Shown here: positions 1 to 64,000 of the stretch, one piece after another
Layout: each line of letters opens with the position of its first letter
Numbering within the stretch: position 1 is the stretch's first letter
From: a virus
Direction: 5' to 3' (one strand)
DNA: 64,000 nt
Virus record (IMG/VR): IMGVR_UViG_3300032284_002783
Location: 12,658 to 76,657 of that record
The notes under the pieces: generated by a model
Database searches by the model: none
What the model was told of the DNA's origin: nothing
The model's input: the letters and a program-made list of their open reading frames with translations, nothing else
Made by a program: the position numbers and the translations under genes

Positions 1-2
1 CA

Positions 3-572
3 GAGTTTACAATTCATAGCTTATCCTATGATCCCAGTCCAATTAAGCAATCTTGCTATGTAATTGGATATGTTGAGAGCTTACATGCACATGGTTGCGT
101 ACTGGAGCACAAAAATGTTGCAGGATCCTTTGTAGATGTAGAAGCTATTTCAGGTACAGGATTCTATATTACCAGCAGAAGTGATTGCGAATTTACAAGG
201 TTTGCTGAGCCAAATATTCATGCAGAAGGAGCACTAAAATATATAGATGGCTGTAGTAATACTGAGCTAATATCTCCGGTTAAAGTTGGTTTACCGACTG
301 TAAACTACTTACATGTTCCTAGCAATACCACCCAAACATCTCATATACACAAAAGCGCCAGAGTTGGTTGGATAGCCAAAGGTAATGGCTATGCCGTAAC
401 TGACACAGATAGGCACGTTTTATCAGAAAATATTATGTTTTTCCTTCCGGCATATGAAAATCATTATTTTGAAACCAAGCAGGATTCATTGTCTATAATT
501 GTTTTTCATCCCGATTCTGACATTGGCCCGACCGACGAAAACAATAATATGAAGGTAAGAACTCACATATAA
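3..572 (+). CDS. Cupin-domain protein (5' partial)
   Basis: Frame 3 is open from the window edge to TAA 570-572 and reads ...LKYIDGCSNTELISP...QTSHIHKSARVG...ENHYFET...FHPDSDIGPTD..RTHI*. HxH...H cupin pattern. Not in the ORF track. Confidence 0.7.
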   Translation, partial: EFTIHSLSYDPSPIKQSCYVIGYVESLHAHGCVLEHKNVAGSFVDVEAISGTGFYITSRSDCEFTRFAEPNIHAEGALKYIDGCSNTELISPVKVGLPTVNYLHVPSNTTQTSHIHKSARVGWIAKGNGYAVTDTDRHVLSENIMFFLPAYENHYFETKQDSLSIIVFHPDSDIGPTDENNNMKVRTHI

Positions 573-580
573 ATAATTTT

Positions 581-1345
581 ATGTCTATAAAATCACTTGT
601 TCGATCAAATACAATTTATTTGCCCTGGTTACAAATAATTCTCTCTGCGTTGGCTATTATTGGGGTATGCGTTTTTCCATCAGTTGGAATGTTCTGCATA
701 AGTTTGGTCTTGTATGCCTTAATTGGTTGTTTCGGCATAAGCATAGGCTATCATAGATACCTTAGTCACAAATCCTTTACATTTAAGAAATCATGGCTAC
801 AATGGCCTTGTATCTTTTTAGGATGCTTAGCTGGCACCGGTAGTCCTATAGGGTGGGTAGCAGTACACAGAGAGCATCACAGACATAGTGATCGTACCGG
901 AGATCCGCATAGTCCTCATACAATAGGATATAAGAGTCTTCTAGCAAATTATCAGTATGAATGGAATAAATGGCCAATTAGAGATTTGATTAGCAATCCA
1001 ACTCATAGATTTATACACGATTACTATTTTATTTTATTAGCAGTCTGGATAATAGCATGGGCTATTATTGGACTGCCGTTTTTGATATATGTTGTAATTT
1101 TACCGATGGTGTTGGCTATTTGGGCAAGTACTATTTCAAATTACATCAATCATAAATTTGGTTATAAAAATTACAAAACTATCGACGAAAGTAGAAACTG
1201 CTGGTACACAGCATTATTAACTTTTGGCGAGGGCTGGCATAACAACCATCATGCTAGACCAAAGAGTTACAGATTTGGTCAAAATTGGTGGGAACTTGAT
1301 CTTGGTGCTTTTTTAATAGAAAGATTTTTTGCCCGTGATCTTTAA
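581..1345 (+). CDS. Membrane fatty-acid (delta-9 type) desaturase
   Basis: Three His boxes (HRYLSH, HREHHRH, GEGWHNNHH), hydrophobic segments, WWELD motif. Confidence 0.9.
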   Translation: MSIKSLVRSNTIYLPWLQIILSALAIIGVCVFPSVGMFCISLVLYALIGCFGISIGYHRYLSHKSFTFKKSWLQWPCIFLGCLAGTGSPIGWVAVHREHHRHSDRTGDPHSPHTIGYKSLLANYQYEWNKWPIRDLISNPTHRFIHDYYFILLAVWIIAWAIIGLPFLIYVVILPMVLAIWASTISNYINHKFGYKNYKTIDESRNCWYTALLTFGEGWHNNHHARPKSYRFGQNWWELDLGAFLIERFFARDL

Positions 1346-1844
1346 AACCAACCTTCAAATTGATTTGCCAAGACTGGTTAAAGATTTATCTCGCTATATT
1401 GATGTCTTCGACCAATTTAATCAATTATCTATTGTATATGATGAAAATAGATTGGTAGAAAATATCGAACCACATTATGTTGCTATCGGCAAAAGTCCAC
1501 CAGACATTGATCAATGGAATCTTAACAAAATTTGTCCTTTATTTGCAAATAGTTATTTTGCGGAAATATTTGATCTAGTTCCATATAAGAAGCAACGTGC
1601 TAGAATAATGAGAATGGCACCTCGTAGCACATACAGTATGCATGTTGATTCATATAAACGTTTGCATTGGGCTTTAATAACAGATCCTAGCTGTCATTTA
1701 ACTTTTCAAAATAATGAACAATTTTTTGGTTGGCATATTCCGGCCAACGGTTTTGCATATCTTGTTGATACCAGAAAGATGCACTCTGCAGTAAATCCCT
1801 GGGATCAATATAGATATCATTTTGTTATTGATATAAAGGATTAA
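1329..1844 (+). CDS. Asp/Asn beta-hydroxylase-like Fe(II) oxygenase (double-stranded beta-helix fold)
   Basis: RARIMRM..HVD..RLH...DTRKMHSAVN..RYHFV pattern (HxD...H triad). Confidence 0.65.
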   Translation: MPVIFKTNLQIDLPRLVKDLSRYIDVFDQFNQLSIVYDENRLVENIEPHYVAIGKSPPDIDQWNLNKICPLFANSYFAEIFDLVPYKKQRARIMRMAPRSTYSMHVDSYKRLHWALITDPSCHLTFQNNEQFFGWHIPANGFAYLVDTRKMHSAVNPWDQYRYHFVIDIKD

Positions 1845-1846
1845 AC

Positions 1847-1993
1847 ATGAAACTACTAGTATTTCTTATATTATTGGCAATTTTGTTTGTTCTGTTTCCA
1901 GCTAAAGTTTTAGCAGCTATAATTTTAATTAGTTCTGGATTTTTATCGCTGGCTATTTTGGTATTTGTGCTAATTGCTTGTCTTCTTGGATAA
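1847..1993 (+). CDS. Small hydrophobic membrane protein (48 aa)
   Basis: ATG 1847 directly after the upstream stop, TAA 1991-1993; MKLLVFLILLAILFVLFPAKVLAAIILISSGFLSLAILVFVLIACLLG. Confidence 0.6.
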   Translation: MKLLVFLILLAILFVLFPAKVLAAIILISSGFLSLAILVFVLIACLLG

Positions 1994-1994
1994 T

Positions 1995-2272
1995 AAAAAA
2001 AATGTGCATGTGGTGATTTTGCATCTTCGGTTCAGTTGCGAACGATAGACATCAAACAGCTTGCCATGCTTACTTCTATCTGGCCATTATTTCAGACCTG
2101 CGCTTTTTCCCAATCACCTCAGGGAAGAACCATAAGACATGAGCTAGACTCTATACATGCTGTGTGTATGGTTTTCCAATGCTCATCCGGCTTCTTCCTT
2201 ACCGCGCTGGATTTTAACATGCACTATGATTTCAGCGTCTATGTTCACAGCAACATGTCAACTTACGTCATG
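1995..2272 (-). ncRNA. Unassigned ~270-nt structured, pseudoknotted RNA
   Basis: Minus-strand TAGACT-17-TAGTAT promoter (~2277-2305); long-range helices 2035-2052/2235-2254, 2004-2011/2217-2224, 2012-2018/2112-2118, 2123-2129/2192-2198, 2139-2144/2181-2186; ends in a U-tract. Confidence 0.55.
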
Positions 2273-2341
2273 CTTTATACTAGCAAATGTTAACTGATCA
2301 GTCTAGCGGATTTGTTTGAAATAATTATGTCAAAATATTAA

Positions 2342-2407
2342 TAAATAATAATGCAGTTCGCGGAATTGGCGTTCCCAACTGCTCTATAACTCAGGAGAAT
2401 TACAGCA
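2342..2407 (+). promoter_or_regulatory. Late promoter (TAAATA), hairpin leader and SD of the GIY-YIG gene
   Basis: TAAATA, then hairpin GCAGTT..GGAA-ttggcg-TTCC..AACTGC (2353-2382), then AGGAG before ATG 2408. Confidence 0.5.
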
Positions 2408-2968
2408 ATGTCTAATATTTATTATGTATATGCATATATAAGAACTAAAAACTCAGCAACTGCTAACGCAGGTACACCATATTATATTGGTAAAGGTAAA
2501 AATCGTCGTGCATGGGAAAAGCATATAGTACCACGGCCAATAGACAAAAATTATATAGTTATTGTGGAATCAAATTTAACTGAAGTTGGCGCACTTGCAT
2601 TAGAGCGCAGATTAATAAAATGGTATGGCGGGAAAGATTTAGAAACAGGTATATTACTTAATAGGACAGATGGCGGCGATGGCGGATCTAATATTGTTTA
2701 TGAAAGGACATTAGAGCATAAACAGAATCTGTCAAATGCATTGAAAGGCAAACCAAAATCTAATGAAATGAAAAAGAAATTGTCCATTACAAACACAGGA
2801 CGAAAACTATCAGAATCTACGAGGAAGAAAATATCAGAGAATAACAAAAACAGGGTATTATCTGACGAAGTATTAGCTAAGCTTAAAATGCCAAGATCTG
2901 ATGATATAAAAAGAAAAATATCAGAGTCGGTTAAAAACTCTTATCGTTTAAGAAGATTAAAACACTGA
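2408..2968 (+). CDS. Free-standing GIY-YIG homing endonuclease with NUMOD3-like repeats
   Basis: YYVYAY...PYYIGKGK..R motif, [17 protein letters not shown], basic repeats ([32 protein letters not shown]). Confidence 0.85.
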
Positions 2969-3872
2969 GATTACATGTTTTACATTAGTACCTTGAGGAT
3001 TATTATGAGTCTTGCGAACTCGTTTCCCTCAACATCCACTGTCCCCTCATATTGTGAGACAGTCTACTAACAATGTCGCCTTTTTTAAGGTCAGGCAGTA
3101 GACCTTTCATGCAGTGCTACTCTACAACTTTTGCACCGTTAGCCTTGCGAGCTATTCGAGAGCGCTAACCCTCTACGACACATCTGTTACAGACCAACTC
3201 CACCTTGCGAGTTTTGTTGGGCTTGGTTCTCTTACGAGCCAAGCATTAGACATCTTTCACACTACACAGGGCCAGGCTTTGCGTTTTTGTAATCGAAAGT
3301 TGGACTTGAACCAACATACGACTGCTTGGAATGCAGTTGCCTAAACCATTCGGCTATATCGTTTGAACCTACTGTGATGTGCTGGCCCTGTTGCTGCATA
3401 CCTTGTTAGATACACAATACAACACACCACCTGTATTTCGTCTTGCAGACTACTTTACCGTTTACCTGGACACTGTCTAGCCTTACGAGCTAGCCAATCC
3501 CCTCAAAACTGCCAACCGCCCTTGGCTGCAAAGCCTCGAACTTGTTTGACTATCCATTATCTATCAGCATTCTGTTGGTTTGCGTGCAAAGGTGATACTT
3601 GCGGTATCTTACTCCTCACCGATTGGCTCTGGAGCACATCCTTTCGGACCTTTACCCAACTGTCCTGCTTACCACCCCTTTCGGATGGCTCCTTTCGGAG
3701 CAGACTGGACTTGCATAGTGGACCCTATTGCTAGGTGCTGGTAGGTAGGCCTTCCAGCTTTGGGTCAGTTGCCTGACTTATTCCATTAATGGCGCTATGC
3801 CGCCAATGCTTATTTTACATTTTATAGAACAAAAACTTTGCACATTCGCTTGCGCTTGTGTGCGCCGTCTAT
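2958..3872 (-). ncRNA. Large ornate RNA, probably GOLLD family (~915 nt)
   Basis: No credible ORF; GC-richer than flanks; about ten GNRA-capped hairpins on the minus strand (GAAA, GCAA, GUAA loops); 3' end ...AUAAUCC...GUAAUCUCAG as I recall for GOLLD; embedded tRNA; strong upstream promoter. Confidence 0.7.
3291..3363 (-). tRNA. Degenerate tRNA-Gly(UCC) embedded in the GOLLD-like RNA
   Basis: D arm TAGCCGAATGGTTTAGGC; anticodon arm ACTGC-ATTCCAA-GCAGT; T arm GTTGG-TTCAAGT-CCAAC; acceptor stem with 2 mismatches; no encoded CCA. Confidence 0.65.
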
Positions 3873-3878
3873 GTAGCT

Positions 3879-3907
3879 AATATACAGAGCTTGACCAGCG
3901 CTGTCAA
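3879..3907 (-). promoter_or_regulatory. Sigma70-type promoter of the GOLLD-like RNA
   Basis: TTGACA (3907-3902), 17 nt, TATATT (3884-3879); A-rich upstream region. Confidence 0.8.
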
Positions 3908-3967
3908 CAGCATTTTTTGATTTTTTTTAATTATTGCTGTCTTTTTTAAAAAATAGTAAAAACAGCT

Positions 3968-4498
3968 ATGAAAACTAAGTGGGAAATAAGCCTTGCACAA
4001 GGTGAATGGTTTGAGGATAATGTCGCATTGCCCTGGTTGTATGCAAATTTTCCACAATGGTGGATTACGGATTGCAGGCTAGAGAAAAAGTCACAATTTG
4101 GTGGTCCAAAAATGCGTACTGCAAATCAAGTATTAACACTGCCCGATTTTAGATTGGATAATGCAGAAACCAATCAAACTATTTGGATTGATGCCAAATA
4201 TAAGACTAAGTCTTATAAGCTAGATGATTATCCGGGCGATTACTTTACTACAATAGACCCAAGAAGCTATCAAGAATACATGGATTTTATGAAAGTTTGG
4301 CCTAACTCAGATTTTTTGATTTTGTTTGGAAAACGAACTACTAAACTACTTTATATAATGAATCTAAAAACAGCCAAGCCTGTTATGCATTGGTATAATA
4401 ATGAGCATGTTACAATGGGTAGAAATAGTGTTCCATGTTTTTCAGAGCGGTATCTAGACCCGGTTGGATCTTGGAATCCAACCCTAATGCCATACTAA
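3968..4498 (+). CDS. PD-(D/E)XK nuclease-like protein
   Basis: GE..E N-terminal helix, LPDF...WIDAKYK motif. Confidence 0.55.
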   Translation: MKTKWEISLAQGEWFEDNVALPWLYANFPQWWITDCRLEKKSQFGGPKMRTANQVLTLPDFRLDNAETNQTIWIDAKYKTKSYKLDDYPGDYFTTIDPRSYQEYMDFMKVWPNSDFLILFGKRTTKLLYIMNLKTAKPVMHWYNNEHVTMGRNSVPCFSERYLDPVGSWNPTLMPY

Positions 4499-4713
4499 AA
4501 GTTATCCCACACCAGCCGCCACATTGTATATTGTTCTTTGTTTTCAAATTTGAATAATACTTGATCCTTATTGGGTTTAATAGAAGGACAGTTATCATCA
4601 AACCATTGGTCTATGTCAGACCAATTTGTTTCCCACCAATCCCAGTTGAGAACTATTGCGTAATATGGGCCTTCATCTTGTTGATTGTTGTATACTGCTA
4701 ATTTTGTAGTCAT
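4495..4713 (-). CDS. Small hypothetical protein (F-x-F..D..F-x-L-x-W family)
   Basis: C-terminal FKFENKEQYTMWRLVW; tandem overlapping ORF run. Confidence 0.7.
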   Translation of the reverse strand: MTTKLAVYNNQQDEGPYYAIVLNWDWWETNWSDIDQWFDDNCPSIKPNKDQVLFKFENKEQYTMWRLVWDNF

Positions 4714-4949
4714 GAATGTCTCAACAAAAATAAAATATAATCTTCTTTGCTGTTAAAGTCTATGTGTGCTCCTAGACCATATGCATATTCTCCATAAACA
4801 GCGTTATATTCTTTTAATGCAAGATTCACGGTCTCTTCATTTAAGACCGCATACGGTTGCTGTTGTAATAGACAGCGGAAAAAATTAGATATATGTGGCT
4901 TTGAGTGCATAACCAATACGCTTATAGGAACGCGATAGGTCATGACCAC
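4710..4949 (-). CDS. Small hypothetical protein (same family)
   Basis: C-terminal IDFNSKEDYILFLLRHS. Confidence 0.7.
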   Translation of the reverse strand: MVMTYRVPISVLVMHSKPHISNFFRCLLQQQPYAVLNEETVNLALKEYNAVYGEYAYGLGAHIDFNSKEDYILFLLRHS

Positions 4950-5176
4950 CTCAACAGGAAAAACGCCGCATCGTGTTCATCTTCAAAATTATATGTAGCA
5001 GAATACTTAACAACAGGAGAAAGAATATTCATTCCATAATAATGATTCGTGGGGTTCACAGTGAATGTCATGCTAGAGACAAGACGATTAGAATCTTTAA
5101 AGCTTTTACAATTATCTTTAGCCCACTCTGGTATTTCGTCGGTATCATGATCAATAGTTACAGATATTAAAGCCAT
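4940..5176 (-). CDS. Small hypothetical protein (same family)
   Basis: C-terminal YNFEDEHDAAFFLLRWS. Confidence 0.7.
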   Translation of the reverse strand: MALISVTIDHDTDEIPEWAKDNCKSFKDSNRLVSSMTFTVNPTNHYYGMNILSPVVKYSATYNFEDEHDAAFFLLRWS

Positions 5177-5418
5177 GTTAGTTTAAAAACCATTGCATCT
5201 TCTTGATTTGAAAAAATTAATCTATAGCTATCGTCAACAAAGACAAAATTCCAAGTCTTTCCAATCTTTCCAAAATTGGTTTGTAACCATTCTCCAACTT
5301 CTAGCCTCAAGCTACACCACGATCTACCAATTAACAGCACTGGATGGTTTTTAGTCTGGGCCGACCGATCATCTATAGGAAGCTCAACTATAACCATGTT
5401 AGTGTAAACATAGCACAA
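5167..5418 (-). CDS. Small hypothetical protein (same family)
   Basis: C-terminal LIFSNQEDAMVFKLTWL; true start possibly at MVIVEL. Confidence 0.7.
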   Translation of the reverse strand: MCYVYTNMVIVELPIDDRSAQTKNHPVLLIGRSWCSLRLEVGEWLQTNFGKIGKTWNFVFVDDSYRLIFSNQEDAMVFKLTWL

Positions 5419-5831
5419 TCTTCTCGATTTTCAAAGTAAAATCTGCTAAATCTCATATCAAAAATATATCCACATTCGCCCAAGTTGTGGATGCACCAAA
5501 GCTTCGCCTCTCCAGCTTTTTTATAATCGTTAACATAAACCCACGGATAGTTTGCTGCCACGATATCGGCGTGCAAAGTAAACTTACGTCTATCATATAA
5601 ACGCAAGAATTTCTTAAAATGTCCAGGTTGTAGAGGTATTTTTAATCTGTTATCATATTTACGTTTGGATTTAGACCCGTATCTAATACTGAAAATTTGA
5701 CCAGTAGGTGCAGTCATTGGCTGTACACCAATAATATCATTAGCGACAACTGTTGGAACGGCTCTATGGAGTATTGTTGTTACTACCTGTGATATGGATT
5801 CTTGTGTTGATACAGTATCAGACATAGACAT
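5388..5831 (-). CDS. Same small-protein family, fused to a gp23 major-capsid-like (Gol-like) peptide
   Basis: N-terminal ILHRAVPTVVANDIIGVQPMTAPTGQIFSIRY; C-terminal FYFENREDCAMFTLTWL. Confidence 0.7.
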   Translation of the reverse strand: MSMSDTVSTQESISQVVTTILHRAVPTVVANDIIGVQPMTAPTGQIFSIRYGSKSKRKYDNRLKIPLQPGHFKKFLRLYDRRKFTLHADIVAANYPWVYVNDYKKAGEAKLWCIHNLGECGYIFDMRFSRFYFENREDCAMFTLTWL

Positions 5832-5878
5832 GCAAATAGTATACGGTCATAACCCTAGGAAATATGATAAATATTTTT

Positions 5879-6751
5879 ATGTGTGTTATAGCAGTGAAAT
5901 ATCTACCAGAAATTGGTTGGATAGGTGTAAAAAATAGAGATCGCGGATATTATCCAGAAATCAATATACGTAAAAGTACCAAGCATGGCATTGAACGCTG
6001 CTATATCTGGGATGCAAATACCAAGTATACAGAAGGTGTAAACGAGCACGGCGTTAGTATTATATCGGCTAGCATGGCCACTATTAGTGATGAAAAAGGT
6101 GCAGGAACCACTACACACGAAGGTACAAATAAAAATTATATGAGTCCAGATGGTAAAAAGATTCGCACCGCGCTTTTAGAAAAAACCTGTAAATCTGCAT
6201 TGGAATGCTTGGTTGAAAAAGAACTTACAGGACATACGTTTGTTTTTAATGAGAACGAATGCTACATTCTTGAGAGTGGTTACAGAAACGGAACGTTTGT
6301 TTATAAGATACAGGAAATACAACCTAATCAAGTCTGCGTTAGAACTAATCACGGAATACTGTTGCCATGGGCAGGATATCAACGTGTGCAGACAGATCCT
6401 TCGCATAGTCGTAAACGTGTTAGCAGCGAAGTACGTAAGATTAAAAGTGAACTAGGTATGATTCCTAGCAAAACTGTAAAAGAAGCACTTAACAGTATTA
6501 TGGATCACAGTGAGCCTAATCCTCAACTTAATCCCTGCAGAATAGATGACAGAGATGGTTATATGAAAACCACTGGACAAATAGCTATAGTTCCAAAACA
6601 TAGAAAACTATATTATCGTCCAATTTGGAGTGCCTTAGAAGTTGATTTTAATAAAATCAATCACGGGCATAGTAAAACATTTTTTGAAGTAATTGATGTG
6701 CCAGCTGATACAGCTAAAGCCAGTGCTAAATTAAAAATTGCAAAAAGTTAG
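5879..6751 (+). CDS. Ntn-hydrolase (N-terminal Cys nucleophile; peptidase C45/choloylglycine hydrolase-like)
   Basis: Probable start MCVIAVK at 5879; KNRD, EGVNEHG, RTNH motifs. Confidence 0.65.
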   Translation: MCVIAVKYLPEIGWIGVKNRDRGYYPEINIRKSTKHGIERCYIWDANTKYTEGVNEHGVSIISASMATISDEKGAGTTTHEGTNKNYMSPDGKKIRTALLEKTCKSALECLVEKELTGHTFVFNENECYILESGYRNGTFVYKIQEIQPNQVCVRTNHGILLPWAGYQRVQTDPSHSRKRVSSEVRKIKSELGMIPSKTVKEALNSIMDHSEPNPQLNPCRIDDRDGYMKTTGQIAIVPKHRKLYYRPIWSALEVDFNKINHGHSKTFFEVIDVPADTAKASAKLKIAKS

Positions 6752-7089
6752 ACGTGAAAACTTTGACCGCACCCGCAACGACCTTTCTCGTTGGGATTAG
6801 TGAAAAAGAAACCGTTTGAAAATTCTTCTTCTTTATAGTCCATAATTGAGCCAATTAAAAAAAGTATACTTTTTCTGTCTATGAGAATCTTAATATCATC
6901 TATAGCAATTACTTCATCTTGTGCATCTATGCTATCGCTGTATTCTAATGTATAACTTAGGCCGCTGCAGCCTTTAGTACGAATACCAATTCTGATGCCA
7001 GCTGTGTCTTTTGACCTAGCAGCAATCATTTCTTTTATTTTACTTGCAGCTAACTCAGTTACCTGTAGTAGCTGAGGACGATTCTTCAT
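6748..7089 (-). CDS. iscA: Fe-S cluster assembly A-type carrier IscA
   Basis: TKGCSGLSY and NPNEKGRCGCGQSF motifs; follows iscU; probable start MKNRPQ. Confidence 0.9.
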   Translation of the reverse strand: MKNRPQLLQVTELAASKIKEMIAARSKDTAGIRIGIRTKGCSGLSYTLEYSDSIDAQDEVIAIDDIKILIDRKSILFLIGSIMDYKEEEFSNGFFFTNPNEKGRCGCGQSFHV

Positions 7090-8497
7090 GGGCTGGTTCC
7101 ATTTGCTTTTTGCGATAATCTTCAATAGCAGCTTTAATAGCATCTTCAGCTAACACGCTGCAGTGTATTTTTACTGGTGGCAGGCTTAAATGCTGAGCGA
7201 TATCTGTATTTCTAATACTAGCTGCTTCGTCTAGAGTTTTACCTTTAACCCATTCAGTTACTAGGCTTGACGCCGCAATCGCTGAACCACAGTTATGAGA
7301 ACCAACCCTATTTGAGAAAAAAACATGAGCACCATCGTCTAATTTTAAATCATATACTATTACAGTCTTACCGTCGCGTTCACATCCTCGTAATTGATTT
7401 AGGTGAGTAATTGGCGAGATGTTGACTATTTTGATTCCGTTATGTATAAAATTTTGTACTTTTGGTAGTGCAGTTTCTATATCTTCTATTGCTAAAAATA
7501 ATGAATCGTATCCAGCAGTTGCAAGTTGTTGGCGGCGTTGCTCTACATAATTAGATTCCTCAGACCTATCTTGCATAAATTTAGGCATACGTTTTGTGTA
7601 AACTTCTATGCATTTTTTCTTACCGGGAACGATAAAGTCTGGACTAGCAGGACCATTTATGGTTTGAATCCAAATTTTGCCAGCACTCCACACTGCTGCT
7701 ACATTGTTTTCTTCAAATAAATTAATATATGTTTGTTCGATGCTAGTAGGTAAAGACCAATCACGGCGTGACATACCTTCCTGCCATTTTTTAATGTACT
7801 CACTATCTTGCCATTTTTTTAGGCTCGCTTCACGTTGTTTCTTTTTCATTGTTACCGGATCTTTACATATGAATCCGGGTTGGTTTTGTGGTAATACAGA
7901 ATGATCAAAATTTTTGTTCCATTCTTTCATTCTAACACTACTTTTTTCTTTAAAATTAGCACGATGTCTAATGTTAGTTAATATTCTTAATTCGTGTTCA
8001 GTTATTTCATATAGTTCTTGACCAACCTGTAGTTGTTGAGCTTCAACCGGTTGATTATTTGCATTCCAAAATATATGTTCTTTTGTGCAAATTAGAGAGA
8101 ATGTGCCAGCATTGATATTTTTTCGGCTGGATTTACGTCTAAAAGTAACAACTAATAAATCATTAATGTCAACAGAATGCTTGATAATATCTCTTATTTT
8201 TTGATTAACAATTCTTTCGCCATTCCAAGCCAGTACTTCGTCTCCTATATTTAAATCTTTGATTTTTTTAACACAGGTTGGTGTATTAATTGGAGCATTG
8301 CTGGTCAAGCAACCAAATGTTTTGAACTTAGCATCTTCAATAAGTCCTTCTGGACTTACTTTGATTTGCAGCTTCATAACATCTCCGCAAGCCGGAGCTC
8401 CTACTAAACCGGTTCCAACATTAGAATCTAGTTTATCAAGTGATCCTATATTTCTAGGATTTTCATAATGATCTATTAGCCTACTGCTGTATGTCAT
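7055..8497 (-). CDS. iscU: Fe-S scaffold IscU interrupted by an intein
   Basis: YSSRLIDHYENPRN..GAPACGDVM..FKTFG|intein|CGSAIAASS..LPPVKIHCSVLAEDA; 140 aa after splicing. Confidence 0.95.
   Translation of the reverse strand: MTYSSRLIDHYENPRNIGSLDKLDSNVGTGLVGAPACGDVMKLQIKVSPEGLIEDAKFKTFGCLTSNAPINTPTCVKKIKDLNIGDEVLAWNGERIVNQKIRDIIKHSVDINDLLVVTFRRKSSRKNINAGTFSLICTKEHIFWNANNQPVEAQQLQVGQELYEITEHELRILTNIRHRANFKEKSSVRMKEWNKNFDHSVLPQNQPGFICKDPVTMKKKQREASLKKWQDSEYIKKWQEGMSRRDWSLPTSIEQTYINLFEENNVAAVWSAGKIWIQTINGPASPDFIVPGKKKCIEVYTKRMPKFMQDRSEESNYVEQRRQQLATAGYDSLFLAIEDIETALPKVQNFIHNGIKIVNISPITHLNQLRGCERDGKTVIVYDLKLDDGAHVFFSNRVGSHNCGSAIAASSLVTEWVKGKTLDEAASIRNTDIAQHLSLPPVKIHCSVLAEDAIKAAIEDYRKKQMEPAHEESSSATTGN
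7292..8311 (-). mobile_element. 340-aa intein with an internal PD-(D/E)XK/Vsr-like endonuclease domain
   Basis: Starts CL; block B CTKEHIF; block F VYDLKL; ends SHN followed by Cys+1; internal PTSIEQ..SPDFIV..KCIEVY; no LAGLIDADG motif seen. Confidence 0.9.
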
Positions 8498-8505
8498 AAA
8501 AATAT

Positions 8506-8826
8506 TTATGCTTCTTCAATTTCACAGCGAAGTGGGAAGTTGTTAGTCCTAGCACTTAAAATAGTTTCATCACGCTTTTGTGTTGCAACTTCATGGCTGT
8601 ATGTGCCTGCGATACCACGACCAGTTTCATGGATGCGTAGTGTTAGGCTGCTAGCATCATCAAAGCTTTTATGGAAAATATTCATCAACACAAGAATAAC
8701 GAATTCAACCGTGGTGCTGTCATCATTGTACAGCACCACGTTGAACATACCAGGCGCACGCATGGTTACTTTTGTAGTAGTGTCAGTTTGTTCTACGGTA
8801 TCAATAGCAGCCACGCATGCCTCCAA
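8506..8826 (-). CDS. clpS: ClpS N-end-rule adaptor
   Basis: VVLYNDDSTTVEFV..IHETGRGIAGTYSHEVA..FPLRCEIE. Confidence 0.9.
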   Translation of the reverse strand: MEACVAAIDTVEQTDTTTKVTMRAPGMFNVVLYNDDSTTVEFVILVLMNIFHKSFDDASSLTLRIHETGRGIAGTYSHEVATQKRDETILSARTNNFPLRCEIEEA

Positions 8827-8828
8827 TA

Positions 8829-9305
8829 TTAGTCTTTTTTACCTTCAATCAAATTGCCGGTTGGATTAGTTCCAATGGCAATCTTTCGAGGCTTCATTGC
8901 TTCGGGTAGCTCATATGCAAAGTCAATAGTGAGCACACCATCTGACAGGTTACTAGTTGTTACCTGAATGTATGCATTCAAGTAAAAAGTACGACGGAAG
9001 CTACGTCCAGCAATACCCTTGTAAAGATATTTCTTATTATCTTCCTTGGCGATTTTGCCTTCAATAGTTAGTACGCCGTCCTGCAGTGTGATATTGATAT
9101 CATCTGCAGTAAATCCTGCCACTGCCATACTTAGACGATAGTTATTTTCGTCAATCTGCTCTAGATCGTATGGTGGATAGCTTGTACCAGCTGAATTTCT
9201 CACCTGATCAAGCATACGGAAAGTAGGTTCAAAACCTACGGCCACACGATTGAGATCACGAAAAATATCGTCAAAGTAATCAGTCATTGTAGTAAGTCCT
9301 CGCAT
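8829..9305 (-). CDS. Small heat-shock protein Hsp20 (IbpA-like)
   Basis: YPPYDL..YRLSMAVAGF..YLYKGIAGRSFRRTF..LSDGVLTI..PEAMKPRKI. Confidence 0.92.
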   Translation of the reverse strand: MRGLTTMTDYFDDIFRDLNRVAVGFEPTFRMLDQVRNSAGTSYPPYDLEQIDENNYRLSMAVAGFTADDINITLQDGVLTIEGKIAKEDNKKYLYKGIAGRSFRRTFYLNAYIQVTTSNLSDGVLTIDFAYELPEAMKPRKIAIGTNPTGNLIEGKKD

Positions 9306-9414
9306 GTTTACCTCCTATATTAAGCGAAGTATATTAGTGAAACCCTTTTAGGCATCTCACTGGCTAGATTTTATCTAGCACTGTATATATAAGCATAACT
9401 AGGTACAGTGTCAA
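9306..9414 (-). promoter_or_regulatory. hsp20 promoter and ROSE-like RNA thermometer leader
   Basis: TTGACA-17-TATATA (9414-9386); two hairpins (GCTAGAT-aaa-ATCTAGC; AGTGA..TCACT); then CTTCGCTT-aatat-AGGAGG (UCGCU opposite the SD). Confidence 0.6.
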
Positions 9415-9420
9415 GAGCTG

Positions 9421-9735
9421 TTAGTCGTTTTTTGGCAAATCAATAGGTGATTTGTTAATTACCTTTTGTGTCTTAGGCTTTTTCTTACGAGGGGTTTCAA
9501 TTTCCATAATCTGAGCGTACTTTTTCTTCCAACGAAGTTTAGCTTCACTCATTCTTTGACGCTTTAGAACACTCTGTGGTGTAAAGTTTTTACGCTTACG
9601 CAGTTCTTTATTCACACCTTCGCTATTCATTCTGCGCTTTAGCTGCGCCATAGCACCTTCTAAATTACCGTTCTTTACAATTACAGTCATACCCTTTTTA
9701 CGTACACCAGGTTCGTCGTTCATATCATTCTCCAT
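9421..9735 (-). CDS. rpsU: Ribosomal protein bS21
   Basis: VIVKNGNLEGAMAQLKRRMNSEGVNKELRKRKNF..S..KR pattern. Confidence 0.85.
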   Translation of the reverse strand: MENDMNDEPGVRKKGMTVIVKNGNLEGAMAQLKRRMNSEGVNKELRKRKNFTPQSVLKRQRMSEAKLRWKKKYAQIMEIETPRKKKPKTQKVINKSPIDLPKND

Positions 9736-9771
9736 AGGTTGTATCCTTTTACAATTTATTTTGAAAGAAAT

Positions 9772-10350
9772 CTATTTATTTTTTGGCATTGCGGAAACGA
9801 TTGCCAATATAGATTTTCCATCTAGTGTAGGAGCTTTTTCAACTCTACATTCTCCAAGACCTGCTAAAAAGTTTTCCATTATAGCGAAGCCTTTATCTGT
9901 GAAACTTAGCTCACGACCTTTAAACTTGATCACAATTCGTACCTTAACTTCATCAGCTAAAAATTCTTTAGCATGATTAATTTTAATCTCAAGATCGTGT
10001 GTGTCTGTTACAGGACGAAGTTGTATTTCTTTTACTACAGTGGCATTTTCGCGTGCCTTCTTTTCCTGTTCTTTTCTAGCACGTTTTAAGCTATACACAT
10101 GCTTGCCAATATCGACTATCTTAACCACAGGAGGTTTAGCCTCAGCTGTAATTTCAACCAGATCTAACCCCTGATCTCTAGCCATTTTAAGTGCTGCCTT
10201 GGCATTTACAACGCCTAGGCTGTTACCTTCTGCATCTAGCAATCTTACTTCAGGATATCTAATTTGCTCATTGCAAACCAGCCCGGCACGTACAGGATCT
10301 TCATATCTGCGTGCAGATTTAAAATTTGGATTTATATACCTATTGTTCAA
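9772..10350 (-). CDS. infC: Translation initiation factor IF3
   Basis: NEQIRYPEVRLL..GLDLVEI..AKPPVVKI..VKEIQLRP..HDLEIK..FKGRE. Confidence 0.95.
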   Translation of the reverse strand: MNNRYINPNFKSARRYEDPVRAGLVCNEQIRYPEVRLLDAEGNSLGVVNAKAALKMARDQGLDLVEITAEAKPPVVKIVDIGKHVYSLKRARKEQEKKARENATVVKEIQLRPVTDTHDLEIKINHAKEFLADEVKVRIVIKFKGRELSFTDKGFAIMENFLAGLGECRVEKAPTLDGKSILAIVSAMPKNK

Positions 10351-11588
10351 GATGCTTCTCCAGTAGCTTGGCTAAAAACTTTTAATGGTTTATTCATATT
10401 TTCCACAGTCTCCTTTGTAATACATACTTTCCTTACTCCTTCTTTGTAAAGGCTAGGTAGCTCAAATTGAATATCAACAAGTATATTCTCAATGATACTT
10501 CTTAGGCCTCTTGCACCAGTCTTTCTTGCCATTGCCTGTGCAGCAATTGCTTGCAGACTTTCTTTTGTAAACTCTAATTCAATTTTGTCAAGTGAAAAGA
10601 GTTTTTGAAATTGTTTAACTAATGCATTTTTTGGCTTTGACAAAATTTTAATTAATGCGTCTTCATTCAAATCCTCAAATGCAACAATAATTGGCAAACG
10701 TCCTATCATTTCAGGAATGATTCCAAACTTTACCAAATCTTCTCCTTTGACTTGTTTTATTAAGTCATAGTTGGATGTAGTTGTGTCTGGCATTTTGATG
10801 CTGGCATTGAAACCAATCGAAGTATCGTTTTCTCCAACCCTGCGTTCAATTATTTTATCCAGTCCTTCAAACGCACCGCCAACAATAAACAGGATTTGCT
10901 TAGTATTAATTGTTACAAACTCAGCGTTGGGATTTTTGCGACCGCCGTTTGGTTGTACTTTTACATCACATCCTTCGATCATCTTAAGCAGAGCTTGCTG
11001 CACACCTTCGCCGCTTACATCGCGTGTGATTGATGTGTTTTCGCTCTTTCGACCTTTTTTGTCAATTTCGTCAATATAAACAATGCCGCGTTCAGTCTTG
11101 GCAATATCTTGCTCAGCAGCTTGATAAAGTTTAGCGATGCAGTCTTCTACGTCCAACCCCACATAACCACTTTCAGTTAAACTAGTAGCGTCTACAATTG
11201 CCAATGGCAGATCCAACATTCGAGCAACAGTTTGAATAGTATAAGTTTTACCTGTACCACTGCCACCGATAAAGATCATATTACTTTTATCAATTTCAAC
11301 TCCGTCAATAACAGGATTATTGATTCGTTTGAAATGATTGTAGATAGCTACTGCTAGAGTTTTCTTAGCATAATCTTGCCCAACTACATACTCATCTAAC
11401 TTATTTTTAATAACCTGTGGATGAGCTTCGGTTTCTTTAACAATCTTTGGCTTTTCTTGTTTGATTATTTCGTACGATAGAACGATACATTCGTCGCAAA
11501 TGTATACGTCATTGCCTGCCACAAGTTTGCTTACTTGAGTTTGATTTTTTTCGCAGAAACTGCAAGAATGAATAATTTTATTAGTCAT
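10347..11588 (-). CDS. clpX: ClpX AAA+ unfoldase
   Basis: CSFC..CDEC zinc domain, [12 protein letters not shown] pore loop, [24 protein letters not shown] loop, TGARGLRSI. Confidence 0.97.
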
Positions 11589-11597
11589 GTGTCCTTC

Positions 11598-13157
11598 TTA
11601 ATGCTTATATCCATAGTATTCACGATTTGAATCGTACCGTTGAATTGGCTTATTTCTCGATATGCGTTCAATTACATCATCGGCATCAAATTTTATTTGT
11701 GCCGGAGAATTTTCTGGCTTATCCTGCATTAAGAGTTTAACTTCCTGTTTAATATCATTGCTTATAGTTGATTGTAGCACAGCAGCATTTTCTGTCAAGT
11801 CTTCCGTGACAAAAGATATTTGAGTTTTTTCTGGTTCAATATTTTTGATTGTTGTTTCTATCTGTTCTATTTGAGTTTTTTGTTCAATAGGTTCTTCTGG
11901 CTTGGGTTTTGTATCTGTAAAATTTGCAGAATTTTGCCCGTCTTCTTGTACTGTTGGCGTCGGTGGCGTTTGTATGTTATTACTCGGCGGAGTTGATGAT
12001 TTGACTGCTTTTACAAAGCCCAAATTTGCTGCAATTAACATCAGCACAGCCAAAGGATCAAAAACAAATATAATAACTAGAATCATCCAAGTAACGGATT
12101 TTTCTAAAATGTTTTTATCGGCCTCTGTATTATATATAAAGTTTGCTAGATACTTAATAGGGCCAACTTCGGCTTCAAGTTTTCGATATGAAGATTCCAG
12201 GGTAAATTTTTTCTCATTAATTGAGTCAATTTCTTGGTTGCTTTTTTTAATTATAGTTTGCTGTTCAGTAATAAGTGAGCTGATATCTTCTACTTTTGTT
12301 TTACCTACTTGTTCTCTTAAACGATTAATCAATCTATTAGACTCTGCTACCTGATTTTCTACAGATTGTCTAATTCGAGCAATTTCTTCTCGTGCCAATT
12401 TAACACTGGTATTATTTTTATTAATTTCTTCAAGTTTACTAACCAGGGCTGTTTTCTCTTCTTTTTTACCCTGCTGCCATTGCTTAACTGCCGCAGCAGT
12501 GCCTGGTCCAAATTCGCCATCGGCTTTAGTACCTACTAGCCCCTGTGCCTTGGTTATCTCTTTAGCATCTATATATTTTTGTAGTTGTTCTTGCTGATGA
12601 TCTATTTCAGCTATTTGATCTGTAATTATTTTACTTTGTGAATCGATTATTTTGCTCTGTTCATCAATTAAAGGTTGAGCTCTTTTATATGCTTCGTCTA
12701 TACGTTTTTGTTCAGTATCAATTTGACTTTGAATGTTTACATCGCTGCCTGTTCCCACAGTTTCAAGTTGTTTTAATTTCTGTTCGGCTCGCTCTATACT
12801 GTTTTTATTTCTAGATATTTCGTTTTCATAGCGTTCAATTGTAGCTAGATTTTCTTTCATCTGGCTTGTTTGTTCAACATGGGCCTTGCTTAGAAATCCA
12901 AAAATACCAATACTGGTTATTATCATTAAAATAACCACAGCCGATGTTAGATATGTTTTTAATAAAAATGGTACTTTATCCCAACTTCTATATAACCAGC
13001 TGCTAAGTACTATCTTACTTGCTTCCAGCAACCCTCCCATGATTACCACAGGCCAAAATGCACCGGCAAATATTGTTGCTAAACCAAATACACTATAATA
13101 GGCTGCAACTGTGCTGAGACATAAAGCACAGATTAACAATAGAAAGTTTATAAACAT
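11598..13157 (-). CDS. Membrane-anchored coiled-coil protein with a peptidoglycan-binding motif
   Basis: N-terminal TM helices, long coiled coil, ADGEFGPGTAAAVKQWQ motif, C-terminal TM (FVFDPLAVLMLIAA). Confidence 0.6.
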   Translation of the reverse strand: MFINFLLLICALCLSTVAAYYSVFGLATIFAGAFWPVVIMGGLLEASKIVLSSWLYRSWDKVPFLLKTYLTSAVVILMIITSIGIFGFLSKAHVEQTSQMKENLATIERYENEISRNKNSIERAEQKLKQLETVGTGSDVNIQSQIDTEQKRIDEAYKRAQPLIDEQSKIIDSQSKIITDQIAEIDHQQEQLQKYIDAKEITKAQGLVGTKADGEFGPGTAAAVKQWQQGKKEEKTALVSKLEEINKNNTSVKLAREEIARIRQSVENQVAESNRLINRLREQVGKTKVEDISSLITEQQTIIKKSNQEIDSINEKKFTLESSYRKLEAEVGPIKYLANFIYNTEADKNILEKSVTWMILVIIFVFDPLAVLMLIAANLGFVKAVKSSTPPSNNIQTPPTPTVQEDGQNSANFTDTKPKPEEPIEQKTQIEQIETTIKNIEPEKTQISFVTEDLTENAAVLQSTISNDIKQEVKLLMQDKPENSPAQIKFDADDVIERISRNKPIQRYDSNREYYGYKH

Positions 13158-13160
13158 AAT

Positions 13161-13565
13161 TTATTTAGAGATTTTGCCGGTACCAACTTCTATGAAATCG
13201 TGCTCGCGGTCTAAAAATTTGTATCCTGCAGAAATTACATCAAAGTGCTGGCCAATGAAGTCTAATACTTCTTCTACATTAAATGGTGCACAGCTATACA
13301 GGTCAAATTGCATCTTGCTATTGTTTGGTTCTGGCAAATTCCATATATGCATTGTGCAATGACTTGTGGTAAGAATCACTGTAGATGTAATTCCTTCATT
13401 ACCTAAATCATCACACCATGCAGTTACAGGGTCGATCATAATTCTCATTCTTACATGATTGACCATGCCTTTCATAAATTCAGTTACAAAATTACACTGG
13501 TTGGGACCAGGAGGATTTTTAATATCAGCATTAATCAAAAGGTGCAAGTGCGCTGTTGGTTTCAC
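13161..13565 (-). CDS. S-adenosylmethionine decarboxylase-family pyruvoyl enzyme
   Basis: HLLIN..GITSTVILTTSHCTMHIW..FDLYSC. Confidence 0.8.
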   Translation of the reverse strand: MKPTAHLHLLINADIKNPPGPNQCNFVTEFMKGMVNHVRMRIMIDPVTAWCDDLGNEGITSTVILTTSHCTMHIWNLPEPNNSKMQFDLYSCAPFNVEEVLDFIGQHFDVISAGYKFLDREHDFIEVGTGKISK

Positions 13566-13579
13566 CTCTAGTATCCTCC

Positions 13580-14725
13580 TTAGACGCCAGATATTTGTGT
13601 TACAGTAATATTTTGTTCAACAGTGGCTATCTTTGTCAATGTATCAACACCGGTTGCGGTAATAGTTTCAATTCTTGCAGCGTTTGGTCTATTGGCAAAT
13701 GCTCCATATGCAGCAAGTGTCGGATCAAATACTTTTCTATTGCTTTGTAATGTTGATACCATGGCTCTTGCCACAGCTCTTTTTACTGCAGCCGGGCCAA
13801 CAAGAACATTTCCTGCATCTGGTTCTGTGCTTCTAGCAACAGTAACAACCTGATCAGGATGCTCATACCCTACTGTAAACTGGAAAGTTGCACATGTTCC
13901 ATTACCATTAAGATTGCCTGTACGTACAACATTCCCCATAAAGAATGGAGTGGAGAATTGTTCCATTTCACTAACTGCCTGTACCCAACGCATGTTAGCA
14001 CGTTCTTTGTTTTCACTTTCTACTAGTGTGATTGGATATCCGCCATAGTTGCCAACAGGGAATCCAAGCTTGGTTACTGCATTACCACTATTAATTGCCC
14101 ATGGTTGACCATTGACATTAGTAAGTTGAAGTTTGTTTGCAGCTGGTTGTGCAGCAACACTAGTGCTAGGAGTGTAAGAGTTAAGCTGACTAACAACACT
14201 AGCTAGGTTACCTGCAGTAAACACAATGTTGATACCGTTAATGACTACATTATCTCCGGTACCAACTGATGTAAAGCTACCACCAACAACGTTTGGAAAA
14301 TTTTGATATGTATTTGCGGTTAGCCCAAGCTTAGATAATGCACTGCCATTTCCTTCGGCTAGGTAAAATGCTGAACCTTCTGATCCTGGTGCGTTGGCCA
14401 AAGTTATGTAAGTTGATGCAATACGCTGATCAGCAATAATATTTGTAAATTTTGATACGGAATTAATTTTTTGAATAACCGCTGCAAGGTTCATGCTGCT
14501 GTCAAATATAATTGTATATCCATTTATGATGATAGTTTCACCGTCATTCATTACATTTGTGGTTATTGCAACTGTACCAGTTACATGAACTAATCTGTTA
14601 TAATTTAGGGCTGTAGTACTATCTAAACCCCCGGCTTGATTACCGCCTAGAGACGTGTAATCATTAGGAGTAGTATCACTCCAAGTTACTTGATAATATG
14701 TAGGGTCTAGTGAAAAAGTAGTCAT
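13580..14725 (-). CDS. Probable virion structural protein
   Basis: G/N/T-rich, duplicated G..IxING..I.F...LA.V...IN module; late promoter at 14755-14760. Confidence 0.55.
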   Translation of the reverse strand: MTTFSLDPTYYQVTWSDTTPNDYTSLGGNQAGGLDSTTALNYNRLVHVTGTVAITTNVMNDGETIIINGYTIIFDSSMNLAAVIQKINSVSKFTNIIADQRIASTYITLANAPGSEGSAFYLAEGNGSALSKLGLTANTYQNFPNVVGGSFTSVGTGDNVVINGINIVFTAGNLASVVSQLNSYTPSTSVAAQPAANKLQLTNVNGQPWAINSGNAVTKLGFPVGNYGGYPITLVESENKERANMRWVQAVSEMEQFSTPFFMGNVVRTGNLNGNGTCATFQFTVGYEHPDQVVTVARSTEPDAGNVLVGPAAVKRAVARAMVSTLQSNRKVFDPTLAAYGAFANRPNAARIETITATGVDTLTKIATVEQNITVTQISGV

Positions 14726-14789
14726 ACTTCAATCCTTTGTATATTTGATTTAATTATTTATACAAAAGAATAAGATGTACTGGGTTTTT

Positions 14790-15224
14790 CTAAACGAAAA
14801 ATTCAATATGCGGCGTTGTTCCAATCCAGCCTTGTCCGGTTGTGTAGAGTACTCTGTTAATATTGTGCTCTTTAATAGCACGAGAACATCCTTCACAGGG
14901 CATGCTTATAGCCGGATTTCCTGCATGTGTAAGACGAAGTATATACATGGTGCTACGGTCAAACAAATGTTGCAGATCTCGTTTTAGAGAATTGTTAATC
15001 GCAGCCGTTTCTGCGTGCCAAAAAACAGCATGCGGATTTTTGCGATATCTAGCCTGAAACGGGTGTGTCTTGCTGCTGTTATAACCAATGCTTAACACCT
15101 CACCTCTGTGAGCCAAAATAGCACAAACTCTAGCGCCAGCATGAGGCGTAGAGTCCTGTGCAAGCTTAAGAGCTAGACGCACAAACCAAAGATCTCTATC
15201 AGAAATATCCGTAGATTTATACAT
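14790..15224 (-). CDS. Cytidine/dCMP deaminase-family protein
   Basis: SIGYN..HAE..PCEGC zinc motif. Confidence 0.8.
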   Translation of the reverse strand: MYKSTDISDRDLWFVRLALKLAQDSTPHAGARVCAILAHRGEVLSIGYNSSKTHPFQARYRKNPHAVFWHAETAAINNSLKRDLQHLFDRSTMYILRLTHAGNPAISMPCEGCSRAIKEHNINRVLYTTGQGWIGTTPHIEFFV

Positions 15225-16041
15225 CTAGCTCAACATATTGCCAATTACGGTTTTCCATAGGATAACCCACAGGATTACAAACGTAATTCATATTTGCAAT
15301 AGTTTTCCAGCTACCATAATGTGTATGCCCGTAGCACCAATATTTGATTTTTGGATCACAGACATCTTCCATCATGGTATTAACAAACATACCGTGTAGT
15401 TTGGTCCACGAAATATCTTGTGGTCTCAATACACTAAGTTGCCTATGTGGCAGATGATGCGTTACCACAACCACAGACTCCGGCGAATTGTTTACAGTGT
15501 TGATGATATATTCGCGATCTTTTTTAGCTGCATCTTCCACCGACCAAGGATCAGCACCTTTTTGGTCCCACATAATCCTACTGTCATGGGTCTGCATCCA
15601 TTCGAATATTTGATCACCTTTGCTGAAAGGTTCTCCAGCTACAAAATCATGCCATCCCGTTGCGCCAACAAAGCGTACTCCGTCGATCACAACAGAGTTA
15701 TGGTTTAGATAATGAATGCCGTGCGACGCACTCCATTTAGCATAATGCTGATGGATTTCATCAACCGTTTTTGGATATGGATAAAGTTTTTCAACATCCG
15801 GATTAAAGATTCTAGTACGATGAAAGCCAACATTATAAAAATCATGATTGCCGGCTACCCAAATTACATTAGCCCAGGAGTCTTTCAACGATTTAATCCA
15901 TTTACACGTAATCCAAATATCATTGCTGATATCCCCGGCGACCACTATGGTATTGCAATCAGGAGAAGCCGGACTCAGCCTATCCGGATCCCATGCGGTG
16001 ATGTCAACATGGACATCGGATATCAGTGTAAATTTCATCAT
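15217..16041 (-). CDS. Calcineurin-like metallophosphoesterase
   Basis: DVH, AGD, GNHD, THH, GHTH motifs. Confidence 0.9.
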   Translation of the reverse strand: MMKFTLISDVHVDITAWDPDRLSPASPDCNTIVVAGDISNDIWITCKWIKSLKDSWANVIWVAGNHDFYNVGFHRTRIFNPDVEKLYPYPKTVDEIHQHYAKWSASHGIHYLNHNSVVIDGVRFVGATGWHDFVAGEPFSKGDQIFEWMQTHDSRIMWDQKGADPWSVEDAAKKDREYIINTVNNSPESVVVVTHHLPHRQLSVLRPQDISWTKLHGMFVNTMMEDVCDPKIKYWCYGHTHYGSWKTIANMNYVCNPVGYPMENRNWQYVELDV

Positions 16042-16078
16042 ACAACTATAGCATACTTGTTTATAAGGTCAAAGTTTT

Positions 16079-16666
16079 TTATTTGAAAAACAAATGACTG
16101 CCTATTCTTATCGAATTACGGCCTCCGCCAACACTGTGGTGATTGAAATAGATCGCGCCGTTACTTGGATCAGCTAGTTCTCCGCGATAAACCTTGTATG
16201 CCGTAAGCTGAACCTTTTGCCATGTCTCGTATTCAATTCGCCATTTTGGCGAAATATTAAATCCTGCCCAAATGAATTGGTATGCCTTGCGTCCATTTAC
16301 ATAATTATATTGAAAAACATTTTCACAGATATCGGCACTCCAATGCTGAACCTTTGTTCTATTAATTGGTACATGTGCTACAGCTATTTGTTCGTTAACC
16401 GTGCCACCCCTTGCTTCAAAATAAAGATTCCATGCTAAACATTCAACATTTTCTTTGTCAGCGTTTGTTAAATCTTTTGTTTGATCTATATTCAAAGGTA
16501 GAACTTCTCGCAAAACAGGAACCAATTTTTTATCATATAAAATTGATTGCTCGGCTGCTGATGTTTGCAATGGAAAAACGCACGCATATATGATTATTAA
16601 ACAGAGAATTTTTAAAAATAATTTCATTAAGATCCTTATTAGTCGGAGGCTGGAATTTTTTTCCAA
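16079..16666 (-). CDS. Cell-wall hydrolase (SleB/Hydrolase_2)
   Basis: Signal-like N-terminus; CLAWNLYFEARG..QIAVA..NR..YQF.W..DPSNGAIYF..IGSHLFF; start may be MKLFLK at 16627. Confidence 0.85.
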   Translation of the reverse strand: MEKNSSLRLIRILMKLFLKILCLIIIYACVFPLQTSAAEQSILYDKKLVPVLREVLPLNIDQTKDLTNADKENVECLAWNLYFEARGGTVNEQIAVAHVPINRTKVQHWSADICENVFQYNYVNGRKAYQFIWAGFNISPKWRIEYETWQKVQLTAYKVYRGELADPSNGAIYFNHHSVGGGRNSIRIGSHLFFK

Positions 16667-16768
16667 TCAAATAAAATATACTATGATATTCACCGACCGT
16701 TGTGTTGGTGATATTATTTAAAAATCACGTTTGTGACTTAAAACTCAGTATAACTTAACTGAGTATTT

Positions 16769-17218
16769 TTAGGCGATGTAGAGAGAACTGCGGCCAGAAT
16801 GTTCTCTGACCTCTACTGTCTTTATGATCAGTCGAGATATATTACTTTCATTCAAGTGATTTTGAATAAAAAGAAAAACATGCTCTGCAAACTTTTCTAT
16901 TCCTACACCTGGCATGGTTTTTAGATTGATTATACCAAGATCGCATAATCTATTGAATTCGTCGATTGCCGGATCATCATCACTTATTATAGTTGTGTTA
17001 TGAAATGTAGATCTTAGATAATCATTTATAATTATTTCCAATGAACAAGGAACATTAGTTAAATCTTGATCTAAATTAAAACTTTCAAAAACTATTTTAA
17101 CCGATATATTAAATCCTTTTAAGATTTTATCCCGATCGTCTATAGCCCGAAAATTTCTTACTACACACGATAGATTCTCATTATGATCATATGTAATGGT
17201 AGATACATATCGTCCCAT
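16769..17218 (-). CDS. QueD/PTPS-fold protein, apparently lacking catalytic residues
   Basis: STITY..SC..R, DDDP, GVGIEKFAE, VEVREH patterns of phage QueD-like proteins, but no HC..LHG motif. Confidence 0.55.
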   Translation of the reverse strand: MGRYVSTITYDHNENLSCVVRNFRAIDDRDKILKGFNISVKIVFESFNLDQDLTNVPCSLEIIINDYLRSTFHNTTIISDDDPAIDEFNRLCDLGIINLKTMPGVGIEKFAEHVFLFIQNHLNESNISRLIIKTVEVREHSGRSSLYIA

Positions 17219-17306
17219 ATTTTATTGTAAATGAAAAATTTGATTTTGCAAATCAGCATTGATTTTAACAATCATTCTTGTATACTAGAAAAAACATGAG
17301 GAAAAA

Positions 17307-17660
17307 ATGAATAAGATCGGTGAGCAAGATCTAAAAGACTGGAATACCTATATCAACAAACTTTGGTCAGAACCGGAAACATTTTTCAAACCAAAGAAAG
17401 CTCGGCAAGATGAACAACAGATTTTAGATCTGCACGGCATGACGATTCAAACTGCCTTTAATAAAACTAGACAGTTTGTTCAGCGTCATTACGATATTGG
17501 TTCAAAACTTATTACAGTTATCACAGGCAAGAGCGGCAAGATTGCCGAAGAGTTTCCTCACTGGCTAAACAATCTTCCTTGCATTCACAGCTATGAACAA
17601 CTAGAAGATAGCAGGGGACAAAGCGGTGCTTACATTATTCGGCTGAAAAAATCTAATTAA
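17307..17660 (+). CDS. Stand-alone Smr-domain protein
   Basis: LDLHGMT..A...VITGKSG..WL..GAYIIRLK. Confidence 0.85.
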   Translation: MNKIGEQDLKDWNTYINKLWSEPETFFKPKKARQDEQQILDLHGMTIQTAFNKTRQFVQRHYDIGSKLITVITGKSGKIAEEFPHWLNNLPCIHSYEQLEDSRGQSGAYIIRLKKSN

Positions 17661-18013
17661 TCTTGGTGTCTAAACCAAAGAAATGTAGCGTCCTCAAGGA
17701 AGCTGTTAATGTCGCCTATAAATTCAGCCGTGTGGGCCCAGTGCCATTGACCTGTCTTTTTATTATTGAATGGCAGACCATTAAACGTCGTGTTAGGCAA
17801 ATCTAACCTTACGTTACTAGTAAAATCACAAACCCAATTGTTAGCATACAAACTATGCATTACACCTCTGTCACTTTGTTCCAAAATGATATTAGGACTT
17901 GAACATTGATAGGTAAGACAGCCATATTGTTTACTACCTACCATGTATTCGGGCAAACGAATAGTATTATCCACAAATAGTAGTTTATCGGCGTATTCAA
18001 TTGGAAATTTCAT
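17657..18013 (-). CDS. Hypothetical protein
   Basis: ORF with its own TTGACA-16-TATAGT promoter (18047-18020). Confidence 0.6.
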   Translation of the reverse strand: MKFPIEYADKLLFVDNTIRLPEYMVGSKQYGCLTYQCSSPNIILEQSDRGVMHSLYANNWVCDFTSNVRLDLPNTTFNGLPFNNKKTGQWHWAHTAEFIGDINSFLEDATFLWFRHQD

Positions 18014-18139
18014 CAAAATACTATAACATATTCTAAAATCATGTCAACTGTTAAGTAGATAGATAATTTTTGCTGCAACTGCTAAATATGTTGCACTGCA
18101 CAATAAAATCTATTATATAATAAACAGGAGGTAGTTATT

Positions 18140-18301
18140 ATGTGTAAGAGAGTGAACCGTTGGTTTAAAAAGGTATGGAAAAACATGTCTCAAGATCCAA
18201 TTGAAGCATATCTCAGCCAAGCCACAGATTCTGTGGATTTGGAGCATCGTATGCGTACCGTAACCTATCGTATGATTAACAAACCTACATGGAGACAGTA
18301 A
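18140..18301 (+). CDS. DUF3563-like small protein (53 aa)
   Basis: AGGAGG SD; MCKRVNRWFKKVW..IEAYLSQATDSVDLEHRMR; not in the ORF track. Confidence 0.65.
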   Translation: MCKRVNRWFKKVWKNMSQDPIEAYLSQATDSVDLEHRMRTVTYRMINKPTWRQ

Positions 18302-18302
18302 A

Positions 18303-18470
18303 ATGGAAAATATGCGTGAAATGAACGAAACACTAGTAAAGTACATGGTAGAGTCAACTCGTCAAGCTGTTGAGTTTGGTCAGAAGGCTTGGACCGACTA
18401 TGTTGAACTATCCAAGACTATTATGAATAAAGTTCCAGGTATGGATACTTGGACTAAAAACAAGAAGTAA
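18303..18470 (+). CDS. Small amphipathic helical protein (phasin-like?)
   Basis: MENMREMNETLVKYMVESTRQAVEFGQKAWTDYVELSKTIMNKVPGMDTWTKNKK; starts 1 nt after the upstream stop. Confidence 0.55.
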   Translation: MENMREMNETLVKYMVESTRQAVEFGQKAWTDYVELSKTIMNKVPGMDTWTKNKK

Positions 18471-18489
18471 AAACTACTAAAAACTTACA

Positions 18490-18519
18490 AAAAAAGCTAG
18501 CTGAAAAGCTAGCTTTTTT
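18490..18519. terminator. Bidirectional intrinsic terminator
   Basis: AAAAAAGCTAGCT-gaaa-AGCTAGCTTTTTT. Confidence 0.85.
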
Positions 18520-18521
18520 CT

Positions 18522-18757
18522 TATCGTAGGCTGCTCAATGTCAGCTTGTGGAGCTTTTCCAACAGTTACTTTGGATTCTTATCTTCACCGTATCAGGTTG
18601 TCATCTTCGGTGAATAGTTGGTTGTGTCCCTTTAACGATGTCCGGTACTCCGATCCGCTCAACCCTGCACGTTGCTCTCACTCACACTTTATAAGGTCTG
18701 ATTAATAAATCGCCTTACACCCTGTACGTCTGCGTGTCTATCCACGCCGCTACGATA
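18522..18757 (-). ncRNA. Unassigned ~235-nt RNA with tRNA-like terminal domain
   Basis: 8-bp terminal stem TATCGTAG/CTACGATA; D-like hairpin GCGTG-gataga-CACGC; T-like hairpin GCTG-acattgag-CAGC; internal hairpins; ends at the terminator. Confidence 0.55.
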
Positions 18758-18786
18758 TGTATATTAATACATAACAGTTTGAAAAA

Positions 18787-19434
18787 CTACAATAATACTA
18801 ATTTTTCATGTTTAACTATACACTTAGGATCAACATAAATTTCCCAGCCTTTTTCCTGTGCTGTCCAACAAAATCCAACATCCTCAGCACAGAAATCATG
18901 GAAGGTTTCGTTTGAAATCCATCGTGGTTGAAACCATGGATAATCTAATGATTCCATCACTCCTTTTTTGATTGCAATAAAACCAAATCCTGTATAGCTG
19001 ACCTTAAATAGAGCAGATTTTGTTTTTAAATCATCGTCATTTAAGAACTTAAATGTCCCATAATCTTTTAAATGTGCATAGTTGAGGTTTTCTACTACAG
19101 GATAATTGATGCCGTCACTCATATGATATAATCCAGCAACAATGTCTCTATTGTGATTTAACAATGTTAGTATAGAATCAGCCGACCATACAACATCTGA
19201 ATCAATCCATATTTGATAGTCATAGTCTATTTGTCCTTGCCACGGTTTTTGTTTTTTACCATTAAGATTATTACCGCCTAAAATTCTATTTCGACAATAA
19301 TAAACAACGGGATCATAATCCATGCAATATGCATAAGATATGTTATTCTGTGATAGAAGATTTATTGTATGATTCCAACTATTAAACCAGTTGTTTGAAA
19401 AAGATTTACCCGGCAGACAGAATATAATTCTCAT
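18787..19434 (-). CDS. Glycosyltransferase (GT-A fold)
   Basis: WIDSD, TGFGF, PWF, AEDVGFC motifs. Confidence 0.75.
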   Translation of the reverse strand: MRIIFCLPGKSFSNNWFNSWNHTINLLSQNNISYAYCMDYDPVVYYCRNRILGGNNLNGKKQKPWQGQIDYDYQIWIDSDVVWSADSILTLLNHNRDIVAGLYHMSDGINYPVVENLNYAHLKDYGTFKFLNDDDLKTKSALFKVSYTGFGFIAIKKGVMESLDYPWFQPRWISNETFHDFCAEDVGFCWTAQEKGWEIYVDPKCIVKHEKLVLL

Positions 19435-20162
19435 TATCTGTTTTCTCTCCAGGGGAATCCCATAGGGTACTTTGATTTCATAACTGAATTACCTTGAATA
19501 AAAAAGTCAGCTGTAACACTACCTGGGTTTCCGTCTAATCTATAACAAACAGTGGCCTTACCAGTGCATTTATAGTTTGGATCATATTGATCAATTATTG
19601 AATAAAATCTTCTATCGCCGCCCCATCCGCTATACCATGCAGATGCTAGGCCTACAATAGTTTCTTTTCTAATACAATAAGTAGATGTATCAACTAATCT
19701 ATGTTGATCTGAAAGATATATAGGCCAACGTCCTAGGCTTTCACAATCATCATCACAAATATAGTTAAGATTGCTATCATATATTTTTCTCAAACTATGA
19801 CACCAATGTAAATTGTAGCAATTAATAGTGTCTATCATCGTTTGCACGTGATCGGGTAAGAACCAATTATCTTCATCACAATATAAAATATAATCATGAT
19901 TAAACAAAAAACTAGCTGCTGCTAGTATTCGATGTCCATACCATCCATCTTTTCCAGTATTTTCAGGTAAAACACAATGCTTGACGGCGGGATATTTTTT
20001 TAATATCTCTAGTGACCTACCAGCAAATTCTGGACCATCTATAATAGACCAAACATCTATCTTATCAATTATTCTATTAAATTTTTGATTTGTAGCCCCA
20101 TTTAAGGCTTGAACCAGTTTTTCCGTACCTATAGTTGGTATGACGATTACAGCAGATACCAT
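19434..20162 (-). CDS. Glycosyltransferase family 2
   Basis: VIVIPT, YCDEDNW..PDH, VDTST, GGDR. Confidence 0.8.
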   Translation of the reverse strand: MVSAVIVIPTIGTEKLVQALNGATNQKFNRIIDKIDVWSIIDGPEFAGRSLEILKKYPAVKHCVLPENTGKDGWYGHRILAAASFLFNHDYILYCDEDNWFLPDHVQTMIDTINCYNLHWCHSLRKIYDSNLNYICDDDCESLGRWPIYLSDQHRLVDTSTYCIRKETIVGLASAWYSGWGGDRRFYSIIDQYDPNYKCTGKATVCYRLDGNPGSVTADFFIQGNSVMKSKYPMGFPWRENR

Positions 20163-20197
20163 ACCAAATTATAGCCAATGCCGCATAAATTTCCTAG

Positions 20198-20926
20198 TTA
20201 AAAATACCACACAAAGTTCTTAACGTATGAATCTCGATCGATTTCATTTAATGATAAAAACTCTTCTTCCATTTTGCGCCATTTATCCATCAATGGTATT
20301 GAAATAGATGGATACCAATAACATCCAAGAGCATTTCTGCTCCAAGGAAATCTTCCTTTTATTCTAAACTCGTTGAGCATATCAATGACTATCCAACGAA
20401 GATTGCTGCCAGAATCAATACTTAAACTATTTCTATCAAAAGATGTAGTGCTTAGCCATTCTCTAACCTTTAGTCGTATAGGCAATGGTGCTAGTCCAAT
20501 GGTTGTATTAACGACATTACTAGTCCAAACCATAGAACTGCTTCGATGTGCTTGATCTATTACACCAGGAATACCCCGTCTGATAGGCACCAAATGATCT
20601 CTGGTTCCCATCCATGGTAATATGCTACAAGCATGATTAACACGATTTCCAGAATGAATAACTGGTTCAGACAAAACACTAGAATAAAAACATCTGTAAT
20701 CAGCAGTTGGAATTTTAGATTTTCTAAATCTTACAGCTTGTCGTGAAGATAGATAAGATGGAGGTTCCCAGAGACCAATAACATCTTTTTCTATAGTTGG
20801 AGTTTTGATTTCACCATAAACACCCTGTGCAAATCTTTCATTTCTTTTCTGTTTGTGTACTAGATGCTTTTTAACATCTTTAGGCAGCTGATCTGTCGCT
20901 AGGTACATTGGCTGTTTCGGTCTCAA
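20198..20926 (-). CDS. Hypothetical protein, possible degenerate HNH fold
   Basis: TRDHLVPIRRG...NVVN segment. Confidence 0.45.
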   Translation of the reverse strand: MRPKQPMYLATDQLPKDVKKHLVHKQKRNERFAQGVYGEIKTPTIEKDVIGLWEPPSYLSSRQAVRFRKSKIPTADYRCFYSSVLSEPVIHSGNRVNHACSILPWMGTRDHLVPIRRGIPGVIDQAHRSSSMVWTSNVVNTTIGLAPLPIRLKVREWLSTTSFDRNSLSIDSGSNLRWIVIDMLNEFRIKGRFPWSRNALGCYWYPSISIPLMDKWRKMEEEFLSLNEIDRDSYVKNFVWYF

Positions 20927-21881
20927 TAAAGATTTTTTTACCGTGTTTGCGAAGTTTGAATCCTTTTACATATAGCTCATTTTTTGAATCAAATGTAGCA
21001 TTCTGCAGGCCGTATGCAAACTGTTCAATATGCCCGATACTATAACCATAAACATGGTTGATTCCAAGAATATGAAGAATAAGATTTTTAATTCTAACCA
21101 TGCTGAGATCTTTGATTTTTGTCCAATCAAGCATATTAGATTCAATTTCAGCATTTTTCAAATCATTCTCGGCTAATGCTGTGGTCAATTCCCAGGCTTC
21201 GCCTAGTAACTCAATACTTTTGTTAATATTGATATCTGCAATATCAAATCTTTCAGCGATCACTGGCCACACAGCATGACGAATATAGTTTCGATCATAT
21301 TTCAAATCTGCATTACTCGTATCTTCACAATGTTTGATGTCATTCATTGCAGCATATGCCTCAATGGTGCTACGACTCACGTTAAGTAAAGGTCGAATAA
21401 CATTTACATCTGCATCGTACCAGCAAGTTGTAACAGCAGGCATACTCTTAAGTCCGCGAATGCCACTGCCGCGGAATAGTTTTAGAAAGAATGTTTCAAT
21501 TTGATCATTCATATGATGCGCCAACACTAGGCTGTCTGCACCTGTTGCACAGAATGCCCTATAACGTGCTTGTCTAGCAGCATACTCAACATTTTTACCA
21601 AAGACATCAATTGATACCTTTTGTACTGTACATTTAAGACCAAGATTAGCACAGGTGTGCTCTACCATAATGGCCCACTCGGCACTTTGTGGATGAATGC
21701 CGTGATCAATGTGCATGACTTCAAAAATGTCAGGTAGGTTATTTTTGTTTTGTGCTAACCAATGTAGAAGTACCATGCTGTCAATGCCACCACTGACACC
21801 AATAATACATTTCTTTGAATCTTTGATAGAAGATTCAAACCATTCCAAATTGATTAACTGCATTTGAGGTTCCATTTGCAT
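20880..21881 (-). CDS. tilS: tRNA(Ile)-lysidine synthetase
   Basis: GVSGGIDSMVLL PP-loop, HIDHG, ARQARY, LAHHMNDQIETF, RGSG, IRPLL, YDRNYIR. Confidence 0.95.
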   Translation of the reverse strand: MQMEPQMQLINLEWFESSIKDSKKCIIGVSGGIDSMVLLHWLAQNKNNLPDIFEVMHIDHGIHPQSAEWAIMVEHTCANLGLKCTVQKVSIDVFGKNVEYAARQARYRAFCATGADSLVLAHHMNDQIETFFLKLFRGSGIRGLKSMPAVTTCWYDADVNVIRPLLNVSRSTIEAYAAMNDIKHCEDTSNADLKYDRNYIRHAVWPVIAERFDIADININKSIELLGEAWELTTALAENDLKNAEIESNMLDWTKIKDLSMVRIKNLILHILGINHVYGYSIGHIEQFAYGLQNATFDSKNELYVKGFKLRKHGKKIFIETETANVPSDRSAA

Positions 21882-21906
21882 AGAATATACTGAATTAAAA
21901 TATAAA

Positions 21907-22359
21907 TCAAGGCAATAATGCTGTATCGACTAATTTTTTCAACTTATTAGCAGCTCGTTCGCTGGCAAATAACTGTTCAACTCCCCAATGCAGGGGTTTT
22001 GGCAAATCATCAATAGTGGTCCACATATAATCACAGCTTTCCCAGTTCAACTTTGGATGAAAAGTTTTTTCGATTATACTTACATATGTATAAAACTTGA
22101 AACGCGGTGCATGCGTTTCATTGGTATAGAGTAAATGCAAATCACGAGGAATTTGATATCCTACCTCTTCGCGGCATTCTCTTATTGCTGCAACCTTTGG
22201 ATCTTCATTACCATCTACTCCGCCCCCGGGAAAGCACCATGTTAAAGGTGTCGGAACAAAGTCTGATCTTTTAATCAGTAGAAATTTCTTGCTCTCTGGT
22301 ACAAAGAGTAAACAGCCTGCACCATATTTTGTTGGATATAAAAGATCATTTGAACGCAT
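21907..22359 (-). CDS. NUDIX hydrolase
   Basis: PGGGVDGNEDPKVAAIRECREEVG Nudix box. Confidence 0.92.
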   Translation of the reverse strand: MRSNDLLYPTKYGAGCLLFVPESKKFLLIKRSDFVPTPLTWCFPGGGVDGNEDPKVAAIRECREEVGYQIPRDLHLLYTNETHAPRFKFYTYVSIIEKTFHPKLNWESCDYMWTTIDDLPKPLHWGVEQLFASERAANKLKKLVDTALLP

Positions 22360-22367
22360 ACCAATAT

Positions 22368-23726
22368 TTATCTTTCAACAGCAGGCATCTTTTTTAGCTC
22401 TTGAATTTCCTTTCTATAAATTGCACGCATTTTCTCTTTGTCTTTTAGAATAGCATTATAATCTGCGATAATTGCCTTAAATTCTTTTATTTTATCCACA
22501 GTTTCTGCATAACTATCCTTAGCCCAACGATAAGAAGGTAAAGAGCTAAGACGATCAACTTGTCCATCATCTAGTGTAATGCCTTTGGTAATCTTCCTTA
22601 TTTTGTCGACGACATCTTGTTTGTCCTTAGCTTTGGTCAAAAATGCAGGCAACCCTTGATCCATACATTCCTTTATTGCAAGATACCAATTCAAATTGCG
22701 GTTAGCATCTGCTAGCAGTTTTTCATATCTAACTTTATAAAAACCAAGTCTCCATTCAACAAAGTCTCTAATCAACTTTTCAGCAGACTCATATTGCTTG
22801 ATAGACGTACCATTCCAATCAAGAACAACAATTCGTTCGGTTGTTTTACTACGTAGTTTTAAGAAGTCAATTGCCTTGTCTTTTGTCCAACCATCAATAC
22901 TTCCACGTTTAAACTTGATTTCAACTCGTATATTCTTTGTGCTTTTATCCGTATAATTTTGAATCTGATCCTCGTCCTCCATACGATTTAAACGCTCTTT
23001 GAATTTTTCCAAGTTAAGAGTTGGAGGCAGTTCGGTAACTATAACGCTGCTCCCATCAATTTCTACTTTACCAGAAAACTCATAGCTATTATTGCCAAGA
23101 GATTTTACTGTGGCATTAAGAAAATCATAATACGGTAACAGCTCAGGTAATTTCTTTTTGTCGTCAAGTGCTGCAAGTGTAGCGTCAATGAGTGCATCGA
23201 GGGATCTGGGTAATATTTCTGTACTCCAACCAACAGCAATACCACTAACTCCATTAAGAAGAACTATCGGAATAAGTGGCAAAAAGTGTTTAGGTTCTAA
23301 TACTGATCCATCGTAGTTTTCTTTTAAAGGAATAATGTCATAATCCTGATATATTAAATTCTCAGTATGAGTACTTTTCTTTACATATGTATATCGAGGA
23401 GCACCCCAATCAGTTGGACCAACTCTGGTGCCAAATGCACCAATACCATGAAGCAAGGTAACGTTGTTGCAATAGGGTGCAGCCATCAAACTTATAGTAT
23501 CACATGCTGCTGCATCTCCGTGTAGATAAACGTTCTCGCTGATCATTCTACCAGCCAAGCTAATTGTTTTAATCTTGTCTGATTGACTTTTCATTACGAA
23601 CAACGCTTTACGCTGTGCATCTTTTAAACCATCGCTAACTGACGGAATGCCGCGGCTTTGACAGACATAAATGCTGTAGTCTCGGCTGGTGTCTTTGATA
23701 AAGGTAGTTGTGTCTTTGTATGTCAT
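22368..23726 (-). CDS. Type II topoisomerase, GyrA/gp52-like subunit
   Basis: RGIPSVSDGLKDAQRK, YLHGD, APRY catalytic Tyr, LLNGVSGIAVGWST. Confidence 0.93.
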   Translation of the reverse strand: MTYKDTTTFIKDTSRDYSIYVCQSRGIPSVSDGLKDAQRKALFVMKSQSDKIKTISLAGRMISENVYLHGDAAACDTISLMAAPYCNNVTLLHGIGAFGTRVGPTDWGAPRYTYVKKSTHTENLIYQDYDIIPLKENYDGSVLEPKHFLPLIPIVLLNGVSGIAVGWSTEILPRSLDALIDATLAALDDKKKLPELLPYYDFLNATVKSLGNNSYEFSGKVEIDGSSVIVTELPPTLNLEKFKERLNRMEDEDQIQNYTDKSTKNIRVEIKFKRGSIDGWTKDKAIDFLKLRSKTTERIVVLDWNGTSIKQYESAEKLIRDFVEWRLGFYKVRYEKLLADANRNLNWYLAIKECMDQGLPAFLTKAKDKQDVVDKIRKITKGITLDDGQVDRLSSLPSYRWAKDSYAETVDKIKEFKAIIADYNAILKDKEKMRAIYRKEIQELKKMPAVER

Positions 23727-23735
23727 TTCTTTTGC

Positions 23736-23978
23736 CTAGTTTGAAAGTTGATATAAAACAAGATCTTCCATGGTTTCAAATTCAATGAACCACTTTATGT
23801 ATGTATATACAGAATCTGCATGAATACTCCTCCAAACTTTAGCTGTTGGAGCATGTTGTCTACACCAAGATTCTGCCTTAACAGTTTCAGTATAGTCAAT
23901 AAATGGCAGATAAGAATCTAGATCTATATCAGTTATGACTCTTTTTTCATTTATTGTGAGTTTATATTCATTAGTCAT
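23736..23978 (-). CDS. Small hypothetical protein (same family as 4495-5831)
   Basis: WC...WFIEFETMEDLVLYQL. Confidence 0.6.
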   Translation of the reverse strand: MTNEYKLTINEKRVITDIDLDSYLPFIDYTETVKAESWCRQHAPTAKVWRSIHADSVYTYIKWFIEFETMEDLVLYQLSN

Positions 23979-24072
23979 TTATCATTGATTTTACTGGATT
24001 TCTAATAGATTTTGCAAGTGCTTTATTGAAACTTGAATGTTGTAAATAGTGTGCTAGCAAGGAGTAATAGAT

Positions 24073-24861
24073 ATGGATAGGTTTTCATTACCAACACAAG
24101 AACAAGTAGAATTAATTATTGGCAGAGCACAGACTGTTGGGACACCAATACGAGCTGTTGCAGATTCTTTAAGAATTGGACCAACGATTGCTATTCAAAA
24201 TCTATCAACTGTACAAACAGATAGTGCCGTACAGGCCGCTGTAGCCGCAATGCAAATTCAATTAGATCGCGATTGGCAAGCTGCTTGGGGAACTACAGCA
24301 ACACTGATGTTTTACTCACGCAATCAAAGCATTCCTTCGACATATTGGCCAATTTATATTCTTGATACTACCGATACCAGCGGAGCATTAGGTTATCATG
24401 ATGAGCTAGTCGGCGGTCGTCCATATGGTCGTGTATTTGCCAAAACTGCAGCACAATACGGTTATAGTTGGACTGTAACATTAAGTCATGAATTGCTGGA
24501 AATGATGGCCGATCCTTATGTTAACCTTACAGTCTTTAATCAAACAACTTCAAAGGCAGGTCGCTTATATGCTTATGAAGTAGGGGATCCTGTTGAAGCA
24601 GATATGTATGGATACAGAATCAACAACATTTTAGTAAGTGACTTTGTGTTTCCTAGTTGGTTTGATACTTATGCAACAGCTAGAGGCACACGTTACGATC
24701 AAACAAATCATGTGTCAGCACCATTTCAGATCTTAACTGGAGGATATATGAGTGTGTTTAATGTTACCAATGGATCAGGTTGGACAATGATCACACACAA
24801 TAATATCGAAACAGCAGAGCCTCCTCTAAGCGATAGAAATCGTTGGCTTAGAGACGATTAA
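24073..24861 (+). CDS. Putative zinc metallopeptidase
   Basis: ALGYHD, SHELLEMMADP, YEVGDPVE, SDFVFPSWF; TAAATA and AGGAG upstream. Confidence 0.55.
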   Translation: MDRFSLPTQEQVELIIGRAQTVGTPIRAVADSLRIGPTIAIQNLSTVQTDSAVQAAVAAMQIQLDRDWQAAWGTTATLMFYSRNQSIPSTYWPIYILDTTDTSGALGYHDELVGGRPYGRVFAKTAAQYGYSWTVTLSHELLEMMADPYVNLTVFNQTTSKAGRLYAYEVGDPVEADMYGYRINNILVSDFVFPSWFDTYATARGTRYDQTNHVSAPFQILTGGYMSVFNVTNGSGWTMITHNNIETAEPPLSDRNRWLRDD

Positions 24862-26744
24862 AGGCTAATCCAGTCTTTACGATCATCAGCTCTATCAGCA
24901 TTGAATATAAGATCCAATGCATCTGATAGATTTCCATCGTCTACAATAGGTATTAATTTTGGACTAGCTAGACTGTGAATCCAGTCGGCTTCTTCTAAAC
25001 TACCCAATCCCTTAGCTCGTGTTGGCTTTGGACAGTTCTTCCAATCATCTGGATTATACTGTTGATAATCATCTGCATACCAATAAAACCTCTTCTTGCC
25101 TTTTTCTTGTATGATAAATGGTGTTTGAAACGCATAGAAAAATGCTGGAAGCTTAGGGTCAAATAACTCAGGCCAATGCAAATAAAAGAAATTTATAAGC
25201 AAGGCCGTGATGTTAGCACCGTCTGGATCTTGGTCAGCTGCTAGATATACTTTACCATAGCGTAAATCTTCTCTAACTGCAGTCTGACCTAATCCTACGC
25301 CTATTGCAGCCATCAAGTCTGTAATTATTTGATTTTCAATGATAATTTTTGCACTTTCACCCCGAACATTAAGAATCTTACCTCGTAATGGTAGTGCTCC
25401 ATATATTTCGGGATCTCTCACAGCGCTAACCATTGTTTTAGCACTATCACCTTCTGTAATAAGCAAAATACATTTAGTTCTGTCTTTACCGTTAGCATCC
25501 AGTAATTTTGGAACCTTTGCACGTAATAGCTTACGATTAGCCTTTGCTAAATCAGCATCCTCTTTTTTCTGCGTACGAGCCGCACAACGTTCATAAATTG
25601 CATTAACCCAAGATTTATGCTGTTTAATGATCGTTTTAAAGGTGTTTTCATTCTCTAGTGTTTGCTTAATCCATTTATCAACATCATCATTGATAAGTCG
25701 AGTTTTACTTTGACTATCAAAGTTAGGAGCATGCATAAAGGTCACATTATAAATTAACAACCCTTCGCTTATGTCAGACCTATTTGGTGTTAGTCCGCGT
25801 CTCTTATTTTCACGTTCTAATGCCTTTAGCATACCACCAAAGAATAATCTCTTGAATGTATCTATATGCTGACCTCCATTGAATGCAGGAATATCATTAA
25901 CTGTACTGTGTATATATTCACCGTCTTTGGCAAAACCGGGTACTAGATAGTAGTCACTTTTAAACTTGTCGCCGCTAATGTTTATAGTAGCAACGTCGCA
26001 ATCACTAAAAAGTGTTTTTTCAATATTTTTACCAACAGTAACACGTTCACCATTGAATAGAAACTTGATGCGTGGATGATTAGCGGCAACTTCAAACACT
26101 CTAGCCTTAATAAAATCTAATGGAATAAGTGCCTTCTTGAATACAGTTGAACTTAGGGTGAACTTAACATAAGTGCCTGTTTTGCCATTACTGCTGCTGG
26201 TAATCTTAGGTTTACCAATTTCTAGCTCAGGTATAAGTTCTGATCCTTCATGAAATGACTGTTGAAATCTCTTACCATCTCTCCTAATATCGACTGAGAA
26301 CTCAGTAGAGCAGCTTACAACGACACTAGCTCCTATACCATTGGTACCTCTGACTTCTTCTCTGGTACCAAAGTTACGTCCCGCTCGCGCCTGTGTTAAG
26401 GCTAGTGTTGCCTTGTGCATTCGTTCATTTTCGTCGTAGTCAATTGGAATACCGCGGCCGTCATCGCTAACTGAAAATGTTAATGTAGATGGATCATAAG
26501 TGATTTCTATTTTACTGCCGTGATTATGACCAACAACCTCGTCTAGCGCATTGTCGAACACTTCTCTAAAAGCACAATATGCAGCAGGTGTCCAAGAACT
26601 ATCAACTGCTTCAAGCTTTGATCCGGTCCAGTTTACGATAGTTTGGTTGTGAACATTTCTACTGCCCAAATACATTTCTGTGCGATTTCGATGGTGCTGC
26701 CAGTCAGTTAGTTTAATGATTTCGTTTGATATTTTTTCAGCCAT
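24858..26744 (-). CDS. Type II topoisomerase, GyrB/gp39+60-like subunit
   Basis: EVFDNALDE, DDGRGIP, GTNGIG (GHKL ATPase); EGDSA, PLRGKILNV, DQDPDG (TOPRIM); KGLGSL. Confidence 0.95.
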   Translation of the reverse strand: MAEKISNEIIKLTDWQHHRNRTEMYLGSRNVHNQTIVNWTGSKLEAVDSSWTPAAYCAFREVFDNALDEVVGHNHGSKIEITYDPSTLTFSVSDDGRGIPIDYDENERMHKATLALTQARAGRNFGTREEVRGTNGIGASVVVSCSTEFSVDIRRDGKRFQQSFHEGSELIPELEIGKPKITSSSNGKTGTYVKFTLSSTVFKKALIPLDFIKARVFEVAANHPRIKFLFNGERVTVGKNIEKTLFSDCDVATINISGDKFKSDYYLVPGFAKDGEYIHSTVNDIPAFNGGQHIDTFKRLFFGGMLKALERENKRRGLTPNRSDISEGLLIYNVTFMHAPNFDSQSKTRLINDDVDKWIKQTLENENTFKTIIKQHKSWVNAIYERCAARTQKKEDADLAKANRKLLRAKVPKLLDANGKDRTKCILLITEGDSAKTMVSAVRDPEIYGALPLRGKILNVRGESAKIIIENQIITDLMAAIGVGLGQTAVREDLRYGKVYLAADQDPDGANITALLINFFYLHWPELFDPKLPAFFYAFQTPFIIQEKGKKRFYWYADDYQQYNPDDWKNCPKPTRAKGLGSLEEADWIHSLASPKLIPIVDDGNLSDALDLIFNADRADDRKDWISL

Positions 26745-26806
26745 TGGTTAACACTTTGTTTTTATTTGTCTAAGCATACTTAAAAGTAGCATAAAGTCAA
26801 ATAAGC

Positions 26807-26841
26807 AAAAATATTGGAGGTAAGTTTCCTTACCTCCAATA
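26807..26841 (-). terminator. Intrinsic terminator
   Basis: TATTGGAGGTAAG-4-CTTACCTCCAATA followed by a T-tract on the minus strand. Confidence 0.8.
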
Positions 26842-27052
26842 ACATTTGCCTAAATTAATTTAATCATTTACAAATTTAGATCAATTCTATCGCCTCAAGG
26901 ACGATGGCTGATCCTATATAATTTATATTCTACAATCTAAAGTAAAAAAGTATTTATCTAATATTTTTAATCATCATAATCAATAAAATGGTAGGTTATT
27001 CTGTTTCAAGGAAACCTACCAAAACCCATTTAAAAAATTATGGGCATCTGGT

Positions 27053-27220
27053 ATGGGCAAACCAAATTTTATAAAAGGTAAGACCGCATGGAACAAAGGA
27101 AAAAATAATCCTAATGCTGCCGAAAACGGTAAAAAAGGAGCATTATTACAATCTATCAAGGTCATTGGTCGAAAACGAAAATATAATGATGACGGTACAT
27201 GGTCATGGTATTACCCATAA
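27053..27220 (+). pseudogene. Remnant C-terminus of a homing endonuclease (NUMOD-type DNA-binding motifs)
   Basis: KGKTAWNKGK..AAENGKKGA..GRKRKY..DGTWSWYYP*; no nuclease domain upstream. Confidence 0.5.
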
Positions 27221-27223
27221 TAA

Positions 27224-27252
27224 AATAAGGGAGCATTAATGCTCCCTTATTT
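27224..27252. terminator. Bidirectional terminator downstream of tmRNA
   Basis: AAATAAGGGAGCAT-TA-ATGCTCCCTTATTT. Confidence 0.85.
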
Positions 27253-27562
27253 GATCTTTTCTGTTTCTAAGAAGACCGATCTCAATCTTAGGCTACTGCC
27301 TGAAGAAACGGAGCATTATCATTTGCTGCGTTTATTGTTTTTGATCTATAAAGCGATCATCCTGCTATCTACTTCAATACCTTCAGCGCCAATCGATCCC
27401 AGTTATCCCCCATCAAAAGCACAGCCCGCTTTGCCTTTTCAGCTTATCCAAAAAACGACCTAGCATGTTTGCAACCATGTTATCCAGGCGTCTGTGCTTG
27501 TGGTGGAGGATTGGGGAGTTGAACCCCAGTCTTGATCACCTATATATTGCTATCAACAACAG
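27253..27562 (-). ncRNA. ssrA: Circularly permuted (two-piece) tmRNA
   Basis: Acceptor piece with T arm ending ATCCTCCACCA (27501) precedes the GGGGGAT coding piece (27411); G3.U70 pair; tag reading frame 27326-27288 ANDNAPFLQAVA*; TATAAATA promoter at 27569-27576. Confidence 0.93.
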
Positions 27563-27601
27563 CTAGTATATTTATAACACAGATTTTTTAAAAATCAAGA
27601 C

Positions 27602-28165
27602 TTATTTGCGGCCTTTATTAAGTGGAGGATTTATTGCATCAATATATAATAATTCTAAATCTTTCTGTATGGCAGCATTTACAGTGGCCTTTGTCCATCC
27701 TATGTTAACTGGCACTTGTACCAATGGACATTTTTTCGCCCAGAGACTAACCTTTTCTTGCATTACATCATTATGCAAGCTGGTTCTTATAAACCAATCT
27801 GTGTCGTCTTTACCATAATTATGCGTACATAGCCTACCAAATCTATTTGTGCTTTTAGGTATTGGTTGCGGCCATTGAACACTTGAATACAAGTAATCAG
27901 TGCCAATACTAACTTCGCCAACTAATAAACAATTGGTAGATTTTATTCCTAAAGGTTGGCTAGTTTCACCAACTTTCATAATATCAATGCCACTAACAAT
28001 AAAATAAATCCAACTATTATGTGTGGACCATAATAGAGCGTCATCTATGTTATAAAGTTGCCAGCCATAATTATCATCGGAGTATTCATGATATACATCA
28101 CAAACTTTTTTAAATCCATCGCTGATATAATTATAGACGTTGTTTGATATAAATTTTTCAGACAT
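27602..28165 (-). CDS. GIY-YIG-like nuclease (T4 endonuclease II-like pattern)
   Basis: WIYFIV..IMKVGET..R...LE..YI..NPPLNK. Confidence 0.5.
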   Translation of the reverse strand: MSEKFISNNVYNYISDGFKKVCDVYHEYSDDNYGWQLYNIDDALLWSTHNSWIYFIVSGIDIMKVGETSQPLGIKSTNCLLVGEVSIGTDYLYSSVQWPQPIPKSTNRFGRLCTHNYGKDDTDWFIRTSLHNDVMQEKVSLWAKKCPLVQVPVNIGWTKATVNAAIQKDLELLYIDAINPPLNKGRK

Positions 28166-29042
28166 TTTTATAAGTCATCATGCTTAGGTATTGCCAACAA
28201 AATGTTGCCGCAGCTAACGATGTGATATCACTGTGATCATAAGGAGGAGAAACTTCCACACAATCCATGCCAACAAAATTAATATCTTTACATAGATCTA
28301 AAAGTTCTCTCATCCATACAGTTGTAAGCCCTGCAATTTCTGGTGTTCCAGTTCCCGGAGCAAATGCTGGATCTAAACAATCAATATCTAATGATAGATA
28401 AACAGGTGCGTCACCTACAGTAGCTTTAATTATTTCATGCATAGCCAATGGCGACCACCTCAAGGCTCGCTGAGCTGAAAATGTATGTCCGCCTGCTTTT
28501 TGAAGAAATTGCCTTGCAGTTTGATCAGCAGGACTTCTTATTCCAATACTGATAGTTTTACGTGGATCAATTAGTTGTTCACATATAGCATTATACAGCC
28601 ATGTGCCGTGTCCTATTGGTTCTCCAAAATGATTGTCCCATGTATCACAATGTGCATCAAAATGTAATACTGCAAGATTTTGATGCCTCTTAGATAGACT
28701 ACGCAATATTCCCAATGTTATTGAATGATCTCCGCCTAATGTTACACAGTGCATGGATTTTAATCTATCCATTGCCATCTCTACTTCCTGTAACATCCTC
28801 ATTGTATTTCCAGATGTCAACGAAATATTACCAACATCGCAAGTGGTTGTAGTTAAATCAACTGGATATAACTCATGCTGTCCGTCGGTGAGCATAAGGC
28901 TTGTTTGTCTGATAGCATTAGGGCCCATTCGGGCACCACTTCTAAAAGAAGTGGCACCGTCGGTGGGTGCTCCAACTACTGCATAGGGTTTGAGAGCAGT
29001 TCCAACATTACAAAATGTCGGAAAATTCTGAAATGGTAACAT
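28158..29042 (-). CDS. speB: Agmatinase (ureohydrolase)
   Basis: GARMGPNAIR, GGDHSIT, DAHCD, HGT, SLDIDCLDPAFAPGTGTPE, EVSPPYD. Confidence 0.9.
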   Translation of the reverse strand: MLPFQNFPTFCNVGTALKPYAVVGAPTDGATSFRSGARMGPNAIRQTSLMLTDGQHELYPVDLTTTTCDVGNISLTSGNTMRMLQEVEMAMDRLKSMHCVTLGGDHSITLGILRSLSKRHQNLAVLHFDAHCDTWDNHFGEPIGHGTWLYNAICEQLIDPRKTISIGIRSPADQTARQFLQKAGGHTFSAQRALRWSPLAMHEIIKATVGDAPVYLSLDIDCLDPAFAPGTGTPEIAGLTTVWMRELLDLCKDINFVGMDCVEVSPPYDHSDITSLAAATFCWQYLSMMTYKNV

Positions 29043-29386
29043 TATTCAGTGATTAATGAACTTGTTGTACCTGTTTTAGGTACGGTTAAGCCAGTTGTTG
29101 CCTGCAGATATCCAGCCTTAGCTTCACTATTGCTCTTTACCATACATACAACGTGCTGTGGATTTAAACGATATTTTCCATCTTTGTCTGCCCCGAGCAT
29201 GAAGAATGGCATCATCTGTACACCTGGTTGTCCAGTTGGGCTTTGACTTAATACCATTAGCATTGGTTTAGATACCACAACTGAGTTGTCGGATGCAGTT
29301 TCAATAAACTTAGCAATAAGCTCATCACCGTTGCTAATTTTTATCGAAACAATATCATTATTTTCAATTGGTTTTTCTACTAACAT
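29042..29386 (-). CDS. Conserved phage protein, Sm-like barrel
   Basis: IVSIKISNGDELIAK..KP..L..PF..Y..ATTGL pattern. Confidence 0.5.
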   Translation of the reverse strand: MLVEKPIENNDIVSIKISNGDELIAKFIETASDNSVVVSKPMLMVLSQSPTGQPGVQMMPFFMLGADKDGKYRLNPQHVVCMVKSNSEAKAGYLQATTGLTVPKTGTTSSLITE

Positions 29387-29438
29387 GTTAGATACTCCTG
29401 TTTATTGAAGTATATATTGTTAGATCATTGATTGTCGA

Positions 29439-30332
29439 TTACCATTTAGGAATACCATTTAAGTACCAACCACCGTTGCGAGTTTTAGCTTGTGCTACAC
29501 AAAAACCAGCAACTTTGTATGGATTACCTTTTTGAAATGGATGATTGGCCTGTGATCGGCTGCCAGGGCCAACATACGATACGTGTACCCATGTATTGCC
29601 AGGTATTGTTTCTCTTTCAAATAACAGTTGATCAAATGCAAGATTATTTTGTATCCATACAGCCATGTCGTAATGCTTGTTTGGATAATTTGGAATTTGT
29701 AAATCAGCAGCCTGGCCATACGTATGCTGGCCGCCTTGTTCCCAATTACGAACTGTGTTAGTTAATCTCACACCGGGAAACTGAGCTCGTAATGGTTCAA
29801 GAATATTCACACAAAGTAATTTTAAATTAGCAACTATTTCACCTGGTTTTAAAGGTCCATTACCATTTTTCCACATCTGTCTCGTTACCCACCACTGCGA
29901 GTCTTTGAGAAGTATTCCGGGTGTTCTGGTTACACTGCCTAGATCAAAGTTGTCACTTAATCTTAATGATGGCGGAAATTCACTTAGATTTTCAACTCCG
30001 CCTGTGTCATTGCTAATTGATGAATTTTGTTTACCACTTGCCGGAGTTATTTCAGACGGGGTGCTAGCTGCTGTGGCATCTAAGTCTGACTGTGTAATAG
30101 TACCATTTGCTACTAATTTTTGATTCAGTGCTGCTATTTGATTACTTGCTTGAGTAGGATCTTGGAATAATAAACTTTCGCCGTCTGTGTATGCTTGCAT
30201 GGTTGCCAGTACACTGGAAGGTATTCCTCTAGCTTGTGGTGGCTGGTACAAAGCCACAGGTACTTGATTAACATATACGTCGGGGCTGTACCAAACATCT
30301 TGGCCGATATAACTAGGAGGATTTAAAGGCAT
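29439..30332 (-). CDS. Peptidase M15-family peptidoglycan endopeptidase with N-terminal extension
   Basis: LSDNF, NLKLLCVNILEPLR, R..QHTYGQAAD, FDQLLFE, WVHVSY. Confidence 0.8.
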   Translation of the reverse strand: MPLNPPSYIGQDVWYSPDVYVNQVPVALYQPPQARGIPSSVLATMQAYTDGESLLFQDPTQASNQIAALNQKLVANGTITQSDLDATAASTPSEITPASGKQNSSISNDTGGVENLSEFPPSLRLSDNFDLGSVTRTPGILLKDSQWWVTRQMWKNGNGPLKPGEIVANLKLLCVNILEPLRAQFPGVRLTNTVRNWEQGGQHTYGQAADLQIPNYPNKHYDMAVWIQNNLAFDQLLFERETIPGNTWVHVSYVGPGSRSQANHPFQKGNPYKVAGFCVAQAKTRNGGWYLNGIPKW

Positions 30333-30358
30333 AGAATTAACTCCTAGTATATTTATAC

Positions 30359-30622
30359 TTAATTTTTATTGAAATATTTTTCTAACTCAGTATAACCGCC
30401 AACATATTCGCCATCTAACCAAATTTGAGGCACGGTTCTAGCATGTGGAGCTCTTTCAAGCAACTGTTCTTTAGTTACATATTGTTGATTATCACCGATA
30501 GGTCCTTCGTTAAACCCTGGACTTATCATATATTCAACATATTCTATCCCCTTAATTTGGAATAAAGATTTAGCCTTTGTGCAATATGGGCAATTAGTTT
30601 TGGTATAAATTTCAGCTTTCAT
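30359..30622 (-). CDS. Glutaredoxin
   Basis: CPYC, TVPQIW, VGGYTEL; start MKAEIY at 30622. Confidence 0.93.
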   Translation of the reverse strand: MKAEIYTKTNCPYCTKAKSLFQIKGIEYVEYMISPGFNEGPIGDNQQYVTKEQLLERAPHARTVPQIWLDGEYVGGYTELEKYFNKN

Positions 30623-31361
30623 TTTTTGTTTCCTTGTGTTTATGTACGGTAATTTTACCACGTGAATCTGTTTTCATCCAAACGCTATCATCTGGTATTA
30701 CCTCTTTTGCATATTGAAAATGCCAGGCCCATTTAGTGAAATAGTTTACAGTTGGAATAGAGCAATGTTGGCGTTTAATATTTTGATTACTAACAATTAA
30801 ATTCCAAAAAACTCTATCACCTGCTAGATACAAATCCTTACTGGTGATCCAATGTGTCATCAACGGCATTAAGTTGCGAGTCATAAACAAACAATTTGTA
30901 TCGCAAAAATCCATTCCATTACTTTCAATGGTGTCAGTGTATAAAAATTTATTGTCAAATGATGAATAGATATTTCTTGTGGCTGATACAAGATCACATT
31001 TAGATTTTTGACATATATCAACCATCATGCTAATATGTCCTGGCTCATATGAGTTATCAGCATCTAGGAATGCCACAGCATCATAACCTTGGCTAAATGC
31101 ACTTATGGCACCTATTGCTCTCGGTGTAGCACCTGCATCATTATGATTCGTATTAAGATTGATCACTTGTCCGTTACGCAGATAAATCGATTTACTTTTT
31201 AATCTCTTATATGTATCGGCAACAATAATATGATATGGTGTGTGCCAGCTTACTTTGTCTGGGTGAGGTACCGCATATGTTTGAGCCTCTACACCAGATA
31301 GGCTACGACTAAAAACGTAGCTGGGTTCATCGTGATATGGAGTAACAACGGCAACTAGCAT
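30612..31361 (-). CDS. Glycosyltransferase family 2
   Basis: VVTPY, FLDADN..PGH, CDTNC, GDR. Confidence 0.8.
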   Translation of the reverse strand: MLVAVVTPYHDEPSYVFSRSLSGVEAQTYAVPHPDKVSWHTPYHIIVADTYKRLKSKSIYLRNGQVINLNTNHNDAGATPRAIGAISAFSQGYDAVAFLDADNSYEPGHISMMVDICQKSKCDLVSATRNIYSSFDNKFLYTDTIESNGMDFCDTNCLFMTRNLMPLMTHWITSKDLYLAGDRVFWNLIVSNQNIKRQHCSIPTVNYFTKWAWHFQYAKEVIPDDSVWMKTDSRGKITVHKHKETKNES

Positions 31362-32494
31362 TAAAGACTGATACCCTTGAAACTTGTTTCATTGACGTCC
31401 ATTTTAGCGTCGCCGATCTTGTAAGATGAAAGCTCAACTTCTTGAGGTGCCACTTGAACTTCTTTACCACTGATCCATTTTGTTGTCCAAGGCAACGGAT
31501 TTGTTTTTACATGATATGGACTTTCTAGTCCGGCACTATCCATTCTCATACCGGCAATGTATTCAACATATGACATTAATAGATCAGCATTAAGACCAAT
31601 CATGCTGCCATCCTTAAACAAATATTTGGCCCAGGTCTTTTCTTGATCAACAACCTGCACAAACATAGCAGTACATTCTGCAGTAGTTTCTTTAGCAATC
31701 TTTGCAAAGTCGGGATCATCTTTAGGTAACAACTTAAGCAGTGTTTGTGTGCTGCCAAGATGTAGGTTTTCATCTCTGCAGATGAACTTAATAATCTTAG
31801 CATTTCCTTCCATTTTCTTTAGCTCGGCAAACGCCCATGCACAGGCAAAGCTCACATAGAACCTAACACCCTCAAGTGCATTAACGCTGTTTAAACATAG
31901 CCAAAGTTTTTTCTTTAACTCATAAACATCAACAACAACAGTTTGTCCATTAACCGTGTGCTTGCCTTCGCCTAGTAAATGATAATATTGTGCAGCAGAT
32001 ATCAAATCATCGTAATATTTGGTAATATCTTTACTGCAATCTACTATTTCTTTTATATCCATCATACCATCAAATACCTTGCTGGGATCGCTATAGATAT
32101 TTCTGATAATATGCGTGTAGCTCTTAGAATGAATAGTTTCAAAGAAACTCCAAGTCTGAATCCAAATCTCAAGTTCTGGCAGGCTGCACACTGGTAGGAA
32201 CGCAAGATTAGGTGCACGTCCTTGCACACTGTCAAGGATAATCTGTCTCTTTAGATTACTGGTAAAAATATGTTGCTCATGTGGTGTCAGACTACGGAAA
32301 TCTTTTTGATCCTTAGCGATGTCAACTTCTGCAGGTCGCCAAAAGAAACTTAATTGATTTTCTGTAAGGCGATCAAATACTCGATACTTAATATTATCGT
32401 AACGAGCCACAGTAGTTGTTCCTGCAGGGTCTAAAAAGGCCTGCACTTTAGAATTGTCTGTGCGATTATTGCTATCTAGCACTTGAAAAGTCAT
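31361..32494 (-). CDS. nrdB: Class Ia ribonucleotide reductase beta subunit
   Basis: FFWRPAEV, LDSVQGR, ETIHSKSY, EGVRFYVSF, RDENLH, VAPQEVE. Confidence 0.97.
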   Translation of the reverse strand: MTFQVLDSNNRTDNSKVQAFLDPAGTTTVARYDNIKYRVFDRLTENQLSFFWRPAEVDIAKDQKDFRSLTPHEQHIFTSNLKRQIILDSVQGRAPNLAFLPVCSLPELEIWIQTWSFFETIHSKSYTHIIRNIYSDPSKVFDGMMDIKEIVDCSKDITKYYDDLISAAQYYHLLGEGKHTVNGQTVVVDVYELKKKLWLCLNSVNALEGVRFYVSFACAWAFAELKKMEGNAKIIKFICRDENLHLGSTQTLLKLLPKDDPDFAKIAKETTAECTAMFVQVVDQEKTWAKYLFKDGSMIGLNADLLMSYVEYIAGMRMDSAGLESPYHVKTNPLPWTTKWISGKEVQVAPQEVELSSYKIGDAKMDVNETSFKGISL

Positions 32495-32510
32495 TGGTTG
32501 ATCCTAACGG

Positions 32511-34832
32511 TTAAAGAACGCAGCTATCGCAGTCGGAATTATCTGATGCTGCGGGCATCTCTACATTATTTTCTGTGGCAATGAGCTTGTCAACTTGTAC
32601 TTCACCCTGGCCGTCATTGGTATTCATATAGTACCAAGTTTTATGACCCCATTTGTAGCCTAAAAGCATATGCTTTAATAGTTCACTCATAGGCAGTTGC
32701 TGGTCAGGATAATGTTCTGGATTATAGCTGGCGTTTACGCTAATTGATTGGTCAATGTATTTTTGTAAAACAGCAGCAATCTTTAGATAACCTTCTGGTG
32801 ATTTTTGATCCCAGAGAAGATCATATCTATTCTTCAATCTTCTATACTCTGGTACTACCTGTTTTAACACACCATCTTTACTTTGCTTAATGCTAATGTA
32901 GCTACGCGGAGGTTCAATTCCATTTGTAGCATTTGAAATCTGACTAGAACTTTCGCTTGGCATCAATGCCATTAGAGTTGAATTACGAATGCCATATTTC
33001 TTCGCAGCTTCGCGTAGTTTGTTCCATGGCATACGTTCTTTGTACTTTACTAAATCATCAACTTCCTTTTTCCTAGTATCTATTGGCATTATACCCTTCT
33101 TATACTTGGTATAATCTGCTCCGCCGCATTCACCTTGTTCTTTAGCAAGATCAATACTTGCCTTGATCAGATAATAACTCCATGCCTCTGCGTATTCATC
33201 TACTAGAGGCAGAGCATCAGAATCAGTATATTTCAATCCATTCTTAGCTAGCCAGTATGCAAAATTGATAATACCAACACCTAATGGCCTGTAAAGTAAT
33301 GTATGTTTTTCAGCTGCTAGAATTGGATATCTTTGATAGCTTAAGAGTGCGTCCAGCCCACGAACAGCAAGTGTGCACGGCTTTTCAAAATCTTTAGGTT
33401 CTCTAATCTTACCCCAATTAATAGCGCTTAATGTACAAAGGGCAATAAGACCTTCTGAATCATTAACATCGTTTAATGGTTTAGTTGGCAGAGTAATCTC
33501 AGCGCAAAGGTTACTCTGCCTAACAGGTGCAATGTCCTCAAGGAATGAACTATGAGTGTTAGCATGGTCAACGTTCATAAGATATACACGACCTGTATTT
33601 TTTCTTTCCTGCATAAATGATGTAAAAAGATCAATTGCCTTTACAGTCTTCTTTCTCAACTTGGTATTACGCTCAGCAGCTTCATACAGTTCTTTAAACT
33701 TATCTTGATCAGAAAAGAATGCATCGTACAAATCTGGTACATCGCTAGGGGAGAACAATGTAAGGTTACCCCCGGCTATGAGTCTCTCATATGCCAGTTT
33801 ATTAAACTGCACACCGTAGTCCATATGTCTAGCACGATTCTCTTCAGTACCTTTATTATTCTTTAGAACAATTAAGTCCTCAAACTCATAATGCCAGAAT
33901 GGAAAATACAGTGTAGCTGCACCACCTCTAATACCGCCTTGGTTGCAACTCTTAACTGCTGACTGGAATAGTTTAATGAATGGAACAATACCTGTGTGAT
34001 AGGCATCGCCCTTTCTAATTGGACTACCTATTGCACGTATGCGACCAGCATTGATTCCTATGCCGGCTTTTTGACTGACGTATTTGACGATGCTGCTAGT
34101 TGTAGCATTGATTGAGTCAAGACTATCATCGCATTCAATCAATACACAACTTGAGAACTGACGTTGAGGTGTTCTTACTCCTGCCATTACCGGAGTTGGC
34201 AAGCTTATATCATGTGTGCTAATAGCATCATAATAATCTTTAATCCATTTAAGTCTTGTTTCTTTTGGATAACGGGAAAAGAGTGTGGCGGCAATTAAAA
34301 TATATGCCATTTGAGGAGTTTCAAAAAGTTGACCGGTGACCCGATTCTTTACTAGATATTTGCCGCGCCATTGCTCCATTGCAGCATAAGTCATATCAAA
34401 GTCTCTATCATGATCGAGATATGTATCCATGACATTCCATTCGTCAGCAGAGAATGCAGACAGTAATTCTTGATCATAGTATCCAACACCAACGACCTTA
34501 TTCACATGATCAGCAAGCTTAATTGGATTAATTCCGTCATATACTTCTTTACGAATGTGATAATTAATTAACCGACCAGCAACAAATTGATAGTTTGGAT
34601 TATCTTCAGATATTAGATCAGCTGCTGCCTTAATCAAAGTCTCTTGAATGTCTCTAGTTTTGATTCCAGGATAAAATTGTAATTGGCTTTTAATTTCAAC
34701 TTCGCTTGCAGATACTCCGCTGATTCCTTCTGTGGCCCACATCACCTGACGATGTATTTTGTCAATATTTAAAAGTTCTTTATGTCCGTCTCGCTTGATT
34801 ACAAATATTTCACTCGTTTTGACGGTAGCCAT
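32511..34832 (-). CDS. nrdA: Class Ia ribonucleotide reductase alpha subunit
   Basis: ATP cone VIKRDG, QFSSCVL, SNLCAEI, LCTLS, C-terminal CDSC; no intron or intein seen. Confidence 0.97.
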   Translation of the reverse strand: MATVKTSEIFVIKRDGHKELLNIDKIHRQVMWATEGISGVSASEVEIKSQLQFYPGIKTRDIQETLIKAAADLISEDNPNYQFVAGRLINYHIRKEVYDGINPIKLADHVNKVVGVGYYDQELLSAFSADEWNVMDTYLDHDRDFDMTYAAMEQWRGKYLVKNRVTGQLFETPQMAYILIAATLFSRYPKETRLKWIKDYYDAISTHDISLPTPVMAGVRTPQRQFSSCVLIECDDSLDSINATTSSIVKYVSQKAGIGINAGRIRAIGSPIRKGDAYHTGIVPFIKLFQSAVKSCNQGGIRGGAATLYFPFWHYEFEDLIVLKNNKGTEENRARHMDYGVQFNKLAYERLIAGGNLTLFSPSDVPDLYDAFFSDQDKFKELYEAAERNTKLRKKTVKAIDLFTSFMQERKNTGRVYLMNVDHANTHSSFLEDIAPVRQSNLCAEITLPTKPLNDVNDSEGLIALCTLSAINWGKIREPKDFEKPCTLAVRGLDALLSYQRYPILAAEKHTLLYRPLGVGIINFAYWLAKNGLKYTDSDALPLVDEYAEAWSYYLIKASIDLAKEQGECGGADYTKYKKGIMPIDTRKKEVDDLVKYKERMPWNKLREAAKKYGIRNSTLMALMPSESSSQISNATNGIEPPRSYISIKQSKDGVLKQVVPEYRRLKNRYDLLWDQKSPEGYLKIAAVLQKYIDQSISVNASYNPEHYPDQQLPMSELLKHMLLGYKWGHKTWYYMNTNDGQGEVQVDKLIATENNVEMPAASDNSDCDSCVL

Positions 34833-34941
34833 GCCTCATATCCCCTTATTATTTTTACTCTTTGTTCTCTTTAAGAATAACATATTTAACAGAAATTGAC
34901 CGCGGTTGTCATTTCAACAACGAGTATTTTTTAAGGAAATA

Positions 34942-35409
34942 TTATTTTAAAATATAGTGATTTTTGCCGTCATACGAATAGGTTTGTTGAACATAAAAAT
35001 CATTCTCGGCGTCATTAACTGATACTATTTTCTTGTACTCATAGTTCATAAGCCATTTGTTGTCAACTGATAAGATTATTTTCTGCTGGCTGCGTACATC
35101 ATCTTTTATTAATTTTAATACACATCGGTCAGGGTTCCATCTTTCATCTTCGCCAAGTATTAATGTATAGAACATACCAAGCGAAATAGCACTATCATCA
35201 AATTCATTTGAATGAATCAATTGCCAAGCATCTGGCCAAGATGAACACATATCCCAATCTAATACTCTAGTACTCACCGGAGTTTTACTCCAAAAATCTG
35301 TAATTATTTTACAATGATCGTAATCTGATTTATCAGAATTTAGCTGAAGCCTTACATCTTTCCAAGCTTTAAGAAGATTTTTTGATCCTTGTAAAAAAGG
35401 ATTAATCAT
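34942..35409 (-). CDS. Hypothetical protein
   Basis: 155-aa ORF with a late promoter at 35440-35445. Confidence 0.65.
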   Translation of the reverse strand: MINPFLQGSKNLLKAWKDVRLQLNSDKSDYDHCKIITDFWSKTPVSTRVLDWDMCSSWPDAWQLIHSNEFDDSAISLGMFYTLILGEDERWNPDRCVLKLIKDDVRSQQKIILSVDNKWLMNYEYKKIVSVNDAENDFYVQQTYSYDGKNHYILK

Positions 35410-35498
35410 ATATCTACCATTTCTACGTTCAACAATGCATATTTATTACGAAAGACTTTATAATGTTAGAGTTATATTTTTGCATTTATTAATTTTTA

Positions 35499-35831
35499 TC
35501 ATGTTGACCAAGGTAAAGAAGGAATAGAGTACTTTGCTTCTTTCTGTGCAGCAATGTTATCAGCAAGCTGTTGTTGATTAGCTTGAGTTTGCTCAGGTGT
35601 CCACGATGCTAATATCCAGTTTATAACCTGTTCTTCGGTTAGATTAGAATACGGAATGAATGAGTTGCCTGGTACGTAGGTAAGAAATGTATAACCGCGA
35701 GGATTTATTGCTGTATAGATGCCGTCTGTTGCTGTGTAAGACCAGTAAACCTTAACAGCTACATTTTGCTGTCCATTTTCATTTGCGGCTACAACCATTG
35801 ATGTTGGTTTGAGTGTATAAGTAATAGACAT
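35499..35831 (-). CDS. Probable tail-fibre-associated protein
   Basis: Probable start MSITYT; FIPYSNLTEEQVINWI and terminal LPW, as in small fibre-associated proteins. Confidence 0.55.
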   Translation of the reverse strand: MSITYTLKPTSMVVAANENGQQNVAVKVYWSYTATDGIYTAINPRGYTFLTYVPGNSFIPYSNLTEEQVINWILASWTPEQTQANQQQLADNIAAQKEAKYSIPSLPWST

Positions 35832-36649
35832 TAGCTTATTCTCCACGACATTATTGTAGTATATGACGGTTGTCCAGGCGAAGACCCTTCCCACGATCCA
35901 TTTGAAACGATAAACACAAATTGATTGTATCCTGTTGCATCGAGGTAAGAGCCTGCTTTTGCAGCCTTATAAAGTATTTGGAAATTTACACCATCATAAC
36001 TAAATCCATATGATATGTTAGTTCCATCATCTGTGATCTGTACCCAAGTTGGATATACTGGAAAAGCAGAATAATAAGTCTGCCTAACATTATTATGATA
36101 GTTGTTTATATCAGACAACTGTTGAATCAAATAATATCCCTGACTGTTTGCAGCCATTGAGAACAGCATATACTCAATTTTGTTTGATGCAGAATCACGC
36201 CAACCAAGACCAAAGTCGTGAAATGAATTTGGATCAGATGATGTTGCGATCAATGCTGTTGCGGTATAAGGAGCAGAAGGAACTTATGCCGTATATAATG
36301 CATGATTCTGTCCCAATGGATTTTGATCGTTAACAATCATAGTAACACCTGCAGCATTGTCAGTTACTAATGCAGTACCTTGGTTTAGCCAATTGGTGAA
36401 ACCGGTATTAGCTTGTGTAGGTACAGTAAGTGACATTGCCTGTGCAAAAAGTCCATTGCTGCTAGCCGCAGCTGGTCCTGTGGGACCAGAGGCGCCCGTT
36501 GGTCCTGTGATACCAGTAGGACCGGTGGCTCCTACACCAGTAGGGCCCGTTGTGCCTGCTGACCCTGCAGCACCTGCCGGGCCGGTTGGACCTGTGCCTC
36601 CGGAACCTACCGGACCGGTTGGACCTGTATTACCAACTGTTAATGATTG
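35831..36649 (-). pseudogene. Disrupted distal part of the tail fibre/spike: collagen-like linker plus lectin-like domain
   Basis: Same frame as ORF 36668-37792; GPT-type triplets at ~36470-36632; in-frame TAA at 36284-36286; WVQITDDGTNISYGFSYDGVNF. Confidence 0.6.
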
Positions 36650-36667
36650 TTACCAAGATCAATAATA

Positions 36668-37792
36668 TTAGACAAAGACGTCTCCTATGCTATCATTATC
36701 CGTAGTACCAGGACCCCAATAAACCGGCTCTGCCCCGCTAAGAAGATTGCAGTTCATAAATTGGCACTGTGTTGAAACTTCGCCGGGATTTGTACTTAAA
36801 ACTTTAATAGCCATCTCATCTATATCATAAAATCTGCATTGATTTAATGTAGTAAAATATGGACCGTTAAAGTTTGCTGCTAATCCTAGCGTCATACCCG
36901 ACCAACATTGAGTAAATGTGCATCTGGTAAATCCTGTAAATTTTACAGGATCATCGGAGTATACACAATAAGTTACATTTGTAAAAATACAACCTAGGAA
37001 ATCAATAGTATAGGTGATTCCGGTGTTGCCTATACTGTTCAATGTGACAGCCGCAAACGAGTTAAGTAAACCATCTCCTAATTGATAACCACCTTTAAAT
37101 TTTACAGTATCAATTTTGCAATTTTGATAACGTGTCATTTCTAGTATGGTTAAATGGTTTCCGTTTGTATCAAATGTCAAATCTGAAATATTAATGTGTT
37201 TTGGATAATAACCATTTAATCCAATATTGGCTCCTGTGGCACCTACACTATCTACGGTTTGTGCCATAGATGTTTGAGTGGTTCCAGCAGCACAACGAAT
37301 GATAGTTTTGTCAATTCCTGCGCCAACAATAGACACATATGGATATAATAAAATTGAATCAGAAATTATATATACGCCAGCCGGAAAATATAGCACCACA
37401 TGTTTTGGAATATCAGAATCTTCTAATTCGTTTACTGCATAAAATAAATCTGCAATAGCTGCGTTTATTGCAGCAGTATCATCTGTTACTCCGTCTCCTA
37501 TAACACCAAAATCTTTTATGCTTACAAAATCATTAAGTTTTTCACCAATGGGGCGATTTATACTAGATATAATATTTGCGCCCAACGGTGACCATGTATT
37601 TTTAATTATATCACTGTTGTTTGACCATTGTGTTAATACCTGTGTATTAAATCCAAATCCACTGGTGTTTCCAATGAAAAGCTCTCTGGTATCTAAACAC
37701 CATCCAAATTCGCCCTCTGCTAATGCAGTTGGTAAATCAGTTTTCAAACCTCTACGATGTTGAATTCGTGAAATACTAGTTATTGCCACCAA
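36668..37792 (-). CDS. Tail spike/fibre with pectate-lyase-like beta-helix (apparently truncated)
   Basis: RIQHRRG..LAEGEFGW head domain; VSIKDFGVIGDGVTDDTAAINAAI; LYFPAGVY. Confidence 0.8.
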   Translation of the reverse strand: MVAITSISRIQHRRGLKTDLPTALAEGEFGWCLDTRELFIGNTSGFGFNTQVLTQWSNNSDIIKNTWSPLGANIISSINRPIGEKLNDFVSIKDFGVIGDGVTDDTAAINAAIADLFYAVNELEDSDIPKHVVLYFPAGVYIISDSILLYPYVSIVGAGIDKTIIRCAAGTTQTSMAQTVDSVGATGANIGLNGYYPKHINISDLTFDTNGNHLTILEMTRYQNCKIDTVKFKGGYQLGDGLLNSFAAVTLNSIGNTGITYTIDFLGCIFTNVTYCVYSDDPVKFTGFTRCTFTQCWSGMTLGLAANFNGPYFTTLNQCRFYDIDEMAIKVLSTNPGEVSTQCQFMNCNLLSGAEPVYWGPGTTDNDSIGDVFV

Positions 37793-37946
37793 AAAATCCT
37801 TATAATAGTATATTTATTAATCTTTATATCATTTAATCTATCACAATAATTAACATATTGAATATATTAGACAATTTTGAAAAAAATTGATGCTTTTATA
37901 CATAGATCATGTTTAGACTTTTCAGTATTTTACAGTATGCTATAGC

Positions 37947-38129
37947 ATGAAGATCACATATAGAAAATGGAACAAAATTAACGATGTTCCATATGTAATT
38001 TTAGATTGGGCAAAGTATATTGGTGGCCAAAATATTACTGTGGTAGATGTGAATGAGTTAGTAACTGATTATGACGAATATGTGTCTAAACTTGATGATA
38101 TTGAGCAACACGAATCCACCATTGATTAA
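37947..38129 (+). CDS. Hypothetical protein
   Basis: 60-aa ORF with a -10-like element just upstream; overlaps the convergent gene by 44 nt. Confidence 0.4.
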   Translation: MKITYRKWNKINDVPYVILDWAKYIGGQNITVVDVNELVTDYDEYVSKLDDIEQHESTID

Positions 38130-38769
38130 CAGCTTCGTCCATTTCGTCCCCTCTAATAACCCAATATTGAGGTTCTAGATCTTTTGAACACATTAAAATA
38201 ACACCTTGATTAATATCAGTGTTGTGTATTTTATTATGTGCTGATAAGTATGCTGCTAATTGAACCTTATAATCTTCAATTTGTTGATCAGTCTTTAGTC
38301 TATTGGTTTGCTTGAAATCGATAATACTAGGTACACCTTGATACACACCAACCATATCTGAAGTTCCTGCATATAGACCAGGATAATATAATTGTGTTTC
38401 TAGTGCCCAAAATTCATCAAGAAACGGCTTAAGAAAATTTTCTAAAATTATTCCAGCCATCTTGTAGCCTTGTTTATGATAATAGTTTGTACCGGACTGA
38501 GGATTTAATCCTTTGAGATGTTTTTCTAGATATGAGTGCATTAGGGTTCCGCGAAATGCAGCTTCATTTTTAATTTCCTCGGCCTTTTTATGTCCTAATC
38601 TTCTGGCCCATGCTTCCAGTGCTTTCTTCTTTTCTTCGCTTTTTGTTTTATCTAAAATAGTAGTAACGCTTGGTAGTTTATTACCATCTGGATCTATGTA
38701 TACTCGACCATTTGGTCCACCATCTTCTCTAACCAAAGAAGCATAGGTATATTTTTGTACATGTTTCAT
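38086..38769 (-). CDS. PD-(D/E)XK exonuclease (Cas4/MGME1-like)
   Basis: PSVTTIL, RGTLMH, YAGTSD, IIDFKQT, QLAAY. Confidence 0.85.
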   Translation of the reverse strand: MKHVQKYTYASLVREDGGPNGRVYIDPDGNKLPSVTTILDKTKSEEKKKALEAWARRLGHKKAEEIKNEAAFRGTLMHSYLEKHLKGLNPQSGTNYYHKQGYKMAGIILENFLKPFLDEFWALETQLYYPGLYAGTSDMVGVYQGVPSIIDFKQTNRLKTDQQIEDYKVQLAAYLSAHNKIHNTDINQGVILMCSKDLEPQYWVIRGDEMDEAVNQWWIRVAQYHQV

Positions 38770-38781
38770 GATATATTATAG

Positions 38782-39264
38782 CTATGCTAGTTTTGAAACT
38801 CTATCTTTCTCTAGATTAATCAATTCAGAGCTGCTACCAATTTTGACATAGACGCTATTTGTTTTTAAATGTGACATTGTTGTATTGTTGACAGCGATAT
38901 TATTTGAACTAACACGAATACATAGATTATCTAATTCTTGCCAATACCACGTTGGCGATATTTGAAGTTCGCTCTTGCCTGTTTTCACCCAATAGTAATC
39001 CCCTTGATATTGCCATATAGGTTTCCATTGTTCCAATTTAGGATCATGAAGTGTTTGCATTTTATCAGCAATAAGTTCAGCCACTGTACCTTTACCATAA
39101 TTGCCAAACTCTTTTATTTCTATAAGTCCTCGTATAATATCTGGTTTTTCAGGTAAACCTTTTATTTCATCAATAGACATTGATTCGATCGAACGTACTA
39201 GATTTATTATCTTAGTTTTTTTACTAGCTAGAAGTAAATGACCAGGACCGTACATAGATCTCAT
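38782..39264 (-). CDS. Hypothetical protein
   Basis: 160-aa ORF in an operon-like run. Confidence 0.6.
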   Translation of the reverse strand: MRSMYGPGHLLLASKKTKIINLVRSIESMSIDEIKGLPEKPDIIRGLIEIKEFGNYGKGTVAELIADKMQTLHDPKLEQWKPIWQYQGDYYWVKTGKSELQISPTWYWQELDNLCIRVSSNNIAVNNTTMSHLKTNSVYVKIGSSSELINLEKDRVSKLA

Positions 39265-39267
39265 ATG

Positions 39268-41763
39268 TTACCACTGCACTGACCACATCAAGGTATTATT
39301 AGTTGCCGGATTGGTTAATCGGTTTATGGTATAACCTAGATTAGTAAAATAGGATATGATAGTATCCATGCGTTCATTATATGGACGAGACAATTGACTG
39401 TTAGTTAATGCAAGTCCTTTCCATGCGGCAAAATAATCACGACTTGAATAGTATGGATTTAACACAAATGTTCCGGTTCCTGTACCAATTGTTGCAACTG
39501 CTGTAGCTGTTGTTCCAACTGCAAAAAACGGAGCTGATAATGTCACCGACGGCACAGATGAATATCCTTGACCAGTATCAGTTAATGAAATACTTGCAAC
39601 AGAATATGCTCTAATTGGAACTAACACCGGTGGTATAGGAGTAATAGGTTGATATGTTCCTGGTATCAAATAAATGATAGGATCTGAAACATAGTTGTCT
39701 CCAATATTGTCTACAACAATATTATCAACCCCTGTTCCATTTAATAGAGAAACCGCAGTAGCTAATCCATCTATAGTTACCTTTGGCGGAACGTTGTATC
39801 CGCTGCCGCTGTTAGTCACTATGATGTTAGCTAATGGTGTCGCAGTTAATACAGCACTAGTTTGTGCACCATTTCCGTTTCCAACAATGGTAATTGTAGG
39901 AGTTCCGGTGTAGCCTACTCCAGGAGTTAACACATCTATAGATGTAATTTGACCGCCAACTATGTTGGCCAAGAGTGTTGCATCAACCGATGCTCCACCA
40001 CCGCTGGCTGTAACTGTTGCATAGGTATAACCAGTGCCCGGTGAAATCATAGATACAGAATTCAATGTTGTTGGAATTAAGAACGCTTCACCGGTTGCGC
40101 CGGTTCCGTTTGATAACGTAACCGTTGGAATACTAGTATAACCGTATCCTGTTTTTTCAATGACAAACCCATCTACACTACCTGCGTTAAGAGTGGCTCT
40201 CGCCATTGCAGTTTGTCCTGTTGAGCTAGGTGATGATATTGTAACAACCGGAGGTACAACATATCCCGATCCAGCTGTTTGTACATTGATGCTGCTAACA
40301 CCCATCAACAAATTAAAGGCTGCAAGAGTTCCGCTGCCGCCAATTACAGGATTATTAACTGTGCCAGGTAATGCTGTAAATGCTCCGCCGTCCTCTAACG
40401 TATAAGTTAATATCCCGCCAAACGTGTCAACTGTTTGCACTTTAATCCATGCATTTCTTGATGCTGTTCCGCCACTTACTAACAAGCTGTCACCGGCCTG
40501 ATAATTAGCTCCAGGACTGACTAATTGTACATTAACAACTGTCATGGTAATTAATCCTGCAGATGCTCCGCTGCCCTGTGTATCAATTGACACAGCAGGA
40601 GTCTGAGTATATGTTGATCCACCGTCAAATGTTAAGGTAATATTTCCTACACCAGTTGGTTGTAGCATAACAGTAGCAGATGCACCCGAACCGGTATCAA
40701 AATCAACACCTGATACATCAAGATATCCATAGCCTGCGTTAGTAATTATAATTTCATTTACGCTGCCTCCATACAAGGTTGCAGTTGCAGTTGCACCAGT
40801 TCCTGTTGTGCTGTTTATTACTATTTTTGGTGGTGATACATAGTTAGTACCTGCATTGCTGATTGCAATAGATTTAATACCAAAGCTTAAATTTACTGTG
40901 CAGCCTGTTCCTCCACCGGGAGATACTGTTGTAGTCGCTGCGACAACACTTGGTAATGTGTTGTATGCTCCACTATTTGCAACAGCCACAGCTAATATTG
41001 CACCTGTGTTGTTTACATCGGTTACCTGAATAGTAGTTGGAGTGCCTACGCCGCCTATTACAGATAGCAAATCACCTATTCTATAATTCTGTCCGGTAGC
41101 TGCAATAGTTGCGGATACACAAGCAAATGTTATTGCTCCTGCTACTGCGCCGGTTCCTGTAGGAACTATTTGCACAGTAGGTAAATCTGTGTATCCGCCG
41201 CCGGAAGTTGTATTGTTAATAGCAACTAGGCTTCCATAGCTAGCAAGATATGCTGTTGCAGCAGCAGTAGTAGTAGGATTACCACCTGAAAAATTTACTG
41301 CAGGCGCTTGTAAATATCCGCTGCCTTGATTTGTTAATGTTATAGAGTTTACGCTGGACGTAATTGAAATAGATACAGGCATGCCAGACACAGCATTAGC
41401 AAAACTGGTAGCAAGTTTGATATGATCGTAATCAACAAAAATTACATAATAATAAGCAGTGTTTGTCAATGGACCAGGTAAAGTTCCAGTAGAAGATAAG
41501 GTAACACAATCTCCTGTTGAAAGTCCGTGATTAGGAACATAAAAAATTCCTGTAGAAGGATCCACTGTCCATACTTCACTAGGAGCAGGTGAACTTTCTG
41601 TCATTGGTGTTCCATCTGATACAGTGCAATCAAAAAAGCCTAATTTTACTGCTGATAAAATTGCTGATTCAATTGCTCTAGCTTCGTCGTGCACAACTGT
41701 TTCACGAATAGGATTTTGTCTTGCATCACTAGCCGATATAAAAATAGTCGAACTCTGCGCCAT
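39268..41763 (-). CDS. Virion fibre/structural protein with tandem beta-repeats
   Basis: More than ten repeats of V..I.xTNxGSGY...PxV.I..GxGAxA; G/T/S/A-rich. Confidence 0.75.
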   Translation of the reverse strand: MAQSSTIFISASDARQNPIRETVVHDEARAIESAILSAVKLGFFDCTVSDGTPMTESSPAPSEVWTVDPSTGIFYVPNHGLSTGDCVTLSSTGTLPGPLTNTAYYYVIFVDYDHIKLATSFANAVSGMPVSISITSSVNSITLTNQGSGYLQAPAVNFSGGNPTTTAAATAYLASYGSLVAINNTTSGGGYTDLPTVQIVPTGTGAVAGAITFACVSATIAATGQNYRIGDLLSVIGGVGTPTTIQVTDVNNTGAILAVAVANSGAYNTLPSVVAATTTVSPGGGTGCTVNLSFGIKSIAISNAGTNYVSPPKIVINSTTGTGATATATLYGGSVNEIIITNAGYGYLDVSGVDFDTGSGASATVMLQPTGVGNITLTFDGGSTYTQTPAVSIDTQGSGASAGLITMTVVNVQLVSPGANYQAGDSLLVSGGTASRNAWIKVQTVDTFGGILTYTLEDGGAFTALPGTVNNPVIGGSGTLAAFNLLMGVSSINVQTAGSGYVVPPVVTISSPSSTGQTAMARATLNAGSVDGFVIEKTGYGYTSIPTVTLSNGTGATGEAFLIPTTLNSVSMISPGTGYTYATVTASGGGASVDATLLANIVGGQITSIDVLTPGVGYTGTPTITIVGNGNGAQTSAVLTATPLANIIVTNSGSGYNVPPKVTIDGLATAVSLLNGTGVDNIVVDNIGDNYVSDPIIYLIPGTYQPITPIPPVLVPIRAYSVASISLTDTGQGYSSVPSVTLSAPFFAVGTTATAVATIGTGTGTFVLNPYYSSRDYFAAWKGLALTNSQLSRPYNERMDTIISYFTNLGYTINRLTNPATNNTLMWSVQW

Positions 41764-42137
41764 TATTTTGCTTCTCCACTGTGGACGGCTTTCTTTGCTG
41801 CTTTTTTAGCAATACGATCAATTTTTTCTTCTGATTTTTCCTGTTGTGATTTCGAAGGTGTACTATCAGGCTGATCAGTTTTTAGTTCAATGTCATCAAC
41901 GCCGCTGCGTTTAACAATTGAGTCAAACGGCGGCTTTGATAAAATTTCACTGACATTATGAGAAGTTATGTCGTAGCCAATTTTTCTCAAAAAGGTTAAC
42001 ACTCCTTCTTCTGTCTCTGTTTTTTTCATAGGAATTTTGTTAATGCCTTTTTGTTTATAGGCCATGAGGACATCCATGAGATCATTTTTGATTTCATCGG
42101 CTGTACTATCCTCATTTAGAATTTCGCAAATACGCAT
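41763..42137 (-). CDS. Hypothetical, probable head protein
   Basis: MRICEILNED N-terminus; located in the late cluster. Confidence 0.55.
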   Translation of the reverse strand: MRICEILNEDSTADEIKNDLMDVLMAYKQKGINKIPMKKTETEEGVLTFLRKIGYDITSHNVSEILSKPPFDSIVKRSGVDDIELKTDQPDSTPSKSQQEKSEEKIDRIAKKAAKKAVHSGEAK

Positions 42138-44713
42138 TAATTTCCTTTGATCATTGTATCAATAACTTTGTCAAATGTGTCAGGTTCTATTAACTTGACG
42201 TTGTCAATAGTTTTTTGATTTACATCAACCCAATAATCTCTGGTGTTTTGACTTTCGAACATCTTTTTACTCAACTTACCATTACGTGTGTAAATTACAC
42301 CGTATGGTGTGATATTCTTAATAGCGGCTAATGTTTCAGCTTTTTGATTAGTTTTAATTTGCTCAAGAAGACTGTTAATGCCTTGTTTCATTTCATAAAC
42401 AAGTACACTAGATGCTTCATCGATCTCTCTTTTTACTGTAGACATTTTATCAATTATTGCTTGGCCTTCTAAACCATAACCAATAGCTAATGGATCTTTA
42501 ATTGTTCCTGCTGTTACTGATTCAGCAAATTTTGCCTTATGTAATTCTAGTTGGCGTGCTAGGTTTTCCAGCATTTTATTCTTGTTTTCAACTAAAGCTT
42601 TTGTTTGGTTAAACTTTTCAGTTGATTCGCCAAACTGCTTCCAGGCACGACCATAAAGTACTGACATGCCTTTCTTAGGTCCATATTGCTTGATGAATCT
42701 AGCTTTATTGCTCTTGATCCAATGTTCTGCTTCCTTGCCAGGAGGAGCTTTCTCACGAACTACTGTTTCTTCCAATTTCTTTTCAATTGATGCAATGATT
42801 TCATCTCTCTTTTTAATGCCTTTTTTAGTGAGATGCTTGCCAGTCCAGTATGCTTTGCCCATCTTCTTTACTTGAGCTGTGGCAACTGCGCCCGGATCTT
42901 TAGCTTTCTTAGCTTCACTTACTTCTTTCTTTGCGCGACCAAGTGGCTCTTCTGGAGCAACTTCTGGTTCCTCGCCTTTTGCAGCAGGCTCTTCTGCAGG
43001 TAATTCTGGTTCACCGGTTGGTTGTGACTTTTCAAGATCACTGGTAGCACCCGGTATTTGTCCTGCTTGTATAGCAGCTACAGCAGTATCAATAGCTTCT
43101 TTAGTTTTACTTGCTACTGACAGCAACTCTTCCAGTGCAGTCTTAACTACTGTGTTGTAACCATTAGCTGCATCACCACCAAAGTGAATACGCAGAGTAT
43201 CTACCAATGGCATAAGGTCTTCTACACTTAGCTTAGATGTAGTTTCAGCTATTTTTTGAATAGCATCGCTCATGTCCTGTGCTGTTAAAATTGCCTTGGC
43301 TCTTTGTAGATCTTCAGTTTGCTCAGCTTCTAATAATTTTGCTTCATTCATTTTTCTTTTCATTTCTGCACGACCTTCGTCAAAATGACTGTCCAATCCA
43401 TGTTGTTCAAACTGCACGTATTCTAAATAGTGCTTGCAGGAGCTAATGCATTCACTAGCTGTGGTTAGTTTCATAGCTACCCAACCTTCTAGTTTTTCTC
43501 CTGGCTGTATCATGTTGAAAAGTTTGATACTGTATTCAACAATTAACATGCAGTTTTCTCTAGCTACACTGCCACTGGTCTCCCCCAATTCCATTTCGCC
43601 ATCCATGCCTTCTGGAAGCTTCTCTGGTTCAAACTTCTTGTAATAATCTAGATAATGAAATATCTTATCTAGGTAGTTTGCAGCCTTTGTTAGGTTAGCT
43701 GCGATCCAAGGTTGTATTTCATTGTATGGATCAATTTGCTTAAGCATGCTCATTGCGTATTTGGCATTGCGATATAATTCACTGCGTGCCATGCTAGCTT
43801 GATACTCATAATCAACCTGCTGATTCATAGCACTTTCCAAAATTTGCTGTGTGTGTTTAGCCATAGGTCTTCCTTTGTTTTCTGTAATCGTTTCATCAAC
43901 ACCAGTCTCATGCACATTATGCAGACCAGGCGTTGGAGTTTCATGTGTGTTGTTAGCTGTCATTATTGTAATTTTTTCTTTAATTTTCTTAGGCATCAAT
44001 TGACGTTGAGCTAAACGAATTATTCTCTTGTCATTATCGCTTAGAAAACCAAATTCACCTTTTGACAACATTAGTTTACTGCCTACGCGATTGAAGGCAT
44101 TAGTCTCTACAGGGTTTGGCCCTTTAAAATCTATCATTTCGGCTGCTAATTTTTCATAATATGGCAAATTACTGCTGTAACCTTTCGAACCAATATCAGA
44201 TGATGTTTTACTCTTGTGTAAAACATCATTAACAACCGCATCGGCGTCAGACATATCGTCTACATATCTAGTTTCAAAATCCTTGCTTTCAACTTCATTT
44301 TTGAAAAGTTTTATCGCATATCTATGAGGGGCTGCTATTTCTTTATAAACCCTAACCTCGTGTTCCGGTGTTCCCATAGATTTAACCAGCTGCATGCTGG
44401 ATATTGGAATCTTGCTTTCTTTAACTTTTCTTCTACGACGTTTTGGAGCTATTTCTTTTAGCATTATTTTAACAGCTTCAAGTATTAGCAAAGTTTGTGT
44501 ATATTCGGGATTAGTTTGATAGCTATTGAAGCTACTGGTTTCAATTATTTGATCTCTACGCTTTTCATATGAAATCTTAGTTTCAACTAGTTGTTTGGTA
44601 AAAAACTTATTAGACGGATCAAAGTTTAACTTAATACCATGTATAGTTTCTAAGGTGTGAAAAATTTGATTCAACCTTGCATGTTCAGATTTTTCAAACT
44701 GATTTAGATACAT
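42137..44713 (-). CDS. Large, probably internal head/core protein
   Basis: 858 aa, helical, duplicated domain (43418-43798), many [LIV]-x-E sites; late promoter at 44756-44761. Confidence 0.55.
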   Translation of the reverse strand: MYLNQFEKSEHARLNQIFHTLETIHGIKLNFDPSNKFFTKQLVETKISYEKRRDQIIETSSFNSYQTNPEYTQTLLILEAVKIMLKEIAPKRRRRKVKESKIPISSMQLVKSMGTPEHEVRVYKEIAAPHRYAIKLFKNEVESKDFETRYVDDMSDADAVVNDVLHKSKTSSDIGSKGYSSNLPYYEKLAAEMIDFKGPNPVETNAFNRVGSKLMLSKGEFGFLSDNDKRIIRLAQRQLMPKKIKEKITIMTANNTHETPTPGLHNVHETGVDETITENKGRPMAKHTQQILESAMNQQVDYEYQASMARSELYRNAKYAMSMLKQIDPYNEIQPWIAANLTKAANYLDKIFHYLDYYKKFEPEKLPEGMDGEMELGETSGSVARENCMLIVEYSIKLFNMIQPGEKLEGWVAMKLTTASECISSCKHYLEYVQFEQHGLDSHFDEGRAEMKRKMNEAKLLEAEQTEDLQRAKAILTAQDMSDAIQKIAETTSKLSVEDLMPLVDTLRIHFGGDAANGYNTVVKTALEELLSVASKTKEAIDTAVAAIQAGQIPGATSDLEKSQPTGEPELPAEEPAAKGEEPEVAPEEPLGRAKKEVSEAKKAKDPGAVATAQVKKMGKAYWTGKHLTKKGIKKRDEIIASIEKKLEETVVREKAPPGKEAEHWIKSNKARFIKQYGPKKGMSVLYGRAWKQFGESTEKFNQTKALVENKNKMLENLARQLELHKAKFAESVTAGTIKDPLAIGYGLEGQAIIDKMSTVKREIDEASSVLVYEMKQGINSLLEQIKTNQKAETLAAIKNITPYGVIYTRNGKLSKKMFESQNTRDYWVDVNQKTIDNVKLIEPDTFDKVIDTMIKGN

Positions 44714-44784
44714 AATAACCTAGCTCCTGGCCATACGACCATATATATTATAGGTTATTTATCAATTTTATGATATGATTTAAC

Positions 44785-45111
44785 TTACAAACTAAAACTT
44801 GTACCACATCCACAGCTTGAAGAAGCTTCTGGTATATCCACAATAAACATGCTACCCATTAGATCAGTTCGGTAGTCAATAGTAGCATGCCCTATGATTT
44901 CTAAACTAATTTTATCAATTAACAATTGACTATCATGACAAGGGTACTGAAAATCATCCTCTGCAGCTACCTTATCCAATGACCACACCTTGCTAAAACC
45001 GTTACAACCGCCGCTAGTTATAGCTAAACGGACATATTGTCCTGCATTTTGTTTTGATATTTTATCAATTTGGTTTTTTGCTGCTTCTGTAATATTAATA
45101 TTATCTGACAT
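44785..45111 (-). CDS. HesB/IscA/ErpA-family A-type Fe-S carrier (second copy)
   Basis: ITEAAK..VRLAITSGGCNGF..SCGCGTSF. Confidence 0.88.
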   Translation of the reverse strand: MSDNINITEAAKNQIDKISKQNAGQYVRLAITSGGCNGFSKVWSLDKVAAEDDFQYPCHDSQLLIDKISLEIIGHATIDYRTDLMGSMFIVDIPEASSSCGCGTSFSL

Positions 45112-45742
45112 TTGCTAGATTTTTGATTTGCCTTTTAGCGGTCATAGCTTTATCAAGACTGGCTTGATATCTGCTCTCATATATATCTTGTTTTATTTTA
45201 TCCGTATTTTTTTGGAGCTTTCTTTTATATACAAGTGCATCAATTTTATGGGCAGTATAAATGTCATCTTGTTCAAACAATTTTCTAATTTCTTTACAAT
45301 TAGTAAATTTACCATTGTTCAATGCTCTAACCACAGCTAATGCAGTTTCATAAAGGCTTATATCATCTGCTATCACATCATTGGTTATTGAATGATATAT
45401 GCTATAATATTGTTTACCAGCTAAACGTTTGGCATTTTCTTTTATCATTATTTGATATCGTCCGACATTTACACCGTCTTTGACTCTTTCAGTTTGAATG
45501 GCTTCAACGAGCTCTTTATCTACACTTTCATGTAATGTTACAGGAGTAGGCAAATTATTCAATTTAGTTAGAATGTTAGCCATGGCCGAAATATCAGCTT
45601 GTGTAGGCACTCCGGGACCTGCTAATTCAACAGGTGAAGTTCCTTCTACATGGTGTTGTGTTGGAGCCGGTGCTACGGGATTTCCATTAAGAATATTCAA
45701 CAGGCGAGACATAGCATCTTTATCTTGTTGGCTAACTGTCAT
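45101..45742 (-). CDS. Hypothetical protein
   Basis: 213-aa ORF with GGAGG SD. Confidence 0.65.
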   Translation of the reverse strand: MTVSQQDKDAMSRLLNILNGNPVAPAPTQHHVEGTSPVELAGPGVPTQADISAMANILTKLNNLPTPVTLHESVDKELVEAIQTERVKDGVNVGRYQIMIKENAKRLAGKQYYSIYHSITNDVIADDISLYETALAVVRALNNGKFTNCKEIRKLFEQDDIYTAHKIDALVYKRKLQKNTDKIKQDIYESRYQASLDKAMTAKRQIKNLANVR

Positions 45743-45744
45743 GT

Positions 45745-45975
45745 TTATCCTCCTAGCATATCATCTATTGGGGTCGAAACGAAATAAAGTTTGTCTTGCA
45801 TTTTGACTCTAGTCAATATACCTCTATTAACCAGATTTTTGGCTAGTTCTTTTTCTCTTTCTGTAAGACTTTCTTTAGGTAACGGCTTTTGATATTCTTT
45901 TACCTTTTCTAAAAGAATATTTTCTTCGTTGCTAACTGGTTGCAAAATACTGCCGGCTATTTCTATAAATTTCAT
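45745..45975 (-). CDS. Small winged-helix-like protein
   Basis: LTEREKELAKNLVNRGILTR. Confidence 0.5.
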   Translation of the reverse strand: MKFIEIAGSILQPVSNEENILLEKVKEYQKPLPKESLTEREKELAKNLVNRGILTRVKMQDKLYFVSTPIDDMLGG

Positions 45976-46661
45976 GCTTGTGTCATTTTTTTAGCTGTTT
46001 GAATTAAAAATGCTCCTAATCCAACTGCTGTATCTAATTTTGGTTCGATATCTGCTGGTATTTCATTCTTAGCTTTCATGTCATTAATGACAGTGTTTAA
46101 GCCAATTAACACCTGCCCAACTGTTGCCAATCTAGCAGCACCGGGATTGTTTTTATATTCACCGGCTATGTTAGCTCTCATAAGTTGTTGAAACATATTT
46201 GTAGCATCGGCTTCTTCTAATACGTCTCCAGATATTTCTTCAGGTTCTGTAGGTTCGCAAATATTGGTGGTACTTAATCCTGCAAGCTGCATCATACGAT
46301 TTAGAGGATTTAACGGCTGCATAGTTCCCATAACAGCCTCAGACAACGAAGTATTTAAGACCATTTTCAGTTTACCTTCGTATAATATTCCAACGGTATT
46401 ATTTGGACCTTGTGGAATTTCAACTGTAACTTCATTGCCTTTATAAACGGCTGTATCGCCTTTTGTCCAATTACTATCATTCATATCGATTGCCTCCGAA
46501 ACTTGTAAAGGGTGTTTAGCATTTCGGCTCCATCTATCATGTACACTATTCCATTCGGCTTCATTAACAGTGTCTTGTGGGGCCATAAGTCTACGAGCTT
46601 TCATATCTTCCTCCAAGTTTTTAATAAAATCTTTGTTTAGATAATCACGTAAGGAACTCAT
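45972..46661 (-). CDS. Hypothetical, probable head protein
   Basis: RMMQLAGL motif; [LV]-x-E-A sites. Confidence 0.55.
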   Translation of the reverse strand: MSSLRDYLNKDFIKNLEEDMKARRLMAPQDTVNEAEWNSVHDRWSRNAKHPLQVSEAIDMNDSNWTKGDTAVYKGNEVTVEIPQGPNNTVGILYEGKLKMVLNTSLSEAVMGTMQPLNPLNRMMQLAGLSTTNICEPTEPEEISGDVLEEADATNMFQQLMRANIAGEYKNNPGAARLATVGQVLIGLNTVINDMKAKNEIPADIEPKLDTAVGLGAFLIQTAKKMTQA

Positions 46662-46813
46662 TTGCGTTCCTTACTAATTGGAAAAAATGTTTTTTGTAGC
46701 GTTGAGGATTTTTCAACAGATGCGGGTTTCCAAACGGTTTTCAATTTACCATTTTTGCGTATAATTTTTTTTACTTTTGATATTGGTGGTCCAAAAAGCT
46801 CATCGAGGATCAT
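46658..46813 (-). CDS. Small basic protein
   Basis: Probable start MILDELFG at 46813, after the late promoter at 46837-46842. Confidence 0.5.
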   Translation of the reverse strand: MILDELFGPPISKVKKIIRKNGKLKTVWKPASVEKSSTLQKTFFPISKERK

Positions 46814-46847
46814 AAGTTTACCTGTTGTCAACAAGATATTTATCAAA

Positions 46848-46876
46848 AAGAAAGGCGCATCTTCTGCGCCTTTCTT
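46848..46876 (-). terminator. Intrinsic terminator
   Basis: AAGAAAGGCGCA-tcttc-TGCGCCTTTCTT, T-tract on the minus strand. Confidence 0.8.
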
Positions 46877-46895
46877 GAACAATATAACTCTAATA

Positions 46896-47513
46896 TTAGA
46901 GTGATGTTCTTCGTTGTGCAATGACGTTACGTGCGTTGTCACTACCGCTAACAACGAATGTGCTTACGCCAACTGGTGTAGCTAGATCCTGTACAGCAAC
47001 TCCGTCGAGTACGTTTAGGAACTGATAACCTAGTTCATTGCTTTCTGCGGCTGAGCTGACATTCCATAGAAGTGTCTTTTCAGTTGCAATGTTTACAGTT
47101 GTTACAGTAAATGTTCCATTGAAGTCACTACCGAGGTTAGTTGCATTCAAGAAAGCACTGTATGTGCTTGTGTTTGGATTTTCATTTACTGAGCTTACGC
47201 TGATAGCAACTGGGTTAGCGCGAGTAGCAAAAAGCTGAATCAAAAGATTCAAGTTGTTCTGCTTCTTTAGAGCGTCTACGTAAGATGCCTGTGTGTTATA
47301 TGTAACTGGGTTACCAGAACCGTCAATTACTGTAACTGGCTGCCAAGTTGTGTATCCCTGTTGTGTGTAGAGATAAGCAACTGGAGTTGTTACGTTGGTC
47401 TGTGCCATTGGCACTACGGTCTTAACGGTATAGAAATCCATTTTGCCGGTGAGGAACTCACCACCATGGACTCCGCCATTTACCTTATCATTTGTACCTG
47501 TATTATAGGACAT
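46896..47513 (-). CDS. Probable abundant virion structural protein
   Basis: Own late promoter (47555-47560), AAGGAG SD, terminator; T/N/V-rich. Confidence 0.6.
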   Translation of the reverse strand: MSYNTGTNDKVNGGVHGGEFLTGKMDFYTVKTVVPMAQTNVTTPVAYLYTQQGYTTWQPVTVIDGSGNPVTYNTQASYVDALKKQNNLNLLIQLFATRANPVAISVSSVNENPNTSTYSAFLNATNLGSDFNGTFTVTTVNIATEKTLLWNVSSAAESNELGYQFLNVLDGVAVQDLATPVGVSTFVVSGSDNARNVIAQRRTSL

Positions 47514-47569
47514 AAAAGTTCTCCTTTGTTAAAATGCAAGTGTTTTTGCAATATTATTTAGCTGAGGAG

Positions 47570-48328
47570 TTATTTTTTACGCTTCTTAGCGCTTTTATTA
47601 GTTTTTCTTGGTTTTCTATGTATTTGTTGCTGCATAGGTGCAAAGAAACTTTGCCCAGGTGGCATTCTTTTAATTACAGCACCCATAGGAGACGCTACAC
47701 TGGCTATTGATCCAGCACCCGATGCTCCTCCGCTTGCTGTTTCATTTACAGTCTCTAAACGTATGCATTCTTTTAAGCTGTTATCAACAGCTTCTTTTTG
47801 CTTTTTCAATAGTTCTACAACTTTATCAATATTACCTGCATCCAACTCTTTTTGTATAGCTGTTTTGATCTGCTGGACCAACGGCGAATCATTTCTGTTT
47901 AAATGTTCTATTGCTTGTTTTACCTTTTCAATATCAATCTGTGGGGGTTTAGTAGCTGCAGTTTTTGTTTTGTTCTTATCTGATATTGTAGATTTTTTAG
48001 TGACATCTTTCTTTGTCGTTGCAGATGACGCCGGAGCAGATGTTGGTTGTTTTGCTCGTGCAACGGCTTTATCTATAACTTCTTTACCTAAACCGGCTTG
48101 AGTAAAAATATTTTTAATGTCATCCTTGTTTATAAGGATATTTGCTATAGAATCTGCTGTTATTTTTTTATCTTTTAACTTTGTTCCAACAAGTTTTACA
48201 AATTCATCGGCTATTGCTTTGATTTTGTTGGCACTTAAGCCGTCTTGCTCTTCTAGGAATCTATTTTCATAAAGATTTTTAAGTACTGCTTGACGAAGAA
48301 TATCAATTTTAAATTCAGTATATCTCAT
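47570..48328 (-). CDS. Hypothetical, probable head protein
   Basis: MRYTEF start; NETASGGASGAGSIASV motif. Confidence 0.55.
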   Translation of the reverse strand: MRYTEFKIDILRQAVLKNLYENRFLEEQDGLSANKIKAIADEFVKLVGTKLKDKKITADSIANILINKDDIKNIFTQAGLGKEVIDKAVARAKQPTSAPASSATTKKDVTKKSTISDKNKTKTAATKPPQIDIEKVKQAIEHLNRNDSPLVQQIKTAIQKELDAGNIDKVVELLKKQKEAVDNSLKECIRLETVNETASGGASGAGSIASVASPMGAVIKRMPPGQSFFAPMQQQIHRKPRKTNKSAKKRKK

Positions 48329-48329
48329 T

Positions 48330-48971
48330 TCAAAATCCTAAATCTTTTAAGGCACCGTCAAGAGCGGCCTTAGCTTTTTCTAAGTCATCTTTACTTGCCC
48401 CTGTAACATCAACCGGGGCTGCTGTAGCCGCCGGAGAAGGTGTAGGAGTCGGTGTTGGAGCAGGTGTAGGAGTCGGTGTAGGTGTTGGAGCAGGTGTAGG
48501 GGTTGGTGGTTGAGTATTAGGATTAGGATCTTCTATATTTTTCGTTTCAATTTTTTTATTAAGCCATTTAATGCATGATAATCTTACTATATATTCGCAT
48601 ATCTGTTTTGATATATTAGCTCTTTGTTCTTTAGTACCAACCGAATCAGCACCGCCAATTGGTTCATCAATTTTCAAATATGTAGATTGGTATTCATTCC
48701 ATTTTCCGGCTACAACAGATTTGATAAATGGCTCTAACTTTTTATCTTTTATAATGTCTCTTATGTCATCATTGTCAAAGTCAAAAGTATTTTTAATTGT
48801 CATAAACCTATATAAACTTCTCCAGGTTACTTCATCCCACTCTTCGCCTTGTCGACCACGCCAATCATCAAGTTTTCTTAAATTATCTTGAACATATCGA
48901 TTTAAGATGTTCTTACCCTGTTCATTTGGTTTTTTCCAAAAATCAAGAAAACCTTCATTCATCTTAGTCAT
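48330..48971 (-). CDS. Hypothetical protein with a Pro-Thr linker
   Basis: MNEGFLD start; (PT)n repeat. Confidence 0.6.
   Translation of the reverse strand: MTKMNEGFLDFWKKPNEQGKNILNRYVQDNLRKLDDWRGRQGEEWDEVTWRSLYRFMTIKNTFDFDNDDIRDIIKDKKLEPFIKSVVAGKWNEYQSTYLKIDEPIGGADSVGTKEQRANISKQICEYIVRLSCIKWLNKKIETKNIEDPNPNTQPPTPTPAPTPTPTPTPAPTPTPTPSPAATAAPVDVTGASKDDLEKAKAALDGALKDLGF
48435..48510 (-). repeat. Pro-Thr coding tandem repeat
   Basis: Repeated GGTGTAGGAGTCGGTGT / GGAGCAGGTGTAGG units encoding PTPTPAPTPTPTPTPAPTPTPTPSP. Confidence 0.8.
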
Positions 48972-49213
48972 GAATTTTTCCTTATTTCTTTTATTTTGCG
49001 AACAAACTTTTTTTGATCTGCACTGGCAATACTTCTGTGTAATCTTTTTACTAAATCTTCTGCTATTTCAGGTTCATAGCTTTCTCTAATTAATGTTATA
49101 AGATTTAAAGCACTGGCAATTAAATGCACAGCTCTGCTTTCAATAATTGCATGCTTGTTTTTAGCAGGAACTATACTGTCTAATTCTTCAATAATACTTT
49201 TGATGTTGTCCAC
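48968..49213 (-). CDS. Conserved hypothetical protein
   Basis: Probable GTG start (VDNIKSIIEEL) after the late promoter at 49239-49244; the longer track ORF overlaps the divergent gene. Confidence 0.6.
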   Translation of the reverse strand: MDNIKSIIEELDSIVPAKNKHAIIESRAVHLIASALNLITLIRESYEPEIAEDLVKRLHRSIASADQKKFVRKIKEIRKNS

Positions 49214-49287
49214 AATAAGACCTATTCTTTTAACACAATATTTATGAGTAATTAACCATAAATATACCAATAATATAGGAGTCAAAA

Positions 49288-50010
49288 ATGAGTTTAGCAC
49301 CGGAAAATTTCCGTGTAATTGCCGATAGAATTGAGCAATTGATGAACGAAGCCGAAAAAATTGACGGAGAACCAAGTGCCGACGATAATAATCGTAAATC
49401 ACTAGATGATTTGTTAAGCAGTCCAGCCGGAGCTAAAAAATTAGCTGATCAAATTGATAAAAATAAACTTGTTAATATTTTAAAACTTGATACAGCAGAC
49501 GGCGACGATTTATGGATGAGCATCCAAAATTTAAGCAAAGACAGTCCAACTATTAGCAAAGAAAACAGTTTAGCTATTTTGAAGGCTTTTCAAAAGTTAG
49601 CTCCAAAAAGTGGCAGTGAAGATGCACTATCTATTAATGAAGCTTTCTTGATTGAAAAATATAATAAAAACTTTGATGACCCTGTAGGATGGTCAATTGT
49701 AGAAAAAACAATAAAAAAAGCCAGTGAAATCAGTCCTCTAGCGAAGGATTATGCACTACATCTAGCCAACACACTAACTAAAGGTAGTAAAAACAGAAAC
49801 CTCGACGAGGGATTAGAAGGTGTTTTCAACGCTGTAATATATGCTGTTTCTATTGCCGAAACTGGCGATCGTTCTGCACTGTTGCACATGATAGATGATT
49901 TTGAAACCAAATATGAAGGCGATACATATGCGTTTGATCAGAATCTCTGGAACGACCTAATGAAAAATCTCAAAGGTTCAGCTAAAGAAGTATTGGTAAG
50001 AGCAAAATAA
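49288..50010 (+). CDS. Hypothetical protein
   Basis: TAAATA at 49259-49264 and AGGAG SD. Confidence 0.7.
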   Translation: MSLAPENFRVIADRIEQLMNEAEKIDGEPSADDNNRKSLDDLLSSPAGAKKLADQIDKNKLVNILKLDTADGDDLWMSIQNLSKDSPTISKENSLAILKAFQKLAPKSGSEDALSINEAFLIEKYNKNFDDPVGWSIVEKTIKKASEISPLAKDYALHLANTLTKGSKNRNLDEGLEGVFNAVIYAVSIAETGDRSALLHMIDDFETKYEGDTYAFDQNLWNDLMKNLKGSAKEVLVRAK

Positions 50011-51399
50011 TTAGCGTCTAATTAAAGCTGTAAGGCTACTAAGGTCCTTAATACTTTTGATTTCGCCCGTTGGTGCAGAGTCAGGTTTGCTACCAGAATT
50101 GTTTTTACGTCTTAAATCTGCAAAAACATCAGCGGTTGTATTTGTTCTTACAACATCCTGAGATTCGTCATCTATATTGAAAATCTTAAGAGTGTTTGGA
50201 TCAAATCCCAGTGCCACTTTGCTTCCTACACCGCTGCTACTTCTAGTCTTCAAAAACTGTATCTGATATTGTCCGCGCTCTTTCATTGCCGCACTAGCAA
50301 AAATTGAGATAACATTATCAGCTGTTTGAATCTTTGAAATACCACCCGATATATGGCTGTGATCATGTTCCTGCTCTTGCACAGCACCTCTGTTAAGCTG
50401 AGCAGCAGTTTGACCAATCATCTGTCTTTCAACCATTAGACCTCTAAGCTCTTCGGTGACGAACTTATCCTTCACAAACAGATTAGACACATCAATCTTC
50501 TTGTTATTTGGAAATAATAGATCCAAATAGTCTACTACTAATACGTCTGGTTTACGCTGTGTCTTGATCTCATAGTTTTTCAAATAAGCCTTGATATCAT
50601 TTACAGTGCTACCCTGCGGCATTTGCTTGACATGCAAGCTACCACTCTTGTGTCCTATTTGCTTAACTTTGATTTCAACTTCGTCTATTCTTCTAAAAAC
50701 TTCTTTAGTTGGTACTTCACTGCACATACTATCCATACGCATAGAGCACAGTTCTTCACTTAGTTCCAGCGTTATGTAGATAACATTAAGACCTTGTCTG
50801 CTAAAGTTAATAGCTAGATTTTGCAAGAACAAACTTTTACCAACACCAGATCCTGCACACCAAATAGTTATTTCACCTCTATTAACTCCGCCATAAAGTT
50901 TGTCATCTACATTCTTCCAGCCAGTAGTAACCTGTCCGTTTTTATCTTTAATTCTTAGCAGTCTTGATCTAGGATCTTCAAAGTAGTTTGTACCAATATC
51001 ACTTTGCAAGCTGATTAATATAGCTTCTCTTACACGCTTTTCAACTTCGCCGTAGTTGCCTTTTTCAATTAAATCTGCTGCATTGATAACTGCATTTGCT
51101 AGAGCTCTGTTTTTGCAAAACTCTTCTATTTCATCAAGAAATGCTTCTTGATGCTGAGGTCCAATATCAGATATATGCGTAAAATCTAAACTAGTTTCTG
51201 CATTAACCTGCTCAACTTTAGGTAATACGTTATATTCATTTGCATGCTTTATCATAAATCTTACCGCAGGGCGCAGTTTATTAACAAAATAGTCTGCATT
51301 TAAGATATTTTGACATCTAGCGAAGATTTCACTAGAGCTCAGCAGTACGTTGATTAACAGTTTTTGTTTGTCTTCATTATATTCTTTTAAATCCGCCAT
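50011..51399 (-). CDS. Replicative DnaB-like helicase (gp41-like)
   Basis: AGSGVGKS Walker A, ITLELSE, VVDYLDL, AAQLNR, LKTRSS. Confidence 0.92.
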   Translation of the reverse strand: MADLKEYNEDKQKLLINVLLSSSEIFARCQNILNADYFVNKLRPAVRFMIKHANEYNVLPKVEQVNAETSLDFTHISDIGPQHQEAFLDEIEEFCKNRALANAVINAADLIEKGNYGEVEKRVREAILISLQSDIGTNYFEDPRSRLLRIKDKNGQVTTGWKNVDDKLYGGVNRGEITIWCAGSGVGKSLFLQNLAINFSRQGLNVIYITLELSEELCSMRMDSMCSEVPTKEVFRRIDEVEIKVKQIGHKSGSLHVKQMPQGSTVNDIKAYLKNYEIKTQRKPDVLVVDYLDLLFPNNKKIDVSNLFVKDKFVTEELRGLMVERQMIGQTAAQLNRGAVQEQEHDHSHISGGISKIQTADNVISIFASAAMKERGQYQIQFLKTRSSSGVGSKVALGFDPNTLKIFNIDDESQDVVRTNTTADVFADLRRKNNSGSKPDSAPTGEIKSIKDLSSLTALIRR

Positions 51400-51400
51400 C

Positions 51401-52426
51401 TTATCCTCTAAACATTTTACGCTTTATTTCTATTTGTAATCTACTATTTGTTCGAAATTTTATAATGCTAGCAAGTGTATATAGCTGTCCATAGCGCAAT
51501 TGTGCATCGGCTGCATCCTTAATATTTTCTTCCCATTCGGGAAAACTTACAGACCATTCATTGCTCAATGCAATATCAATTAGATGTTGATTTTTACGTT
51601 GTCTATCAGGCAATACAATTTTTTCTTTATCAGTTGAATTAAGCCACATAATTTGACTCTTATTCATTTCACTGCCTAGAGCTGCTACACCATCTATGGC
51701 AATAGCATCAAACGGTCCTTCAACAAGTATGACAAATTTACGTTTTGGTTTATGTATTACATCTGCATTAAACAAATAGCCTGTTGGAACATTACTATTG
51801 TAATACCTTGGTGTACCCTCTGGTGGTTTGCCAGCATATCTTGCCGTCCATCCTACTATTTTACCCTTATGCCTAAAAGGAATAATAATTCTCTTATTTA
51901 GATCCCACTTACTACTAGCTGACCAATGATAATCCCATCCGTTATAAATTGCCGGTCCTCTAGATTGTAGATATTCTATAGTTTGAATATAATTCTTATC
52001 AGAAATATTATCGTCAGCAAGAGATGCTATTGGTAAGGAATATTCTGGCAAATCAACTTCGGGAAAGTCTTCTCTGTAAAATACAGGAGTATCAACTTCG
52101 TCTGGAAAATCTCCATTAATTTTCATACTGAGAAGTTGAAGCTTTGCTTCTTGTATTTTTTCTCTAGGAACATTCAAATAACCTAACCATGTTTGAAATT
52201 TTTGGCTAAGTTCGCTACCTTTATATCTAGCTTTGAAACCACAATTATAACAGTTAACTACAATTGATCCGTCGTCGGCAACCAACATATTGCCACGGCT
52301 TCTGGTATCCTGATTGTGACCTCGATGATGGCAACATGGTGCATTAAACACGATCCATCTCTTAGAGGTTTGTCTTCTTTTTGCAGGCAAATAGTCATAT
52401 ATTAAAGAATGTATCAGAAGAGCCAT
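51401..52426 (-). CDS. DNA primase (gp61-like)
   Basis: APCC..CYNC zinc domain, RIIIPF, VGWTAR, LVEGPFDA, PD..D TOPRIM. Confidence 0.88.
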   Translation of the reverse strand: MALLIHSLIYDYLPAKRRQTSKRWIVFNAPCCHHRGHNQDTRSRGNMLVADDGSIVVNCYNCGFKARYKGSELSQKFQTWLGYLNVPREKIQEAKLQLLSMKINGDFPDEVDTPVFYREDFPEVDLPEYSLPIASLADDNISDKNYIQTIEYLQSRGPAIYNGWDYHWSASSKWDLNKRIIIPFRHKGKIVGWTARYAGKPPEGTPRYYNSNVPTGYLFNADVIHKPKRKFVILVEGPFDAIAIDGVAALGSEMNKSQIMWLNSTDKEKIVLPDRQRKNQHLIDIALSNEWSVSFPEWEENIKDAADAQLRYGQLYTLASIIKFRTNSRLQIEIKRKMFRG

Positions 52427-52467
52427 GTAATATATTACAGATAATCATTCAACGGCTACAAATAATA

Positions 52468-53301
52468 TTAACTCTTATATTGAATCTTTATAAATTGCCC
52501 TTTATTTTGAGGATCGACAGTATAGAACATTCTTACCCAATAATAATTACCTACAAAATTAAACACTTTTATCGGTACATCATGAGTTTTGCCGCTATTA
52601 GCATTATAGCAATACTCAAAATATTTGTCGTGCTGCCCAATTTGAATATCAAACCAGTCATTTTCTCCTGGTGCCGTAAGACTCAAACTTGCCTGAATCC
52701 AAAATTTACCAAGAAATTTATCAGTGTATGCAACAACTGTATGCATACCATTAGCTTGATTACTTTGGGCACTACCAATCAATGCACCTGTACTCCAGGT
52801 ATTGTCATAATAGCCTAGAGGATAAGGAGTAAAATCCTTAGCTAAAATTTCCGTTGAAGGAACTAAGCTTACACTCATTGTTTCAACCAACTCAAATGAG
52901 CTAATTGTGCTTCGATTTATGTCAGTATAAAGAAACTCTTGTTTACCTGTAACATCAGTTAATTTGATACTATATTGATAATAACCAGCTAACCAGTCCT
53001 CAATTTCGTTACTGGTTAGAAATAATTGTGCTTTGCCCGCAGTCTCATCGGTAGCTCTAACTGGTTTGGTAAGCAATATTTCGGGTTGGTCAACACGTTG
53101 AATTAAAGCTTGTATCTTGTACCCAACTAAATTAACTGGTTTTCTATCGTTGTTGCGTACAATAAAATCGATTGTATTACTGACGCCTTTGTATATTTTT
53201 ATGTTATATTGGATCATAGGAAGATTTATGTTAGGTGCATTGCGATCAGCCTGGCATAATTGGACATATTCTTTGAATTGAAATAATGCTTGGTCTGCCA
53301 T
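52468..53301 (-). CDS. Probable virion/baseplate protein
   Basis: IYKGVSNTIDF..N.DRKPV..GYYQYSI beta-sandwich pattern; late promoter at 53325-53330. Confidence 0.5.
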   Translation of the reverse strand: MADQALFQFKEYVQLCQADRNAPNINLPMIQYNIKIYKGVSNTIDFIVRNNDRKPVNLVGYKIQALIQRVDQPEILLTKPVRATDETAGKAQLFLTSNEIEDWLAGYYQYSIKLTDVTGKQEFLYTDINRSTISSFELVETMSVSLVPSTEILAKDFTPYPLGYYDNTWSTGALIGSAQSNQANGMHTVVAYTDKFLGKFWIQASLSLTAPGENDWFDIQIGQHDKYFEYCYNANSGKTHDVPIKVFNFVGNYYWVRMFYTVDPQNKGQFIKIQYKS

Positions 53302-53352
53302 GAAAAATCATTTGCCTTTCATGATATTTATCACTAAATAAATTCACCAGCC

Positions 53353-53733
53353 ATGAGCATAAAAGAACAAAACATTCAAAAAACACTACGAGATAAGTTC
53401 CCATTTTTAACAATAGTTCAATATTTGGGCCAAGAATATATAGGAATAATACAAAATTGTGATAATCAATTTGTAAGTATCTACATATTAGACGGAACTT
53501 TTAGCACCGAAATGAAGCTTGATTTTCTAAAATGTGGCGACACATGGTGGTGGGAAAGCAACCGTAGCATTCCTATTAATTTGTTTTTAAAAACCGAATT
53601 TTCTAAATTTAAACCTTGGCTTCGCACATTTGCCAAAAAAGAAGCTGAAATTATTGAAGGCCCAACTGTTAATTTGTATGATTTGATTAACAGAAAATTG
53701 AAAAGACGCACGATTCAATTGGTAAAATCGTAA
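53353..53733 (+). CDS. Conserved hypothetical protein
   Basis: FPFLT..EYIGIIQN..WWWESNRSIPINLFL; late promoter at 53335-53340. Confidence 0.7.
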   Translation: MSIKEQNIQKTLRDKFPFLTIVQYLGQEYIGIIQNCDNQFVSIYILDGTFSTEMKLDFLKCGDTWWWESNRSIPINLFLKTEFSKFKPWLRTFAKKEAEIIEGPTVNLYDLINRKLKRRTIQLVKS

Positions 53734-53952
53734 TTAAAATACTAATGTTAATAAGGTTTCTTTATCTAATACACGTACTGTAACTTTTAGTGGACAGTGT
53801 TGTGTAGTGATAGTATAAACTATCTTGCTTTGTTCTGCACTCCATCTGTCCAGAAGGGTACGCAATGCATTTTCTGTGATTGCGTCCCATAATTCAAATT
53901 TTAAGCAGGCTTCTATTGCATTAGAAAGGATAATGCACTCCGACGGTTTCAC
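53734..53952 (-). CDS. Hypothetical protein
   Basis: 72-aa ORF directly after the upstream stop. Confidence 0.5.
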   Translation of the reverse strand: MKPSECIILSNAIEACLKFELWDAITENALRTLLDRWSAEQSKIVYTITTQHCPLKVTVRVLDKETLLTLVF

Positions 53953-53953
53953 A

Positions 53954-54427
53954 TTAATCCTTAAGTGTAGTGACTTTAACCTTAACAGTTACAGTGCCGT
54001 CCTTATTCACTTTTGCCTTTAGGGGCGTTTTACGCTCTTTGGCTGCTGCTTGCTCTTCAGTTTCTTGAGCGTCACTCCATTTTTGCCAATGCTCGAGGTT
54101 AGTCCAAGCAAATACTGCTGCATCACTTTTATTTTTGAACTTGATAAGAGCATCAACATCCTTGCTGTCCTTATCCATATACACCTTGACGCTGTATTCG
54201 CCATCGACATTACGAAGGCTCTTTAAGGTCAGTTGCCACACATCGCTAGTAATTTTTGGACTACGAAACAAAAATCCTTTGTCAATTTTGCTCTTATGGT
54301 TCTTTAAAGGATCAAAATCTAATCCTTTGGCAATAACCTGATTTACATCTTGATTCCTACTTACCATACTAACAGTTGTTCCAAACATATTAGTTTGGCT
54401 TTTGAGTTTCAAGCTAACCGATGCCAT
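53954..54427 (-). CDS. Hypothetical protein
   Basis: GGAGG SD; contains IKFKNKSDAAVFAW, resembling the small-protein family motif. Confidence 0.65.
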   Translation of the reverse strand: MASVSLKLKSQTNMFGTTVSMVSRNQDVNQVIAKGLDFDPLKNHKSKIDKGFLFRSPKITSDVWQLTLKSLRNVDGEYSVKVYMDKDSKDVDALIKFKNKSDAAVFAWTNLEHWQKWSDAQETEEQAAAKERKTPLKAKVNKDGTVTVKVKVTTLKD

Positions 54428-54467
54428 AAAAATCCTCCAACATTGTTATTATTATAACACAACGTAT

Positions 54468-55061
54468 CTATTGGTCAAGCACTGATTTTTCTATAAGCAA
54501 ACAAGCATGAACTTTAACTAAAAGTGCGTAACTATGGGCGTGACTAGCTTTGAAAGAATAAGAATCTTCGCTAGATATCCAAATTTCATTTTTGATTGAA
54601 TCAAATCCGTGTTTTTTGCAGGTTTCAATTAGATGCCGTTTGCCCGGACGAATTAAAGCCAAAATTATTGCTAAATCTGTTATAGATTTTGGTTTTAATT
54701 CAGCAACTAATGCAGAATGATTTCCTATGTGAATGAGATTCTGCACAAATTCTGTATATTGAAAAATATTCCAGTCTATTTCTTGATTAATAAGGTTAAT
54801 CAAGTGTTCTTCAGATTTGATCTGTTCATACACATGTACATTTAGCAAATCAATTTTATAACAGTTATTTTGTTCTGCAGCTTGATAATTCCAACTACAG
54901 AGATTAGTTAAAGGATCAACCGGCACTGCATGAAAGTAAACTCCTGTATTGTGCTTTTCTAAAGCACCGTCCTTTATCATTGATGCAGGAATATGCTCCA
55001 AAACAGATAATGCTAAATTACGGTCAGCAAAATCAATATCAATATCGCCAACAGTTTTCAT
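54468..55061 (-). CDS. Miniature DNA polymerase III alpha (DnaE)-like protein
   Basis: GDIDIDF, KHNTGVY, KIDLL, LALIRPG, YSFKASHAHSYA in only 197 aa. Confidence 0.8.
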   Translation of the reverse strand: MKTVGDIDIDFADRNLALSVLEHIPASMIKDGALEKHNTGVYFHAVPVDPLTNLCSWNYQAAEQNNCYKIDLLNVHVYEQIKSEEHLINLINQEIDWNIFQYTEFVQNLIHIGNHSALVAELKPKSITDLAIILALIRPGKRHLIETCKKHGFDSIKNEIWISSEDSYSFKASHAHSYALLVKVHACLLIEKSVLDQ

Positions 55062-55067
55062 ATAACA

Positions 55068-55367
55068 TTATGTGTCATGCGACACTTTGGTGTCAAGTGC
55101 ATTTCGAATATCAACTATCTGTTTGTCTTTTAGTCTTAGCTGCCCTTGTAACTGGCGAACCATTTGCTCAGTTATTAATAGTCGTTGTTTTAAATTATTC
55201 AACAAATTTTCAAGTTTAGCGAATTCAACAGGATCTACAGAATGAAATTTTTGCCCGGCAATTTCAACTTCGGTAATCATGCCGCTGCGAGTTGCTTTAA
55301 CATTAGTTTGAGGAGTTTTTTCTGTTACAAAATCTCTAGTGTCATACTGATCATATATATCATTCAT
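55068..55367 (-). CDS. Coiled-coil hypothetical protein
   Basis: 99-aa ORF with heptad-rich C-terminus. Confidence 0.6.
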   Translation of the reverse strand: MNDIYDQYDTRDFVTEKTPQTNVKATRSGMITEVEIAGQKFHSVDPVEFAKLENLLNNLKQRLLITEQMVRQLQGQLRLKDKQIVDIRNALDTKVSHDT

Positions 55368-55368
55368 T

Positions 55369-56070
55369 TTACATACCGCTTTCTTTTAACGTGGTTCGAA
55401 TAAATTTGCAGGAGTCTTGATTTTTGTTAAATTTTATTTTCCAGGGCCCAGGTGGTGCGTGCTTTTTAATTAAAGCAACCTGCTCTGGATTACATCTTTC
55501 AAAAAAGTCAATAGCACTGTCAACATTATATAGCACCCAAGGACTAATTTTGCCGTTCATTATCCATGCAACAGCTTGATTAGTGTTAACCTTTCGGAAA
55601 AAGTTGTACCATTGTTCTCCGTTTTGTGAACTCCAATCGTTCATTAGCTTGATATTTCGCTCTAATGCACTTTCAGCACTTTCTTGTCTTACCAATTGAA
55701 TAACATATTGTTCATAAACAAAATCGTGTGCCCATTTATCAATAGGAATGTTGTTTTTTATTACATAATCAATAAACTTTTGAGGTTCGATAGCATTTAA
55801 GTTATGGATTTGTTTGCCAAATTTTACAAATGCAGTATAATATCTTGAATTAATAAAACTTTCAAAAGTTGTTTCATCCTTTTTATTCATATAGGAGTTT
55901 AATTCATAGAATCTAGTCCATGCTAAAAATGCAATGCGAATGTGTGGCTCGTCTTTACTAAACCATCTTCTTTTCTTTTCGCAGCTATGATTAATCAGAG
56001 AGATTTCTTTTTTGAAATTACGTTTACAAAAATTACAAACATAATCTGTCATTTGTTCAACTTTTTCCAT
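55369..56070 (-). CDS. Zinc-finger-containing, probably replication-associated protein
   Basis: YVCNFCKRNF..L..HSC N-terminus; located in the replication block. Confidence 0.6.
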   Translation of the reverse strand: MEKVEQMTDYVCNFCKRNFKKEISLINHSCEKKRRWFSKDEPHIRIAFLAWTRFYELNSYMNKKDETTFESFINSRYYTAFVKFGKQIHNLNAIEPQKFIDYVIKNNIPIDKWAHDFVYEQYVIQLVRQESAESALERNIKLMNDWSSQNGEQWYNFFRKVNTNQAVAWIMNGKISPWVLYNVDSAIDFFERCNPEQVALIKKHAPPGPWKIKFNKNQDSCKFIRTTLKESGM

Positions 56071-56540
56071 TCTGCTGTGAGATTTTTTATTTCCGCAGGT
56101 GATAGACCGCTTATATTTAGAAAATCTACAAATGATTCATAATCCAGTTGCTCATACATAAGCTCAATTTCATCTATTTTTTGTTCAGGATAATATTCGC
56201 ATAAAAATTCAATTATCTTATTTTTTGTCTTTCTATTTTTCAAGCCAATCCATGGCCTATATTGTTTGCCGCCTAATCCGCACAAACATAATAGCTGATG
56301 CTGCAGCTCTTTATGTTTATCTAATTGCCAAAATCCAACATTTACTAAATCGTTTGTTGCTAATACCGCATATGCAATATTTTTGTTTTGATCTGTTACA
56401 CTGCTAATATAACGCATGAGAATTAATGGTACATATGCTTTTTTCTCTTCTTCATTCAAAGCTGAGTAGAATTTTAGATTACGTTTGTCTATAGCTTGTA
56501 ATACAGTAGTCAAATCCAATTTGTATTTTTTTGTACTCAA
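56049..56540 (-). CDS. Clamp-loader small subunit (gp62-like)
   Basis: LNEEEKKAY.P.ILMRYISS..N..VN..F..L.KHKELQ..LL..WI pattern. Confidence 0.55.
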   Translation of the reverse strand: MSTKKYKLDLTTVLQAIDKRNLKFYSALNEEEKKAYVPLILMRYISSVTDQNKNIAYAVLATNDLVNVGFWQLDKHKELQHQLLCLCGLGGKQYRPWIGLKNRKTKNKIIEFLCEYYPEQKIDEIELMYEQLDYESFVDFLNISGLSPAEIKNLTAEWKKLNK

Positions 56541-56717
56541 CTTATTTCTCCTAATACAACATTTATTTGTAATTGTTTTTGCTGGGTTTTACAAGACACG
56601 AAATAAACTACATAGTCTACCAAAAACACTGTGCATCATAAATACATTGTCCAAATAGTTGGACTTATGCGGCCCCCACCGCGTAGCCCCAGAACGGCAT
56701 AAAAAAGGAGAAAACAA

Positions 56718-57089
56718 ATGGGACGCCCAATTAATTCTCGCTATATCGGAAACACCAGTACTAGCGGACAACAAATTACTGCAACAGCTTATTTTGGTGA
56801 CGATAGTCAACCACGTACTGCTTACATTTCTGCTCAAAAAGGAACCAATATATACGACATGGTATCAGTAGATGGTTTACACAGCGGAATGGTTCAGTTA
56901 ACCGAAGGAAACATAGCTCTAGCACCGGGACAGGCCAATATCACTGTTACAAACTATGATAACATTGTTGAGTTTGCTGAAAAAATTACCAATCGTATGG
57001 TATATACCTGGGAAGGCAATGAATACGAATGGATTTTTAGTAACGAAGCTATTACAACAAGTAACCAAGCTCAAATACAGAGCAGCTAA
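56718..57089 (+). CDS. Probable late/virion protein
   Basis: Late promoter, structured leader, AAGGAG SD; MGRPIN start; I..QKG..Y motif. Confidence 0.65.
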   Translation: MGRPINSRYIGNTSTSGQQITATAYFGDDSQPRTAYISAQKGTNIYDMVSVDGLHSGMVQLTEGNIALAPGQANITVTNYDNIVEFAEKITNRMVYTWEGNEYEWIFSNEAITTSNQAQIQSS

Positions 57090-57127
57090 CACACTTTAGC
57101 CTTGCAAAAGCAAGGCAGACTCGGCAA

Positions 57128-57170
57128 AGACCCTATAAAAGCCCTGGCGATTATAGGGTTTTTGTTTTTT
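57128..57170 (+). terminator. Intrinsic terminator
   Basis: ACCCTATAA...TTATAGGGT followed by a T-tract. Confidence 0.6.
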
Positions 57171-57670
57171 TAAAATAATTTTCGAATATCAATACTATCT
57201 GGCAGTTTATTAACTTCCTTAACAAAAAATACGCAAAGTGGATCTTCTTTGTCTTCTAAAGGTACAGCTAAAAGATGCCCATTTTTTAGCTTTGGAAAAT
57301 ACCATTTAACATCGGGCCACGTATTAACAACTTCAATTTTTAAAAACTTTGGCATATATCCTTTAATAGGATTAAAACAAAAAGCATCAAAATCTCTATC
57401 CATTAGGTAAACTAAAGGCATAACTTCAAGATCGCCTAGATTAATATCTCCAATTATCAAACTCCAATCTAGAGGCATTTGCAAGCTATATGGTCCAATT
57501 TTTATATCAATACACGGACTATGAAAACTCTCTAAAAATATCAATGGAAGAAAATAATAATCGACATCATTAGTATTGCTGTAATCCAACACGCAGTATC
57601 TAATATCTATTACTTTGTCCGGAATTTGATTTATGCTATATGCATGATTGGTATTGGTTAAAATTCTCAT
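57170..57670 (-). CDS. Conserved hypothetical protein
   Basis: 166-aa ORF downstream of uvsW. Confidence 0.7.
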   Translation of the reverse strand: MRILTNTNHAYSINQIPDKVIDIRYCVLDYSNTNDVDYYFLPLIFLESFHSPCIDIKIGPYSLQMPLDWSLIIGDINLGDLEVMPLVYLMDRDFDAFCFNPIKGYMPKFLKIEVVNTWPDVKWYFPKLKNGHLLAVPLEDKEDPLCVFFVKEVNKLPDSIDIRKLF

Positions 57671-57732
57671 ATATTGCCTTGTAAATGTTACGGCAATATT
57701 TAATCCAAAAATTGGTGAGATAAATCAAAAAT

Positions 57733-59187
57733 TTAGTAGGTAATTTTAGATACGGTAAAGGGATACTGGACCTCATTATAGAATTTCTTCCGTTTTAGAA
57801 GGTGCCTATTGCTAAATTTACATTTACTGGCAATATCATATACTTCTACAGCATCTTTATCATCTGCTTTACGCAATCCTCTTCCAATACTTTGTATCAC
57901 CCGGACAAAGCTCTTACCGGGTTCAACGAGAACTAAATTAAAAATTCGATTTATGGAAATACCTGTACTAGTAGTACCATACGTTGCAATCATAATAGCA
58001 TTATCAGCTAGATTGATTTCTTTATAATGCTCTTTTCTTTTTGTGCTTTTCATTTGACCACTGATAAAGGTAGCTTCTGGAACTAATGCATTTAACTTTT
58101 CTCCAGTTTCAATTCTATCAATTAGCACTAGTGTATTACCAGTTAAAGATATCGTTTTTATTTGTGACGCTAACCATTCCAATCTAGTATCATTTGTAAC
58201 CAAATATTTCAGCTCTTCTTGATAGTTGTTATAGACTACTGTATCTTGAGTGTGAAGAATGTTAACATGACATTTGCTTAAATGTCCTGCCTCTTGTAAC
58301 TCCTTAGCAGTTAAGCTTCCAATAATTGGACCAATAGCACTAACTAAGCTTACCTGGTTATAGTCCTCTTCGGGAATAGTTCCAGTCAAACCCCATCTAA
58401 TAGGAATATTTGCAAATGTTGTTGTGAGAAGTTTATGAAGTACGTTCATGTTTTTAACCATATGTACTTCGTCGACAATTAGAGTCGTTAGATTGTTTAG
58501 AAACACTGCAAGCTGTTCATCGTCTAAGGCATCTTTGCTTTTTTTATCTAGAACGTTCAAGCTTTGCCATGTGCAAATGGTATGTGTTCTATCGTATTCT
58601 TTTCTATCACCGTATAGAACTCCAACGTCTAGGCCAATATTTCTATAATCTTCTTCGGTTTGTTGAACAAGATTTTTGTTGGGTACAATAACGATTGTTC
58701 TACCATATTTTTCAGCAAGTAGACTAAGAGTTGCGGTAATAATTGTTTTACCACTGCTAGTAGGAGCAACTGTGATACCTTGTAGGTTGTTGATACAATC
58801 ATTAATTGCTTGAACTTGATAATCTCTCAATACAATTGGTTCGCCTGCGAATCGATGTCCAACTGGCCATGTTAAATGACTGAGATGCTGGTCGGTTATT
58901 TGTGGAAAGTCAAAATTATGTTTAACTCTATTATCAAAAATTTCAAACTCGTATCCATTTTCAACAATTATTGGCAGTATTTTTTCCAGCAAATTTAGAT
59001 ATGTTCTACCACCTAACGTGCAAAAACTGGATGTTCCGTCCCAGCGTCCGAGCCGATATGCTGTGCTGTATCTAGCATGAGGAAGGAAATACTTGACCGC
59101 ATTAACACATTCTCTGCGAGTACCCAGGTCAAGCCCGTCTACCTTAACATTGCATTCGTCCTCAATAATTATGTTAGCGATATCCAT
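57733..59187 (-). CDS. uvsW: UvsW-like SF2 helicase
   Basis: WDG, LRDYQ, PTSSGKT, DEVH, GLTGT, QSIGRGLR. Confidence 0.9.
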   Translation of the reverse strand: MDIANIIIEDECNVKVDGLDLGTRRECVNAVKYFLPHARYSTAYRLGRWDGTSSFCTLGGRTYLNLLEKILPIIVENGYEFEIFDNRVKHNFDFPQITDQHLSHLTWPVGHRFAGEPIVLRDYQVQAINDCINNLQGITVAPTSSGKTIITATLSLLAEKYGRTIVIVPNKNLVQQTEEDYRNIGLDVGVLYGDRKEYDRTHTICTWQSLNVLDKKSKDALDDEQLAVFLNNLTTLIVDEVHMVKNMNVLHKLLTTTFANIPIRWGLTGTIPEEDYNQVSLVSAIGPIIGSLTAKELQEAGHLSKCHVNILHTQDTVVYNNYQEELKYLVTNDTRLEWLASQIKTISLTGNTLVLIDRIETGEKLNALVPEATFISGQMKSTKRKEHYKEINLADNAIMIATYGTTSTGISINRIFNLVLVEPGKSFVRVIQSIGRGLRKADDKDAVEVYDIASKCKFSNRHLLKRKKFYNEVQYPFTVSKITY

Positions 59188-59189
59188 TC

Positions 59190-59654
59190 TTAGCCTCTTG
59201 TATCAAGATGTGCATCTTCCATGCCAACTACTCGAAGACGAGTAATATTACTAATTTGCCAGTTTTTAATTTCTAGTCCCTTCATAAGAGACAGATATTT
59301 GTTACGTACAAGACTTACTTCATTAATAAGAATACTCATTGTAACAATATCATCTTCGCCGTCGATATATTTTTCAATACTTCTATCGGTTAAGTCTCTT
59401 TGATATCTTTCCAAGTACTTTCGATAATGGTCAGATCTCATTTTATCATATTTGATATTTAGATATTTTAATATGGCCTCTATCTCTTGTAACTGACCAA
59501 ATCTATGACTGGTAATGCCCGAGAGTTCTTGGGCGTTTTTTTCCAAACTCCCAACTATTTTAGTTTCATCCTTTGCATCAACTATCTCATTTTCAAAATA
59601 GTTCATAGCATTTGGAATTTCACTTAAATCTTCTACTACTCGGGCATACCACAT
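59190..59654 (-). CDS. uvsY: UvsY-like recombination mediator
   Basis: Helical 154 aa between uvsX and uvsW; KYIDGE..I..K.WQISNI. Confidence 0.7.
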   Translation of the reverse strand: MWYARVVEDLSEIPNAMNYFENEIVDAKDETKIVGSLEKNAQELSGITSHRFGQLQEIEAILKYLNIKYDKMRSDHYRKYLERYQRDLTDRSIEKYIDGEDDIVTMSILINEVSLVRNKYLSLMKGLEIKNWQISNITRLRVVGMEDAHLDTRG

Positions 59655-59661
59655 TTACTTT

Positions 59662-59892
59662 TTATTCTTCGTATTCAAATTCTTCGTCGGTTTCACTATT
59701 TGAAGAAAAACTATCAAGTGCATAATCTAAATGATCATCCTCGCCGCGTAATTCTTCTAAATCTTCAATCTCAATATCCGCATCAATTAAAGTTTTGATA
59801 AACTTTACAGCGGTATCATTTTGCTTTGCTGTTGGTACATAATCTGAGAATAAATCCCAAATCTCAAGTAAAGATGCTGCAGTAATCTCCAT
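59662..59892 (-). CDS. Small acidic hypothetical protein
   Basis: AGGAG SD; located in the uvsX-uvsY run. Confidence 0.65.
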   Translation of the reverse strand: MEITAASLLEIWDLFSDYVPTAKQNDTAVKFIKTLIDADIEIEDLEELRGEDDHLDYALDSFSSNSETDEEFEYEE

Positions 59893-59904
59893 GTTTGTCT
59901 CCTG

Positions 59905-60963
59905 TTATTCCGTTACTGTAGGTTCCTGTAAAAGCGCAGAAACTTTTGCCTCGTCCCATTCTTCCATTATCAAATCAAGTAATTCATTGGTAATAGCTGA
60001 ACGAAAGTACTTATGTTCTTTATTAGATTTATCGACATAAAGCAATTTATTTCCATCTTTTTTAAGAACGTTTTTCTTTTCAAACATATCAATAAGACCA
60101 CTGTATGGATCCATGCCTGTTTCCCAGGGTATCTTTAGCTCGACTTGCTCAAATGGTTTGTTGTAACGTGTCTTCATAATCTTGCAAGCAGCTCTAATAC
60201 CGCGTACATCGGTTACTTTCTTGCCTTCTTCATCTTCCTTGAGCTTACGCTTCTGCATAGCTACAACAATTGAGCTAGCATAAACGAAACCCTGGCCGCC
60301 CGATATCTTATCATCTGGATCAAACATATCCTGGCTAGCATAGCTATGATTGGTAACTGCTAGACCAATATCATATTCTCCAAACATGTTAACACAGTTT
60401 CTTACAAGTGCTGTTAGTGCTTTTGGCTTACGACCCATATCACCTTTTAAATCACCTGCTTCAAACTGATTAACGTCTGTTGGTGTAAGTAACATGCCTA
60501 AGCTATCAAGTACAAATAAAATCTTAGGACGCTTATCTTCGTCTACAGAATCATATTTGCTCTTATAATCTTTAACGAAATCGCTGAGTAGTTTAGCAAC
60601 GTCGTCAATCATAGCCATATTAACCTTTAGAAGCTTGTCTTCTGATGTATCAACACCTAATGGTTTTAGCCACTTTTCATCTAGTGCATTTTCTGTGTCT
60701 ATTAGAACCGGAAATATTCCTTGTTCTTGTGCGTTACGAACAATGTTACCAGAACAAATGTAGCTCTTGCCGCTACCACTTTGTCCTGCAAACATAGTTA
60801 CTTTTCCTAGTGGAATTCCTCTTTTAAAGTTACCAGAAATAGCATAGTTTAATGCATAGTTTCCAGTACTTACCCAATGTTTTGGGTCTTTGAATCCAAC
60901 TGAAATACCAGGGATGCTTTTAGTTAGATCTTTTCTGAATTTTGAAACATCAAATGGCTTCAT
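59905..60963 (-). CDS. uvsX: UvsX/RecA recombinase
   Basis: STGNYALN, GQSGSGKS, IDTENALD, LDSLG, SGGQG, KTRY. Confidence 0.93.
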   Translation of the reverse strand: MKPFDVSKFRKDLTKSIPGISVGFKDPKHWVSTGNYALNYAISGNFKRGIPLGKVTMFAGQSGSGKSYICSGNIVRNAQEQGIFPVLIDTENALDEKWLKPLGVDTSEDKLLKVNMAMIDDVAKLLSDFVKDYKSKYDSVDEDKRPKILFVLDSLGMLLTPTDVNQFEAGDLKGDMGRKPKALTALVRNCVNMFGEYDIGLAVTNHSYASQDMFDPDDKISGGQGFVYASSIVVAMQKRKLKEDEEGKKVTDVRGIRAACKIMKTRYNKPFEQVELKIPWETGMDPYSGLIDMFEKKNVLKKDGNKLLYVDKSNKEHKYFRSAITNELLDLIMEEWDEAKVSALLQEPTVTE

Positions 60964-61019
60964 TGTTATTCCTTCCTTAGATAGCTGATGTTAAGTGATG
61001 ATTGTTGAAAAAGCTAATA

Positions 61020-61047
61020 AAAAGGAGGAGATTTCTCTCCTCCTTTT
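61020..61047. terminator. Intrinsic terminator after the SSB gene
   Basis: AAAAGGAGGAGA-tttc-TCTCCTCCTTTT. Confidence 0.85.
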
Positions 61048-61057
61048 CTAGTTAAGA

Positions 61058-62104
61058 TTACTTCTGCTGTTGACGACGACGAATAGCAGCAATAATCTCA
61101 TCTGGTGTCTGTGGCTTTGCCTTATCAGTTGTAGCTGCTGGTGTTGCAGCAGGTTCAGCTGTTTCAGTTACAGATGGTTTTGCAATCTTATTAAGAATGC
61201 TAGATGCTGTAACTGTTGGAGTTACTGGAGCGTCTGTGCGAGCAACTGGAGTTTCTGTGGCTCCTGTTGTATCAGTGTCTCCAGAACTATTAGTTTCACT
61301 TCTCATACCATTTGGTCTGTAGAAGTTACCCCAACGGTCAACATCATATAGCTCTTCATTAACACTAGCTTCGAACATTTCCATAATAGCCTTGAGATGG
61401 GCATCATCTGGCTTCTTTGGAAGGAACTGTTCCAAGTTATAAAGACCAAATTTGGCTACTGCTCCAAGTTCGTCTTCTGTTAGAGCACGCTCTTTCATAG
61501 CCCATTTGCTGCTAGAATAGTTAGCGTACTGACCTTTAGTGGTCTTAACCAAGTAGAAATCTCTACCATGTTCATAATCAGTAGGTGTATGCTCCAAATC
61601 CTGATCAAGAAGTATCGATTTAATAACATCAAATACTGATGGATTAATGATAAATCTACGAATTGGATTTTCTGGAGTTGTATCTTTTTCGTTTGGATTA
61701 TTTGTAACAAATCCCTGGAACAGATAGCTCTTCTTGCGATAATACTTTCTAGCAAGATCTTCTGTGCTCTTGTCCTTCCACCAGGGCCGAATCTCCGCTG
61801 TTACTGGACAAGTGTTTGCCTTCCACATATCAGTACAAGGAACCTGTACTTCTACTGGCTTGGCATCATTATGTCCCTTAACGCCCGGAAATGGTAGCTT
61901 GATGATAAGTCTCTCTAGCCAAAAGAAATCGTTAGATGCGTTGCCATCTGGAAGAAATCTTAATGTAGCCGAAGATCCTTCTGGATTATTCCAGAATGGG
62001 TAAACTGCGTTATCGCTAGTAAAACCCTGACCGCCCTTAGCGCGGTCTTTTTTTGCTTGCTGTTCTAGCAAACGTGCTTGTATTTCTTTTAATGATAGTG
62101 CCAT
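61058..62104 (-). CDS. Single-stranded DNA-binding protein (gp32-like)
   Basis: Start MALSLKE at 62104 with AGGAGG; LRFLP, CP, GRDF, YANYSSSKW, IIAAIRRR; next to uvsX. Confidence 0.85.
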   Translation of the reverse strand: MALSLKEIQARLLEQQAKKDRAKGGQGFTSDNAVYPFWNNPEGSSATLRFLPDGNASNDFFWLERLIIKLPFPGVKGHNDAKPVEVQVPCTDMWKANTCPVTAEIRPWWKDKSTEDLARKYYRKKSYLFQGFVTNNPNEKDTTPENPIRRFIINPSVFDVIKSILLDQDLEHTPTDYEHGRDFYLVKTTKGQYANYSSSKWAMKERALTEDELGAVAKFGLYNLEQFLPKKPDDAHLKAIMEMFEASVNEELYDVDRWGNFYRPNGMRSETNSSGDTDTTGATETPVARTDAPVTPTVTASSILNKIAKPSVTETAEPAATPAATTDKAKPQTPDEIIAAIRRRQQQK

Positions 62105-62106
62105 TT

Positions 62107-62216
62107 TATGTGCCTCCTTTTTGTGCCTATTAATGTGCCTATTCTGAGTTAAGACAAAGATGAAACATTTCTGCTTCATCTTTGACAGTATTATTTATCC
62201 CGCAACGGGTGGTCAA
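62107..62216 (-). promoter_or_regulatory. SSB promoter and leader with a hairpin and three AGGCACA repeats
   Basis: TTGACC and TAAATA elements; hairpin CAAAGATGAA..TTCATCTTTG; repeats at 62109-62115, 62122-62128, 62134-62140. Confidence 0.55.
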
Positions 62217-62238
62217 ATAATAAAAGATAATGAATTTT

Positions 62239-63999
62239 TTAGAGGCCGGCGAGATTTTTGAGTCTTGCTACCTGTGATTCATATAGATCATCTTTATCCA
62301 TCTGTAGTGGCTCTGCTTCGCCTTCTAAATCGTTATCAGCGGTTGGATCGTTATAGTAATCTATTTCACGACCTTGTTCTGCAGCATCTGCACATTTATC
62401 ACATTGATAACCTTGTGCAATATCAGCAACTGTTAAACGATTAGGATGTCCACATGTTGGGCATGAATGTATGCGCGGATTATCGGGTGTTGCTGCTCTT
62501 AAAGCGCTGTGTCCGTGAGGATCTGCAAAATGACTTCTATCATCGTCGTCGTAATCACGATCATCATAATAATCATCGTCATCTTCACCATGTTCAAAAT
62601 CATCGTCATCTGGAAGATCTGAATCATCGTCGCCAAATCCACCCATTGCTTCTGTGGTAAGTTCATCGAGGTTGCCATCTTGAGCTGGGTTGACGCCTGA
62701 CATTCTTTGAACTGCCATGCACTCTTCCATTCCATGAACTGGGCAATATTCACCTTCCGCAGTCATATTGCAGCCATCACCTTCATTTACATGATATTTC
62801 TTGCGAGTCAAATTCTCTAAAGTACTGATGATATTCTTGATCCAAACGTTTACACTGTTAGAATCAAACTGTGTTACTCGAGATAGTTGCTCAGTTTCAT
62901 AATTTACCGCATTTGCTACATTTTTCATACCGTATTGGTTAATGAGATCCTGATGGTTAGTGTTGATACTATTCCATATAGCGTCGTAAACTGGTTTGGT
63001 GGCATCTTCAGCAAAGATATGATCTTCACTAAATGTTTCAAGATATTCATTTAGCTCTGACTCTTCTGGTAATGCTGTAACTTCTTCAGAAACAAACTTT
63101 TGACTGCTTTCGTATGCACGTCTAATGAGATTCAAATCACTCTCATTTGGCATTACGCCATTAGCTATTTGCTCTGCAATACTTTGTAGAGAACTTGTAG
63201 CTTCTGCATTTGCACAGGCACTAGCAAGTTCATTCAGCTGCCAGTTAAGACGTTCGGCAACTGAGGTAAACTCTGAGATTTTACTGGTAATGTCTGGGCG
63301 TGAATTCCATACAAATGTTACAGGTTCAGGAACTGGACCTTTTGCGGCAATATATTTTGCGGCTGTTCCTACATCATCATAACCTTGGCTATCACATGGG
63401 CAACCGCAGCATTCAGCAATCTGATCACGTAGGTTGTTAATGAAAGTTTCATCTAGTTCACTAGCTGTTTCTTCTAGCATGCTAGCTGTAACATTCTTGT
63501 AACCTTTTGGACCGTGCATGCTTTTTAGCTTGCGATTGATTTCGTTCATGCTTTCTTTTAGTCTTTCAACCCAAACATCATTAGCTGATTCATTCAGGCG
63601 TAAACTGTTAGCAGTACGACGTAGCTTAATATAATCTTCACTCAATGAATAAAGCTTGTTTGCAACAGTGTCGTGATTAGTACCACCGTTGCTTATATGT
63701 CTAGCAAAAGCTCTTGCTCCTGTGACATGAAGATGAGGATATGCAAATCTTTCACCAATTTTGTTTTCAACAAACAAAGCTTTGATCTTTCTGGAGCGAG
63801 CGCCGTGAACATTCTCATTTACTGCGTCACTGTGTCGAATGATTAACTTAGCTTCTCCAATCTGTTGGAAAGAGCTTTTTGTTGTACCGTAAACTTTGCT
63901 TACGTCTTTACTTTCCTTAATGTTACTCACGGCTGTCTCCTCATGTATTGCTGATTTCAATCTTACGATCAAATTTCCATCTTGATCAAAATGTGTATA
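62239..63999 (-). CDS. Large conserved, probably head-associated protein (5' partial)
   Basis: Frame stays open to the window edge (YTHFDQDGNLIVR); KLIIRHS..GARSRKI..GERF..GARAFARH; acidic tract; Cys motifs; ends RLKNLAGL. Confidence 0.7.
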   Translation of the reverse strand, partial: YTHFDQDGNLIVRLKSAIHEETAVSNIKESKDVSKVYGTTKSSFQQIGEAKLIIRHSDAVNENVHGARSRKIKALFVENKIGERFAYPHLHVTGARAFARHISNGGTNHDTVANKLYSLSEDYIKLRRTANSLRLNESANDVWVERLKESMNEINRKLKSMHGPKGYKNVTASMLEETASELDETFINNLRDQIAECCGCPCDSQGYDDVGTAAKYIAAKGPVPEPVTFVWNSRPDITSKISEFTSVAERLNWQLNELASACANAEATSSLQSIAEQIANGVMPNESDLNLIRRAYESSQKFVSEEVTALPEESELNEYLETFSEDHIFAEDATKPVYDAIWNSINTNHQDLINQYGMKNVANAVNYETEQLSRVTQFDSNSVNVWIKNIISTLENLTRKKYHVNEGDGCNMTAEGEYCPVHGMEECMAVQRMSGVNPAQDGNLDELTTEAMGGFGDDDSDLPDDDDFEHGEDDDDYYDDRDYDDDDRSHFADPHGHSALRAATPDNPRIHSCPTCGHPNRLTVADIAQGYQCDKCADAAEQGREIDYYNDPTADNDLEGEAEPLQMDKDDLYESQVARLKNLAGL

Positions 64000-64000
64000 A

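Follow-up and report, generated by a model that had tools for sequence, protein, structure and literature searches.

The locus considered here raises the question of what kind of element occupies positions 1995-2305 of the window, i.e., of the whole stretch of 64,000 nt of virus DNA that was analysed. The stretch lies between a short membrane-peptide gene and the gene of the GOLLD RNA, and an earlier note, made from the letters alone, had described it as a compact, ribozyme-like or scaffold RNA of about 270 nt with two long-range pseudoknots, its own minus-strand promoter and a terminal U-tract, possibly acting as a partner of GOLLD.

The GOLLD locus and its neighbourhood

The source record is an IMG/VR virus record of 76.7 kb, with an estimated completeness of 18%, so that the complete genome would be that of a jumbo phage of roughly 400 kb. 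Parts of the region 1800-3950 are present in 20 runs from 12 studies, where they belong to relatives in freshwater and aquatic metagenomes. All protein genes neighbouring the element are situated on the plus strand. On its left side, genes for a fatty-acid desaturase (Pfam, E 8e-19), an Asp/Asn beta-hydroxylase-like protein and a hydrophobic peptide of 48 aa are found within 581-1993. The last of these, the membrane-peptide gene (1847-1993), is convergent with the element, and its stop codon directly abuts a run of eight A on the plus strand, corresponding to U8 on the minus strand (1995-2002). This run is followed by a conserved non-coding core (2003-2287, minus strand), which contains the three complementarities described below and exhibits a GC content of 0.43, compared to around 0.33 in its surroundings. 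The element holds no iterons or other notable repeats, and no paralogue of it exists within the window or the source contig. Elsewhere in the window, Rfam models detect a permuted (two-piece) tmRNA (82.6 bits, 27288-27563, minus strand) and a freshwater-2 RNA motif (55.5 bits, 56649-56720, plus strand).

The GOLLD gene comprises around 940 nt in total (2962-3907) and lies on the minus strand. Its first hairpin, linker and conserved 3' domain (2962-3430) match the Rfam model RF02032 over the complete model positions 1-416 (202.6 bits, E 1e-55), and a tRNA-Gly(UCC) is situated inside the linker (3289-3364; ARAGORN, and 51 bits in Rfam). The 5' domain and the promoter (3431-3907) were assigned by reading the sequence; the 5' domain folds with an MFE z of -3.3, and RNA-library contigs extend over 3004-3849. 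The promoter, TTGACA-17-TATATT at about 3907-3879, is near-consensus (11 of 12 positions). Since no terminator-like site was detected downstream of GOLLD, read-through from this promoter is plausible. GOLLD RNA assembles as a 14-mer nanocage. Occasional tRNAs within the GOLLD linker are also described in the literature, in agreement with the embedded tRNA-Gly(UCC). The general layout, with a variable 5' domain, a linker and a universally conserved 3' domain, was established by cryo-EM, and GOLLD genes are reported to be "often near tRNA islands" (bioRxiv 10.1101/2024.12.08.627333).

Between the element and GOLLD, a cassette of opposite orientation is situated (about 2288-2968). Its 5' part (2288-2407, plus strand) consists of an AT-rich spacer, a hairpin at 2353-2382 and an AGGAG ribosome-binding site, followed by a free-standing homing endonuclease gene (2408-2968, plus strand; 186 aa) with a GIY-YIG-like N-terminus and a NUMOD3 motif (phrog_314, E 1e-14), the stop codon of which overlaps the last bases of the GOLLD Rfam match. 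The contig of a relative in run X2 leaves the window at 2287 and enters it again at 3051, and thus lacks the endonuclease gene, whereas contigs of run X5 contain it. Because some relatives' contigs are without the cassette and others are with it, it is a polymorphic insertion between element and GOLLD, placed exactly at the GOLLD 3' end, and hence a live polymorphism in lake phage populations. The hairpin (6+5 bp, -12.9 kcal/mol) stands just upstream of the endonuclease ribosome-binding site, and the segment 2341-2386 recurs in a different sequence context in a second record of run X2; it may be a regulatory part travelling with this endonuclease family.

Conservation, linkage and RNA-library cover

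Logan contigs from four runs, two of DNA and two of RNA, were placed on 1500-4300 with a likeness threshold of 80%. Relatives in these four runs cover positions 2028-2287 of the core with 6-10% differences (i.e., around 90-94% identity; 17/197, 17/164, 6/100, 8/98 and 8/122 in the single contigs), whereas, in these runs, the differences amount to 3-6% in GOLLD and to 13-16% in the neighbouring gene at 3968-4498. Third codon positions account for 11 of the 15 differences listed for this gene, and therefore roughly 29% of its third positions differ. Compared to these near-neutral sites, the element would be about three times more conserved if the contigs come from the same relatives, an estimate to be read with the provisos that the compared contigs may represent different strains and that the 80% likeness filter biases it. 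The variant sites are situated at 2067, 2070, 2074, 2078, 2080 and 2086, accompanied by two homopolymer indels.

Concerning the linkage to GOLLD, one DNA contig of run X2 (record 1; 1434 nt) contains 2091-2287, followed after 168 nt by 3051-3947, in one orientation throughout. Because around 89 of the 168 bases must constitute the GOLLD 3' end, the element is at most about 80 nt away from GOLLD in this phage, so that it would ancestrally have been situated within around 80 nt of the GOLLD 3' end. The physical linkage of the stretch to GOLLD is thus supported by a relative, whereas a special complementarity between the two is not supported: Full-length duplex folding of element and GOLLD gave values no better than those of shuffled sequences, and the longest contiguous pairing amounts to 12 bp, compared to 12.4 bp expected.

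In the lake metatranscriptome run X4, a contig of 179 nt with a depth of 7.6 was found over 2082-2245 (such contigs give no strand). In the RNA runs X3 and X4, GOLLD itself reaches depths in the hundreds to thousands over 3004-3849, and the summed k-mer depth in lake metatranscriptomes peaks at around 9000 at 3380-3473. The depth of the element contig is only around 0.1-2% of the GOLLD depth in X4, which counts against an interpretation as a GOLLD trailer. One RNA contig in X3 possesses just a loose end of 95 nt beyond 3051, reaching to within a few bases of the 3' end of the GOLLD model, while the DNA contig continues. That it stops there suggests, as a weak hint, that the abundant mature GOLLD ends at this point without the element, and that the element is a separate or trailing RNA at a much lower level than GOLLD. 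The flanking protein genes (1500-1969 and 3850-4300) are covered in the DNA runs and are without contig cover in X3 and X4, an absence which carries no evidential weight concerning DNA carry-over. Within GOLLD, RNA contigs of X3 and X4 (depths 18.8 and 1035) join 3446 to 3737 and thereby skip 290 nt of the 5' domain; with some uncertainty, given a flank of 45 nt and the 80% likeness threshold, this junction could stem from co-occurring phages in which the 5' domain of GOLLD is shorter or of another kind.

The base composition of the core on the minus strand (A.316, C.179, G.255, U.251; 57% purines) closely resembles that of the GOLLD 3' domain (A.319, C.188, G.261, U.231), and the element ranks 31st among 6374 windows in its likeness to GOLLD composition. 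A GOLLD-like composition is, however, common to ordinary minus-strand protein genes (e.g., 24858-26744), and because of this it provides just a hint at the minus strand as the sense strand.

This non-coding, conserved stretch, physically linked to GOLLD and homologous to a contig of an RNA library, might best be interpreted as a non-coding element specific to this lineage, which forms part of the GOLLD locus, is under sequence constraint and belongs to the GOLLD transcription unit as its minus-strand downstream part, rather than as an independent, compact, pseudoknotted RNA gene. We prefer this interpretation tentatively and give it close to, but not quite, an even chance. Minus-strand sense and co-transcription with GOLLD are presumed here, as is any function of the element. 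Read-through from the promoter at about 3907-3879 would reach the element, and the product would be a companion or trailer RNA of around 300 nt and low abundance, running up to the U8 tract that faces the convergent gene. The element holds the slot taken by tRNA arrays at other GOLLD loci, and in this phage the mobile GIY-YIG cassette (around 2288-2968) has come to separate it from GOLLD. The element may serve as a processed stable RNA, or as a 3' flank needed for the formation or stability of the GOLLD 3' end. Counting against a trailer, read-through in the present phage must cross around 670 nt of an endonuclease cassette that lies antisense to it. The lack of a thermodynamic structure signal and of homologues at other GOLLD loci (see below) likewise counts against the preferred interpretation. 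A bolder version, which sees in the element a new functional RNA, specific to this lineage, that acts jointly with GOLLD (e.g., as cargo, cofactor, or assembly or processing partner of the nanocage), is made from the GOLLD promoter, is then released, and replaces the tRNAs in this freshwater group of jumbo phages, appears unlikely to us.

For comparison, further GOLLD loci were considered, 18 from IMG/VR and those of the phages Phosso and MD18 from GenBank. Behind none of these 20 other GOLLD genes, the closest of them at 66-67% identity included, was a homologue of the element found. Five full IMG/VR records contained no homologue either (one identity of 17 nt in record G005 was taken as chance), and among GenBank phages blastn matched GOLLD but not the element. 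Searches of viral contigs with three flanking or overlapping translations revealed no related locus, and exact searches of viral contigs with a 21-mer from the element and with a 21-mer from the GOLLD 5' domain gave no match. Two candidates were rejected: The metagenome locus L004 shares nothing with the window by blastn, the matched peptide being inside an unrelated ORF, and one genome-contig match was judged to be spurious. What trails GOLLD elsewhere are tRNAs, which follow on the same strand within 55-265 nt in four of the six other loci examined by Rfam scan; in the Phaeobacter phage MD18, a tRNA-Arg is annotated on the same strand as the short GOLLD match (blastn) and close beside it.

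The position in the slot of these tRNA arrays would also be expected of a functionless relic, be it a decayed tRNA array, a decayed gene or a foreign fragment, or of a DNA-level spacer between convergent units, the similarity among relatives then being due to recent ancestry or to recombination at a homing site and not to selection. We consider such an origin rather doubtful, although several observations agree with it: The element shows no structure signal and no family match, its RNA is scarce relative to GOLLD, and its homologues are seen only in near relatives (at least 83% identity); moreover, homing endonucleases are able to co-convert flanking DNA, as in T4 SegB (PMC2330249). Against it stands the divergence of 6-10%, which is well under that at third positions of the neighbouring gene in apparently the same relatives, a comparison based on few contigs that passed a likeness filter. 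The conservation is, furthermore, seen between alleles with and without the endonuclease, which co-conversion leaves unexplained, and the GC content is ten points above the local background. No tRNA remnant was detected at E<=10: ARAGORN finds only the tRNA-Gly inside GOLLD, and RF00005 has no match in 1960-2420.

Predicted fold, expression signals and coding potential

The interpretation put forward in the earlier note, an independent ribozyme-like or scaffold RNA gene of around 270 nt that is transcribed from its own sigma70-type promoter (2305-2277), folds with two long-range pseudoknots and terminates at U8, is in our view decidedly unlikely. Several of the underlying observations are correct. 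The stretch is indeed conserved, does not encode a protein and is represented in an RNA library; its lack of a match to known RNA families is confirmed, with nothing at E<=10 in Rfam beyond noise even when 461 nt were searched alone; and its intactness despite the cassette that separates it from GOLLD would be easier to understand if it had an expression of its own. The 8-bp helix (2004-2011/2217-2224) and the 7-bp helix (2012-2018/2112-2118) are both perfect, the closing helix (2035-2052/2235-2254) is complementary, if interrupted (5+4+6 bp), and perfect stems of at least 7 bp are mildly enriched (6 observed, 2.7 expected from dinucleotide shuffles, p about 0.05).

The inferred architecture, however, is not supported. 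Only one perfect stem of at least 8 bp is present, compared to 0.67 expected, and 48% of dinucleotide shuffles contain at least one, such that the 8-bp helix does not exceed chance. In the minus-strand ensemble, the 8-bp and 7-bp helices reach a probability of 0.25-0.38. Because these two are nested with each other, they constitute pseudoknots only relative to the closing helix, and this helix has a probability of essentially zero on either strand because 2044-2049 prefers the local partner 2075-2080. The MFE z of the element lies between +0.36 and +0.87 across tests (around +0.8 on the minus and +0.5 on the plus strand, and +0.4 for the core at 2003-2287, relative to dinucleotide shuffles), whereas the same test yields -1.9 for the GOLLD 3' domain and the value given above for its 5' domain (minus strand), with coding controls at +0.7. 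On neither strand, therefore, is the folding energy clearly below that of shuffled sequences, as would be expected of a structured RNA. At position 2067, although the minus-strand MFE fold shows it as paired, all four bases occur among the relatives. Thermodynamic, statistical and ensemble tests all remain at chance level, and they lend no support to the compact, doubly pseudoknotted, ribozyme-like fold. Self-cleaving ribozymes (twister, hammerhead, hatchet, pistol, HDV-like) as well as RNase P and group I/II introns gave no family match at E<=10 on either strand; the GOLLD model RF02032 does not score in 1960-2420 at the same threshold, and neither blastn nor nhmmer finds similarity of the element to GOLLD.

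Similar considerations apply to the expression signals. The motif TAGACT-17-TAGTAT is present on the minus strand at 2305-2277, but it matches the consensus at 8 of 12 positions only, and such sites occur about as often as expected by chance (3 in 521 nt, 2.7 expected); a scan for consensus promoters did not list it. Because the match of the relative's contig breaks off at 2287, the "-35" box (2305-2300) is part of the cassette and not of the conserved element, and the relative without the endonuclease possesses another sequence at this place. The U8 run at 2002-1995 is likewise real, and it may represent the end of a minus-strand transcript, but it is not a canonical intrinsic terminator, since no stable hairpin precedes it; in the relative behind P0001, it is 2 nt shorter. 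No terminator-like site was called in 1995-2305. Neither a promoter better than chance nor a GC-rich hairpin with a following U-run, the marks of an independent sigma70 unit, was thus found in the element.

If the plus strand were the sense strand, in keeping with the orientation of all neighbouring protein genes, the element might constitute the 3' UTR or terminator of the upstream operon (desaturase, hydroxylase-like protein and 48-aa peptide), or a leader for what follows downstream on the plus strand. On this strand, the hairpin at 2151-2171, which precedes a UUUU stretch, has a slightly higher stability (-12.1 kcal/mol, z -1.7), and the changes found in X2 at 2067 (T>G), 2078 (A>G) and 2080 (C>T) extend a hairpin at 2063-2069/2078-2084 only in the plus sense, by way of G-U pairs; this argument is, however, drawn from a single fragment of 30 nt in one relative. 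The plus strand is rich in pyrimidines (57%) with a G content of 0.18, unlike structured RNAs and phage sense strands, and its MFE z of +0.5 as well as the lack of a called terminator-like site in 1995-2305 speak against such a role, which we regard as very improbable.

Concerning the coding potential, the plus-strand frame is open over 98 codons (1997-2293) within a stretch of 300 nt, and three of the six variant sites fall on third codon positions. The ORF at 2036-2293 (plus strand, 85 aa, TTG start) nevertheless has a codon score of -0.07, compared to 0.33 +/- 0.08 in 85-codon pieces of the phage's own long genes (around 4.8 SD below), and a GC3 of 0.49 compared to 0.27 in phage genes. No ribosome-binding site precedes its TTG, and neither Pfam nor PHROG contains a match. 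Among 5.8 billion proteins, the single match is P0001, a JGI "hypothetical protein" of 58 aa, and a search of the same 5.8 billion at shorter lengths revealed no further homologue. P0001 tracks the translation of the window over about 1965-2142 while switching among three frames, ending at the TGA at 2140-2142; its two frame changes imply an A-run shorter by 2 nt and a deletion of 1 nt near 2103-2110. Because P0001 jumps between window frames, this relative has kept the nucleotides but not the frame. The match also places the gene of the 48-aa peptide to the left of the stretch in this relative. The minus-strand frames each contain 7-11 stops, and a rescue by stop-codon reassignment is ruled out by the presence of all three stop types in every frame. 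That the stretch is non-coding is thus confirmed by codon usage, by frameshifts in one relative and by the lack of a protein family, and a small protein gene, be it the ORF at 2036-2293 or the one at 2157-2297 (46 aa), is hardly credible.

Comparison with known systems

Although the cage structure of GOLLD has been solved, to our knowledge no function, partner or mechanism of 3'-end formation is known for this RNA. A conserved, transcribed element other than a tRNA right behind GOLLD in one lineage could thus point to a partner RNA or to a processing signal, and the natural presence or absence of the endonuclease between the two provides a ready-made test of whether adjacency is needed. As it stands, the element can be classed among the orphan conserved non-coding stretches that large phage genomes commonly contain.

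Compared to GOLLD, the element shares the locus, the strand composition, a similar conservation among relatives and the presence in lake RNA libraries. It differs in its position beyond 2962, the end of the full-length Rfam match, in lacking a stable predicted fold and complementarity beyond chance, in being around 50-1000 times less deep in the RNA run, and in being separated from GOLLD by a mobile cassette in the present phage. With the tRNA arrays found behind GOLLD elsewhere, it has the slot and the orientation in common, as well as a GC content above that of the genome and the absence of an ORF, whereas it exhibits neither a detectable tRNA or tRNA-like fold nor similarity to the sequences that trail GOLLD in the 20 loci.

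Besides its tRNAs, the tRNA region of phage T4 specifies two small stable RNAs, which are transcribed together with the tRNAs and for which no function is known. This region is unrelated in sequence to the present locus, and the stable RNAs of T4 are shorter and experimentally observed, whereas an RNA product of the element is so far presumed. In both cases, however, non-tRNA RNAs (in the case of the element, a putative one) whose role is not understood would be part of the cluster. In T4, the GIY-YIG homing endonuclease SegB is situated in the tRNA region, and co-conversion of flanking DNA by this enzyme has been demonstrated (PMC2330249). Equally to SegB, the endonuclease between the element and GOLLD is a free-standing enzyme of the GIY-YIG type that resides inside a cluster of stable-RNA genes and is polymorphic among related phages.
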